From IMG/VR virus record IMGVR_UViG_3300021256_000025: DNA of 44,282 nucleotides; one strand, 5' to 3'. The position numbers and the translations under genes are program-made. Each line of letters begins with the position of its first letter. The first letter of the stretch is position 1. This document shows, in pieces, positions 1 to 44,282 of the stretch. The notes beneath the pieces were generated by a model that saw only the letters and a program-made list of their open reading frames with translations, was not told where the DNA came from and searched no databases. The stretch comes from a virus.

Positions 1-127
1 AGAGTGCGAACACAAACAAATACAGCTCCAACCGGTGTGCCCCAGGAAACTCGTAGTCGTCCTGGTATGTCACCCCCAGCAGGATCTGAATTGGATCTAA
101 AACATAACCCTCGATAAGCAACCAAAC
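1..127. repeat. Terminal direct repeat, left copy (identical to 44156..44282)
   Basis: Read base by base: agagtgcgaacacaaac...aagcaaccaaac occurs at both window ends. Confidence 0.95.
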
Positions 128-132
128 ACCTC

Positions 133-564
133 CTAACTCACCACGTGAACGCAAGGATTTAACCCTTCAGCCACCGCATCACGCCAGTAGTAACAAATCC
201 AGAGAATGTCAATATTCCGCATACGGAAACACCCATAGGTCGGGAGTAGCGGCTGTATGGCCTGCATAGCCCCGTCCCAGCCAAGATTTGAACCTCCTCC
301 ATGGACCGCTCGCCCCCGACCGTCGATATTGAGGTAGGCCCAACCGAAAGCTGCAGATAAATCATCCTCGCCGGGATAGTCAATATCCGCCCAGACAGTC
401 TCCCGGTATACGCCATCCGCAGCATTCCCCCGCGGCTGCCCGGCTTCGTTCTCACCCTCGTAAAAATCCGTAGATATCTCGGCCTTGTGCATGACTTCGT
501 AGTTTTCATCAAGACAGTAGACCATTTTTTTCGTTTTATTGATCTGAACTTCTTTAAGCCTCAC
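133..564 (-). CDS. YkuD-fold (L,D-transpeptidase-like) peptidoglycan hydrolase, probable endolysin
   Basis: AVHGGGS...(about 20 aa)...TYGCFRMRNID resembles the YkuD His/Cys catalytic motif (SHGCIRL.N.D); 4-nt overlap with the upstream holin. Confidence 0.6.
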   Translation of the reverse strand: MRLKEVQINKTKKMVYCLDENYEVMHKAEISTDFYEGENEAGQPRGNAADGVYRETVWADIDYPGEDDLSAAFGWAYLNIDGRGRAVHGGGSNLGWDGAMQAIQPLLPTYGCFRMRNIDILWICYYWRDAVAEGLNPCVHVVS

Positions 565-1085
565 TTTATGGCCTCCTTCCGTTTTTTGACGACAGCTACC
601 AATTCCCGGGCCACCTGCACGTTACACTCCTGCAGGTTTTCCAGAATCGACAAAAACTCCGTGCACGACAGCACCATCGTGATCAGGCTGACCACCCATG
701 CCGTGGGAGAATGTGCGATCAGCATTGCCACGTCACATACCGACGCCGCAAACAGAATGGTGATATACGTCCCCAGCTTTGAGAGGAACCGGTCCCGCAG
801 CTCCTTGCTTTTGATATACCGCCACCGCCTGGCCTGTGAAATAAATTTGTAGTACGTCCATACGGACCCCGGTGTCTGCGGGTACATATCATGCCAGAGC
901 TTGGCACTTTGGGCCAGCCACCGGGTGAATATATCCATACCGGCGAGCACAATAAAAACCGCGATGAGCTGCAACTGCACGCCCATCGCGTCTGCTACCG
1001 TGGCCACCCCGGCACTGGCCGCCACCTTCTCCGGCCAATGCTCCAGCACGGATTTAACCGTGTCACTGCTAAATAATTTGTTCAT
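561..1085 (-). CDS. Holin (toxin-secretion/phage-lysis holin, Phage_holin_4_1-like)
   Basis: Multiple TM helices, AGMDIFTRW and C-terminal TEFLSILENLQE motif typical of this holin family; sits just upstream of the lysin. Confidence 0.7.
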   Translation of the reverse strand: MNKLFSSDTVKSVLEHWPEKVAASAGVATVADAMGVQLQLIAVFIVLAGMDIFTRWLAQSAKLWHDMYPQTPGSVWTYYKFISQARRWRYIKSKELRDRFLSKLGTYITILFAASVCDVAMLIAHSPTAWVVSLITMVLSCTEFLSILENLQECNVQVARELVAVVKKRKEAIK

Positions 1086-1120
1086 TTTTTAGGCCTCTGC
1101 GATAGATAATGTCTTTCAAT

Positions 1121-1519
1121 TTAATCCACCAAAATGTACCCACCCATAATGCTGTGGTCGTTCGTTACGCCACTCCTTGCATGCCGAGCATAAATTTTAA
1201 ACGTTGTTTCTTGTGTTACAGATCCTGTTAATGTTGCAGAAGATGTGTTTGTAGATTGATTTTCCATAATAGCGGACGCATTCGCTGCGTCACTATAAGA
1301 AATTGCCACGCCAGTAGGTTTGCCATTGTTAAAAAATTCCCTGGCCGTAATAAAGAATATTGCATTGGCTGGAATTGTTACTGTATTAACTTGTTCGAAA
1401 TTCGTACTTGTAAACTCATGACTGCCACTAATGAATATAGGCACAATCTTAGCGTTCACCCATTCCCTGCTGGCTATCTCTCGTTTTTCAAACTGCGCAC
1501 TTCCGTCTTGTATTGCCAT
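1121..1519 (-). CDS. Hypothetical protein (tail-fibre accessory position)
   Basis: 132-aa ORF, RBS AAGGAGGAAAT, 12 nt after the tail-collar gene; no recognisable motif. Confidence 0.5.
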   Translation of the reverse strand: MAIQDGSAQFEKREIASREWVNAKIVPIFISGSHEFTSTNFEQVNTVTIPANAIFFITAREFFNNGKPTGVAISYSDAANASAIMENQSTNTSSATLTGSVTQETTFKIYARHARSGVTNDHSIMGGYILVD

Positions 1520-1531
1520 ATTTCCTCCTTG

Positions 1532-1993
1532 TTAGAATTTAATAATGTAACGCATGGTCAGGGCTGGAGGCTGTACTGTGCTTGAATTGCCGTAGATGAA
1601 AGAAGAACGAGATGCATCAATGCCAAAAGAATAAGAAGAACCACTCGTTGTGGACAATGTGCCACCCGTTTTTTGAAGGTTGGGATAAAACGAACCAGAT
1701 GCAGAATCAGACGAACTACTATACAACAGACCAACCGCACCACCATAGCTTACATTACCTGTAATATTCGGCAACCCAGCCGCCTTTTGCGTTCCTGCTG
1801 TAGCACTGCCCTGAATAAATCTGTCTGTTAAATTAGGCAGATTAAATGTACTGTTTCCATCTCCACTGCCATAAGTTGTTCCAATGACCTCAAACAGCCT
1901 TGCATACGTTGTTCTGCTTACTGCAGAGCCATCACACAACAGCCATCCTGCTGGCGTACTATTGCCAGCAAATGCCTTTACCTCGCCCGCCAT
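1532..1993 (-). CDS. Tail-collar domain fibre protein (probably the C-terminal part of one fibre gene split at a G7 tract)
   Basis: FAGNSTPAGWLLCDGSAVSRTTYARLFEVIGTTYGSGDGNSTFNLPNL = phage tail-collar signature; frame stays open upstream to 2092 and continues the 2035..2568 protein motif. Confidence 0.7.
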   Translation of the reverse strand: MAGEVKAFAGNSTPAGWLLCDGSAVSRTTYARLFEVIGTTYGSGDGNSTFNLPNLTDRFIQGSATAGTQKAAGLPNITGNVSYGGAVGLLYSSSSDSASGSFYPNLQKTGGTLSTTSGSSYSFGIDASRSSFIYGNSSTVQPPALTMRYIIKF

Positions 1994-2034
1994 GGCGTAT
2001 GAACCTACCACGAATGTACACGTACCATCTACAA

Positions 2035-2568
2035 TTACCCCCCCGTAGTGAACGAAGGCTCGGTTGCTCCTGTCGTTCCTGCTACAGTGCATTCAAGATA
2101 GTAACGAGTACCAAGGGTAGCGGAATAAACAATATCCCCCACAGAATAGGCAGTATTGCGCTGCAGAGTATTAATGGCGTTAGCAGACATTACACCCGCA
2201 ACCGATAGATTGCCAGTAATATTACCGCCACTCAACGGCAAATAATCCTGCAATTCTGTTTCTAAATTATTAAGCGTGACATAATCCTGCAATTCTGCCT
2301 GTACATAGGCTGTTGTGGCAATCTTTATAGAACTGTCGCCCGGAGTTGGTGTCGGCGCCGTAGGCGTACCCGTAAAGGCAGGACTCGCGATAGGTGCTAA
2401 CCCCAGTACATCCACGCCCCGTTCCAATACCTTGCCAGGAATATCAAAATCTGCCGGATTTGCCAAATTCTTATTATTGCTCCAACTTAACACGCCCTCG
2501 TTTGATACCGCAGGCGTAAACGTGGCGCCATCGCCAACCGAAATTTTACCGATAATCGAATCTGCCAT
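2035..2568 (-). CDS. Tail fibre protein, N-terminal/shaft part
   Basis: SPAFTGTPTAPTPTPGDSSIKIATTAYV motif common in phage fibre N-termini; ELQDY coiled repeats; stops inside the G7 tract. Confidence 0.7.
   Translation of the reverse strand: MADSIIGKISVGDGATFTPAVSNEGVLSWSNNKNLANPADFDIPGKVLERGVDVLGLAPIASPAFTGTPTAPTPTPGDSSIKIATTAYVQAELQDYVTLNNLETELQDYLPLSGGNITGNLSVAGVMSANAINTLQRNTAYSVGDIVYSATLGTRYYLECTVAGTTGATEPSFTTGG
2038..2044 (-). repeat. G7 homopolymer (C7 on plus) at the junction of two tail-fibre ORFs
   Basis: Minus strand reads acg ggg ggg taa in frame A and ggg ggg gta att in the -1 frame. Confidence 0.9.
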
Positions 2569-2569
2569 A

Positions 2570-2872
2570 TCAATGCACCTCCTCTGTAACAGTCAATGTG
2601 GCCGGGCCCAGCACCACGGTCTCCGTGCCGCCACCATCCACCTTGACCACCTCGTAATACAGAACCCCGAACGGCAATGCATCCGTGTCGCTGCGCTGGA
2701 TCAAAAAACTCCCGTCCGGCAGCCGCCCCCGGGAGAATAATAGATCTGTTCGCCCGGCATCCCGGTACACCCGGAGCACCAGCGACTCCCCTGCCGCTAA
2801 CGTGGCCCCGATATACAGGTAGGCATCATCGCCCCGGGTCAGGCTCAACTTTTCCCCGTCAATCTTAAACAT
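2570..2872 (-). CDS. Hypothetical beta-rich protein, paralogous to the N-terminal domain of 3763..4698
   Basis: ATG overlaps the upstream TGA, RBS GGAGGAGGA; shares LP[FY]G.YY[ED][VL]V and [VI]LGP motifs with the DUF2612-like protein N-terminus. Confidence 0.55.
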   Translation of the reverse strand: MFKIDGEKLSLTRGDDAYLYIGATLAAGESLVLRVYRDAGRTDLLFSRGRLPDGSFLIQRSDTDALPFGVLYYEVVKVDGGGTETVVLGPATLTVTEEVH

Positions 2873-3750
2873 CAGGCAGTCCTCCTCCACATGTACACAT
2901 AAACCGACGCAGGCCGCACGTCAAAACTTGCGCTCGTGCCAGCACTGGCCGTTGTACCAGAATGCGTGTGTGCCCCATTATTGCCGGTTGTCGCACCGAA
3001 GCTGTGGGTATGATTCCCTACCGTACTCACGCTATGCGTGTGTGCGCCAGCCGATGATATATTGCCGTCATAACCGCCGTCCGACCACTGCATTTCTGCT
3101 ACGTTACCGCGTGCACCAGTGCCGTTACGAGTTATAAATTTATGAGTATGGTTACCAGCCGACCCCGTTGAGTGGCTGTGACTCCCAGCGCCTCCGGTGG
3201 TGCCAGAAACATAATGCGTATGGCCGCCAGCACTCCCGGTCACGAAACTGTGCGTGTGCGCCACCAACGGTACATTTTTAGTGTGCGCCCCAACACCCGT
3301 CGTCCCGTCAACAGTATCGCCATCCTCTGCAGCCAGTAAATATTTTCCCTTGATTTGTACCCATGTTCCGCCGCCCAACAGTGTGGCCGGATTAGTGTTC
3401 TGGAACGTCAGGAACACGCTCCCCACAGGCCATGAATCTATCGGGCGCACTGCAGTGATAGCCCCGCTGCCATTGGGCGTATTCCCATTAACAGAGAATG
3501 CAAACGCCCGCTGTATAGCATCTACCAAAGCACCCGGATCTGAATCGTTAGCATCAAATCCTCGGGCCGCCAGCACAGACGCCATCGCATAGGCCATAAC
3601 ACTGCACTGCCGATATAACTTGTTGTGCATCTTCGGGGAAGCCAGCCCCGGGGTAACCCCATTCAAGCGCTGCCCTTCCGCAATGTACTCCGCATCCGTA
3701 TCAATAGACGTCATCGATTCGTCAAAAATCTGGAAATTATGTTCTGCCAT
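2872..3750 (-). CDS. Tail fibre/baseplate fibre with seven G-x-H-x-H repeats
   Basis: AHTHS, GHTHY, SHSHS, NHTHK, AHTHS, NHTHS, AHTHS in the C-terminal half; the HxH metal-binding repeat type is known from T4 fibre tips. Confidence 0.7.
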   Translation of the reverse strand: MAEHNFQIFDESMTSIDTDAEYIAEGQRLNGVTPGLASPKMHNKLYRQCSVMAYAMASVLAARGFDANDSDPGALVDAIQRAFAFSVNGNTPNGSGAITAVRPIDSWPVGSVFLTFQNTNPATLLGGGTWVQIKGKYLLAAEDGDTVDGTTGVGAHTKNVPLVAHTHSFVTGSAGGHTHYVSGTTGGAGSHSHSTGSAGNHTHKFITRNGTGARGNVAEMQWSDGGYDGNISSAGAHTHSVSTVGNHTHSFGATTGNNGAHTHSGTTASAGTSASFDVRPASVYVYMWRRTA

Positions 3751-3762
3751 AACTCATCCTCC

Positions 3763-4698
3763 TTATAAGGGCTCTGCCCAGTGCGCCGTGTAACCAGAGA
3801 AATCCGCATCATTCAGGTCATAAGCAAACAACGGCTTACCTGTGGTATCCGTGATTAAAAGATTATTTATGCGCACGCCTTCAGGCTTCGGCACAATGTA
3901 ACCGTTCACGATCAACTCCCGCATGAGTGAAGTAAAATCCCCAGATATAACCACGTTGTACGTCATCGCATCCCCGGGTCCTTGTGTCTGCAGGTCCTGG
4001 ATCTGTAAATCAATCCCCGGGAACAAAACATCCCAAGCACTGTACAACTCATCCAGCGTGCCTTTCCACAGGTTCTGGATCAGCCTTGCCTTGATGACCA
4101 GCCGATACGTTTCATCATCCATGACAGGCCCGGACCCATCCGACGGATAAAAAGACAATGTCCTGCCTACGCCCGCAATCTTCCCCAGCGTGTCCAGCTG
4201 CTGCCCGACCGCCGTGTCCAAATTAAAAGCCTCCAGCAACTCATTCAGTACGCTGTTATGCGTCAGCCCTTCCGACAGCAGCCACAACAGCCAGCTGGTC
4301 AACCTTGGTCGCGTTTTATATTCGCTCGTTAGCAGTTTCCTGTACCCATCCAGCACCACATCGTCGTCACCGCCAATAACGAAATTGCACGGTCCCAGAA
4401 TCGTGTCTGTCCAGACCTCTCCGCGTTCCTCATGCCGAAGCACCAAGTCATAGAGATATGTCCCGTATGGCAGCGTAGCCGTGTGCGACGGCACCAGCGG
4501 AATCACAGCCTCGGTACTGGTCACCTGAAACGCATTGACCTGTGAATTCACAGACGACCGCACCGTAAATATCAGTGTGTCCTTACCCGGAATAAGTGCA
4601 TAATCTGCCTGATTGGCGCGCCGCACCTGCACCGGAATGTTCACCGGATACCCTCGTGCAATGGAGATGTTCATATCTTCGTCAACCGCAAAAAGCAT
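3763..4698 (-). CDS. Baseplate wedge protein, DUF2612-like C-terminal domain with extra N-terminal Ig-like domain
   Basis: YRKLLTSEYKTRPRL...LDTAVGQQLDTLGKIAGVGR...DDETYRLVIKARLIQNLWKGT matches the DUF2612 pattern as I recall it. Confidence 0.65.
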   Translation of the reverse strand: MLFAVDEDMNISIARGYPVNIPVQVRRANQADYALIPGKDTLIFTVRSSVNSQVNAFQVTSTEAVIPLVPSHTATLPYGTYLYDLVLRHEERGEVWTDTILGPCNFVIGGDDDVVLDGYRKLLTSEYKTRPRLTSWLLWLLSEGLTHNSVLNELLEAFNLDTAVGQQLDTLGKIAGVGRTLSFYPSDGSGPVMDDETYRLVIKARLIQNLWKGTLDELYSAWDVLFPGIDLQIQDLQTQGPGDAMTYNVVISGDFTSLMRELIVNGYIVPKPEGVRINNLLITDTTGKPLFAYDLNDADFSGYTAHWAEPL

Positions 4699-4712
4699 CT
4701 ACATCTCCCCCC

Positions 4713-5912
4713 TTAATCAAGGCCGTCCGTTACCGTAATGTGGTCCAGCTCAATCTCCGCCACCTCGTTATAATCAATCGCAATATCCGCCGTTCCCAGC
4801 GCACCCGCAGACTTCCCAATCTGCACCGAAGCCACACCAAACGCCGGCCGCTTCATGTCCGGGTTAGCACTTGCCGCCACACCGGCCAGCAGACTCACTG
4901 ACACATCCGCCGCAATATCGAACCCGGTCAGATAATCATAGATGGCCTGCTTCACATCATCCTGCATGGTCCGCACATACTCCGGCGGGTACGGGGTCAG
5001 GGTCACATTCACGTAGATCGGCACCATCGTGGGCCGATAGAACCGGATGATGTTCGCATATCCCCCGGCATCCGTGATAGTGGTCTCTATATCCCCGTTG
5101 GTATAGCACCCGATACCCTTATGCCGCAAGATCGCATCCGCAATGGTTCCTGCATCGCCGCCTTCCACCACGCAGGTCACACTGTGGGCAGGCAACCCGT
5201 ATGGGTTCGCATCGCTAACCGCAGCGCTGCTGGTGTCATTCTCGTACACTGCCAACCGCTGCACGTTATCCACAGCCGCAATCGCCGCATAGGTGCCTGC
5301 CAGCATAGTCTGTGACGGCCCCGCCACAGAAGCCGTCTGCCGCACCCGGAGCTCCGCATCCGTCTCGGTCTCCTCCCCGGGCACCGCCGCCGCAGGATTC
5401 GTGACGGTCAGCCATCCATACGTCGGTGTGTTGATTTTATTGATTTCATTCGCCGCCGCAGCGACCGGTCCGCTCTGACTGCAGGTAGCCGTAACCGTGA
5501 CCGTCCCTGATGTCGGGATGGATACTGTCGCCGGCAAATTCCAGATAACATCACTCGAATCTTTCACGGATCCGTTAACAATTTGTGTGTACGGCGTACC
5601 GGTAATGACCACGTCCGCTGTGGACCGGCTGCCCGGTTTGCGCGCAATACCGTTGATCTTAACCACGGCATCCAGCCCCACACCCACCGCCGTCAAAGGA
5701 CTCCGGCTGTTATAAGCCATCGCAATCCCCTGCAGCGTGTCGTAAGTTTTCAGCGCGAAAATGCTGATCAGCTGATAATCTGCAGAATCATTCTCAAGAT
5801 AGATATCATCCCCAAAGATGGACTTCGCACCGGCCACCAGGTCGTCCACGATATCCTGATAGGTCGGGTAGTGAAAACCCGTCTCATCGATATAAGGCGC
5901 AAAATAAGCCAA
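4713..5912 (-). CDS. Baseplate J-like protein (Mu gp47/T4 gp6 class)
   Basis: 399 aa, N-terminal FAPYIDETGFHYPTYQDI...DDIYLENDSADYQL pattern and position after the gp25-like gene. Confidence 0.75.
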   Translation of the reverse strand: MAYFAPYIDETGFHYPTYQDIVDDLVAGAKSIFGDDIYLENDSADYQLISIFALKTYDTLQGIAMAYNSRSPLTAVGVGLDAVVKINGIARKPGSRSTADVVITGTPYTQIVNGSVKDSSDVIWNLPATVSIPTSGTVTVTATCSQSGPVAAAANEINKINTPTYGWLTVTNPAAAVPGEETETDAELRVRQTASVAGPSQTMLAGTYAAIAAVDNVQRLAVYENDTSSAAVSDANPYGLPAHSVTCVVEGGDAGTIADAILRHKGIGCYTNGDIETTITDAGGYANIIRFYRPTMVPIYVNVTLTPYPPEYVRTMQDDVKQAIYDYLTGFDIAADVSVSLLAGVAASANPDMKRPAFGVASVQIGKSAGALGTADIAIDYNEVAEIELDHITVTDGLD

Positions 5913-6284
5913 TTACCGCACCTCCCTCACATTGCTTACATAAAGCTCCCCATAGACCGTATCCACGCGGCAGGAGAAGCTGTATGCCCGTTTGTTCCGG
6001 TCGAACGTGGAATCATACCAGGACACATTCAGCACGCCCGTTGTGTCCCCGATACGGCGCGCAAAAATGATATCCACGGCCTGCTTGTTCGCATCGCTTC
6101 CGGAGCTTGCCAGAATCCGTTCAAACAAGGGCAGGCCGTCCTCCAGGTCCTCCCACCATTCGCCATACAATAAAAGAAGCCGGGATTTGACCGCCTGTCC
6201 GACGGCCTCCCGGCCTTCCAAATAATCGTTTTTCCCATGCCCGAAAACATAATCCCAGTTTTCGTCCAATCTTCGGTATTTCAT
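5913..6284 (-). CDS. Baseplate wedge subunit (gp25/W/XkdS-like, by size and position)
   Basis: 123 aa between the spike and the baseplate J gene; ATGA-coupled to the spike gene. Confidence 0.5.
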   Translation of the reverse strand: MKYRRLDENWDYVFGHGKNDYLEGREAVGQAVKSRLLLLYGEWWEDLEDGLPLFERILASSGSDANKQAVDIIFARRIGDTTGVLNVSWYDSTFDRNKRAYSFSCRVDTVYGELYVSNVREVR

Positions 6285-6913
6285 ACCACGCCTCCAGTCT
6301 CACTGGATCCTCTTTGCACGCCATCGTGTGTATGCCCAAGAAACCTCCTGCCATCAATAGTCGTTGAGCCGCCTATTGTAACATTTCCCGCGTCAATATT
6401 CACCGCACTCCCCACGATGTTGATGGTGCTCCCGGACAGCTCCACATACGCACTGCCTTCTTCATTCCGAAGCTGACAGCTGTTTGTGGAATAACCAGAT
6501 ACCCGGCGCGGCTGGCTCCACGGACCGAGAATGGCAAACGCGTCCGACAAGTCATGACGCCGGATATCAATCTGGTTCTGTACTCCGCTGTTCTGCCACC
6601 AAGCATCGATACAGGAATCCCCGATGCACACCAGGCACTCATCCCCCGGCTGGATAGGCAGCGTCAGCACATACCCGCCAGCCCTCGGCCAGCACACCGG
6701 CACATCCAGCAGCAAGGGAATGTCCGTCCAATTCCGGGATCCGTCCTCACCGATCAGGCACTCCCGGATAGCAGGCCGCACGTTGACCGTCTGCTGGTCT
6801 GCATCGTAGCTCTCAATAATTCCCGGCATGTGGCACCGAAGTTTTATACTCGCCTGCCGCTGCCGGATAGCTTCCTGCCTTTCCGGAATCGGGTTCATTT
6901 CGTCAATCGTCAT
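6281..6913 (-). CDS. Baseplate central spike (Gp138 N-terminal domain / Mu gp45 / P2 V class)
   Basis: MPGIIESYDADQQTVNVRPAI...DVPVCWPRAGGYVLTLPIQPGDECLVCIGDSCIDAWW fits the Gp138_N OB-fold pattern. Confidence 0.7.
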   Translation of the reverse strand: MTIDEMNPIPERQEAIRQRQASIKLRCHMPGIIESYDADQQTVNVRPAIRECLIGEDGSRNWTDIPLLLDVPVCWPRAGGYVLTLPIQPGDECLVCIGDSCIDAWWQNSGVQNQIDIRRHDLSDAFAILGPWSQPRRVSGYSTNSCQLRNEEGSAYVELSGSTINIVGSAVNIDAGNVTIGGSTTIDGRRFLGHTHDGVQRGSSETGGVV

Positions 6914-6922
6914 GCCGCCACC

Positions 6923-7945
6923 TCACGTCCCATTCACATAAGTGCTGCCGCTGGCATAGATACCGGGCAGCGCCGCAGCGCCATGCCTGGACAGTCCGAC
7001 CACATCCGTGTACCAATCATTCCCCCGGGTGTCTCCCCGGTGGGTGACCTCGATGGCCTGATAGATCCACTCATCGTCCAGCGGCAACTGTTTCTGACCA
7101 ACCGTCAGCTGTTGCTCCTGAATCTCCGACCGTGCGATTTTTATCTTCGTCCAGAGCTTAATCGACGGATTCAGCAACACCCGAAAATTTAACCCGTTTG
7201 TGGTCTGTTGCGGCACCCCGATCAGCCCGGTAAACGGATCTATCTGTATCGCCTCTTCATCCGCAATGTCCGACGGCTTAACCAGATTCACCGTTCCCCC
7301 GTCCATGTAGTACGTGGCATCATTCCCCCGGCAGATATCCTCCACATAATCAAAAGCCCGGCCAAAAAAGACCTTGCCCCGGGGAAGTTTCTGCTGGCTC
7401 AACCAATCCGTGACCTTCGCCTGCGGCACCTTCACGCTGCCATTGTTGCAGACCGTATCGAAGATCTGCCGCTGGTTCATGCCCTTGTTCACGGACATCT
7501 GGATATAGTTAAAATTGAGCGGCTGGTTCCCGTCGATGCAAGATAACGTCAATACATAATCGGCATTAGTCTCCTTGCTCCGGGTGGGATAAATCACCTG
7601 CCCGTCAAAGATCACGCCATACTGTCCTGCCCCGCTGGCCTCCTGCTGGTCGGTCGTTTCCTTTTCGCCCATGATGCCCGGGCCCTTCAGATAATCGTTT
7701 TTCTGGTCAGCGCCCAGTGTTCCCTCATATCCAGCCTCAATAACGACCCGGTCGCCATCCTTTATGATCAGCTGCTCCGTGTCATTAGCGAGGTTATAAA
7801 TCTTAACAATCGCATAGGACGCACCCTGGCTCCGGCGCTTATGGACCTCAAACGTGCAGTGAAGATTCGACACATCCAGCGCCTGCTCATCATTTTTGTC
7901 GATGACCAATATGCGGTACTTCCGCAGCCATAGATACCCGCTCAT
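6923..7945 (-). CDS. Baseplate hub protein (Mu gp44 / gpD / XkdQ position)
   Basis: 340 aa immediately upstream of the spike gene; assignment by synteny only. Confidence 0.5.
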   Translation of the reverse strand: MSGYLWLRKYRILVIDKNDEQALDVSNLHCTFEVHKRRSQGASYAIVKIYNLANDTEQLIIKDGDRVVIEAGYEGTLGADQKNDYLKGPGIMGEKETTDQQEASGAGQYGVIFDGQVIYPTRSKETNADYVLTLSCIDGNQPLNFNYIQMSVNKGMNQRQIFDTVCNNGSVKVPQAKVTDWLSQQKLPRGKVFFGRAFDYVEDICRGNDATYYMDGGTVNLVKPSDIADEEAIQIDPFTGLIGVPQQTTNGLNFRVLLNPSIKLWTKIKIARSEIQEQQLTVGQKQLPLDDEWIYQAIEVTHRGDTRGNDWYTDVVGLSRHGAAALPGIYASGSTYVNGT

Positions 7946-8286
7946 GAATCATCCCCCCAGACCAGCACAAACGTGCTCCCCAGCGTTTTATTGTCCGGGT
8001 GCTCCAATTCCGTCGGGAGTGCCTGCATAACATAGGCTTCTCCAGCCCCCAGATAGCCCGCCTGGCCCAACAAATTGACGCCCAATACCAACGGTACACC
8101 TGCGCACAAAATCGCGTTCGTGGCCAAATTACGGACGTCTGCGAGCCATATGTCGTATCGGTCCAAATACCGCAGCCGCAGCTCCAGCGTGATATTTTCC
8201 TTATCGTTCTCCGACTCATTCAGTGTCAGGGTGAAAGACTGATAGCAATCCGGAGCGCACGTCAAAGGAATTTCATAATAGCTCAT
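7942..8286 (-). CDS. Hypothetical tail protein
   Basis: 114-aa ORF, 4-nt overlaps on both sides within the baseplate operon. Confidence 0.5.
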   Translation of the reverse strand: MSYYEIPLTCAPDCYQSFTLTLNESENDKENITLELRLRYLDRYDIWLADVRNLATNAILCAGVPLVLGVNLLGQAGYLGAGEAYVMQALPTELEHPDNKTLGSTFVLVWGDDS

Positions 8287-9044
8287 CTTCTCACCCCTTG
8301 CCTGCCACCGGTTCCTTTCGCGCCCATCTGAACCAAAACTGTGCTTCTAACATCCCCCGGCTGCACCGGTCCCCGCTTGGTCGCAGAGTCTGTCGTCCAT
8401 TGCCGCGCGGAAACTTTCACTGTGGCCACCGTAGCCACCAGCACCTCCCGCATGGCCACCGTGCACCGGAGCCCGTTCATTGTGCTGGCATCATCCGGAG
8501 CGCTGATGGATTCTATCAGCATGTTCTGGTATGTCCCCAGCCTCGTGTGGACCACCATGGGAATTCGTGACCTTTGGAGATCTAAAAGCCGCCGGTACGC
8601 GCTTACCGACTTATTGAAAAAACTGTTAAACTGCCCGGGCTGACGACTGGCCATGGCATCCGACATGAACACCTCCATGGTGATATGCGTCGGCTCCCGG
8701 TACGCATGGTCTGAAATGTTCGCCCCAGACTGCACCGGATGAGATGTGATGGTCAGTTGTTCCTGAATCTCCGTAGACATAACCCCATCGAAAAAAAGCC
8801 CGCTGATATTCGTCTGCACCAGCACCATCTGCCGCGCATCAATATCGGCGCCCCACTGACGTGGCCGATATCCAACATCAACGCGCCCGCCGGAGAACAT
8901 CGTCCCCACGGCCGTCCACACAGAACCCAAGCCAAACACATCGCCAATGTTCCCCAGAACATCGCCCACATTCAACCCTTTAGGTTCCCCGAAGCATCCG
9001 CCACCCTGTCGGTCGGTCGGTAAAAAGCTGGTAAAAAAGCTCAT
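8283..9044 (-). CDS. Hypothetical tail protein (Mu gp43 / XkdP position)
   Basis: 253 aa directly after the tape measure; no LysM motif seen. Confidence 0.5.
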   Translation of the reverse strand: MSFFTSFLPTDRQGGGCFGEPKGLNVGDVLGNIGDVFGLGSVWTAVGTMFSGGRVDVGYRPRQWGADIDARQMVLVQTNISGLFFDGVMSTEIQEQLTITSHPVQSGANISDHAYREPTHITMEVFMSDAMASRQPGQFNSFFNKSVSAYRRLLDLQRSRIPMVVHTRLGTYQNMLIESISAPDDASTMNGLRCTVAMREVLVATVATVKVSARQWTTDSATKRGPVQPGDVRSTVLVQMGAKGTGGRQGVRR

Positions 9045-11119
9045 ACTTCAGCCCTCCTCCCAAACCGTTGCCAGATGTGAAGCGTATCATTCATGCCCTG
9101 CTCCACGCCACTCTTGGCCGCGCTTCCAATTTCCTGCGGGGTAGCATTGGTGCCCTTTACGTAAATATTGACAGTAGCACCGCCAAACGTATAATTCCCA
9201 TAACCAGCACCACCGCCAAAGCCACCACCAACGGTAGCAGGATATCCAGCTCCTCCCATAGACGCAACACTGGCCGCATAACTGTCTTTTGCCGGAGCCA
9301 TGCCGACAGCACTGGTGTCCAATCCTATTCCGTTAAGCATGCCAGCCGCAATATTGCCTGTTGTAGAATCACCACCGCCGCCAGAATGCCCTTTAGCAGC
9401 CTGCAACTCACTCACGGAACCAAATCCCCACAACGAACCAAAATACTGCTCCATACCGGACATGCTGCCACGCTGTACGCCCCCGCTGGAATTTCTGGCA
9501 ATGTATTCACCATTCCCGGCATATATACCAACATGATGCGCCCAGTCAATCAGATCACCCGGCTGTGGCTGATACCCGTCACCTTTAGGATGATATGCTC
9601 CTTCACTCTTAAACTGCCCAGCAAGTAAATCCCCGTTCATCGTAGGCTCAACATCAACCCCTGCGCTCGCCATCATCTGCGACGCAAACGATGCGCACTG
9701 ATTCCGGGAATCCTTGTTTTCTCCGGTAGGATCCATCCATTGCGTGCCCTGTTCAAATTGGGATGCATTATTCACTACATCAGCCCCGGAACCTCCTCCG
9801 GTAAACATATCTTTAATCTTGCCGTAAAATTTTTTACCATTCGTAATCAAAGCCTTGCCAAAGTCTATAACAGAATCTTTTACCAGCCCCGCCGCCTCTG
9901 AAAATTTGCCTTCTTTAATGAGCGCCGCAGCCTTAAGTATCCGCCCTACCAGCTTAACAAATTCTGCCATATTTTTGATTGCTGTAGATATCCCGGTCGC
10001 AATCGTACCAAAAAACGTCCTAACCGTTGGCAGCCCTATCCCGAACATTTTTAACAGGTTTTCAATCTGCCTCTTTTGAGCTTTCCATAAATCGGCAAGC
10101 CCCTGACCAAGCTCCAGAACCGCTGTTTTAATTGACTGGATCACTTCATCAAGGCGTAACTCTTTTACAAAATAATCTAAAATGCCAACAATTTCCGTCA
10201 GCTTGGTCTTAAAATCATCCAGCCATTCCGAGCCGGTGCCTTCCGAAAACTTCAGCAAAGCCTCCCATATCGGCGCCAGCGTAGCGCTGCTGTTCCAGCC
10301 ATTCATGTAGCCCATGAAATCCTCAATCAAGAGCATGGCCACAGACAGACCTGCCAGCAAGGCTCCGAACGGGCCCGCCATGATAATCGCACCAACGGCC
10401 GCAAATACAGCGCCCCACTTCTTCACGTTATCAGGCAGGCTGACGATAAAATCGTAGACCTTCCCGATGGCAAGCCCCAGCGCCTTAATCGTTGCCAGAG
10501 CAGGCTGCAACACCATCGAAATAGCCCGTGATACTGTGCGTGCCAGCCCCGGCATGTCTGTCCCCAGCTTATCCAGCAACCAATTCAGAAATGCCCGGAA
10601 ATCCTCAATGTACGGCTCCAGATACTTGATCAGGTAATATGCGATCCATTCCTTCAGCATCTTCAGGCGCACAAACAGGACCTGCACGTCGTAGCCAATT
10701 TCCCGGATGTACCGCAGCTGTGCATCGGCGTCTGCCGGTGTAGCAAACTTCTGCATTTCGCCACGCAGCCGAAAGAACTGCTCCCGAAGCTCCGGTACCC
10801 ATGCAATATCATCCTGGCTGACCCCCATGGTTTTCATGGCAACGGAAAGAGCTTTTGCAGTTTCCTTCGTTGTCCACATGGACGCCGCCAGCTTCTGGTA
10901 CTCCATATCAGCCTTGGCAACGCCCTTCACTGTTTCATAAGCAGCCTTTCCAACCGCCCCGATAGCCGCAGCCAACGCCATCGGTGCCGCCGCGCCCTTC
11001 AGCTTTACGAGGTGAGATTTTAACTCCGTCAACGCACTCCGCGCAGCACCGAAAGAATTCTGGTCAATATCCGCACCAATTCTGACCAGATACTCCTCCA
11101 TAGTGTTCCAGTTACTCAT
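9041..11119 (-). CDS. Tape measure protein with embedded NlpC/P60-type (Cys/His) peptidoglycan peptidase domain
   Basis: 692 aa, helical/TM-rich; NQCASFASQMM...GDLIDWAHHVGIYAGNGEYIARN = papain-like Cys...His pattern; Gly-rich tail. Confidence 0.8.
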   Translation of the reverse strand: MSNWNTMEEYLVRIGADIDQNSFGAARSALTELKSHLVKLKGAAAPMALAAAIGAVGKAAYETVKGVAKADMEYQKLAASMWTTKETAKALSVAMKTMGVSQDDIAWVPELREQFFRLRGEMQKFATPADADAQLRYIREIGYDVQVLFVRLKMLKEWIAYYLIKYLEPYIEDFRAFLNWLLDKLGTDMPGLARTVSRAISMVLQPALATIKALGLAIGKVYDFIVSLPDNVKKWGAVFAAVGAIIMAGPFGALLAGLSVAMLLIEDFMGYMNGWNSSATLAPIWEALLKFSEGTGSEWLDDFKTKLTEIVGILDYFVKELRLDEVIQSIKTAVLELGQGLADLWKAQKRQIENLLKMFGIGLPTVRTFFGTIATGISTAIKNMAEFVKLVGRILKAAALIKEGKFSEAAGLVKDSVIDFGKALITNGKKFYGKIKDMFTGGGSGADVVNNASQFEQGTQWMDPTGENKDSRNQCASFASQMMASAGVDVEPTMNGDLLAGQFKSEGAYHPKGDGYQPQPGDLIDWAHHVGIYAGNGEYIARNSSGGVQRGSMSGMEQYFGSLWGFGSVSELQAAKGHSGGGGDSTTGNIAAGMLNGIGLDTSAVGMAPAKDSYAASVASMGGAGYPATVGGGFGGGAGYGNYTFGGATVNIYVKGTNATPQEIGSAAKSGVEQGMNDTLHIWQRFGRRAEV

Positions 11120-11747
11120 TACTTCACCTCCGCCTCTGCCGCCGCCTGTGCGCGTCGTTTATTTTCTGCCTGGACCGCAAGCATCTCGTGTGCGTCCAGC
11201 AAATCGTCAAAGTCATATGTCCCGTCCCACATTTCATGCTGCCGCCAGATGCCGGCCGTAACCGGCACCATGGCATATTGTCTGGCAGCATCGATGGTAG
11301 GATAAGGAACCGGATCATAATTCAGGGTCAGTCCTTCTTCGGGCTTAACCCTTCCCCGCCGAAAAAACCGCCAATGTTGAATATCGCCGCCTGAACGGTA
11401 AGCGCAATGACGGCCGCAGCATCCGTGCGGAGCTCCTCGTCAGTGTAGGTACCGTCTGCCTTCAAAATCGGCATCGGCATATCCACACCGCCAGAGGTTT
11501 CCATCTTCAGCACGGTAGCCAGCAGGATCTTCTGTACTTCCGTAAAATCTTTACGATTCATGGACGTTATTGCCTGGGACAACAACTGCATGTCGCTGGC
11601 AGTGACTCCCTGCCCAGACATCCCGCTCATCAAAGGCAGAGCCACGCCTGCCAACTTAAAAGCGACATAAGACCCGGAATCAGCGTCCAACTTGGTCAGC
11701 TTATACCGGGTCCCGTTATAATCAAAATATTTTTCCTTAACCTTCAT
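11119..11747 (-). CDS. Tail assembly chaperone GT-like product via -1 programmed frameshift (about 209 aa)
   Basis: T_TTT_TTC heptamer in frame. The -1 frame is open for 80 codons (RRGRVKPEEGLTLNYDPVPY...DLLDAHEMLAVQAENKRRAQAAAEAEVK). Its stop overlaps the tape-measure ATG (taATG). Confidence 0.7.
11328..11747 (-). CDS. Tail assembly chaperone (G-like, XkdN-like), zero-frame product
   Basis: 139 aa between the tube and tape measure genes; carries the slippery heptamer near its 3' end. Confidence 0.75.
   Translation of the reverse strand: MKVKEKYFDYNGTRYKLTKLDADSGSYVAFKLAGVALPLMSGMSGQGVTASDMQLLSQAITSMNRKDFTEVQKILLATVLKMETSGGVDMPMPILKADGTYTDEELRTDAAAVIALTVQAAIFNIGGFFGGEGLSPKKD
11361..11367 (-). 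promoter_or_regulatory. -1 ribosomal frameshift slippery site T_TTT_TTC
   Basis: Minus strand ggT TTT TTC ggc; plus strand gaaaaaa. Confidence 0.7.
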
Positions 11748-11762
11748 CGAATAGTCCTCCTA

Positions 11763-12200
11763 TCAGCGCGGATCGTTTACGATATCAGCGCATAACAACG
11801 TCCAAGTCACCCGAGAACCCTGTGCCTGGTACGGAACGTCGGCCTCCTTCTGCGGGGAAACTCCCTGACAGATATGAGAACCGCCGGTGCTGGAATTTTT
11901 CAACAGCATAGAAGTCTGTGCCCACTGATTTGTGGGAAGCTGCCACAAGGTCTGGAACCAGCGTAACAGCCATTTATGCAGCGGAGCAGTCTGCTGTACT
12001 TCGATGGTCACGGTGCCGTTATTGCCCGCAATTTTGCTGACCATGATGCTGCCATCTGCAGCGACGTCATGGGTGGACCGTTCTGTGCTTTTCGCAACGG
12101 ATACGCTGCCGGCACCTTCCCCGGTAAAAATATACGCGCCCACCGCCGGATGGCTAATGGACCCGACCAAATCAAGAAAAGAATAAGTCGTGCGTGACAT
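11763..12200 (-). CDS. Tail tube protein
   Basis: 145 aa directly downstream of the sheath gene and upstream of the chaperone; DUF3277-like by recollection. Confidence 0.65.
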   Translation of the reverse strand: MSRTTYSFLDLVGSISHPAVGAYIFTGEGAGSVSVAKSTERSTHDVAADGSIMVSKIAGNNGTVTIEVQQTAPLHKWLLRWFQTLWQLPTNQWAQTSMLLKNSSTGGSHICQGVSPQKEADVPYQAQGSRVTWTLLCADIVNDPR

Positions 12201-12212
12201 TTATAGCCCTCC

Positions 12213-13373
12213 TTAACGATTGATGTTGACTTCGATAACCACGAACTCGATAGCACCCGCCAGCTTCACGCATACGTAAATGGTCGGTGCAATTCTCTTG
12301 TCGCGGTCTGCCTGCGGCTGGGAATCAATGCTCTCAGACTGCACCAGATACCCGGCATCCAGATAGTCCCCGGTCATCAGCTCAAGGCACTGCGAACCAT
12401 TCCACTGACCCGGTGCAATAAACCCGGACCGCACGTGTTTGTCACATGCCTGGTTGATAACGTTGATGATAGACGCCACACCAGCCTCGGTCTGCGGAAC
12501 CTTCCTGCTCTGGGCCAAGAGGTCCATGACATTCAGGACAATGTCGTTCTCCAGCATGTCCAGTCCCATGATCTCATCGAAGCTGGTACCGTCGGCCATA
12601 TAACCCTGCTGCAGCAGATCGTAATCTTCCGCGCGGGTCACGTAAACGTTGCCATTATTGCCGGTGGTCGTCCGGGAACCGCACACATACTCAACCTGTG
12701 CCTCGGTCAAAGAATCGGTGGTAATACCGACCGCAGACTTGTACGCCATAGTAAACATGCTGTTGGCTGTGCCAGAATTCAAACCGTTTGCACGCCCCAT
12801 CCAAGCCGCCGCCGCATTCACGTTCCCGGAATTGTATACGCCCCAGGACCTGCGATAATTGTTCGCCTTCATCTTCATAAAGATATCCTGCACCTGCGTG
12901 GTCGGATCTTCTTCTTCATAGGTCGGCTGCAGAACGTCCGCACTGTGCGTGGTATACATGTGCAGTGTGCGCGGTGTAGCACTTTCTGCCCATGCTCCCA
13001 GCGCTTCACTTTCGGCATCCGCAGCACCCAGCGCCACAAACTCGTACCATTCAGAGTTTGCCTGACGGCATGCTTCCATGGCGGTCGCCTTATCCTCACT
13101 GTTAGCCGTGTCGATAACACCCACGCAGAGCTTGTCCGGCCGCGGGATCTGATTAAAATACAGCCGCGCCGCAACGTACTCATCGCTGGTGTTGGAGAAT
13201 CCATCTGCCAGCATGGCCGCCGGGGAAGTGTACACACGCACTCGCTCGGTCACCGGGATCACGTCGCTGCTACCCAGAATCAGGCCAACATTGAACCCTT
13301 TACGAGCGGCCGCCTTCGCGCTCAAATTGATATCGACCTTAACGATAGGCCGCAGATCTAATTTGATAGCCAT
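12213..13373 (-). CDS. Tail sheath protein
   Basis: 386 aa, position upstream of tube/chaperone/TMP; DUF3383-like N-terminus (KGFNVGLILGSS). Confidence 0.7.
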   Translation of the reverse strand: MAIKLDLRPIVKVDINLSAKAAARKGFNVGLILGSSDVIPVTERVRVYTSPAAMLADGFSNTSDEYVAARLYFNQIPRPDKLCVGVIDTANSEDKATAMEACRQANSEWYEFVALGAADAESEALGAWAESATPRTLHMYTTHSADVLQPTYEEEDPTTQVQDIFMKMKANNYRRSWGVYNSGNVNAAAAWMGRANGLNSGTANSMFTMAYKSAVGITTDSLTEAQVEYVCGSRTTTGNNGNVYVTRAEDYDLLQQGYMADGTSFDEIMGLDMLENDIVLNVMDLLAQSRKVPQTEAGVASIINVINQACDKHVRSGFIAPGQWNGSQCLELMTGDYLDAGYLVQSESIDSQPQADRDKRIAPTIYVCVKLAGAIEFVVIEVNINR

Positions 13374-13381
13374 TCCTCAAA

Positions 13382-13969
13382 TCACCCTTTCTTGATAATA
13401 ATGCCGCCCGTAGATACCACAGTTTCGGAATCTTCCGGACGGTTCGCACCAATCGTGACAGGCACGCTGGTGATTGTTTTAACTTCTGTGTCGTAGCTCT
13501 TCGCCACGTTGAAAATCATGGTCATGTCGGCCCTGCGCCACCACCTCGCCTGAAACAGCTCCGGAGCATACCTGGGCGCCTCATTCCCGGGCACCACATA
13601 TACCCCGGCATTCCGTAAAATCGGCACACCGTTATAGATGGCGGTGCGGATATTATCCAAATTGGTCGCGCCATTCGGCCCGTAGGCAATGAGCTGTGCC
13701 TGCATCACCCGCGTCTGTTCCTGGTGCCGGTTCAAATCTTCCCCGGAATCCTGCCAAAAATCATGCAGCGGCTGTGAAACATCCTGTCCGTCCAGAAACG
13801 TCAGCTGGAAAAACAGCACATCTTCGTTGTAGCTCCAATCAGGTTGCCCCATTGTGGGCCACGAGCGCCTCACTGGCGGCCTTTCATTAGCCTCCTCGGG
13901 GTTTTCCCCCAGCAGCGTCATAAACGCCCTGTAAAACAAAATCTCGAGCTCATCCAATGCCATCACCAT
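13382..13969 (-). CDS. Tail completion/neck protein (by position)
   Basis: 195-aa ORF just upstream of the sheath gene. Confidence 0.45.
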   Translation of the reverse strand: MVMALDELEILFYRAFMTLLGENPEEANERPPVRRSWPTMGQPDWSYNEDVLFFQLTFLDGQDVSQPLHDFWQDSGEDLNRHQEQTRVMQAQLIAYGPNGATNLDNIRTAIYNGVPILRNAGVYVVPGNEAPRYAPELFQARWWRRADMTMIFNVAKSYDTEVKTITSVPVTIGANRPEDSETVVSTGGIIIKKG

Positions 13970-14324
13970 CCAGTCTGGAACCTATCGACCGATAGAACCC
14001 GTAATCAATATCCGGTGTGACCGTCACGATCCGGTAACGCGCCCCACGCCAGAACACCATGTCCGTAATTTCTCCATCGCTCGTGATATAGATCCGCTCG
14101 GTGGTCAAAATCTTAATGGCCCCGGTCAGCCTGTCCCCTTCAGGAACCTGCTGCAGGTCTTTTGCACTTGCCATGGTGACGATGCCCCGCATAGTCAGCT
14201 CGGTTGGATTCTCATCCTGCACCCATGTTCCATACTGCCAAGACCCGCCACGCCGCAGGATAGTTATTTTCTGGCTCATCCTCGGGCTGTGAACCACCCG
14301 CGCCAGATTCACCCGTGTGTTCAT
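13950..14324 (-). CDS. Head-tail joining protein (by position)
   Basis: 124-aa ORF in the connector cluster. Confidence 0.45.
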   Translation of the reverse strand: MNTRVNLARVVHSPRMSQKITILRRGGSWQYGTWVQDENPTELTMRGIVTMASAKDLQQVPEGDRLTGAIKILTTERIYITSDGEITDMVFWRGARYRIVTVTPDIDYGFYRSIGSRLDGDGIG

Positions 14325-14325
14325 A

Positions 14326-14904
14326 TCAGCCCTCCCTGATCACATACGTGATAGCCTTCCGCATGGTGCCGGTATCCACCAACGGCCGCTCCGACTTCTT
14401 CAGCTTGATGGTCAGCGGACTATTAGGCGGCCAGCCATTCCGTGGATCACTGAACCAGTCCCGGCAATAATTCTGCGCCGCCATCCCGCAGACGTTCATG
14501 GCCTTTTTCATTGCTGCCTCGTCGCCCTTACAGGCCGCTTTAATAACCGCCTGAAACAACTTCCCGATGGCATCCGCATGGGCCTCCAGCGCCGGCTCCA
14601 GCACCGGCCGTGGCGGTATATGCCATAACGGCGAGCCGTGGCTCATGATATACAGCTGATACGCCGCGGAATACTTCATCCCCGCGTCGATCTTTGGCTG
14701 CATCTCCTGCCGCATTGACTTCTTCCGGACGCCGTGTGACAGGATGTACAGCAGCTGCGCATTATTGATAGACTCGCCCTGTCGGGCCGCCTTCTTTTCC
14801 GGAATGCCCACCATGATGCGGCGCTTCTTCAGCTTCTGCACCCGTTCCATCAGACCATCAAAGCCGCCATTGTTCTGCGTGTGCTGGACGTTCACCGTTA
14901 CCAT
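14326..14904 (-). CDS. Neck protein, possibly HK97 gp10-like
   Basis: 192-aa ORF in the connector cluster; weak pattern similarity only. Confidence 0.4.
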   Translation of the reverse strand: MVTVNVQHTQNNGGFDGLMERVQKLKKRRIMVGIPEKKAARQGESINNAQLLYILSHGVRKKSMRQEMQPKIDAGMKYSAAYQLYIMSHGSPLWHIPPRPVLEPALEAHADAIGKLFQAVIKAACKGDEAAMKKAMNVCGMAAQNYCRDWFSDPRNGWPPNSPLTIKLKKSERPLVDTGTMRKAITYVIREG

Positions 14905-15392
14905 ATGTACATCCCGCCCTTACATAACCGCTTGGCGATGGACGCATACAGCACCCCGAACCGGGTCAGCTTAAAATCTGCCCAGCCTGACAGATCCTGC
15001 ACCGCGCTCGTGTCCAGAGAATAGCTCACACCGTCTGCCGATTCGCTGGTGACCGTACCGATAGAACTCCCGGCCGCCACGATATCGTCAGCACTGCTTC
15101 CATCCGGCACATTCCCCTGCATCCACAAGGTCAGCATGTGCGCGGTATACAGCCCGCAGCAATACTCCCACATCTTCCCGAACCGTTGCTCACTGACCAC
15201 CTCGTTAGTGAGGTCAATGAACATGTCCAGCACGGCACTCGGCACCACCGGCGCCCCATCCACCACCGTCGCAAACTGTGGATAGACCGCCAGAAACTGC
15301 TCCGAGGTATAAGTGCTGTTGTTCGGCTTTTTGATGCCGGATGCCTGGGCCCGCAGATGCAGTAAAACCGTGCCGATGCACGGGTTCATCAT
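14898..15392 (-). CDS. Head-tail adaptor, DUF4054-like
   Basis: EQFLAVYPQF...FGKMWEYCCGLYTAHMLTL pattern resembles DUF4054 connectors. Confidence 0.5.
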   Translation of the reverse strand: MMNPCIGTVLLHLRAQASGIKKPNNSTYTSEQFLAVYPQFATVVDGAPVVPSAVLDMFIDLTNEVVSEQRFGKMWEYCCGLYTAHMLTLWMQGNVPDGSSADDIVAAGSSIGTVTSESADGVSYSLDTSAVQDLSGWADFKLTRFGVLYASIAKRLCKGGMYIW

Positions 15393-15616
15393 TTCTTTTT
15401 CGCGGCGGTCTTTTTCGGTGCGGCCGCAGCAGAGCTGCCCTGCACGATCGGAGCCTCGGACAGCTTAACCAGAGAGCCGTCTTTTACTACCAGCGGGAAA
15501 AGCGGGTCTTTTTCGATCCATTCCGGCGCGGATTCAATGTTGTTCCCACCCATGGAAACAAAAACTTTCTCATCGCCCCCACGGAAACGGAGCTTCTTTT
15601 TTGTCAGAATCTGCAT
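15389..15616 (-). CDS. Hypothetical protein with Lys/Ala-rich tail
   Basis: 75-aa ORF with RBS AGAGGAGG, first gene after the capsid terminator. Confidence 0.5.
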   Translation of the reverse strand: MQILTKKKLRFRGGDEKVFVSMGGNNIESAPEWIEKDPLFPLVVKDGSLVKLSEAPIVQGSSAAAAPKKTAAKKK

Positions 15617-15633
15617 GTGTACGCCTCCTCTTA

Positions 15634-15667
15634 ATAAAAAAGCCCGGCCCCTTTTCAGGGCCGGGCT
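15634..15667 (-). terminator. Intrinsic terminator after the major capsid gene
   Basis: Minus strand AGCCCGGCCC-tgaaaag-GGGCCGGGCT followed by TTTTTATT, 9 nt after the capsid stop. Confidence 0.8.
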
Positions 15668-15675
15668 GTGTAAAA

Positions 15676-16731
15676 TCAGATGCCGTCAAAGTAGCCAACC
15701 GGCTGGAAGTAGTTAAATTTCACCGGGCCCATCTGGGCTGCATACAAGGTCAGGTAAGCGGCCTGCAGCAGATCAGGCTGGGTCATGGCGCGGGTGTTCG
15801 GAACGGTGATATCGAAGTACAGCATGTCTTCGTCGTTCACGTAAGCAACCGCACGGTCGGTGGAACCAGCGCCGGCGCCTTTGCACCAACGGCAAGGTGC
15901 GATGGTCACGTCCACGCCCTGGCGCTTGGCAATGTTGTCCTCCAGCAGGTATTCCAGGATGGACTTGTCCGCTGCCTGGGAAACTTTATGCAGGCCAATG
16001 TAGGCGTAGGCTTCCGGGGTGATCAGAATATGATTGGGCATGCCCTTCATGTCATATTCAGATGCGGTCCAGCCGGCAACCAGCATGTCGTTCACGTCCT
16101 GCAGGATTTCGTCCGGGGTTTTGGTGCTCCACTGCGTGCTGCCACCGGTGCCGGTAGCCACGGAAGTAACGGTCACGTTTGCGTCGTTAACCAGGCCGGT
16201 GGTGCCGTAATCGGTGAAGCCGGTGTACACGTTCATGTCCAGGGTTTTGTTGTAATTCAGACGGACGCCCTTGTTCATGAGGTCCTCTAAATTACGGCCG
16301 ATCTGCTTGGACTTCTGCAGGTCAATAAATTTAACCTTCAGAACATTCATCCAGGTCAGGGTCGGGAACAGGTTCTTGTTCATGTCCACCTGAACGATAG
16401 GTACCGCATTAGTAGCAGAACCCACAATGCCGTTCTGGTTAGCACCGGAAGTAGCGTAACCTACATCGTAGGTGCTGGTGTATTCCACCCAGCCGCCGCC
16501 AGTCTTGGCGACAATATCGCGCTGCCAGGTGACGGAAGTCAGCGGCTCGCGAATTTTCGGGTCGATCTTTTCTAATTCAGCCTGCAGGAACGCCATGCCG
16601 GAAGCAACGGCGGCGTCTGCACCGCGGCCATACCCGCCTCTGGGCTGGTAAAATTTGTGGCCGCCCTGGCTCATTGCATAGTTGCCTGCCTGGGCCAGAT
16701 TGGCGTCAGGTAAACCTAAAAATCCACTCAT
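15676..16731 (-). CDS. Major capsid protein (DUF2184-type)
   Basis: 351 aa, downstream of the scaffold and decoration-like genes, followed by a terminator; N-terminal pattern recalls DUF2184. Confidence 0.75.
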   Translation of the reverse strand: MSGFLGLPDANLAQAGNYAMSQGGHKFYQPRGGYGRGADAAVASGMAFLQAELEKIDPKIREPLTSVTWQRDIVAKTGGGWVEYTSTYDVGYATSGANQNGIVGSATNAVPIVQVDMNKNLFPTLTWMNVLKVKFIDLQKSKQIGRNLEDLMNKGVRLNYNKTLDMNVYTGFTDYGTTGLVNDANVTVTSVATGTGGSTQWSTKTPDEILQDVNDMLVAGWTASEYDMKGMPNHILITPEAYAYIGLHKVSQAADKSILEYLLEDNIAKRQGVDVTIAPCRWCKGAGAGSTDRAVAYVNDEDMLYFDITVPNTRAMTQPDLLQAAYLTLYAAQMGPVKFNYFQPVGYFDGI

Positions 16732-16746
16732 GACTTATACCTCCTC

Positions 16747-17262
16747 TTACGGATTGACGCGGGTCAGCACGGTGACCTCGCAAATACGATCTGCATCCAT
16801 CGCGCCGGTGGTCCATTTTACGTTAGGAAGCAGGACAGTGTTGGAACCATCTGCAGCCGCCTCGAAGCCGCCAACTACGCCGTTAGCAACGGACGCATTC
16901 GCAGCGATACGAACGTATACAGCACCGCCTGCGGTCGGAGTGCCAACGTTGCAGACTACAGTAACAGCACCGCGGGTCAGCGCGTCCATTACCTGGCCGG
17001 GCTGATATTCAACCAGGTTCTGGTTGAAATAATTAGTGGCGTTCTTTACCACGCGAACGGCGATGCCGCCAAAATCAGCAGCCGTGAATCCAGCACCAAC
17101 CAGCTCGTAGCTGTTGTCGCCGTTCAGCTTCACGCAGGCACCAAAAGGTACCGCAGCGGAGCTGCTCTTTAGTTTACGCGCCACGGTTACGTCATCCGGG
17201 GTGCGTGCATAGTTACCGGGGTAGCCATACCCCATGGAAATACCAATCGCTTTACCAGCCAT
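16747..17262 (-). CDS. Capsid-associated structural protein (decoration/cement-like)
   Basis: 171 aa between the scaffold and capsid genes. Confidence 0.45.
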   Translation of the reverse strand: MAGKAIGISMGYGYPGNYARTPDDVTVARKLKSSSAAVPFGACVKLNGDNSYELVGAGFTAADFGGIAVRVVKNATNYFNQNLVEYQPGQVMDALTRGAVTVVCNVGTPTAGGAVYVRIAANASVANGVVGGFEAAADGSNTVLLPNVKWTTGAMDADRICEVTVLTRVNP

Positions 17263-17265
17263 GGT

Positions 17266-18498
17266 TTATACCTCCTTCTTGTAATGCGGGTTGTATTTTG
17301 CCGCAATCTCACGGCCCAGGGCCGCGTCATCAACAGGTCTGGAATCAGCCGCCCGGCGGGTAGCTTTCTGAATGGCAGCATAACCGGAGTCTCGTACATT
17401 CCCACGGATCATCTGCGCCAGTGCGTCCGCAGCCTTACGGCGCTGTGCCGTCGGGAGAGTCGCCACAAACGGGCGTAGAGCTTTGATGGTTTCCAGAGCA
17501 GCATCGCGTGCACTGCAACCGTCCTCCACAACGTCCTCGGATTCTTCCGCTTCAATCAGGCCGTCAGTAACCGCGCTCTGGGATTCGTTGATTTCTTCCG
17601 GATCTGCCTCCACAGCATCCTCGTCTTCAGCGTCCTCCCGTTCGGTCAATTCTTCCTCCAGGGCATCCAGGGCGTCGCCTTCTTCGTCAACATCCGCCTC
17701 AGTGCCGGCTTCTTCCTCGACTTCTTCCGGAACCGTGTCCTCGGCCGGCGGGTTCAGTTTCGCAGACAGATCTGCGATGGCATCCTCGATGCGTTTAAAC
17801 CGGGCCTCGTTCGGGTCTTCCGGTTCCACCGGCTTTTCATCTTTGCCGTCGCCATTTACCAGCTTCGCGGCTTCCAGCGCTTCTTCCGGGTCGGCGTCCT
17901 TGGCAAACGCCGCCCACATGCGCTGCAGAATATTTCCTTTAGCCATGTGCTTTTTTCTCCTTTCCATAGCGTGATCGTGTATGGCCACACCGTGACCGGC
18001 GCGACCTTTATCCACGACGGCAACGTGGTTCCCGCGAATTTCCCTTTGTTCCAAGGTGTGGTCGCCCGTCGGAACCCATAAGCAGTTATACCCGCAAGAG
18101 ATCTCACGTTTGCCGTCTTGAACCGCGCGAACCAACGCGCCATCGTGAATAACCAAATCAGCAACCAGGCAGCCTTCATACTTGCCTGTGCCTTTCCGGA
18201 CGTCCCGCACAACGCCCCGAGTGTATCGTCCGTAATTTTCGGACGTCACGTCTTCATCCGGGTGGTTTTCCGTTACCGGCTTACCCTCAAAAGACGCCAC
18301 CGCCGCCGGAGAAAAGACTTCCTCTGCCGGACGGTTCACCTTGAAAATTTCATCCGGGCGCTCGGCCTGTCCGATTTCCCGCCCAAGATAGTCCTGCACG
18401 CCAACGCGTGCGATGGGAACGTCCCTGCAAATTAAAAAGCCCTCCGGCGTGCGACTGATGCTGTCGGAGATGCGGCTCCCATAATATGCGGTTTTCAT
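17266..18498 (-). CDS. Scaffolding protein (DUF2213-type) with long Asp/Glu-rich tract
   Basis: N-terminal RTPEGFLICRDVPIARVGVQDYLG pattern; about 60-aa acidic segment EEVEEEAGTEADVDEEGD... Confidence 0.7.
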   Translation of the reverse strand: MKTAYYGSRISDSISRTPEGFLICRDVPIARVGVQDYLGREIGQAERPDEIFKVNRPAEEVFSPAAVASFEGKPVTENHPDEDVTSENYGRYTRGVVRDVRKGTGKYEGCLVADLVIHDGALVRAVQDGKREISCGYNCLWVPTGDHTLEQREIRGNHVAVVDKGRAGHGVAIHDHAMERRKKHMAKGNILQRMWAAFAKDADPEEALEAAKLVNGDGKDEKPVEPEDPNEARFKRIEDAIADLSAKLNPPAEDTVPEEVEEEAGTEADVDEEGDALDALEEELTEREDAEDEDAVEADPEEINESQSAVTDGLIEAEESEDVVEDGCSARDAALETIKALRPFVATLPTAQRRKAADALAQMIRGNVRDSGYAAIQKATRRAADSRPVDDAALGREIAAKYNPHYKKEV

Positions 18499-19343
18499 GC
18501 TGCGGCAGCACCTCCTATCGCTTTAAATTGGGCCAGCGTCATCATTTGGATGCGGCCCTCGTAGTAAACTTTGTGTGGCCAGCGGATATCGGAGAACATG
18601 ATCAGCGGCTCCGGATAACACCGACAATTGAAAATGTCCCCGGCGTGGTAATTCCCGTAGGTCCGGCTTTCACCAGCCAGGGCTTCCGGGCTTGGCGGGT
18701 CGTCCCAGTTTATGAGCACCCCGTCCATGAGCCTGTGAGAGTCTCTGACGCGCGAATCCTCCTCGGACCGCCATACATACCAGTTAATTCCTGCGACGGC
18801 GCTACGGGCACGTGTGAGCGCCGTAGACGCCTTACTGGACTCGGTCCTTGCTATCAACATCGCGTGCGCCCGGGTCATGTGCGGCCATTTTTCCAGGACG
18901 TCCTCCATAATCGCTTCAGGGCGCAGGCCCTCGTTGGCTTCCCGGGCCACCATTTCTGTAACCTGTTTAGCCACCCGCTCCGGCATAGATCTAATGATTT
19001 CTGCATTGTGGTCGACCACATCCCAGAACGCAGTGCCGACGGCCGTCTGTCCCAACTCTGTCTGCAGAGCGTTATATACGACGCGCCCTTTAGCCCCGGA
19101 CCGGGCCGCCTCCCGCCACGTTCGGTGACCATCGGAAAACACGTGCGTCGCAATGGACCGCGCCAATATAGCCGCTGCTTTCTGGTAGGTAGGGCTGCGG
19201 GCGTACCTTCGGATAGCCGCAGCCAATAAAAAAGGACTCCGGATCCGAGATAACTCGGTCCGAAGTCCTTGTATCATTCGCGCCAGCGCCGCGCCGTACC
19301 GGCGCTCAACTGATCGCTTTAATTGCCATTGTGTGAATATCAT
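18495..19343 (-). CDS. Head morphogenesis protein (SPP1 gp7 / Mu F family)
   Basis: C-terminal HAGDIFNCRCYPEPL motif characteristic of Phage_Mu_F. Confidence 0.8.
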   Translation of the reverse strand: MIFTQWQLKRSVERRYGAALARMIQGLRTELSRIRSPFLLAAAIRRYARSPTYQKAAAILARSIATHVFSDGHRTWREAARSGAKGRVVYNALQTELGQTAVGTAFWDVVDHNAEIIRSMPERVAKQVTEMVAREANEGLRPEAIMEDVLEKWPHMTRAHAMLIARTESSKASTALTRARSAVAGINWYVWRSEEDSRVRDSHRLMDGVLINWDDPPSPEALAGESRTYGNYHAGDIFNCRCYPEPLIMFSDIRWPHKVYYEGRIQMMTLAQFKAIGGAAAA

Positions 19344-20503
19344 TTTTTACTTGCGCGATTTTTCGCAGCTTCCCAGAACATCTGACTCTTAATATCACCG
19401 GCGGCCTTTGCCTTCGCAATTTCAGAATCCGCCTTTTTTAAAGTGCGCGCGGCCTGTTCGCTTTCCTTTTTTGCTTTGGCCGCGGCCGTTTTTTTGCTTG
19501 CAGCAGCCGCCTCTTTAAAAATTTTTTCTTTTGCGGCTTTGTTCGCGTCGGCCTTCCCTTTCAGGCTCATAACCTCCGCCTTCAGTTTCGGGTCGCTGTT
19601 AATTTTGCTGACCAGCGCGTTCTTTTTGGAAGTGTTCGCCGGTTTAGCAGGATTCAAAGCACTGTAAGCATCACCGGAAACTTCATTCAAAAGCATATCG
19701 ACATTTTTGTCGTAAGACTCCCGGTCCATCCAGCCTTTATCCTCGGCCTCATCGTATTTACTCAACAGGTTATGCACTGCGCCGCGAAGATCATGCCCGT
19801 CCATCATTTCCATGCGCAGCTGGATAGCTATGGAGGCACGCTCATTATCACCTTTGTCGATGTAGTGCTGCACCAGCCCGTCCATACTTTGTGGTTTTGC
19901 GCCTGCCGGAGCCTTCATTTTTTTCACTGCGTTCTTTACTTCTTGGCTGATCCTCGGATTGTTCAGCAGCTTGTTCTTTGCGGTGTAGAAATCACCACCC
20001 GCAGACTCCATCGCACCAACCATCATGTTGTGTGCTTCGCCTTCCGGATGATTGCTGGCCTTTTCACCGGTCAGTTTTTTGTAGCCCAGCTTATCAGCAC
20101 GCATCTGCCGGATGCCCGGTCTTGCCTTTTCCAGCGTGGATTTGGCAGCAGCCATTTTATTATTCTGCTTCGTCAGTCGGTCGTAGTACTTTTTATCGCG
20201 CTCGTGTCTACCCAAAGTCTCCCGGGCGCTTTCATAGTCGCCCTTTTTGAGAGCGTTTGTCAGGTCACTCAAGTAACCCTCCTGCTTCTCTTTATGCACC
20301 CGATCGTAACGTTCCTGATTTTCAGCAATTGTGCCAGCTTTGATGCGGGTCGATTTTGCCTTTCCACCCTTCTGCAGCTTCGACACCGTCGCACCGCCAC
20401 CAGACGTGAACTGACCGTTGTCGGCCCGTTTGTGTTTGGATTCGTCCCATTCCGCATCGCAGGCGCGGATCCGTTCCAGGTTTATCTGCGTTTTATCTGC
20501 CAT
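19340..20503 (-). CDS. Lys/Ala/Glu-rich head-module protein, candidate internal/ejection protein
   Basis: 387 aa between the portal block and MuF; N-terminal MADKTQINLERIRACD and WDESKHKRADNGQFT motifs are shared with other proteins in this genome. Confidence 0.6.
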   Translation of the reverse strand: MADKTQINLERIRACDAEWDESKHKRADNGQFTSGGGATVSKLQKGGKAKSTRIKAGTIAENQERYDRVHKEKQEGYLSDLTNALKKGDYESARETLGRHERDKKYYDRLTKQNNKMAAAKSTLEKARPGIRQMRADKLGYKKLTGEKASNHPEGEAHNMMVGAMESAGGDFYTAKNKLLNNPRISQEVKNAVKKMKAPAGAKPQSMDGLVQHYIDKGDNERASIAIQLRMEMMDGHDLRGAVHNLLSKYDEAEDKGWMDRESYDKNVDMLLNEVSGDAYSALNPAKPANTSKKNALVSKINSDPKLKAEVMSLKGKADANKAAKEKIFKEAAAASKKTAAAKAKKESEQAARTLKKADSEIAKAKAAGDIKSQMFWEAAKNRASKK

Positions 20504-20534
20504 GACGCGTACCTCCTACGTTTTCGTTGTGGTC

Positions 20535-20563
20535 ATGTTAGCTCTGACTTTTTGAAAAGTCAA
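20535..20563 (-). promoter_or_regulatory. Promoter of the repeated cassette family (copy 1): TTGACT-17-TAACAT
   Basis: Minus strand gcTTGACTTTTCAAaaagtcAGAGcTAACAT, preceded by an AT-rich tract, upstream of 19340..20503. Confidence 0.65.
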
Positions 20564-20586
20564 GCATTATTTTTTAATTTAGGGTA

Positions 20587-20616
20587 TAAAAAAACCGCTG
20601 GCGTTTAACCAGCGGT
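20587..20616 (-). terminator. Intrinsic terminator after the CPCC gene
   Basis: Minus strand ACCGCTGG-ttaaacg-CCAGCGGT followed by TTTTTTT. Confidence 0.8.
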
Positions 20617-20623
20617 AAAGAGT

Positions 20624-20827
20624 TTATTTGTTTTTTTCGGCCCAGCGTTTTTTATACTCGTTCAGAGATAGCTTGTTCGCACAACCATCCCAGTCAGGAT
20701 CATCTTCCTGAACAGGGTCGTCCATCCAATCGCAAACCGGGCAAACCCTGAAAGTGTTCCCGTTCGGGAATTCATATTTCCCGCAGACCGGGCACATATG
20801 CGGCAAACTTAAATCTCTACGGCTCAT
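20624..20827 (-). CDS. Cysteine-rich CPCC-family small protein
   Basis: MCPVCGKYEF...RVCPVCDWMDDP...DGCANKLSLNEYKKRW resembles the Cys_rich_CPCC family; abuts the portal stop. Confidence 0.65.
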   Translation of the reverse strand: MSRRDLSLPHMCPVCGKYEFPNGNTFRVCPVCDWMDDPVQEDDPDWDGCANKLSLNEYKKRWAEKNK

Positions 20828-22849
20828 TTAAATGCCCTCCAAATCTTTCCAACGTTCATAGTACTTTGCTCCATCTTTGGGCTTAAACATTGTATAAATT
20901 CCGTTTTCGTCAGCCTTCACAAAATCGTTTGTTTTAGGATCATACCGAGCCCACTGCCCCGTTCTGGTAGCATAACCTCGTATGCCACCAGGTGTACAAG
21001 GCGACTCTGCCAGCTTAACAGCCCGATCCTCATACTGATTTACCGTCCACCCGGGGTACTCATTGCCATGATAATGGACACTGTTTTTATCAACAAAATG
21101 ATTGTTAAGGTCGTCTGCCGTAGCGAACCCCTTAACCTTCATGACGTTTACACCCGTCGCTGATACCTTACCACTCTTGACCGCGTATTGCAAGTCGTTT
21201 TTTACAGTTTGTGTGTGGGTTCGGTTTTTATTTGCCGGTAAAGAGGATCGTGCACCATGAACCTTTGAAAATTGCCCGTTGGCGTTATTGCGCGGGTGCT
21301 TTCCTGGGTCAAAAGATGCGTCCAGCACGTAAAACCCGCTGTCGCGCCCAGATTCGCCCGCTGTCGCATTTTCGTCCCCGGCCTGACCGTTTCCTTGCCC
21401 CGGCTCATTCCCGGGCCGCTGTGGCGGTTTTGGAGCGTCGCCCCCAAAATCCATACCCGGCGGCATCATTTCACCCGGGTCCTCGATCTCATCCGGCGCT
21501 TTTTCAATATCCTCATCCGTAATGTTCGTCCAGACGCCGGTCCGTTCTGACTGCTGCTTCAATTCCTGCAGGCCCGTGCGCTTGGAAATCATGCCGGCAT
21601 TAAGAGCCGCCACCACATTGTCCGTGCCGGTCTTGGCCAGCTCCATGCGCTCCTTGTCGGACGGTTCCGATACCGGGTTAAAGTCAAAGTCAAGGTCGTC
21701 CGGTACCGCACCAAACATCGACACCATGAACGGCGGCAGCAGCTTATTCAGAATCGGCCGCAGGATGCTCTCCTGTTTTTCCCCGATCATGTCGTAATAA
21801 TTCTGCAGGTCGGACTCGCCGGTGGCGTTTAGCCCCGACGGCGACCGCCCGAAAAGTTTAGTAACCGGAATCTCGGCCGCGCCACTGATGTCCATAATGA
21901 ACTGCTGGTAGCAGTCTGCCAGGCCCCCGAACGTATACTGATGCGTTTCCAGACCGTCCGCAGCGTCCATGATCTGAATGCCCATGTTGCTCATCAGCCA
22001 ATTCTGGGCCGTCAGGGTCCGGTACAGCTCCGCCTGGCTCTGCGGATCCGTGGCCGCCAGCGTCTGCCCTATGTCGTTCATCTTCAGCACCCGCAGGTTT
22101 GCCATAAAGGTCAGCTGCGCGATGTTCCATGACACATTGTCGCGCTTCTTCAGCTCATCGAATACCGATTCAATGACAGAAGCGCCCCAGTACAGCTCCG
22201 CCTGCTTCTCCCAGAACGGCAACGTATTCCCGATGAACCGAATGCACCGGGTATGGTGCACCCGGGTCATGGTTCCGTCCACCGGGTCGGTTACGATGTA
22301 CGCGTCAGGAAGCCCATACTCTGGATCTGAAATGTCGTCCACCAGCTCGCTGGACGGACTAACACCGTTCCAGCGGTCCAGAATCATAAGCCCTTTAAAG
22401 TCACCCGGAACCATCTCCTCCAGCGCCAGCGGCATAGCCAACTGCTCCGGGCTGCCCTGGCCTTTGATCAGCATGATGCCAATGGCCCCGCCATACAGAC
22501 GGCCCCAGCACAAGCCCTCCTGGATCTTTTTGATGAGCTGTGTGCGTCGTAGCTCTACGTCTATTTTTTTGATGAGGTCCGGAGCCAGACCCGACGTGAT
22601 AGTAATCCAGTTTTTCAACATGTCGGCCGGAATGATGTCCACGATGCGCCGCACGATCCAGGAATCCCGGTACATGGCATTCAACGTACCAAAGTCGTTT
22701 GTCATACGGCTCATAACATACTGCGTGCTGTCTAACAGATTCGGCGTTCCGGCACCCAGACGCGCTAAAGGATTGCTGAATCCATCAAGCGCCGTCCCGC
22801 GCCGCACAACCAGCGCCTGTGCGCTTTTCTTTTTTTTACGCATTTGCAA
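20828..22849 (-). CDS. Portal protein (DUF1073-type) with G/P/Q-rich linker and about 130-aa C-terminal extra domain
   Basis: 673 aa; portal core to about aa 450, linker aa 455-505, KHPRNNANGQFS motif aa 516-527, distinct C-terminal domain ending IYTMFKPKDGAKYYERW. Confidence 0.75.
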   Translation of the reverse strand: MQMRKKKKSAQALVVRRGTALDGFSNPLARLGAGTPNLLDSTQYVMSRMTNDFGTLNAMYRDSWIVRRIVDIIPADMLKNWITITSGLAPDLIKKIDVELRRTQLIKKIQEGLCWGRLYGGAIGIMLIKGQGSPEQLAMPLALEEMVPGDFKGLMILDRWNGVSPSSELVDDISDPEYGLPDAYIVTDPVDGTMTRVHHTRCIRFIGNTLPFWEKQAELYWGASVIESVFDELKKRDNVSWNIAQLTFMANLRVLKMNDIGQTLAATDPQSQAELYRTLTAQNWLMSNMGIQIMDAADGLETHQYTFGGLADCYQQFIMDISGAAEIPVTKLFGRSPSGLNATGESDLQNYYDMIGEKQESILRPILNKLLPPFMVSMFGAVPDDLDFDFNPVSEPSDKERMELAKTGTDNVVAALNAGMISKRTGLQELKQQSERTGVWTNITDEDIEKAPDEIEDPGEMMPPGMDFGGDAPKPPQRPGNEPGQGNGQAGDENATAGESGRDSGFYVLDASFDPGKHPRNNANGQFSKVHGARSSLPANKNRTHTQTVKNDLQYAVKSGKVSATGVNVMKVKGFATADDLNNHFVDKNSVHYHGNEYPGWTVNQYEDRAVKLAESPCTPGGIRGYATRTGQWARYDPKTNDFVKADENGIYTMFKPKDGAKYYERWKDLEGI

Positions 22850-24167
22850 TCCTCCTCGCTTTAATCACGGTGGAAACAAAATAACGCAGGGCGTCACACG
22901 AATGGTCGTTGACCTTTAACGGCCGCTCTTTCCCGCCCTGCTCTATCGCCTTATTATCCCAGGCATAGGACTGATGCTCTTTTATCGTGTTTACGCAGCG
23001 CCGGTGAAAATGGATCCTGCGCCGCGTCAGCAACGTGTTCACGTTGCGAATTCCCTCGATAACGCTGTTGTCCGCGTTTATGGTTTCAACCGTCTCCTTC
23101 ATCCGCAAGCCCCGGTTCCGGAGCTCAATCTTAAAAGACGCCGCCGACGGGTCAATGATGGTCCCCGTAGGCCAGACGTCCACCGGGCACTTGTGAATGA
23201 ACCCCAGCAGATCGTCCGCATATTGGCTGTTGTCTTTTTCGTGGTTCCCGTCGGCCCGGCTGTCCCAGTAATACTCATCCACCACCCAGATGTCCTGCCC
23301 ATCATCCCAGATGTCCAGGTACACCATCGGGTTCACTGTGCCGTAGTCAATGGCCAGGAACCGACGCATGATGTGTGCATTTTTGTATATCCAGTCCAGC
23401 TTCTCATCCCCGAAAAGCAGGTCGTCAGACCAGGCGTCCCGGTAGATCGCGCCCTGGGCCATAACCCAGAGCCCCTGAATGAACCGCTGATAGAACACGC
23501 CAGTGTAGGTCGTTCGGTAACGTTCCCGGACCTCTTCAGTCAGCGACGGATTGTCATCCATCAGGAAGTGTATAAAAAGCAGTTTTTTCTGATCTGCTTT
23601 TTCAATCCAGTTTTTCAGGAACCAGTGCATCGGGCTGTCCGGGTTACAGTTAAACCACATTTTAGCTCCCGGAACGGAGCACCGGCCTGTGGCCTGGTTC
23701 ACAAAAGACTCCGGCATCAAGGCGGCCTCATCGCAGTAGAGCCCCGCCAGCGTAATGCCCTGAATCAAGTCCTGCGACGATTCATCCCGACCACCGAACA
23801 CGTAAAAATAATTGGTTTTGTCGTCCTTGGATATTACGATCAGGTTCTCTGTGCGCGACTCCTCGATGGTGAACCGCCGGATCATCAGTACCGGTTTTAA
23901 CCAGCTCCATACGTTACGCCGGAACGAACCTACGGTCTTTCCGCACATGGCAAAATTCTGGCCGTCGTAGGTGTCCATGGCCCATAGCACAAAACTGATG
24001 GCCATGGCTACCGTCTTCCCGGCACGAATAGATCCGTCAGCAATGATGCCGTTATGCTTTCGATACGGCGACTTCTCCGTCCACCACGTCAGCAGCTGCA
24101 TTTGCTTCAGGCTGAACCGGCTGAACTTTACGACCGGTTTTATTTGCAGTTTTCTTTTTACGGCCAT
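22836..24167 (-). CDS. terL: Terminase large subunit
   Basis: Walker A DGSIRAGKT; PBSX-type terminase layout; start at MAVKRK (RBS GGGGTGAG), alternative ATG at 24185. Confidence 0.85.
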   Translation of the reverse strand: MAVKRKLQIKPVVKFSRFSLKQMQLLTWWTEKSPYRKHNGIIADGSIRAGKTVAMAISFVLWAMDTYDGQNFAMCGKTVGSFRRNVWSWLKPVLMIRRFTIEESRTENLIVISKDDKTNYFYVFGGRDESSQDLIQGITLAGLYCDEAALMPESFVNQATGRCSVPGAKMWFNCNPDSPMHWFLKNWIEKADQKKLLFIHFLMDDNPSLTEEVRERYRTTYTGVFYQRFIQGLWVMAQGAIYRDAWSDDLLFGDEKLDWIYKNAHIMRRFLAIDYGTVNPMVYLDIWDDGQDIWVVDEYYWDSRADGNHEKDNSQYADDLLGFIHKCPVDVWPTGTIIDPSAASFKIELRNRGLRMKETVETINADNSVIEGIRNVNTLLTRRRIHFHRRCVNTIKEHQSYAWDNKAIEQGGKERPLKVNDHSCDALRYFVSTVIKARRIANA

Positions 24168-24615
24168 GCCGCTCACCCCACACATCGACGGCGCTGGCCT
24201 TGATAGCCTCGGTAAACCCGTCGTCCTCGTATTCCGTCAGCTGGCCGGCCGTTTTATCCGGCAACACCGTCTGCCCGATCGTGTCCCTGATATATTCCGC
24301 AGCCCGCACGTTCCCCTTGATGGCAGACGCGATCATCGCCACCAGAACCTTGTCCTGGGCAGTCATATTTGTGGCACTGTTTAGCGCCTCCACGAACGAC
24401 GTAACCTCGTGGATAGGTGCATCGCTTTCTTTGAACCATGGCAGCTGTAGCAGGTACTCAAGCCCCTCTCGCATCGTTCGCCGTTCGCGCTTTGATTTGC
24501 CAGAAGCCCTGCCTCCTTTGCGGCCCTTTTCCGCGGCGTTCGCTTTGGTTATCCGCGTAGCCTTCCCGTTGGCCAGGTTCTTCTTGGCGGCCTCGATCTG
24601 CGCCGGACTACGCAA
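24052..24615 (-). CDS. terS: Terminase small subunit
   Basis: 187 aa, basic N-terminus, ...EYEDDGFTEAIKASAVDVW pattern near the terL start; upstream of terL. Confidence 0.65.
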   Translation of the reverse strand: MRSPAQIEAAKKNLANGKATRITKANAAEKGRKGGRASGKSKRERRTMREGLEYLLQLPWFKESDAPIHEVTSFVEALNSATNMTAQDKVLVAMIASAIKGNVRAAEYIRDTIGQTVLPDKTAGQLTEYEDDGFTEAIKASAVDVWGERHGRKKKTANKTGRKVQPVQPEANAAADVVDGEVAVSKA

Positions 24616-25909
24616 TGACCTCTGCCTTGCCGCCGGTCAGCTGCTCCCAGCGTTCCACAATTACGTCGCAGTACACCGGGTCAAGCTCCATCATGTAGCA
24701 GGCCCTGTGTAGCTGCTCACAGGCAATCAGCGTCGACCCGGAGCTTCCAAATAGATCCAGCACCGTGTCGTCCCGCTGGCTGCTGTTTTTTATGCATTTA
24801 GCGCAGAGCGCTATCGGCTTCATGGTCGGGTGCTCGCCGTTCCGTTTCGGCTTATCAACGTAGATCAGCGTGCTGGCGTCCTCGGTGTTCACAACCTCCG
24901 CAGCCGGAACCCGCAGCACCAGGTTCTTGTTTCCCGACGCAAAATTGATCAGCATGGACCCGTCCGCATCCTGGCTCATAACTACCGGGAAGTTTTCGCT
25001 GATGGTCGTGCCCTGTTTCCGGCCCCCGAACCAGCGATGCTTCCCGCCGGCCTTCCAGCCATACAGAATCGGTTCATGTTGCCACTGAAAATCCTGTCGG
25101 CCCAGAGTAAAAGTGTTCTTGGCCCAGATCAGGCATTGCTTCAGCAGCAACCCAGAATCAACAAACGCCTGCCGGAACGTTAGCGACTCACTGTCCGCAT
25201 GGCAGATGTACACCGTAGCCCCGGGCTCCAGGACCTCCTCGGCCCGCTGGTAAAAAGAAAGCAGGAAGTCATAAAACTGACTCCCTGCCATTTTGTCGTT
25301 TTTGATTTTTAGGTGTTCTTTTGTACCGCCGGTGTAGTCGATGTTGTACGGCGGATCTGTGAACATCATGCTCATGGGCACCCCGCTGGTGAGCTTTGCC
25401 ACATCCGCAGCGTCGGTAGACGACCCGCACATCAACCGGTGTGCACCCAGCTGGTAAATCATGCCGGGCTTTGTTTTCGGTGTTTTGATTTTCTCCACCG
25501 CAGCCCCGAAGTCGAACCCGTCCTCCTCCGGTTCCGGATCTGGCAACTCGAACCCGAACGCCCGCATGTCAATGTCAGCGATTTGCAGCAGCTCCCCGTT
25601 CAGCAGCGACTCATCCCAGGACGCCAGCTCGGCCGTTTTGTTGTCGGCCAGCCTGTAGGCCCGTATTTCCTCTTCTGTGAGGTCGTCTGCCCGGACGCAA
25701 GGTACCTGCCGCATGCGTAACCGCTTCGCCGCCTTGAGCCGCGTGTGGCCGCATACGACCACATTGTCTTTGTCAATCACAATAGGCTGCCGGAACCCGA
25801 ACCGCTTGATCGACTCTGCAACCGGCTTCACAGCCGGGTCGTTTTTGCGCGGATTATGCTCATACGGCACCAGCTCCGACGGCTTCAGATACTCAATGTT
25901 CATGCTCAT
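24608..25909 (-). CDS. ParB-like nuclease domain fused to N6-adenine/N4-cytosine DNA methyltransferase
   Basis: ParBc pattern (PYEHNPRKND...CGHTRLKAAKRL), DPPY motif (MFTDPPYNIDY), FGSSGST AdoMet motif; start at MSMNIEY with RBS GGGAGG. Confidence 0.85.
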   Translation of the reverse strand: MSMNIEYLKPSELVPYEHNPRKNDPAVKPVAESIKRFGFRQPIVIDKDNVVVCGHTRLKAAKRLRMRQVPCVRADDLTEEEIRAYRLADNKTAELASWDESLLNGELLQIADIDMRAFGFELPDPEPEEDGFDFGAAVEKIKTPKTKPGMIYQLGAHRLMCGSSTDAADVAKLTSGVPMSMMFTDPPYNIDYTGGTKEHLKIKNDKMAGSQFYDFLLSFYQRAEEVLEPGATVYICHADSESLTFRQAFVDSGLLLKQCLIWAKNTFTLGRQDFQWQHEPILYGWKAGGKHRWFGGRKQGTTISENFPVVMSQDADGSMLINFASGNKNLVLRVPAAEVVNTEDASTLIYVDKPKRNGEHPTMKPIALCAKCIKNSSQRDDTVLDLFGSSGSTLIACEQLHRACYMMELDPVYCDVIVERWEQLTGGKAEVIA

Positions 25910-25926
25910 AACAGCCTCCCAGCCAA

Positions 25927-25960
25927 TAAAAAAAGCGGGCAGGTTTTTCACCTGTCCGCT
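25927..25960 (-). terminator. Intrinsic terminator 24 nt upstream of the methyltransferase ATG
   Basis: Minus strand AGCGGACAGG-tgaaaaa-CCTGCCCGCT (9/10 bp) followed by TTTTTTTA. Confidence 0.75.
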
Positions 25961-25984
25961 TCAGACACTTTTTGCATTATAGTC

Positions 25985-26013
25985 ATTATATCACACAATG
26001 AATTTTGAGTAAA
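25985..26013 (-). promoter_or_regulatory. Extended -10 promoter TTTACT-17-TGaTATAAT (second TATAAT at 25976..25981) firing into the 25927..25960 terminator
   Basis: Minus strand TTTACTcaaaattcattgTGtgaTATAATgacTATAATg read directly. Confidence 0.55.
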
Positions 26014-26016
26014 CCC

Positions 26017-26238
26017 CTACGTGATAATTTTTTTCCTTTGGTCGTTTCGCCGGCTTCGGAGCGGTTCCCCCTTTTTGGCCCGGCGCTTGTCCAGCTGTTC
26101 CAGAACCCAGTCGTACTCTTCCTGCGTGCAGTACAGACGCCGCTGCAGCCGCCGGTCGATCAGCTGCATCTTGGGCCTCCCTGCGCCTTCCCTGCGGCCA
26201 CCGTTGTGTTTCCGGCCGTCCTCTTTTTTCTCTTCCAT
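26017..26238 (-). CDS. Small basic protein (73 aa), possible DNA/RNA-binding regulator
   Basis: RBS GGAGGTGAGGGC-ATG; MEEKKEDGRKHNGGRREGAGRPK...RSRRNDQRKKIIT; only this 3' part of track ORF 26017..26556 looks real. Confidence 0.5.
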   Translation of the reverse strand: MEEKKEDGRKHNGGRREGAGRPKMQLIDRRLQRRLYCTQEEYDWVLEQLDKRRAKKGEPLRSRRNDQRKKIIT

Positions 26239-26284
26239 GCCCTCACCTCCACGGGCCCATATTAGCATAAAAGGACTTGAAAAA

Positions 26285-26716
26285 TCAAGCCCTTTTTTTG
26301 CTGTAAACCAGCGCTTCCCGTAGGATCTTACGCGGCATTTTAAACAGCTTGTACGCATTGTCCAGCACGCCGTAGTATTGCAGGCTGGGAACGCCGTGAT
26401 GCCGGTCCTCGTGCATGATGTACACCAGCGCCGGCCCGTAGCCGTCCACCCAGAGGTACTGCTTGTAGTAAAACCTTGGGTAACCTTCGTAGCGGTCCAG
26501 GCTGCGCTCGTCGCGCTCCGAAATTTCCCAGAGCAGCGCCGGAACCTTGCACCCATCCTCCCGCTCGATGGTGGCGTAGCTGCCGGTCTGTGAGCCCTTG
26601 AACATGAGCCGCCACCCGTCCAGCGTGGTGGTCCCTACGAACGCGGAGTCCGGGCACCGGTACTCCATCTGGTCCAGGTCCATGTTGGACCCGTAAGCAA
26701 TGTACAATTTACGCAT
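26285..26716 (-). CDS. Gamma-glutamylcyclotransferase (GGCT/AIG2/GGACT fold)
   Basis: LYIAYGSNMDLDQMEYRCP...GWRLMF...WEISERDERSLDRYEGYPRFY matches the GGCT pattern. Confidence 0.8.
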   Translation of the reverse strand: MRKLYIAYGSNMDLDQMEYRCPDSAFVGTTTLDGWRLMFKGSQTGSYATIEREDGCKVPALLWEISERDERSLDRYEGYPRFYYKQYLWVDGYGPALVYIMHEDRHHGVPSLQYYGVLDNAYKLFKMPRKILREALVYSKKRA

Positions 26717-26759
26717 TTTAACATCCTCCTTTTATTTGAACCGGGGCTGTGGGCCCCGG

Positions 26760-27656
26760 TTAGGCTGCCTGGCCGTGGCGCCATGCGCTGCAGCCCTGCA
26801 GGTTTGCCATCATGTGAGTGCGGCAGGTCTTGAACTCGTCGCCGATCAGGCCCAGCCGGAGCAGCCAGCAGCGGAACGTGTACTTCTCATTGTCGCTGAC
26901 GGTGCGTTCCATCTTGATGCTGCGGCTGTTGATGGCCAGCGCGCTGACCGCCAGACAGAACTGCACGTAGGCTTTGATCTTACCGGCGTGGGTGGTTCCG
27001 TTGAACAGCCGGAACTCTACGGTGCCTTTGCTGAACGTTGCGTGCAGGTTCAGGCCATGGTACCGGGTGTCGTTGTAGTGGTGGTGTTTGCCGTTTACGC
27101 TGGACCCCTGGGATTCGTACCACAGATGCTCCCATGCGTTCATGTTCGCAGGACGCTCGCCCTTTTCAATTCGGTCGGCCAGGTTGCAGTTAACCTTCTT
27201 GGTGTAGGTGCATTCCCGGCGGCCGGTGATGGCCAGGGCCTTGTACAGCATGTCCTCCTTGGACCGGAAGATCTTAACCAGGTTCAGCAGGCTGCGTGCG
27301 TCGTGCTTGTCAGCGCCAACGTGTACGTGGATGCCGCAGGAACCGTCGGCCTTTGCGCCTTTGCCCCGCAGGATCCGTACCACTTCCTGCACGTCTTCCA
27401 GGTCGTCGTAGGTGCAGATCGGGGTGACCACTTCGCAAGCATGGTCGGCATTGGTCAGGCTGCCGTCCCTCATGAACTTCCAGGTGCGGCCCTTGCGGTC
27501 GGTGCAGGTCCAGGCATCGTAGCCAATCTCGTAACCAGCGTACCGTGCGTGGGTTCCAAAGTATTCCGCAATCGCCAGGGCTGCGGTTTTCCGTTCGATC
27601 TTAACCAGCTCAACCTCTACTCCGAACGTCTGATTCCTTAAATCTAACTTTGCCAT
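26760..27656 (-). CDS. Amidoligase (glutamine-synthetase-fold COOH-NH2 ligase, Amidoligase_2 family)
   Basis: FGVEVELV, FMRDGSL...CEVVTP, SCGIHVHVG, GTVEFRLFNGT motifs; start at MAKLDL with RBS AAGGAGGA. Confidence 0.8.
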   Translation of the reverse strand: MAKLDLRNQTFGVEVELVKIERKTAALAIAEYFGTHARYAGYEIGYDAWTCTDRKGRTWKFMRDGSLTNADHACEVVTPICTYDDLEDVQEVVRILRGKGAKADGSCGIHVHVGADKHDARSLLNLVKIFRSKEDMLYKALAITGRRECTYTKKVNCNLADRIEKGERPANMNAWEHLWYESQGSSVNGKHHHYNDTRYHGLNLHATFSKGTVEFRLFNGTTHAGKIKAYVQFCLAVSALAINSRSIKMERTVSDNEKYTFRCWLLRLGLIGDEFKTCRTHMMANLQGCSAWRHGQAA

Positions 27657-27716
27657 GTTTGCGTCCTCCTTTATTTTCACCGGCCCCCGCGGGGCCCTTT
27701 GCCTTTCGTTGTGTGC

Positions 27717-27745
27717 ATATTAACTCTCATTTTTTGAAATGTCAA
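27717..27745 (-). promoter_or_regulatory. Promoter of the repeated cassette family (copy 2): TTGACA-17-TAATAT
   Basis: Minus strand gcTTGACATTTCAAaaaatgAGAGtTAATAT then leader gcacacaacgaaagg plus a GC hairpin. Confidence 0.65.
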
Positions 27746-27810
27746 GCTCTTTTTATTAAATTTTTAATTATTTTTAAAGGGCGCATAAACCCGCATGGTT
27801 GACAGGCTCG

Positions 27811-27848
27811 TGTAATAAAAGAGGACGGCGTGTGCATGCCGTCCTCTT
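27811..27848 (-). terminator. Intrinsic terminator ending the early operon
   Basis: Minus strand AAGAGGACGGC-atgcacac-GCCGTCCTCTT followed by TTATT, 5 nt after the 27853 stop. Confidence 0.75.
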
Positions 27849-27852
27849 GTTT

Positions 27853-28026
27853 TTACTCTTTTTTTCTTGTTTTTTCCCGCGGCCGTGACATTTGTTTGCG
27901 CCGCACCTGCAGCTCATGCAGGAAGCCTCGCAGCATAGCCGCCGGAATGATCACGGACCCGTTGCAATCTTTGATGTTCCGCAGGATCGTCCGCGCGTCC
28001 GCATTATCCGGCACAATGTAATTCAT
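27853..28026 (-). CDS. Small ORF (57 aa), translationally coupled to the sigma-like gene
   Basis: ATGA overlap with the upstream stop; MNYIVPDNADARTILRNIKDCNGSVIIPAAMLRGFLHELQVRRKQMSRPREKTRKKE; below the ORF-track length cutoff. Confidence 0.45.
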   Translation of the reverse strand: MNYIVPDNADARTILRNIKDCNGSVIIPAAMLRGFLHELQVRRKQMSRPREKTRKKE

Positions 28027-28553
28027 CCGTCCAACGCCTCCGCTCCATACAACCGCAACGCCAGCACCCGAACCAGTGACGCCTTCGCCTTGGCCACCAC
28101 CTGCCAGGTAGTATCGTGCTTTTCCGCAATGTCCTCGATGCTCATGCGCTCAAAATAAAACTCCACCAGCCACGGGTACCCGGCGTCCATTTTGATCGTG
28201 TTCAGGGCCCGGTCCATAACAGCCAGCTCCTGCCGGTCGCGCTCCAGCTTGGCCTGTACCGCCAAAATGCGGCCCTCCTGGCGTTCCTCCGGGGTGAGCT
28301 TCACCCCGGCCTGCTCCGACCACCGCACAATAGACTTACTGGTCTCCGTCACCTTTTCCCGCCGCAGATCTTCGATGTCTGCAGGCCAGCGATTGTGCAC
28401 GTTATCCATGAGCACCGGGTACGCATACAGCCGCTGCTCCGTTGCCTTGTATCCAGACATCCGTGGCGGCTGGCGCTGGGCCAGCACCAACGGAACGGTC
28501 TGCCGCACTGTTTCGATGATCAGCTTCCGGACCTCTTTGTCATTCATCGTCAC
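28023..28553 (-). CDS. Sigma-70 region-4-like late transcription regulator (Xpf/ArpU/RinA-like)
   Basis: C-terminal WLVEFYFERMSIEDIAEKHDTTWQVVAKAKASLVRVLALRLYG resembles a sigma region-4 HTH; last sizeable gene of the early operon. Confidence 0.55.
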   Translation of the reverse strand: MTMNDKEVRKLIIETVRQTVPLVLAQRQPPRMSGYKATEQRLYAYPVLMDNVHNRWPADIEDLRREKVTETSKSIVRWSEQAGVKLTPEERQEGRILAVQAKLERDRQELAVMDRALNTIKMDAGYPWLVEFYFERMSIEDIAEKHDTTWQVVAKAKASLVRVLALRLYGAEALDG

Positions 28554-29128
28554 GCCTCCGCCGCTTCGTCACCGCTACCAAACCCAGGAAGCGCCTGATG
28601 TTTCGCGTCTTCCGGTTCCGCATCCTCCGCAAACTCCAGCACGGTCTGTGCACGTTCACCGTTGATGTACGCCATAGCCCGGTCAATAAACTGCCGGACG
28701 GTGTACGTCAGATCTTGCCCCAGGACGTCCTGGTTTTCGTTTTCGCGGGTCCCCGGGTACGAACCCTGATAGGTGTCAAACAGCCCGAAAAACGGAGTCT
28801 TGGATTTGACCTCGTGACCAGGCAGCCCGTACATGAGATGGAACGCCACCTCCTCCGTCCAGGACTTCTTGTCACTGGCCTGCCGGAGCTCGATACCATA
28901 CATCGCAAAATGGAACGGCGGGTGCGCCATCGCAACGTCCACGCCAAACATCTTCTGCATGACCGGCATCGACAACTGCTTGACCAGCCCGGTCAATTCA
29001 GGCACCGGTGGCTCTTCGCACCGGACCCTAACCACATCGCCGATACAATTCTCACCCTCTGCCTGGTAGCTGTACTCGATTGGAGTAACCACCGGCGGGT
29101 TTAAAAACTTGAACGAAATAAACTGCAT
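28550..29128 (-). CDS. Hypothetical protein with acidic C-terminal tail
   Basis: 192-aa ORF, ATGA-coupled downstream; no motif recognised. Confidence 0.55.
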   Translation of the reverse strand: MQFISFKFLNPPVVTPIEYSYQAEGENCIGDVVRVRCEEPPVPELTGLVKQLSMPVMQKMFGVDVAMAHPPFHFAMYGIELRQASDKKSWTEEVAFHLMYGLPGHEVKSKTPFFGLFDTYQGSYPGTRENENQDVLGQDLTYTVRQFIDRAMAYINGERAQTVLEFAEDAEPEDAKHQALPGFGSGDEAAEA

Positions 29129-29130
29129 GA

Positions 29131-29265
29131 CTACCTCCCTAAAATATCAGATTCAAACCAATCCGCAACAACAAACGCCAGCCTGAACCCCAGGAACATC
29201 AAAAACGGAACCATAAAAAACAAGGATAACACCTCGGCCAAAAATAAAACATCCTCGCGGCTCAT
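29131..29265 (-). CDS. Putative 44-aa single-TM peptide
   Basis: RBS GGAGGTGGAGGAG, ATGA coupling; MSREDVLFLAEVLSLFFMVPFLMFLGFRLAFVVADWFESDILGR. Confidence 0.35.
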   Translation of the reverse strand: MSREDVLFLAEVLSLFFMVPFLMFLGFRLAFVVADWFESDILGR

Positions 29266-29363
29266 CTCCTCCACCTCCGATCATCCTCGCCAGCAACGAT
29301 ACAGCACGCCATGATGCCCACGCCCACGATAGCGCCCAGAATAAAGCATGCCACATACATCAT
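29262..29363 (-). CDS. Putative 33-aa single-TM peptide
   Basis: ATGA coupling to the upstream ORF; MMYVACFILGAIVGVGIMACCIVAGEDDRRWRR. Confidence 0.35.
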   Translation of the reverse strand: MMYVACFILGAIVGVGIMACCIVAGEDDRRWRR

Positions 29364-29527
29364 TTCCGTTTTGCCTCCTGCCGTTTTATAAACTGCTTCC
29401 ATGCTTTTTTTAGATCTTCCGCATTCTGTTTCCTTACGGCGTCTCGATCCTGCACCGTAACCGCCTCCGCAAGTTTTGCCAGCTCAACACCTATGTAAAA
29501 CTTTGCGCCCATCATTATCTCATTCAT
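29360..29527 (-). CDS. Small ORF (55 aa)
   Basis: RBS GAGGTGA; MNEIMMGAKFYIGVELAKLAEAVTVQDRDAVRKQNAEDLKKAWKQFIKRQEAKRK. Confidence 0.4.
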   Translation of the reverse strand: MNEIMMGAKFYIGVELAKLAEAVTVQDRDAVRKQNAEDLKKAWKQFIKRQEAKRK

Positions 29528-29536
29528 AGCGTCACC

Positions 29537-29761
29537 TCAAAACGGCGGCAATAGCCACCAATCTACAAAACCATCTGCACAGCGTTTTAATCCTTTTCTT
29601 TCATAATGCGCTACAAGCCGGCGCATTTGCCTTCTCCTTCTTGGTTCCGTAAACCAATACTGCCGCCTGAACGCCCGCTGGAAGCGCCGCCGTCTTTTCA
29701 ATATTTCGGTTAAGGTGTCTCTATCCGGCACCGTAGCCGCCTCCGTCCCCATTTCCAGCAC
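29537..29761 (-). CDS. Hypothetical Arg-rich protein
   Basis: 74-aa ORF; start uncertain (overlaps the 3D-domain gene end). Confidence 0.4.
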   Translation of the reverse strand: MLEMGTEAATVPDRDTLTEILKRRRRFQRAFRRQYWFTEPRRRRQMRRLVAHYERKGLKRCADGFVDWWLLPPF

Positions 29762-29997
29762 TCTCCCTCCGATGCCTTGAATAAATCCAGCCGGTCCGTA
29801 TATCCCCCGCCCATCCTGTCCCGGATTACTACGACAGTACCGTCCGGAAGAGTCACGCGGGACCCGAACGGCAGATGGTCAGCTGCAGCCATACCGACCT
29901 GTGGCCAAACTCCGGACGCTGTCGGGTTCCCTGTTTCGCAGTACGCGCTGATATTTAAGACCTGCCAGAAAACGGCAAAAAGGATCAGCTTTTTCAC
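29710..29997 (-). CDS. Secreted 3D-domain (RlpA/MltA-like double-psi barrel) protein
   Basis: GTG start with RBS AAGGAG and GTGA coupling; signal-like KKLILFAVFWQVL; SAYCETGNPTASG...AADHLPFGSRV...IRDRMGG...LDLF = 3D-domain pattern. Confidence 0.65.
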   Translation of the reverse strand: MKKLILFAVFWQVLNISAYCETGNPTASGVWPQVGMAAADHLPFGSRVTLPDGTVVVIRDRMGGGYTDRLDLFKASEGECWKWGRRRLRCRIETP

Positions 29998-30224
29998 TTG
30001 CGTATCTCCTTTAACCATTTCTTGACATCTTCGACAGTATGCCCAGTTTGTTCATACCATCCGTCTGACTGCGTCCATCTGTCTTGATATATCAACGCTG
30101 CCAGATCTCCTGTAGAACAATTCCGTATATATTCCTCGTTGGTCAGCTGTTGACAATCAGGGCATTTTATAAACTTTCCCGGCATGTAAAGTTTTCCTTC
30201 GTCCTGACAATATTTGCATTTCAT
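29994..30224 (-). CDS. Zinc-ribbon small protein
   Basis: CKYC...CPDC pair of CxxC motifs; 76 aa. Confidence 0.5.
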   Translation of the reverse strand: MKCKYCQDEGKLYMPGKFIKCPDCQQLTNEEYIRNCSTGDLAALIYQDRWTQSDGWYEQTGHTVEDVKKWLKEIRK

Positions 30225-30394
30225 TCTGTATCACTCCACATTGCATTTTTTATGGCTTCTTTGATTTCATCGTAACTTTCCTGCACTTGGTAGGAATTGT
30301 TTTGAAAGCAAACAAAACTTTTGTAAACGCTTTCGATATATTTGATGTTGATAATTAATTCGTCACCGCTTTTTTCGTGTAAGATAATAAACAT
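30221..30394 (-). CDS. Small ORF (57 aa)
   Basis: ATGA coupling downstream; MFIILHEKSGDELIINIKYIESVYKSFVCFQNNSYQVQESYDEIKEAIKNAMWSDTE; below the track cutoff. Confidence 0.45.
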   Translation of the reverse strand: MFIILHEKSGDELIINIKYIESVYKSFVCFQNNSYQVQESYDEIKEAIKNAMWSDTE

Positions 30395-30396
30395 TG

Positions 30397-30912
30397 TTAA
30401 TCACTCTCCTGCTTCAGCCTTTCTGCAAGTTTTTTAAATCTTTCCGAAACCTTGGGATTCACTCTGCCCACGTATTTTTTATAAACAAGCAAGGCGTTTT
30501 CTTGGGCCTCCGCCTTGCTACGGAAGCAATTCCTGGACCGGAGCAGCAGATAGTCCATAAAGCAGTCACGCCATACCTCCGGGTGCGTTAAAATCGTCCC
30601 ATCATTAGTCCACGCCACATACCAATAAGGGTCGCCCTTATATGGCCGCCAGGGCATCCTGCGGATTTCGTCATGGTCATTAAGCAGATCGCTCAATTTC
30701 CACGCACATGCCCATGATTGTATATCCGTCCCCTTTTTGCTTTTTCCGTGCAGACCACTCTCATCAAACCACCAAACATAGTCGTTATATGTGAATTTCG
30801 TCCGAAACCTTTCTCCCGGCCGCACGCCAAGAATCTTGGCCACCACCAAAATTTTACTGTTCCTCGACAATAACCACACCTCCCTGAATAATGACCCGTT
30901 TGTCGTTATCAA
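30397..30912 (-). CDS. Hypothetical protein
   Basis: 171-aa ORF; start uncertain (59-nt overlap with the upstream gene). Confidence 0.5.
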   Translation of the reverse strand: MITTNGSLFREVWLLSRNSKILVVAKILGVRPGERFRTKFTYNDYVWWFDESGLHGKSKKGTDIQSWACAWKLSDLLNDHDEIRRMPWRPYKGDPYWYVAWTNDGTILTHPEVWRDCFMDYLLLRSRNCFRSKAEAQENALLVYKKYVGRVNPKVSERFKKLAERLKQESD

Positions 30913-31183
30913 TAATCATGTTGACCTCTTTAGTCGACGATGACAGATCTATCTTCCCCTGCCACGATCTAATGGGAGCGCCAGAATAGCTGTACACCGT
31001 CACAACGCGCTGCAGGCCGCCATTGATATCCGCGTTAAAATTCTTTATAAGCCTGTCTCTCGGGCCAGACATCAGAAATGGCCTCAATAAAGGTCCGAAA
31101 ACCAGCACTCCAAAAAAAGCAATAATTAAAAAGCAACCAATCCAAATCCCAAATTTTATAACTTTTTCCGCTATATCGCTCAT
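30854..31183 (-). CDS. Membrane-anchored hypothetical protein
   Basis: Start MSDIAEK via ATGA coupling, RBS GGGGGTGAAGG; one N-terminal TM helix. Confidence 0.5.
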   Translation of the reverse strand: MSDIAEKVIKFGIWIGCFLIIAFFGVLVFGPLLRPFLMSGPRDRLIKNFNADINGGLQRVVTVYSYSGAPIRSWQGKIDLSSSTKEVNMIIDNDKRVIIQGGVVIVEEQ

Positions 31184-31464
31184 ACCTTCACCCCCTGGTT
31201 TTTCCAATACGCCTCCATGGAATCCACCGCCTCCGGCACTTTATCAATCGCATTCAGCGTCGGCTGCATTTGCGCCACCACACGATTCAAACGCCCAGCC
31301 CCGAAATGAAACTCTTTCCGCAGAGCCACCAACATGGCCAGCGTCGCCTCTTTCCGTCCCCGTTCCCGCTTCTTGTCAGACAGTTTGTCCGCCGCGATTG
31401 CCACCGTGTTGATCAGCCGCGTCTTATCCTTCTTCAGCTTTTTGATTTTTGATGCCGTTATCAT
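31180..31464 (-). CDS. Hypothetical basic protein
   Basis: 94-aa ORF in the early operon. Confidence 0.45.
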   Translation of the reverse strand: MITASKIKKLKKDKTRLINTVAIAADKLSDKKRERGRKEATLAMLVALRKEFHFGAGRLNRVVAQMQPTLNAIDKVPEAVDSMEAYWKNQGVKV

Positions 31465-31642
31465 CCTTCAGTGCCTCCTTCCAACATTGCTCGCATGAAT
31501 GGTCCGGGCAAGACCGGGTGTCCCGGTAGCTGGGCAGCCCCCAGCCGTCAGGACACTCCGTCCGCAAGATATTCTCATACAGTGCAGGCCTCTTTTCTTT
31601 GCACTCCCGGAACCAGCGCCGTTTCAGCCAGACCACGTTCAT
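31424..31642 (-). CDS. Hypothetical Cys-containing protein
   Basis: 72-aa ORF, ATGA-coupled to the upstream gene. Confidence 0.45.
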   Translation of the reverse strand: MNVVWLKRRWFRECKEKRPALYENILRTECPDGWGLPSYRDTRSCPDHSCEQCWKEALKDDNGIKNQKAEEG

Positions 31643-32229
31643 GGCTCCGCCTCCTTCAGCAGGCCGATGCTACCGACCAACCGCTGCATGCGTTCCGCGT
31701 CTTCCCCCAGCACGTAGCTGTTCACCGCGGCCTCGTCCTTCCGCTGGCACGCTTGATCGTACAAGCGCCGGAGCTGCGCCCAGACCGTCGGCATGTCCAC
31801 TTCCAGCACGTTCTGCAGGTTGTCAAACCCATAGCTGTCCACCGCAGCCTTTATCTCCGGTGTGGACCACATCGGCTCGCAGGGAAGCCCGAAGTCTGGA
31901 TCGTCAAACGGAATCTCTCCCAGGCACCCATGGAACCAGGTGCGTGCGATTCCCTGCTGGATTTCTTTCTGGGCCTCCTGCCAGGTCTTGACCTTCCTGG
32001 ATGGATCTACGGTAGCCATCAGCGACATGGCCGCCTGCCGGATCTCCGCTACGGATGGCAGGAATTTCTGCTCACAAATGCATTTTTTTATCGTTTTGTT
32101 TAAAAGTGCTACCGGGATATCGTCCAGCATGGCAGCGTAAACTTTTAAAGTTTCTTCGCCTTTTTGGCCTTGCGGATATGCCATAAACAGCAGCCTAACC
32201 GCCTTGTACGTTTCACTTGAGAATTTCAT
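31639..32229 (-). CDS. Replication accessory protein (possibly G39P-like helicase loader)
   Basis: 196 aa directly after the replisome organiser; weak pattern similarity only. Confidence 0.4.
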   Translation of the reverse strand: MKFSSETYKAVRLLFMAYPQGQKGEETLKVYAAMLDDIPVALLNKTIKKCICEQKFLPSVAEIRQAAMSLMATVDPSRKVKTWQEAQKEIQQGIARTWFHGCLGEIPFDDPDFGLPCEPMWSTPEIKAAVDSYGFDNLQNVLEVDMPTVWAQLRRLYDQACQRKDEAAVNSYVLGEDAERMQRLVGSIGLLKEAEP

Positions 32230-32935
32230 AAATGTCCTCCTCCGTTAAGCCAGAATCGCTATCATTCGCAGCACCGGCCATGGTCTGCGGGTCATTTAAA
32301 ATCGTCTCCAGGTATTTTATAGACCTGCCGCCACGCTGTGCCATGATCTGCACGGCATATTTAAACGCGTCCATGCCATACCGGGAAATAACCGCCTGCA
32401 GTCGTTCTTTTTCCGGAGCCACAAGTAGAGAAACATGGTCGGTCAGGTATCGCTCCGCTTCGTTAACCTCCGCAGAGAAAAAGGTTTGCTCGCGCGTATG
32501 ATTAGCTTCTTCCCCTTCTTCTGCTTCTTTTATAATAGGTAGGTCCGCCGTTTGTCCGCCACTTGTCCGCCGTTTGTCCGCCACTTGTCCGCCATTTTGT
32601 CCGCCAACAAGCTGGTACTTTGACCAATTAACCACGGTAATAAGCGTGTTCCGTGGGCTCGTTTGTACTCCGATTTGTCCTTCACTTTTGAGCAGGTTTA
32701 CTATCCGCCTTGTTGTCGTTTCTGGAATCCGTAAATCAGCAGCAATTTCAAGAACCTTAAAAATACCCTGCCCAGGCTGCAACGTGATGCGTTTTCCCTC
32801 GAAAACAACGTCCGTCGGGCGCCAGTTTACGCGGCCCAAAATATACATCCAGACAGCTAACACGTTAGGCCGCAGCATCCATGGGTTCCGGAAAATAGAC
32901 CTGTGGATCTTGATCCAGCCTTTCTCATCGTCCAT
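32213..32935 (-). CDS. Replication initiator / replisome organiser (winged-helix N-terminal domain)
   Basis: N-terminal GWIKIHRSIFRNPWM...VWMYIL pattern common in phage replisome organisers; contains an iteron array. Confidence 0.65.
   Translation of the reverse strand: MDDEKGWIKIHRSIFRNPWMLRPNVLAVWMYILGRVNWRPTDVVFEGKRITLQPGQGIFKVLEIAADLRIPETTTRRIVNLLKSEGQIGVQTSPRNTLITVVNWSKYQLVGGQNGGQVADKRRTSGGQTADLPIIKEAEEGEEANHTREQTFFSAEVNEAERYLTDHVSLLVAPEKERLQAVISRYGMDAFKYAVQIMAQRGGRSIKYLETILNDPQTMAGAANDSDSGLTEEDIYEILK
32543..32605. repeat. Origin-like iterons: six GTCCGCC repeats at 11-11-11-11-12 bp spacing inside the initiator gene
   Basis: Copies start at 32543, 32554, 32565, 32576, 32587, 32599; AT-rich ttttataata adjacent at 32529..32538. 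Confidence 0.7.
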
Positions 32936-32947
32936 GCTGCCGCCTCC

Positions 32948-33244
32948 CTAAAATAAAGTTTGCACCGTAGTCATGTACGGCATAATGTCCTCTACGGACC
33001 GGGCCAGGATATACGGCGCATAAGGCGCCACGTCGGCCTGATATTGCTTCTGTGCCGGGCTCTGCCGGCCGTCCTTTGACTTGCACTCGATCAGGATAAC
33101 CCTGCCGCCTTTATACGCCTCCATGTCAGGGCGCCCAGGACGCACATAAGGACCGAACTGCGGGTTACTTTGCACGAACCAGCCGTCGGCCTTTAACAGT
33201 TTCTTTATTGACTCTTTGACTTTGTTTTCCGGCGTGTCTTTCAT
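32948..33244 (-). CDS. VRR-NUC domain nuclease
   Basis: GRPDMEAYKGGRVILIECKSKDGRQSPAQKQY fits the D...E.K VRR-NUC motif. Confidence 0.65.
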   Translation of the reverse strand: MKDTPENKVKESIKKLLKADGWFVQSNPQFGPYVRPGRPDMEAYKGGRVILIECKSKDGRQSPAQKQYQADVAPYAPYILARSVEDIMPYMTTVQTLF

Positions 33245-33951
33245 ACGCCCTCCATGTAAACAGGTACCGCTACCACCCCGCGGATCTTATCCACCGCGGT
33301 CTGCTTGTTTAGATTCCGATCAGAACCGTGCAGCAGATACACGGCCTGTGTCTTTGACAAGTCCTGCGTGTTCAGAAGCGCCGCCACGTGGTCCACCGAC
33401 ATGTGGCTCTGCAGGATCCGTTTAGCCTGGGCCTCATGCACCGCACCGGCCGCGATGTTTTCCTGCAGGATAGGCAGCTCATAGTTGCACTCCAGCATCC
33501 AAACGTTGATGCCGGGAAACTTATATGGCAGCAGGTATGTGTCAACAGCAAAGACAACCCGCGTGCAATCCGGAGCCGTGATAATAAACCCGACCGGCTC
33601 CTCGGCGTCGTGCTCGACAGGGAACCGGGTCACAGTCCAGCCACCGATAGAGTATAGGCCACGGTCGCCGGGCCACGCCTGCCGTTCCAGAACATACCCC
33701 GATCCCACAGCCCGACGTGTCCCCGGGCTCATATGCACCGGGATGCCGGCGTCCAGATACTGCTGAACGTACCCGGCGTGGTCTTTATGCTCGTGCGTAA
33801 CAAGGCACGCTACGACGCGAGATAAGCGCGCTGTGAGCTTTTCCCGGAGCTTGGAAACAGGAATACCAGCCTCCAGCAAAAGGACGCTGTCGTCGCATCG
33901 TAGCGCGTAACAGTTACCCTTGCTGGAGCTGGCAATGATCTGAACGTCCAA
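33241..33951 (-). CDS. Metallo-beta-lactamase-fold hydrolase (recombination exonuclease or cyclic-nucleotide phosphodiesterase)
   Basis: THEHKDHAG = HxHxDH motif; TTG start immediately after the recT stop. Confidence 0.7.
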   Translation of the reverse strand: MDVQIIASSSKGNCYALRCDDSVLLLEAGIPVSKLREKLTARLSRVVACLVTHEHKDHAGYVQQYLDAGIPVHMSPGTRRAVGSGYVLERQAWPGDRGLYSIGGWTVTRFPVEHDAEEPVGFIITAPDCTRVVFAVDTYLLPYKFPGINVWMLECNYELPILQENIAAGAVHEAQAKRILQSHMSVDHVAALLNTQDLSKTQAVYLLHGSDRNLNKQTAVDKIRGVVAVPVYMEGV

Positions 33952-34638
33952 TTAGAACGGCCGCTCCGGTTTTTCTGCAGGTGCCTCTGCAGGAGCCTCA
34001 ACCGGCTGTGCGGCCTCCATGGCCTCTTGCGTTTCCACCTCGACCCGGTCGATTACGTCTTGTACAGACCCGGACTCCGTCACGTTTATCGGCTCGTCTT
34101 TCAACTCCTCAACAGTGGGCAAGCCCATGCTGATCTCCGGAGCGCATGTCCGGATAAAGAACGCCGCTGCACGGTAGGTCAGCATCAGCTGCGGCATAGT
34201 CTGCCATTTGCTGCCTTTTTTGTCGTACCAGCCTTCCTTCTTGGCCATGCCGATGGTTACATCAGGACCGGTCAGCTTTTCGCCTGTGGCCAACTCAGAC
34301 GCATACGCACGGCATCCGTAATCATCCGTCCCGGGAGTCCCGAAAAACTCATAGCGAATCGGGCTGTACTTCCCGCTCATGTTGAACGTGCTGATCAGGA
34401 ACTTGCTGCTCCAGCCAGGGTTCCCGTACACCACGTACATGTTCTGCATAACCATCATCGGGCTGGCATTTAACCGGTTAGCCATGTCCAGTGCGATCAG
34501 TACGTTGGCCGGCTTTTTCTGAAACGCCTGCGGAATGATATCAGACCCTGCCAGCTTGGAAGCCAGCGTCATCATAGACTCCATACCGTCCCTCGAGAAC
34601 AAAAAATTGTTTGCAACAGTTAACGCCTTGTCCATCAT
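33952..34638 (-). CDS. recT: RecT-family single-strand annealing protein
   Basis: 228 aa; pattern ...NASPMMVMQNMYVVYGNPGWSSKF...KKEGW...W...P..ML.YRAA typical of RecT. Confidence 0.75.
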   Translation of the reverse strand: MMDKALTVANNFLFSRDGMESMMTLASKLAGSDIIPQAFQKKPANVLIALDMANRLNASPMMVMQNMYVVYGNPGWSSKFLISTFNMSGKYSPIRYEFFGTPGTDDYGCRAYASELATGEKLTGPDVTIGMAKKEGWYDKKGSKWQTMPQLMLTYRAAAFFIRTCAPEISMGLPTVEELKDEPINVTESGSVQDVIDRVEVETQEAMEAAQPVEAPAEAPAEKPERPF

Positions 34639-36596
34639 TTAACCTCCATTTTCAACTGATTGATATTTTCCTGTGCTTTCAACAGCACCAACTGACTTTT
34701 TACTTCCGGTGTAAAGGTGATGCTTTCAGCGCCGTCAACCCACACCGGATTCAAGATCTGCAGCTTCTCCTGCAGGGTCCCCACGATAATCATGCCGGCA
34801 CGAATTTTCTCTCCCTGGGACAAATCCCGGTACCCGACGCCGTGCATCGTAAGCTCGCAGGTTTCAACGATGTCGTCATTCGTTACATTCTGCTGGAAAA
34901 GCCGCCATTCCAGCCCCGGGAAAAGCGTGTTAACTTTGTCGGTCAGCATACGGCACTTGGCAATGACAAACTGCGTCACCAGCCGCAGCCGCTCCGAAGC
35001 AACATCCGCGTTCTCCCGCTGTGTCTGCAGGTCGTCCCTCAGTGCGGATACCTCCTGCAACGTCCGCAGATTTGCCTGCAGCTCGCCCAGCTTCGCCTGC
35101 AGCCGGCTGCGGATATTGCGCGCCTCCTCCACGTTCCTCTGCAGCGGCGCCAGGTCAGGCTGTGTGCCGCCCTTTAGGTCTGCCAGCTCGCGCGCCAGCA
35201 TATCCCGCCGGGAGCGATCGTCCCGGAACTCCGGCACGTCCTCCAGCTGCGGCAACGCATTCAGCGCCTCCTGCTCCTCTTTGTGGATTCCATCAAGCGA
35301 CTTCTGAATTTCGTCCTTCTTCTTTTCGTCAGCCTCTACCGCTTGCACCAGGGCGTCGCGTTCCTTACCCAGCTCAACCACCTGGGCCGCTACCTGCTTC
35401 CCTTTGGCCACTATCGCCTCCAGGTTCCCGCTCTTTTCTGTATTGAACTGTGCCCGCAGCTCCTCAACCTTGTCTGCAGGCAATGCCTGATGGCAAAAGG
35501 GGCACTCTGTCGCAGTAAACTGCCGTGCATATTCGGCATCATACTCTTTGTACAGCTCCTCCTTCTGGGCTTCTGCAGTAGTGATCCGGTCGGCCTGCAC
35601 GGCAATCTGTGCACGCTTTCTAATTATCGCCTCGTCTGCAGAGCGGATGTCTCCCTGCAGAACGATAGCCCGGGCCCGGAACCCGTCTTTGATTGCTGTG
35701 ATTTTGTTATGCCGGCGCTGCTCCCAGGCTTCCAGTTTCAGCCGCAGCGCTTCCATTTCATTCTGGACCTGTACCGCACGCCCGCCGGACTTGGCATTTG
35801 TAAGCGCGGATTCGGCCTGTGTGACGGCTTCTTCCTGTGCCTGGACCATTTCCTCCTGCTTGGCAATTTGCGCCGCCAGATCGGATTCTGTGACGTTCCC
35901 GGCCAGCTTCATGGTCTGATCAATCCGTACCACGCCCTCTTTTATTGCTTTGTTGGCCAGCTTCAGCTGGGCCGCAGCCATGGACCGGATGCCCTCAAGG
36001 TCGTGTTTTTCCAGCATAGCCTCCAAGGGCTTTAATTCCGGGTGGGCTGCAATCACCGCAGCATCATCTACGCCGCCGGCAATCTGCAGTAACAACGCCC
36101 GCTGCTGTTGCCAGGGAAGCCCCGGAAAATACGCCGGATCACTGGTCAGCTTCATACGGTCAGGATCTATGTTCTCCTTCACCCAGGCATCATACCGGGC
36201 TGCCGGTACCGGCTCGTCGTTTATAAAGTATTTCGTAGTATTGCCTTTGAAAATTTTGTCGCCGGAGTTTTTGTCCGTGGAATACACCTCGCAGAAAACC
36301 CGCCGCAGTGTGTGGACCTCTCCGTCCTCGTCCACCAGCCTGCCGGTGACAGCCACCTCAACCTGCCGCAGCAACTCCCCGTCGGCCTGCCGGGGCCGGA
36401 TGGTAGCCTCGCCCTTCTGTCCGGTACCGCAGACACGCCCCTGCGCGTCCTTGCCGGTCAGCAGCCAGCAGAACGCGTCAAACACGCTGGTCTTTCCGGT
36501 TCCGTTGGCGCCGGAGATGGTCGTCACATCCCCGAAATGCACGTCCAGATCCTTATGCCCTTTAAAATTCTGCAGAGCCAGAGATAACAACCTCAT
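34635..36596 (-). CDS. SMC/Rad50/SbcC-like AAA ATPase with long coiled coil
   Basis: N-terminal Walker A SGANGTGKTS, central coiled coil, C-terminal LSQGEK signature-like motif. Confidence 0.75.
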   Translation of the reverse strand: MRLLSLALQNFKGHKDLDVHFGDVTTISGANGTGKTSVFDAFCWLLTGKDAQGRVCGTGQKGEATIRPRQADGELLRQVEVAVTGRLVDEDGEVHTLRRVFCEVYSTDKNSGDKIFKGNTTKYFINDEPVPAARYDAWVKENIDPDRMKLTSDPAYFPGLPWQQQRALLLQIAGGVDDAAVIAAHPELKPLEAMLEKHDLEGIRSMAAAQLKLANKAIKEGVVRIDQTMKLAGNVTESDLAAQIAKQEEMVQAQEEAVTQAESALTNAKSGGRAVQVQNEMEALRLKLEAWEQRRHNKITAIKDGFRARAIVLQGDIRSADEAIIRKRAQIAVQADRITTAEAQKEELYKEYDAEYARQFTATECPFCHQALPADKVEELRAQFNTEKSGNLEAIVAKGKQVAAQVVELGKERDALVQAVEADEKKKDEIQKSLDGIHKEEQEALNALPQLEDVPEFRDDRSRRDMLARELADLKGGTQPDLAPLQRNVEEARNIRSRLQAKLGELQANLRTLQEVSALRDDLQTQRENADVASERLRLVTQFVIAKCRMLTDKVNTLFPGLEWRLFQQNVTNDDIVETCELTMHGVGYRDLSQGEKIRAGMIIVGTLQEKLQILNPVWVDGAESITFTPEVKSQLVLLKAQENINQLKMEVK

Positions 36597-36955
36597 GCGA
36601 ACTCCTCCCCTCGTGCGTAGGCCAGAGCCTCGTCAAAGCCCTCGCCGATCAGCATTTCCTCGCCGGTGTAAACCGGCAGGTATTTCATTTTTGCAGCAAA
36701 GTACTCCGCAACGCAGCCCCGGCTCTCCTGCCAGTTTCCACACATTACAATCCCGTTGCAGAGAGCCAAAAGAGCCAGACAATACTCCAACCCCTGCACA
36801 TAATCCGTGCGGCTGTACGGCGCGCGTATCGCGTGCACCGGGCTCACAAAACAAACATCCGGATGCGAGATCTGCAGCGCGCGCACGATCGCGTCCGCCT
36901 TCGCCTCGTTTTCCTGTTTACCCCCGTAGGGATGGCTCACATATAAAACGTCCAT
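36593..36955 (-). CDS. Nucleoside 2-deoxyribosyltransferase-like protein (DUF4406/DUF1937-like)
   Basis: VLYVSHPYGG...NWQESRGCVAEYFAA pattern; start at the second ATG with RBS GGAGGA. Confidence 0.5.
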   Translation of the reverse strand: MDVLYVSHPYGGKQENEAKADAIVRALQISHPDVCFVSPVHAIRAPYSRTDYVQGLEYCLALLALCNGIVMCGNWQESRGCVAEYFAAKMKYLPVYTGEEMLIGEGFDEALAYARGEEFA

Positions 36956-37021
36956 AGTATCCTCCATAAACGCGGGCCGCCTGTGATAGAGCCTTACCCT
37001 TCTGCTTACTGCGCCATGTGG

Positions 37022-37051
37022 TTGACGGTCCGTTGGCCCGCGTGGTATAAT
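37022..37051 (+). promoter_or_regulatory. Plus-strand promoter TTGACG-18-TGgTATAAT
   Basis: ttgacg at 37022..37027, tataat at 37046..37051 with TG at -15/-14; lies in a minus-strand intergenic gap. Confidence 0.55.
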
Positions 37052-37057
37052 GAATTA

Positions 37058-37113
37058 TCCTAAAAAAATTTGACATGTAACCGCTGATGCGCCAACATCA
37101 GCGGTGTTTTTTT
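37058..37113 (+). ncRNA. Candidate small antisense RNA of about 55 nt (promoter to intrinsic terminator)
   Basis: Hairpin CCGCTGATG-cgccaa-CATCAGCGG (37081..37104) followed by TGTTTTTTT on the plus strand; no plus-strand ORF. Confidence 0.45.
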
Positions 37114-37448
37114 ATTAAGGCATCAACCATCGTGCCTATCTCATTCAGCGGAAGCACCTTCCCGTCTAACGATACCGCTATATCCACGTTGTCACCCAGC
37201 AAGCCTTCCTCCCACAGCTGTTCGCGCAAGGAAGCAAAAAGAGAAACGATAAGAACATTCCTGCCAGGAGCATCGCAAAGTTTTATCGTTTGGGAAAACA
37301 GCGACGTGAGAGCAATCATTAAACTCCCACCCGAGATGCCACTCATACATATTTCGCAGTTGTCCTTGGTTAGCGCCGCGATCACAACCTCGACATCCTC
37401 CGGACGGTCCACTTTGACACCCGATTTTTCAAGTTCAAAAACTTTCAT
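37098..37448 (-). CDS. Hypothetical protein
   Basis: Start MKVFELEK with RBS; 116 aa; 3' end overlaps the sRNA terminator hairpin. Confidence 0.5.
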   Translation of the reverse strand: MKVFELEKSGVKVDRPEDVEVVIAALTKDNCEICMSGISGGSLMIALTSLFSQTIKLCDAPGRNVLIVSLFASLREQLWEEGLLGDNVDIAVSLDGKVLPLNEIGTMVDALIKKHR

Positions 37449-37645
37449 TCTTTCCCCTTTCCGCACACCACGCCCAGCGTGGCAGCCTTTAAACTTTTAC
37501 ACCGAAAACACTTTTTATTTCGCAACGGCCTGCTCTCGTTGACCTTTCTCTTGGTGCACCCCGCCTGGTTCCCGCAGTTCCGGCATAGCCATGCGTCCAC
37601 GCAGAACCCCGGAATGGCCGGGCACCGTCCTCCTAAATCCATCAC
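37445..37645 (-). CDS. Hypothetical Cys-rich protein
   Basis: 66-aa ORF, 4-nt couplings both sides. Confidence 0.45.
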   Translation of the reverse strand: MMDLGGRCPAIPGFCVDAWLCRNCGNQAGCTKRKVNESRPLRNKKCFRCKSLKAATLGVVCGKGKE

Positions 37646-37833
37646 CTCACCCCCGCAAACGTTAAGTTAATTATTCCGACCGCCCATACCATCTCGAACA
37701 GCACCAAAACAAACAGCGCTCCGGCCAGGTAATCGTTGTGATCTACCTGATCAGCCATCCAGTCCCCCAGACGGTCCAACAACTCCAGGGCTATGAACCA
37801 GAGCCCCCACGCATAACACCAAAGTTTTGTCAT
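37642..37833 (-). CDS. Small membrane protein (two TM helices)
   Basis: 63 aa, hydrophobic segments WCYAWGLWFIAL and LAGALFVLVLFEMVWAVGII. Confidence 0.5.
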   Translation of the reverse strand: MTKLWCYAWGLWFIALELLDRLGDWMADQVDHNDYLAGALFVLVLFEMVWAVGIINLTFAGVR

Positions 37834-38057
37834 TTTTCATCCTCCTTAATTTCCCATCCATAACTTACTGCAGTCGCCCTTAAAGCTCTCTCCGCTGCAG
37901 ACTCCGAACGCCACCAACGGCGGCTAAAGACCGAAGTCGTACGCCATGCCCTCCCACCAAAATGTTTGTGAATACGCCAGATGTATCTTACAGGACAACC
38001 AGCGCGATGCTCACAGACCGGTTTATAGTGATTTCCGGCACGATCCACCGCGATCAT
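37830..38057 (-). CDS. Hypothetical basic protein
   Basis: 75-aa ORF, coupled in the early operon. Confidence 0.45.
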   Translation of the reverse strand: MIAVDRAGNHYKPVCEHRAGCPVRYIWRIHKHFGGRAWRTTSVFSRRWWRSESAAERALRATAVSYGWEIKEDEK

Positions 38058-38251
38058 GCGTGCACCATCCTCTCTGCAATGTATTTATCGATTGCCGTGG
38101 CCGGGATCAGCTTCCGGTTATTCCGGATAATAAAGCCGATCTTCCCGTCGGCGATCTCCGCCTTCAAAAAATTGATGCTGCAACATAGAAGCTGGCACGC
38201 CTCCCCGGGCGGGTACAGCATCCGCCGCGGGATTTCCTTTGTCTTTTTCAT
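38054..38251 (-). CDS. Excisionase-like / MerR-type HTH DNA-binding protein
   Basis: Start MKKTKEIP (RBS AAGGAGGG); LYPPGEACQLLCCSINFLKAEIADGKI...IPATAIDKYI resembles HTH_17/Xis. Confidence 0.5.
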   Translation of the reverse strand: MKKTKEIPRRMLYPPGEACQLLCCSINFLKAEIADGKIGFIIRNNRKLIPATAIDKYIAERMVHA

Positions 38252-38268
38252 GGACCGCCCTCCTTTCA

Positions 38269-38283
38269 TTGCGTATTACGCAA
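38269..38283. promoter_or_regulatory. Perfect 15-bp palindrome TTGCGTA-T-TACGCAA (distal operator candidate)
   Basis: Spans the cro stop codon; same half-site as the repeats in the cI/cro intergenic region. Confidence 0.6.
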
Positions 38284-38500
38284 CGATTTTCTTAAAAAAA
38301 ATACGCCCCAAGACTTCCGGTTCTAAATCCAGAACCGCTGCAATAGCATAAATAGCCATTGCGCCAGGGCGTACTCTTCCGTTTACAATATCAGACATGG
38401 TATCACGACTCAGACCGCATGCGTCCGCCATTTGCTGAATGGTATTCAAGCCTTTGTCGATCATCCGCTTCCGCAATTCAACATTATCAACGGTATACAC
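38276..38500 (-). CDS. Cro-like XRE-family HTH regulator
   Basis: GTG start with RBS AAGGAGGGAG; LNTIQQMADACGLSRDTMSDIVNG = XRE HTH; divergent from the repressor. Confidence 0.75.
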   Translation of the reverse strand: MYTVDNVELRKRMIDKGLNTIQQMADACGLSRDTMSDIVNGRVRPGAMAIYAIAAVLDLEPEVLGRIFFKKIVA

Positions 38501-38534
38501 AGGGCTCCCTCCTTTCGTCGCTTATTACGCAATA

Positions 38535-38563
38535 AGAATAACATACGAAAGCGGAATTGTCAA
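38535..38563 (-). promoter_or_regulatory. Early lytic promoter TTGACA-17-TATTCT
   Basis: Minus strand gcgTTGACAattccgctttcgtatgtTATTCT; operator-like sites at 38518..38532 and 38563..38577 flank it. Confidence 0.65.
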
Positions 38564-38604
38564 CGCTTAATACGCTAAAATTTATATGTTTTTCGGAAAT
38601 AATA

Positions 38605-38633
38605 TTGCATTTTGCGTAAAAAGATAATATAAT
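38605..38633 (+). promoter_or_regulatory. Repressor-maintenance-type promoter TTGCAT-17-TATAAT
   Basis: ttgcat at 38605..38610, tataat at 38628..38633, upstream of the cI-like gene. Confidence 0.55.
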
Positions 38634-38664
38634 GGCGTAAACAGGGAAAGTGAGGAAAAATGCA

Positions 38665-39042
38665 ATGGAAACAAAACTATGCGAGAACCTAAAGAAATTA
38701 CGTGACCTGCACAAATACTCATTTAAAGATTTAGAAAAGTTAATGGCTGGAAAAAGCTGCAAAGTAACAGCTTCCACACTGCAAAGATATGAAGCAGGGA
38801 TAATCCCTAACGTGCCATACGATTCAATAATCGCCCTTGCGGAGATTTATGATACTCCGCCCGCCGCACTAATGGGATGGTCGACCGAGCCAATTTTAAA
38901 CCTTACAGAAAAAGAAGTCCTAACCGATTTCCGTAAATTAAACTCCTTCGGCCAGGACAAAGCCGCAGACTACATCCACGATCTGACCGAGAACCCCAAA
39001 TACACGGAAAAAGAATCATCGGACTCGGAAAATACCGCTTGA
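38665..39042 (+). CDS. cI-like XRE-family repressor (no S24 peptidase domain seen)
   Basis: LKKLRDLHKYSFKDLEKL...TLQRYEAG = XRE HTH; ATG at 38665 with RBS GAGGA (track start is a GTG at 38650). Confidence 0.75.
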   Translation: METKLCENLKKLRDLHKYSFKDLEKLMAGKSCKVTASTLQRYEAGIIPNVPYDSIIALAEIYDTPPAALMGWSTEPILNLTEKEVLTDFRKLNSFGQDKAADYIHDLTENPKYTEKESSDSENTA

Positions 39043-39061
39043 TGCGGCGCAAGTAGCAAAA

Positions 39062-39101
39062 CAAAAAAATGACCGTCCGGCTACCAGCACCGGACGGTCA
39101 T
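39062..39101 (-). terminator. Hairpin terminator between the repressor and integrase genes (T-tract on minus strand; possibly bidirectional)
   Basis: ATGACCGTCCGG-9 nt-CCGGACGGTCAT; A7 run on plus just upstream gives T7 after the stem on minus. Confidence 0.5.
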
Positions 39102-39195
39102 GCAGACTACGCATTTTTTAGTTTGACGAAAGACAAAAAGGAGTTGCCTGCCTTTTTATTATACCATAGGCAGGCACTCCGGAAAAGAGGTAAAC

Positions 39196-40386
39196 ATGTC
39201 AGTATTCAAAAACCCCAACGGCCTGTGGTACGCCAGGATCTCAACCGGCCAGAAAAACGAAAAAGGAAACTACACCTACGTAACCAGCAAACACGGCCGC
39301 AAAAGCCGCGGTGACGCCCTCATGGACGAAGCAGAGCTCCGTGTGTTCGTAGCCAGCAATAAGGCCGACACCCTGACGCGGATCCGGAACCATGAGCTCC
39401 TGGACCGGTACATGGCCACCAAGGGCATCCGGAAAACAACGGCCAAAACCTATAAAAGCGCCGTGAACCACATCAAGCGCCTGCTGCCGGATATCCCCGC
39501 CCGGGATACCACCACCATGCACATGGAAGCATACCGCCAGGCTGTGCTCCGGGAACCGGTGGCCACATGTACCCACCGCACCCTGATCTCCCTGGTCAAG
39601 GCAGCCTTCACATGGGCCGCAGATAACGATATGATCATCAAGTCCCCGGCCCGGAACATGAAGCTGCCGGTCAAGGCCGAACCGGCCGGTATGCATGTGC
39701 AGATAGATCTGTTGCAGGAGATTCTGAACACAGCCAAAACCTACCGGTACAGCCAGCTGTACATTCCGCTGCTGTTGGCCGGCATGTGCGGGCTCCGGAT
39801 CTCTGAGATCTGCGGTCTGCAGGATAAAGACGTGACCGCGGACTGCGTCCAGGTGCGGTACAATTTCCTGCGGGCTGACAGCGCCCCCAGCCTGCAGCCA
39901 TTAAAGACAAAAGCAGCAGCCCGTGTGGTGCCCCTGATTCCCGCTGTAAGCCGCGAAATTAAGGAGTACAAGGGTTTTATCAAGGCGTGCCATAAAGCGG
40001 CCCTGCAGGCCCGTATGGAAGCCAAAAAGAACCCTGGCTTTTTAGACGGCGATGCGCCATGGGATGAGTCCGGCTTCTTCTTTGTGTTCCCCAAAGATGG
40101 CCGCCCCCACGCCAAAGAATATGTGGAGCGGCAATGGAAGCGGTTCAAAATGTCCCCGGAGATGCAGCCGCTGATCAGCAAACACCCGGAGCTGGCCAAG
40201 ATGCGGCTCCATGACTTCCGGCACTCCTTCGGGTCCAACCTGCGGTATGCCGGAGCGCCCATAGAGGACGTGACTGAGATCCTCGGCCACACAGATAGCA
40301 ACTTCACCCGGACCACCTACGCGCTGCCGATGCAGGGCACCCATGAACGCAGTATGGCGCGGTTTGCGAAACTTTGTGAAAAATGA
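39196..40386 (+). CDS. int: Tyrosine integrase
   Basis: C-terminal LHDFRHSFGSNLRYAGAPIEDVTEILGHTDSNFTRTTYA (R...HxxR...Y catalytic pattern); SAM-like N-terminal domain. Confidence 0.9.
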   Translation: MSVFKNPNGLWYARISTGQKNEKGNYTYVTSKHGRKSRGDALMDEAELRVFVASNKADTLTRIRNHELLDRYMATKGIRKTTAKTYKSAVNHIKRLLPDIPARDTTTMHMEAYRQAVLREPVATCTHRTLISLVKAAFTWAADNDMIIKSPARNMKLPVKAEPAGMHVQIDLLQEILNTAKTYRYSQLYIPLLLAGMCGLRISEICGLQDKDVTADCVQVRYNFLRADSAPSLQPLKTKAAARVVPLIPAVSREIKEYKGFIKACHKAALQARMEAKKNPGFLDGDAPWDESGFFFVFPKDGRPHAKEYVERQWKRFKMSPEMQPLISKHPELAKMRLHDFRHSFGSNLRYAGAPIEDVTEILGHTDSNFTRTTYALPMQGTHERSMARFAKLCEK

Positions 40387-40732
40387 TTAATTTTGTGAAT
40401 GAATTTCTGGTCTCTGTGACGAATTAATGAAAACTGCCAGGTATAAAGCCGGTAATCGAATTAGATAGAATTAGATAAAGAAAAACCCCGGAAGCCACAA
40501 TTTATGCGGTCTCCGGTGGTTTCTTTAGATAGAATTGAAAAGTCAAGCCTTATTCTTCGGTCTTGATAACCTTCATTTCTGGCAGGGAACGCCAGCCCAG
40601 ACGGTGTGCGTATCGTGTCGTTTGGCAGGCGACGCCCGTGAACAAATTTGTGAAAAACGCGAATTAGATAGAATTAAATTGATTTAGATATATTTTAATA
40701 AGGAAGAAAAATGACCGGCGTGTAGCCGGCCA
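40387..40732. other. attP region with five same-orientation TTAGATA(GAATT) arm-type repeats
   Basis: Repeats start at 40461, 40471, 40525, 40664, 40684; non-coding, immediately 3' of int; TTTGTGAA(A/T) also recurs at 40372, 40393, 40647. Confidence 0.6.
40534..40546 (-). repeat. Orphan copy of the CTTGACTTTTCAA box (no -10 element)
   Basis: attgaaaagtcaag on plus; identical to the -35 region of the promoter cassette family. Confidence 0.6.
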
Positions 40733-40990
40733 TTAACCCCTTTGATTAAAATAAAACTCGGCTCTTTCTTTGGCCATCCTTACGTTGTCGAGCAATCTCT
40801 CCATGCTTTTAAGACTGCACCACGCATCTACCCATTCCCTCGTCTGTGGATTCTGTACAGCTACGCACTTTTGCACAACCAGCCTTGCTCCATTGCGGCC
40901 CAGGTTCCAAATCAAATAACGTGTGCCCCCTACCTCGCATTTGTAAACCGTCATGCCATCAACGTTGTTTCGGATCCATTTCATAGCCAT
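40733..40990 (-). CDS. Small hypothetical protein (86 aa), weak paralogue of 41004..41252
   Basis: Start MAMKWIRN with RBS AAGGAGG; shares the Y[IL][VI]..LGR[DN]G motif. Confidence 0.5.
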   Translation of the reverse strand: MAMKWIRNNVDGMTVYKCEVGGTRYLIWNLGRNGARLVVQKCVAVQNPQTREWVDAWCSLKSMERLLDNVRMAKERAEFYFNQRG

Positions 40991-41003
40991 GTTCACGCCT
41001 CCT

Positions 41004-41252
41004 TTACGCCATGGTGCCGGTTTCCAGATAGGAACGGCGGGCCTCATCAGAGTAGCAACCGTAAATTATCCAGCCGGCCAGCTTCTCAAACACCTTGTGT
41101 GCTTCCGAAAGATCGTCAAACTTCTGGCTGCTCCAAACTCCGTCCCGCCCAAGGCTCACGATGTAGGACCGGCGGCCTTTTTTTATTTCCAGAATCATCG
41201 GGTGATCAGCGTGCGGTCCGCACTCTTGCATTTTAGCGATGGTGTACGCCAT
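41004..41252 (-). CDS. Small hypothetical protein (82 aa)
   Basis: Start MAYTIAK with RBS GGGAGGTGAAG. Confidence 0.5.
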   Translation of the reverse strand: MAYTIAKMQECGPHADHPMILEIKKGRRSYIVSLGRDGVWSSQKFDDLSEAHKVFEKLAGWIIYGCYSDEARRSYLETGTMA

Positions 41253-41254
41253 GA

Positions 41255-41434
41255 TTACTTCACCTCCCAAATTTCACGCAGGCTCATGGAGCCGTAGCAG
41301 CAACCGTTCTCAATTTCGCGGGCCTTTTTCTGTGCGCTCCGCAGGTTCCGCGCTTCAATTTCTCTCGTGGTTTCGTAGCCGCCATTTTTTAACTGCGGAT
41401 TAGATCTCCAGAACGTAGCTTTGTATTTTTTCAT
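41255..41434 (-). CDS. Small ORF (59 aa), first gene after promoter copy 4
   Basis: RBS AAAGGAGGAG; MKKYKATFWRSNPQLKNGGYETTREIEARNLRSAQKKAREIENGCCYGSMSLREIWEVK; below the track cutoff. Confidence 0.5.
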   Translation of the reverse strand: MKKYKATFWRSNPQLKNGGYETTREIEARNLRSAQKKAREIENGCCYGSMSLREIWEVK

Positions 41435-41491
41435 TTTCGCTCCTCCTTTTATCTTCCCCGGGGTCCGGCCCCGTTCCCTTTCGTCATGTGC

Positions 41492-41520
41492 ATGTTAACT
41501 CTAACGATTTGAAAAGTCAA
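41492..41520 (-). promoter_or_regulatory. Promoter of the repeated cassette family (copy 4): TTGACT-17-TAACAT
   Basis: Minus strand acTTGACTTTTCAAatcgttAGAGtTAACAT then leader gcacatgacgaaaggg plus a GC hairpin. Confidence 0.65.
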
Positions 41521-41557
41521 GTCTTTTTTATCAATTTTTAAAAATATTTTTGGCAAT

Positions 41558-41588
41558 AAAAAAAGACCCCGGACCGAAGTCCGGGGTA
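41558..41588 (-). terminator. Intrinsic terminator after the 69-aa Cys-rich gene
   Basis: Minus strand ACCCCGGAC-ttcg-GTCCGGGGT followed by CTTTTTTT. Confidence 0.8.
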
Positions 41589-41595
41589 AGATTAT

Positions 41596-41805
41596 TTATT
41601 CGTCTGCTTCGTCGTAGTATTCGCATTGTCCGCCGTTCATCAAGGCTATCGGTTTTAACTTGGGGTACACATCGCATACCGACTTCGTGTATCCAGGCGT
41701 GATTTTATTCCCCTGCGCCGCAAACACGCACCCCTTACAATCCGGAAAGTACACCATCCCGGTGTTATCACTCATGTCATTGTCAATTTTACGCCGTTCT
41801 GCCAT
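41596..41805 (-). CDS. Cys-rich small protein (69 aa) immediately downstream of the ART toxin gene
   Basis: Start MAERRK with RBS GGGAGGTGA; DCKGC ... SVC ... GQCEYY cysteines; own promoter (copy 5). Confidence 0.55.
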   Translation of the reverse strand: MAERRKIDNDMSDNTGMVYFPDCKGCVFAAQGNKITPGYTKSVCDVYPKLKPIALMNGGQCEYYDEADE

Positions 41806-41824
41806 GATTTCACCTCCCATGGCG

Positions 41825-41853
41825 ATAGTAACTCTAAAAAATTGAAAAGTCAA
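41825..41853 (-). promoter_or_regulatory. Promoter of the repeated cassette family (copy 5): TTGACT-17-TACTAT
   Basis: Minus strand acTTGACTTTTCAAttttttAGAGtTACTAT, starts 5 nt after the ART stop codon. Confidence 0.6.
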
Positions 41854-41858
41854 GTCTT

Positions 41859-43589
41859 TTAATTAAACTGAACCGGGTCCTGGGCAACAACCTGCATCTC
41901 AATCTGGACCTTTCCATTTTTGACAGAAACGCGCTGGATCTGGAAGCGTGTGTTTCTTTGCAGGATCATCTCCTGCTCATGCCCGGTCGATGTTTGATTA
42001 TCCTTCCCATTCCAGCTGGCGCTTTGAGCACCGTGACCGTATTTTGAAAACGGTTCAGCATACATCATCTTCGTGCCAGCTGGGCAAAGAATGCGCAGCT
42101 CTACCTCATCCGTAAAGCCTTTTTTATCGCAAACGGCTGTGCTGCAGAACCCGAATTCGGTAACGAGTTTTCCCTCCACGGCATCTTTTAAATCGTTTAC
42201 CATGCTGGGTTTTAAATATTGCGGATCTATACCAAGCAGTTTAGCAGCACCGGACGTCGACACGCCACGTCGAACATGCACATCATGGTCATAGCTGGAC
42301 TTGTCGATAATATCCGTCATGTCGTTGATCAGCTTTTTAACTTCGCCTTTTTTGAAGTGCCCGTAGCTGTTAACGCCGATATTATCCATATCGATTTTAC
42401 CAACGCCTTTGAACGCACTCGTGCCGTATTCAATGCCCCGCAGCGGTTCATTAAATTTGGAGAACGAACCGGTATAATCAAAAATTGCCTTTTTTTGAGC
42501 CGGAGTCGCGGCCTTCCAAGCCTCGGAACATTTATCAACAATTTTTTTGTGGATAGCCATATCGTCCGTCGGTAGCGGGGTCTTTTTAAACCCTTCAGCG
42601 CCCTGGTGATCAAAAGTTTTAAATTCATATTTGCTGCTATTCCCTTTTACCGCAGCAGATAAATTTTTTAAAGTTTGAATAGTGTTCTGAATATTGGTCT
42701 CCCTATCGGTGAAGCCAGGGTCCGTCATCGGAGTAATAAACGGGTCGTGCGGGCTGGATTTTGGTGCTTTCCCCGGAGCACTCTGCATTAATTCAACCGC
42801 CGATTTTGCCAGCAATTCCTCCACGCTGCTGGTTTTGGGTTTAAAGTCAACCTTCCCATACGGCGACTCCGCCACCGCGGCCTTGTACTCTTCGTAAGCC
42901 TTCTTCAGTTTTTCCTGATTGTCAACCTTCGCTGGCTGTGTTTTTACCGCGCCAATAGCCGTTTTATACTTGACCACCTTTTTCCAGGCTTCCTTTGCCT
43001 TGGCCGTGGCCTGCTTGTTTAAAAGGTAATTCTTCGCAGTTTTGTAATCAGAAGCCACCTTCTCCTGCAGGTCTTTCACCGGGTCAGGCTTTGACAGGTC
43101 AAAATAGGCAATATCAAAAGACTTATTCGGATCCTTGACCACTGTAGCTTTGTCTAACTGTGCGTAAATTTCGGGAAAAGCCGCAAGTTTCTCGTCTATT
43201 TCCTTCTTTTTCGCCTCCAAATCTTCTAACGATTTCGACCCATAAAGGCCGCCGTACTCAATCTGTTTGTACGCCTTATGGACCTCTGCCATTGTTTTCT
43301 TTTTCGGCGGTTCCACCGCCTTTTTAAGATTCTGCAGCAGCTGCGCCTTGGACCCTTTGAAGTGTTTCATTTTCGTGTGGATAGATGGCAGCAGGACCTT
43401 CTTTCCGGATTTTAAGGATTTACCAAAAGACGGTTTGAACTTTTTACCGTTCAGCTTCCCGCCGGCCCCGCCTTTGATTTCCCCGGTGCCCTCATCGATC
43501 AGGACCTTGGCCCCGTTGATCGTGCGCCAGATGTCCTCCCCGTCGCAGGCCCGGAGCCGAAGTGTGTTTATTTTTGTATTGTCAGGCAT
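41859..43589 (-). CDS. ADP-ribosyltransferase toxin (C3/Vip2/iota-type R-S-E fold, ExE variant) with about 350-aa Lys-rich N-terminal region
   Basis: AIFDYTGSFSKFNEPLRG, HVRRG, FGFCSTAV (STS-like), GHEQEMILQRNTRFQI (ExE) in the canonical order. Confidence 0.8.
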   Translation of the reverse strand: MPDNTKINTLRLRACDGEDIWRTINGAKVLIDEGTGEIKGGAGGKLNGKKFKPSFGKSLKSGKKVLLPSIHTKMKHFKGSKAQLLQNLKKAVEPPKKKTMAEVHKAYKQIEYGGLYGSKSLEDLEAKKKEIDEKLAAFPEIYAQLDKATVVKDPNKSFDIAYFDLSKPDPVKDLQEKVASDYKTAKNYLLNKQATAKAKEAWKKVVKYKTAIGAVKTQPAKVDNQEKLKKAYEEYKAAVAESPYGKVDFKPKTSSVEELLAKSAVELMQSAPGKAPKSSPHDPFITPMTDPGFTDRETNIQNTIQTLKNLSAAVKGNSSKYEFKTFDHQGAEGFKKTPLPTDDMAIHKKIVDKCSEAWKAATPAQKKAIFDYTGSFSKFNEPLRGIEYGTSAFKGVGKIDMDNIGVNSYGHFKKGEVKKLINDMTDIIDKSSYDHDVHVRRGVSTSGAAKLLGIDPQYLKPSMVNDLKDAVEGKLVTEFGFCSTAVCDKKGFTDEVELRILCPAGTKMMYAEPFSKYGHGAQSASWNGKDNQTSTGHEQEMILQRNTRFQIQRVSVKNGKVQIEMQVVAQDPVQFN

Positions 43590-43600
43590 AGTGCACCCTC

Positions 43601-44170
43601 CTAAAAATTAAAAGAGAGCCCGCCGGCAACAGTTTTCCTGTCGCCGTAGGCCCACCCGCCCACATTCTTATACACCGGGAACCGCAGCGAATACGCCACG
43701 CCATGGCTGCCGGCGCCGACGCCAATAGACCAGTGCCGGGTCTTATCCGGTACCTTGATATCCACCGACGCCGCCGTGTGCTGTTCCAGCTTCAGCTGAT
43801 GATCATCAAAAACATACTTCTCACTTTCGGCCTTTTTGATGACCTGCTCCTTGCCGTTCACCGCGACCTTTATCTCCTGCAGCGGAACCTTCACGTCCAC
43901 GTCCGGAGCGGCCGCCGACGGCTTCTCAACGTACTTGATGACCGTCTCCGTTTTGGTTTGTACGACCGGCTTCTCTACGGGCACCTCTATGACCGCAGAA
44001 TCGGCCGTAGAACGCCCAGTATAAAAACCCAGAGCAAATACCAGCACGGCCAGCAGAACGCCCGCTATGGCCAACGTGTGGCGCGTCAGGGCCGCCTTTA
44101 TCGTTTCCCATACCTGCACATCACTCACCGTCCTTGTGAATACCCCACACAAAACAGAGTGCGAACACAA
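43601..44170 (-). CDS. Membrane-anchored protein of unknown function (downstream of the lysin across the circle junction)
   Basis: One TM (LAIAGVLLAVLVFALGFYTG), beta-rich C-terminus ending GGLSFNF; start uncertain and lies inside the terminal repeat. Confidence 0.55.
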   Translation of the reverse strand: MCSHSVLCGVFTRTVSDVQVWETIKAALTRHTLAIAGVLLAVLVFALGFYTGRSTADSAVIEVPVEKPVVQTKTETVIKYVEKPSAAAPDVDVKVPLQEIKVAVNGKEQVIKKAESEKYVFDDHQLKLEQHTAASVDIKVPDKTRHWSIGVGAGSHGVAYSLRFPVYKNVGGWAYGDRKTVAGGLSFNF

Positions 44171-44282
44171 ACAAATACAGCTCCAACCGGTGTGCCCCAG
44201 GAAACTCGTAGTCGTCCTGGTATGTCACCCCCAGCAGGATCTGAATTGGATCTAAAACATAACCCTCGATAAGCAACCAAAC
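44156..44282. repeat. Terminal direct repeat, right copy (identical to 1..127)
   Basis: Same 127-nt string as the window start; contains the start codon region of CDS 43601..44170. Confidence 0.95.

What the first reader, a model, noticed from the sequence alone, without database searches (positions are those of the whole stretch)
26285..27745. Insulated amidoligase + gamma-glutamylcyclotransferase cassette between the early and packaging operons
Seen:
- 26760..27656 carries FGVEVE, RDGS...CEVVTP, CGIHVHVG and TVEFRLFNGT motifs, which match the glutamine-synthetase-fold Amidoligase_2 family.
- 26285..26716 carries YGSNM...GWRLMF...ERDERSLDRYEGYP, which matches the GGCT/AIG2 fold.
- The pair, plus a 73-aa basic ORF, has its own promoter/leader cassette (27717..27745).
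- Intrinsic terminators bracket it (27811..27848 and 25927..25960), so it is an autonomous transcription unit.

Established: comparative genomics (Iyer, Aravind and colleagues, 2009) predicted that phage/plasmid amidoligase-GGCT-(class II amidotransferase) operons add and trim gamma-glutamyl-type amide tags. To my knowledge no phage member has a defined substrate.

Inference: this could be ATP-dependent amide tagging of a host or phage protein, nucleotide or metabolite, used for takeover or counter-defence. The amidotransferase partner usually described is absent here, which makes this a minimal two-enzyme version.
Basis: partly seen in the sequence, partly recalled or inferred. Interest (0 to 1): 0.8.

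Follow-up and report, generated by a model that had tools for sequence, protein, structure and literature searches.

The report
Phage amidoligase plus gamma-glutamyl cyclotransferase operon
This temperate phage carries a well-conserved two-enzyme gene pair, one enzyme predicted to attach glutamate to an amine and one to remove it, that is already known from comparative genomics and is common in gut phages and conjugative elements, but whose target nobody has identified.

Summary
On the minus strand, 26760..27656 encodes an Amidoligase_2 protein (Pfam 7.5e-63) and 26285..26716 a GGCT-type cyclotransferase (Pfam 3.2e-12; predicted fold TM 0.81 to human GGCT). Both keep their catalytic residues and are under purifying selection.

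The 73-aa basic ORF (26017..26238) is a real gene. It is fused to the C-terminus of GGCT in the closest relatives, so it belongs to the module.

A strong terminator and a near-consensus promoter precede the cassette. The "downstream terminator" sits 17 nt after a second promoter, in a conserved leader of the ParB-methylase/packaging operon. Insulation is therefore plausible but not clean.

The pair is not unusual:
- GGCT lies directly downstream of the amidoligase in 73/79 viral and 65/75 genomic loci.
- It occurs in phages and in ICE-like elements of Firmicutes.
- Both genes have PHROG families and are annotated in deposited gut phages.
- The two-gene form without an amidotransferase is the norm in these loci.

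New side findings:
- Catalytically dead amidoligase paralogues are common next to the active gene.
- The active enzymes are unusually basic.
- GGCT is fused to small adaptor domains in several lineages.
- DNA methyltransferases are frequent neighbours.

Verdict: a new member of a known, biochemically uncharacterised kind. Substrate unknown.

The parts
27819..27848 (.). Palindromic GC-rich hairpin with T-runs on both strands. It ends the upstream unit (sigma/ArpU-like ORF 28023..28553 and the 57-aa ORF 27853..28026).
   Evidence: 13 pairs, 7 GC; -22.5 kcal/mol, z -6.07; conserved in L002-L005; an equivalent terminator is present in L006.
27717..27745 (-). Sigma-70-type promoter-like site, TTGACA-17-TAATAT.
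   Evidence: 10/12 matches; both hexamers are nearly invariant in L002-L005. Activity not tested.
27682..27696 (-). 5'-leader GC hairpin (GGCCCC-GCG-GGGGCC), 6 nt upstream of the ribosome-binding site of the amidoligase.
   Evidence: L006 has a hairpin of different sequence at the same place. Role unknown.
26760..27656 (-). Amidoligase_2 (glutamine synthetase / YbdK-fold carboxylate-amine ligase), catalytically competent form, 298 aa, pI 9.0.
   Evidence: 7324 homologue clusters; invariant E14 E16 E75 H110 H112 R198 E214 R216; model pLDDT 93.4; best PDB match YbdK, E 2e-5; pN/pS 0.07-0.25.
26739..26761 (-). Intercistronic GC hairpin (CCGGGGC-CCACA-GCCCCGG) with no T-run, just before the GGCT ribosome-binding site.
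   Evidence: Stem kept and loop changed in L005 and L006. A stable hairpin (z < -2) is present in this spacer in 70/89 loci, against 88/184 for other spacers of the same size.
26285..26716 (-). Gamma-glutamyl cyclotransferase of the canonical GGCT type, 143 aa.
   Evidence: invariant Y8 G9 S10 N11 and E77; pLDDT 96.7; TM 0.81 to human GGCT, 0.54 to GGACT; pN/pS 0.06-0.42.
26259..26288 (-). Weak promoter-like site (TTGATT-18-TGcTAATAT) that overlaps the GGCT stop codon and a small AT-rich hairpin.
   Evidence: Read directly. Below the scan threshold (8/12). Conserved in L002-L004; the -10 is degraded in L005. Weak evidence only.
26017..26238 (-). ORF73: a small, very basic protein (pI 10.4) that belongs to the module. 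It is homologous to the C-terminal tail of GGCT fusion proteins.
   Evidence: 22 synonymous against 8 non-synonymous changes vs L005; the L006 206-aa ORF and P0124/125/127/128/130/131 are GGCT plus an ORF73-like tail; the profile recovers P0124 residues 138-186, E 2e-5. No Pfam, PHROG or NCBIfam family.
25976..26013 (-). Second promoter-like site (TTTACT-17-TGaTATAAT) with a second TATAAT box 3 nt downstream.
   Evidence: Conserved in L002-L005. Perfect 12/12 consensus in L006.
25928..25959 (-). Hairpin (GCGGACAGG-TGAAAAA-CCTGCCCGC) plus T7. It is the downstream boundary of the cassette and also the 5' leader of the ParB-methylase/packaging operon.
   Evidence: z -2.5. The whole hairpin is inverted in L004 with the structure kept. 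Same stem with a different loop in L006.
24608..25909 (-). ParB_N + N6_N4 DNA methyltransferase (likely start ATG 25909). A recurrent neighbour, not shown to be a functional partner.
   Evidence: A ParB-methyltransferase cluster is present in 61/82 viral loci. A DNA methyltransferase lies within 4 genes in 56/81 viral and 27/80 genomic loci.

Best explanation
This is a three-part accessory operon of a temperate phage. The same module is found in many Firmicutes phages and ICE-like elements.

Proposed mechanism:
1. The amidoligase uses ATP to activate a carboxylate, almost certainly the gamma-carboxylate of glutamate as in every characterised enzyme of this fold, and joins it to an amine.
2. 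The product is a gamma-glutamyl amide with a free alpha-amino group.
3. The GGCT cyclises that gamma-glutamyl group, releasing 5-oxoproline and the free amine.

Together the two enzymes make and break one bond. This amounts to a reversible gamma-glutamyl tag or a protect/deprotect step on a target that has not been identified.

Shown:
- Both families and folds, intact catalytic residues and purifying selection.
- Tight same-strand adjacency across about 140 loci.
- ORF73 as a split-off GGCT tail.

Inferred:
- Glutamate as the acyl donor, and the write/erase logic.
- My preferred guess for the target is an amine on, or bound to, a polyanion such as nucleic acid. This rests on the unusually basic ligase, the basic GGCT tail and the frequent DNA methyltransferase neighbours.
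For: Family, fold and active sites:
- Pfam and PHROG assignments.
- Amidoligase model pLDDT 93.4. Best PDB matches are YbdK, glutamine synthetases, Dop and gamma-glutamylmethylamide synthetase.
- The acidic, His and Arg residues on the central strands are invariant in 47 homologues.
- GGCT model has TM 0.81 to human GGCT. YGSN and the catalytic Glu (E77) are invariant.

Adjacency:
- GGCT lies directly downstream on the same strand in 73/79 viral and 65/75 genomic loci, with a median gap of 55-71 nt.
- The pair stays together in three different contexts: phage late region, ICE-like region with M23 peptidase and DUF6103, and a Dam-methylase context.

Selection: pN/pS is well below 1 for all three genes.

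Fusions: GGCT is fused to an ORF73-like tail, to DUF4314 or to DUF7678 in different lineages.

Charge: active ligases have median pI 9.3-9.45. Their catalytically dead paralogues in the same elements have pI 5.8-6.2.
Against: - There is no biochemical evidence for any member of the family. The acyl donor and the acceptor are both inferred.
- The fold match of the ligase to solved structures is distant (TM about 0.43, 10-14% identity).
- The GGCT is closest to the enzyme that acts on free gamma-glutamyl amino acids, not to GGACT, which acts on gamma-glutamyl amines such as epsilon-(gamma-Glu)-Lys. That fits a small-molecule substrate at least as well as a macromolecular tag.
- The methyltransferase neighbours may only reflect shared ancestry of the phage late region. 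They are absent from the ICE-like contexts.
- The GGCT allele has been swapped by recombination while the ligase stayed (5.5% against 28% nucleotide divergence to L005). This argues against a tight ligase-GGCT complex.
Confidence: 0.55

Rival explanations
1. Metabolic reprogramming. The two enzymes run a short gamma-glutamyl cycle on free amino acids: Glu + ATP + amino acid gives gamma-Glu-amino acid, which gives 5-oxoproline plus the amino acid. The net effect is to convert glutamate and ATP into 5-oxoproline, or to shift nitrogen and amino-acid pools. This would make the pair an auxiliary metabolic gene set.
For: - The GGCT is structurally closest to human GGCT, which acts on gamma-glutamyl amino acids.
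- The ligase is closest to YbdK.
- PHROGs files the GGCT under moron/auxiliary metabolic gene.
- One paper proposes a nitrogen-metabolism role for a phage that carries amidoligase, amidotransferase and GGCT, based on growth effects only (PMC10945688).
Against: - A futile cycle gives no obvious benefit to both phages and conjugative elements.
- It does not explain the strongly basic ligase, the dead paralogues, or the adaptor-domain fusions on GGCT.
- The cited growth evidence is indirect and comes from a different, five-enzyme proteobacterial cluster.
Confidence: 0.15
2. Cell-envelope modification. The ligase adds a gamma-glutamyl group to an amine of a cytoplasmic peptidoglycan precursor, for example the Lys or diaminopimelate side chain. 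The GGCT trims or recycles it. The result would change receptors or lysin sensitivity and so exclude competing elements.
For: - In the ICE-like loci the pair lies next to a membrane-anchored M23 peptidoglycan peptidase.
- A prophage paper, citing Iyer et al. 2009, describes a phage amidoligase as a cell-wall receptor modifier (PMC11318856).
- A terminator followed by its own promoter is typical of prophage-expressed conversion genes.
Against: - In phages the pair lies beside methyltransferases and terminase, not beside lysis or tail genes.
- Neither protein has a signal peptide or membrane segment in the translations.
- There is no Mur-ligase or Fem-type partner.
- The cell-wall statement in the literature is itself a prediction.
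Confidence: 0.12
3. Nucleic-acid modification pathway. Together with the adjacent DNA methyltransferase(s), the pair builds or edits an amide-linked group on a DNA or RNA base to evade restriction.
For: - A DNA methyltransferase from one of three unrelated families (ParB-N6/N4, C5, Dam D12) lies within 4 genes in 56/81 viral and 27/80 genomic loci.
- The dead paralogue sits directly after a ParB-methylase in Erysipelothrix, Gardnerella and Streptococcus phages.
- The ligase and ORF73 are basic.
- Amidoligase and amidotransferase genes co-occur with thymidine hypermodification genes in viral contigs (PMC8989533).
Against: - In the ORFs scanned, this phage shows no hydroxymethylase, kinase or other enzyme that would place an amine or carboxylate on a base.
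- Methyltransferases are absent from the ICE-like contexts.
- The co-location could be inherited synteny of one large phage group.
- No GGCT-fold enzyme is known to act on nucleic acid (my own knowledge).
Confidence: 0.12
4. Prophage-encoded defence or exclusion. The cassette is expressed from the lysogen and acts against incoming phages or plasmids.
For: - The terminator, consensus promoter and genes follow a moron-like layout.
- The module is carried by prophages and ICE-like elements, which often hold defence genes.
Against: - There is no match to 5027 PADLOC models.
- Its position is fixed within a conserved late-region order rather than a variable hotspot.
- There is no effector-like partner.
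Confidence: 0.06

Closest known systems
Phage/plasmid GS-like amidoligase operons predicted by Iyer, Abhiman, Burroughs and Aravind 2009 (Pfam PF12224 Amidoligase_2 with an Aig2/GGCT or amidotransferase-like neighbour)
   Same: Same two protein families, the same ligase-then-GGCT adjacency, the same mobile-element habitat, and the same lack of a known substrate. From memory, the Pfam description already names the Aig2 neighbour as the Firmicutes form.
   Different: Nothing essential. Lineage-specific details here are the split-off basic ORF73, the cassette's own terminator and promoter, and the methylase lying downstream instead of upstream. I could not open the 2009 paper, so its exact claims are cited from memory and from papers that cite it.
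Annotated amidoligase + gamma-glutamyl cyclotransferase pairs in deposited gut phages: Blautia phage NatCom_24097 (Ca. Heliusvirales), Terrisporobacter phage TPDSL_ph1 and Clostridium clostridioforme LM41 prophages. Faecalibacterium phage FP_Taranis carries the amidoligase, but I found no GGCT match in it.
   Same: Homologous proteins (42-57% identity), the same gene order, and a position just upstream of the terminase genes.
   Different: Those phages usually have the order ParB-methylase, C5-methylase, dead paralogue, amidoligase, GGCT, DUF4314, TerS. The window has no dead paralogue, no DUF4314, and the methylase lies after the pair.
Five-gene cluster of LUZ24-like Pseudomonas phages (COOH-NH2 ligase, Amidoligase_2, class II amidotransferase, ATP-grasp enzyme, AIG2)
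   Same: It contains an Amidoligase_2 and an AIG2/GGCT protein in one early-gene cluster (PMC3890496).
   Different: It has three further enzymes, larger amidoligases (385 aa), and proteobacterial lytic podophages as hosts. The window has none of the extra enzymes in the ORFs scanned.
Gamma-glutamyl cycle enzymes: YbdK / gamma-glutamylcysteine ligase plus GGCT (C7orf24)
   Same: These are the best structural matches for both proteins. The chemistry proposed here is the same make-and-break of a gamma-glutamyl amide.
   Different: The ligase is only distantly related (TM 0.43, no sequence-level PDB hit). It has a conserved C-terminal helical module absent from the Pfam domain and is strongly basic. 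It is carried by a mobile element, with no glutathione pathway around it.
Ligase/remover pairs built on the same logic: PafA/Dop (pupylation), and from memory PuuA/PuuD (gamma-glutamyl-putrescine) and BtrJ/BtrG (a gamma-glutamyl protecting group removed by a GGCT-fold enzyme in butirosin synthesis)
   Same: An ATP-dependent gamma-glutamyl amide ligase is paired with an enzyme that removes the group. Dop is among the fold matches of the ligase.
   Different: The resemblance is functional only. There is no Pup-like tag gene, no polyamine catabolic genes and no carrier protein here. Membership was not claimed or tested.

Membership tests
Amidoligase_2 (PF12224), GS/YbdK-fold carboxylate-amine ligases | Significant match to the family profile over its full length | tested here: met
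   213.1 bits against a cutoff of 22; residues 8-237 cover profile positions 2-244 of 245. phrog_2443 at 1.7e-98.
Amidoligase_2 (PF12224), GS/YbdK-fold carboxylate-amine ligases | Glutamine synthetase / YbdK-type fold | tested here: met
   Model pLDDT 93.4. The top PDB matches are YbdK 1r8g (E 2e-5, probability 1.00, TM 0.43), then glutamine synthetases, Dop and GmaS. The relationship is distant but consistent.
Amidoligase_2 (PF12224), GS/YbdK-fold carboxylate-amine ligases | Conserved metal- and ATP-binding residues (E-x-E strand, a further Glu, H-x-H strand, Arg, E-x-R strand) | tested here: met
   E14, E16, E75, H110, H112, R198, E214 and R216 are invariant in 47 homologues; all except R198, which falls between assigned secondary-structure elements, lie on predicted beta-strands. 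Their equivalence to specific glutamine synthetase residues is inferred, not superposed. In contrast, 0 of 29 short paralogues keep any of these motifs.
Amidoligase_2 (PF12224), GS/YbdK-fold carboxylate-amine ligases | ATP-dependent ligase activity | not testable with these tools
   No biochemical data were found for any family member.
Gamma-glutamyl cyclotransferase fold (GGCT / GGACT / AIG2) | Profile match and GGCT fold | tested here: met
   PF06094 at 47.5 bits against a cutoff of 22.8. Model pLDDT 96.7. TM 0.81 and 27-28% identity to human GGCT; 0.77 to B. subtilis YkqA; 0.54 to GGACT.
Gamma-glutamyl cyclotransferase fold (GGCT / GGACT / AIG2) | YGSN substrate-binding loop and catalytic glutamate | tested here: met
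   Y8-G9-S10-N11 and E77 are invariant in 45 homologues. E77 aligns with the Glu that is replaced in the human GGCT mutant entries.
Three-component amidoligase + class II amidotransferase + GGCT system (proteobacterial form) | A class II glutamine amidotransferase-like gene in the cluster | tested here: not met
   None among the 31 window ORFs scanned against Pfam or PHROGs, and none among the recurrent neighbour clusters of 161 related loci. The window is the two-enzyme Firmicutes form.
Moron-type autonomous transcription unit | Own promoter, with terminators on both sides, and expression independent of neighbouring operons | tested here: inconclusive
   The upstream terminator and promoter are present and conserved. 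The downstream hairpin and T-run follow a second promoter and belong to a conserved leader of the next operon. Expression was not measured.

The most novel reading that the evidence does not exclude
The module is a reversible gamma-glutamylation system aimed at a nucleic-acid-associated target: a DNA or RNA base amine, a DNA-bound amine or a DNA-binding protein. Phages and conjugative elements would use it when their DNA is made or enters a new host. In this reading the acidic, catalytically dead paralogues act as regulators or decoys of the basic active ligase. The small domains fused to GGCT (ORF73-like tail, DUF4314, DUF7678) would direct the eraser to its target. This would be a new kind of covalent mark in conflicts between mobile elements and hosts.
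Probability: 0.15. Interest if true: 0.8.

Novelty: new member of a known kind. Interest (0 to 1): 0.3.

Why it matters
The pair is one of the most common enzyme-coding accessory modules of gut Firmicutes phages. The amidoligase has more than 7000 protein clusters at 90% identity and matches in at least 584 species genomes, yet it has no known substrate.

This window adds no new principle. It does offer a compact version that is easy to clone: one active ligase, one GGCT, one small basic protein, its own promoter and no dead paralogue. That makes it a convenient starting point for biochemistry.

If the target proved to be DNA, RNA or a host defence component, it would define a new modification chemistry used by both phages and conjugative elements.

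Tried and rejected
1. Split gene or intron in the amidoligase. Several tblastn hits came in two pieces spanning 1.3-1.8 kb. ORF analysis showed these are two tandem paralogues, one active and one dead, not an interrupted gene.
2. Solved structures by sequence. There is none for the amidoligase, either with the single sequence or with a 47-sequence profile.
3. Known defence systems. No PADLOC hit for the amidoligase, GGCT or ORF73.
4. Known RNA families in 25700..28100. Only a sub-threshold L20_leader match (25.1 bits against 58.7, E 0.045) over the late-operon leader, which I treat as chance. No tRNA genes.
5. ORF73 family. No Pfam, PHROG or NCBIfam match. Only 7 word-indexed homologues, and 16 hits in 1.84 billion representatives with a profile. 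This is too narrow to reveal other architectures beyond the GGCT fusion.
6. The late-leader motif AAAGTGTCTGAAGCGGNCAGG was found in only 3 viral contigs, all close relatives.
7. Literature on DUF4314 and DUF7678: none.
8. The label "virulence-related protein" on the dead paralogues. I suspected the Streptococcus suis V10 fragment as its origin, but that concerns orf2/folC and is unrelated.
9. Iyer et al. 2009 (PMC3268129) is not held in the library.
10. Close relatives among deposited phages: none at the nucleotide level. The nearest are IMG/VR contigs L002-L005.
Full report
**What is there**

All genes of the finding lie on the minus strand.

- The amidoligase ORF is 26760..27656 (298 aa). 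Its ATG follows AAAGGAGGA by 8 nt.
- The GGCT ORF is 26285..26716 (143 aa). It starts 43 nt after the amidoligase stop codon.
- ORF73 is 26017..26238. It starts 46 nt after the GGCT stop codon.

Family matches:

| Protein | Pfam | PHROG |
|---|---|---|
| Amidoligase | Amidoligase_2, E 7.5e-63, nearly full profile length | phrog_2443 "amidoligase enzyme", 1.7e-98 |
| GGCT | GGACT, 3.2e-12 | phrog_2520 "gamma-glutamyl cyclotransferase", 1.9e-43 |

The window is a temperate phage with a contractile-tail structural module:
- integrase at 39196..40386;
- RecT, SbcC-like and DnaD-like early genes;
- a sigma/ArpU-like ORF at 28023..28553;
- after the cassette: ParB-methylase, small and large terminase, portal, capsid, sheath and baseplate.

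The placement "between early and packaging genes" is therefore right.

**Are the enzymes intact?**

Amidoligase:
- In 47 homologues of 54-85% identity, E14, E16, E75, H110, H112, R198, E214 and R216 are invariant.
- In an AlphaFold model (pLDDT 93.4), all of these except R198, which falls between assigned elements, lie on the central beta-strands.
- The best solved-structure matches are YbdK (E 2e-5), glutamine synthetases, the depupylase Dop and gamma-glutamylmethylamide synthetase.
- The match is distant (TM about 0.43). No PDB entry is detectable by sequence, even with a profile. No member of this family has a solved structure.
- A C-terminal two-helix module (residues about 255-290, motif RLGLxGxEFKTxR) lies outside the Pfam domain and is as conserved as the active site.

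GGCT:
- The model (pLDDT 96.7) superposes on human GGCT with TM 0.81. The TM to GGACT is only 0.54.
- The YGSN loop and the catalytic Glu (E77) are invariant in 45 homologues.

Selection against four close relatives (L002-L005, 88-98% nucleotide identity):
- pN/pS is 0.07-0.25 for the ligase and 0.06-0.42 for GGCT.
- pN/pS is 0.11 for ORF73 (22 synonymous against 8 non-synonymous changes to L005). ORF73 is therefore a real gene.

**Transcription signals**

Upstream of the cassette there are:
- a strong palindromic terminator at 27848..27819 (z -6.1);
- a TTGACA-17-TAATAT promoter-like site at 27745..27717.

Both are conserved in L002-L005. L006, whose ligase is only 57% identical, has an equivalent terminator and a weaker promoter-like stretch read by eye, then a GC hairpin and the ribosome-binding site.

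Each of the two enzyme genes is preceded by a GC-rich hairpin just before its ribosome-binding site. The stems are kept while the sequence changes.

Across all loci, the ligase-GGCT spacer holds a stable hairpin (z < -2) in 70 of 89 cases. Other same-strand spacers of the same size do so in 88 of 184 cases. Fisher's exact test gives p = 1e-6, but this is overstated because the loci are related. These hairpins mostly lack a T-run. A role in mRNA stability or in setting the ligase-to-GGCT ratio is my inference only.

- The hairpin and T7 at 25959..25928 follow, by 17 nt, a second promoter (TTTACT-17-TGaTATAAT, 26013..25985) that carries a second TATAAT box 3 nt further on.
- This leader is better conserved than the flanking genes. 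In L006 it is a perfect 12/12 promoter followed by the same stem with a different loop, directly before the methylase start.
- In L004 the whole hairpin is inverted with its structure preserved.

The hairpin may end the cassette transcript. It equally looks like a promoter-proximal terminator that controls the methylase/packaging operon.

**How common is the pair?**

Database counts:
- In GenBank phages, 99 records hold the ligase and 45 the GGCT. These include Terrisporobacter and Bacillus phages and at least 29 PV0364xx gut phage genomes; Faecalibacterium phage FP_Taranis matches the ligase only. The one record I opened is classified Ca. Heliusvirales and already annotates both genes.
- A paper on Clostridium clostridioforme prophages lists the same two PHROGs side by side.

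I called and clustered ORFs in 81 viral and 80 genomic loci.
- GGCT is the next gene on the same strand in 73 of 79 viral loci and 65 of 75 genomic loci that have room downstream. The median gap is 55-71 nt.
- No amidotransferase appears among the recurrent neighbours.

The two-enzyme form is therefore the norm, not a minimal variant.

**Contexts**

1. Phage late region, the most common. The usual order is HNH, zinc-ribbon protein, ParB-N6/N4 methylase, C5 methylase, (dead paralogue), ligase, GGCT, DUF4314 or a small zinc-ribbon protein, TerS, TerL, portal.
2. ICE-like regions with a membrane-anchored M23 peptidase, DUF6103 and a ribbon-helix-helix protein, and no methylase nearby.
3. A context with a Dam-type D12 methylase.

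A DNA methyltransferase lies within four genes in 56/81 viral and 27/80 genomic loci. This is suggestive, but shared ancestry of the phage late region cannot be separated from a functional link.

**Extra findings that bear on mechanism**

1. Dead paralogues.
   - Many elements carry a second, shorter paralogue (about 215-280 aa) just upstream of the active ligase.
   - None of 29 such proteins keeps any of the four catalytic motifs. Among 126 full-length proteins, 104-115 keep them.
   - The short forms keep the fold-level similarity and the C-terminal module, and fall in the same PHROG.
   - The proteins annotated "virulence-related protein" or "virulence protein" after the ParB-methylase in Erysipelothrix phage phi1605 and Gardnerella phage AB1 are such dead forms; Streptococcus Javan phages carry a similarly short and similarly annotated homologue that I did not inspect.
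   - The window has only the active form.
2. Charge. Active ligases are strongly basic (median pI 9.3-9.45; the window protein has pI 9.0 and net charge +10). Dead paralogues from the same elements are acidic to neutral (5.8-6.2).
3. GGCT fusions. GGCT is fused at its C-terminus to DUF4314, to DUF7678 or to an ORF73-like basic tail in different lineages. The ORF73-type fusion occurs in the closest GGCT relatives and in L006. A profile of ORF73 recovers that tail. ORF73 is therefore a split-off third part of the module.
4. Recombination. Between the window and L005 the ligase differs at 5.5% of nucleotides, GGCT at 28% and ORF73 at 13.5%. The break is at the intercistronic hairpin. GGCT alleles are exchanged independently of the ligase. 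This argues for coupling through a shared product rather than through a tight protein complex.

**Most likely mechanism**

Established knowledge:
- Characterised enzymes of the glutamine synthetase / gamma-glutamylcysteine ligase fold activate a gamma-carboxylate of glutamate, free or at a protein C-terminus, as an acyl phosphate and pass it to an amine.
- GGCT-fold enzymes attack a gamma-glutamyl amide with the free alpha-amine. They release 5-oxoproline and the amine.

The only bond on which both enzymes can meet is a gamma-glutamyl amide with a free alpha-amino group. I therefore propose that the ligase makes X-NH-(gamma-Glu) with ATP and that the GGCT removes it again. This would be a reversible tag or a protect/deprotect step.

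The acceptor X is unknown. The basic ligase, the basic ORF73 tail and the methylase neighbours lean towards something on or near nucleic acid. The GGCT's closeness to the enzyme that acts on free gamma-glutamyl amino acids, and the ICE contexts next to a peptidoglycan peptidase, lean towards a small molecule or a cell-wall precursor.

I give the core chemistry about 0.55 confidence. No single target gets more than about 0.15.

**Comparison with what is known**

The module is the Firmicutes form of the amidoligase-Aig2 operons predicted by Iyer and colleagues in 2009. The same families occur in a five-enzyme cluster of LUZ24-like phages.

I found no experimental work on the family. The only functional claims are a speculative cell-wall role and an indirect nitrogen-metabolism proposal. 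PADLOC has no model for it.

**Verdict**

The claim of an unusual minimal version is not supported. This is a new member of a known, widespread and still uncharacterised kind. Interest is modest (0.3). The open question of the substrate is real, but this instance does not sharpen it much beyond offering a compact cassette. The side observations (dead paralogues, charge contrast, GGCT adaptor fusions) give concrete handles for experiments.

Noticed in passing
window 25928..26013 (minus strand); L006:2927-3010; L004 and L005 in alignment A3: Conserved leader in front of the ParB-methylase/packaging operon. It has an extended -10 promoter with a second TATAAT-like box 3 nt downstream, then a hairpin plus T7 about 17 nt later, then the methylase start. 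It is better conserved than the flanking genes. The hairpin is exactly inverted in L004. The layout resembles promoter-proximal terminators that need an antiterminator for late-gene expression.
   Followed up: partly
L001:5109-5873, L082:2590-3273, L083:2617-3267, and 29 short ORFs in the surveyed loci: Catalytically dead, acidic paralogues of the amidoligase lie next to the active gene or directly after a ParB-methyltransferase. They are about 215-280 aa, lack all four active-site motifs and keep the C-terminal RLGLxGxE(F/Y)K module. They are annotated "virulence-related protein" or "amidoligase enzyme" and share phrog_2443 with the active enzymes.
   Followed up: yes
proteins P0160, P0161, P0173, P0206, P0221 (GGCT+DUF4314); P0178 (GGCT+DUF7678); P0124-P0131 and L006:2310-2930 (GGCT+ORF73-like tail): GGCT is fused to three different small C-terminal domains in different lineages. 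The same domains occur as separate genes right after GGCT in other loci. No literature exists on DUF4314 or DUF7678.
   Followed up: partly
window 26739..26761 and the equivalent spacer in 89 related loci: A stable stem-loop without a T-run sits between the amidoligase and GGCT genes in 79% of loci. Other spacers of the same size have one in 48% of cases. The sequence is not conserved but the structure is.
   Followed up: partly
window 26285..27656 compared with L005:1856-3190: Mosaic divergence. The amidoligase is 5.5% diverged at the nucleotide level, the adjacent GGCT 28% and ORF73 13.5%. The switch occurs at the intercistronic hairpin, which indicates recombinational exchange of the GGCT allele.
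   Followed up: partly
window 41859..43589 (minus strand): A 576-aa protein combines a minor-head-protein (MuF-like) region with a C-terminal ADP-ribosyltransferase toxin-like domain (phrog_16625, phrog_115, phrog_3895). This is the kind of virion-delivered effector described as a polyvalent protein.
   Followed up: no
window 24052..24615 and 22836..24185 (minus strand): The ORF between the methylase and the large terminase matches only phrog_2412 (unknown function). As called, it overlaps the terminase ORF by 134 nt. It is presumably the small terminase subunit, but the start sites are unresolved.
   Followed up: no
window 25921..26044 (minus strand): Sub-threshold Rfam match to the ribosomal protein L20 leader (25.1 bits against a gathering score of 58.7, E 0.045) over the late-operon leader. 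It is probably chance.
   Followed up: no
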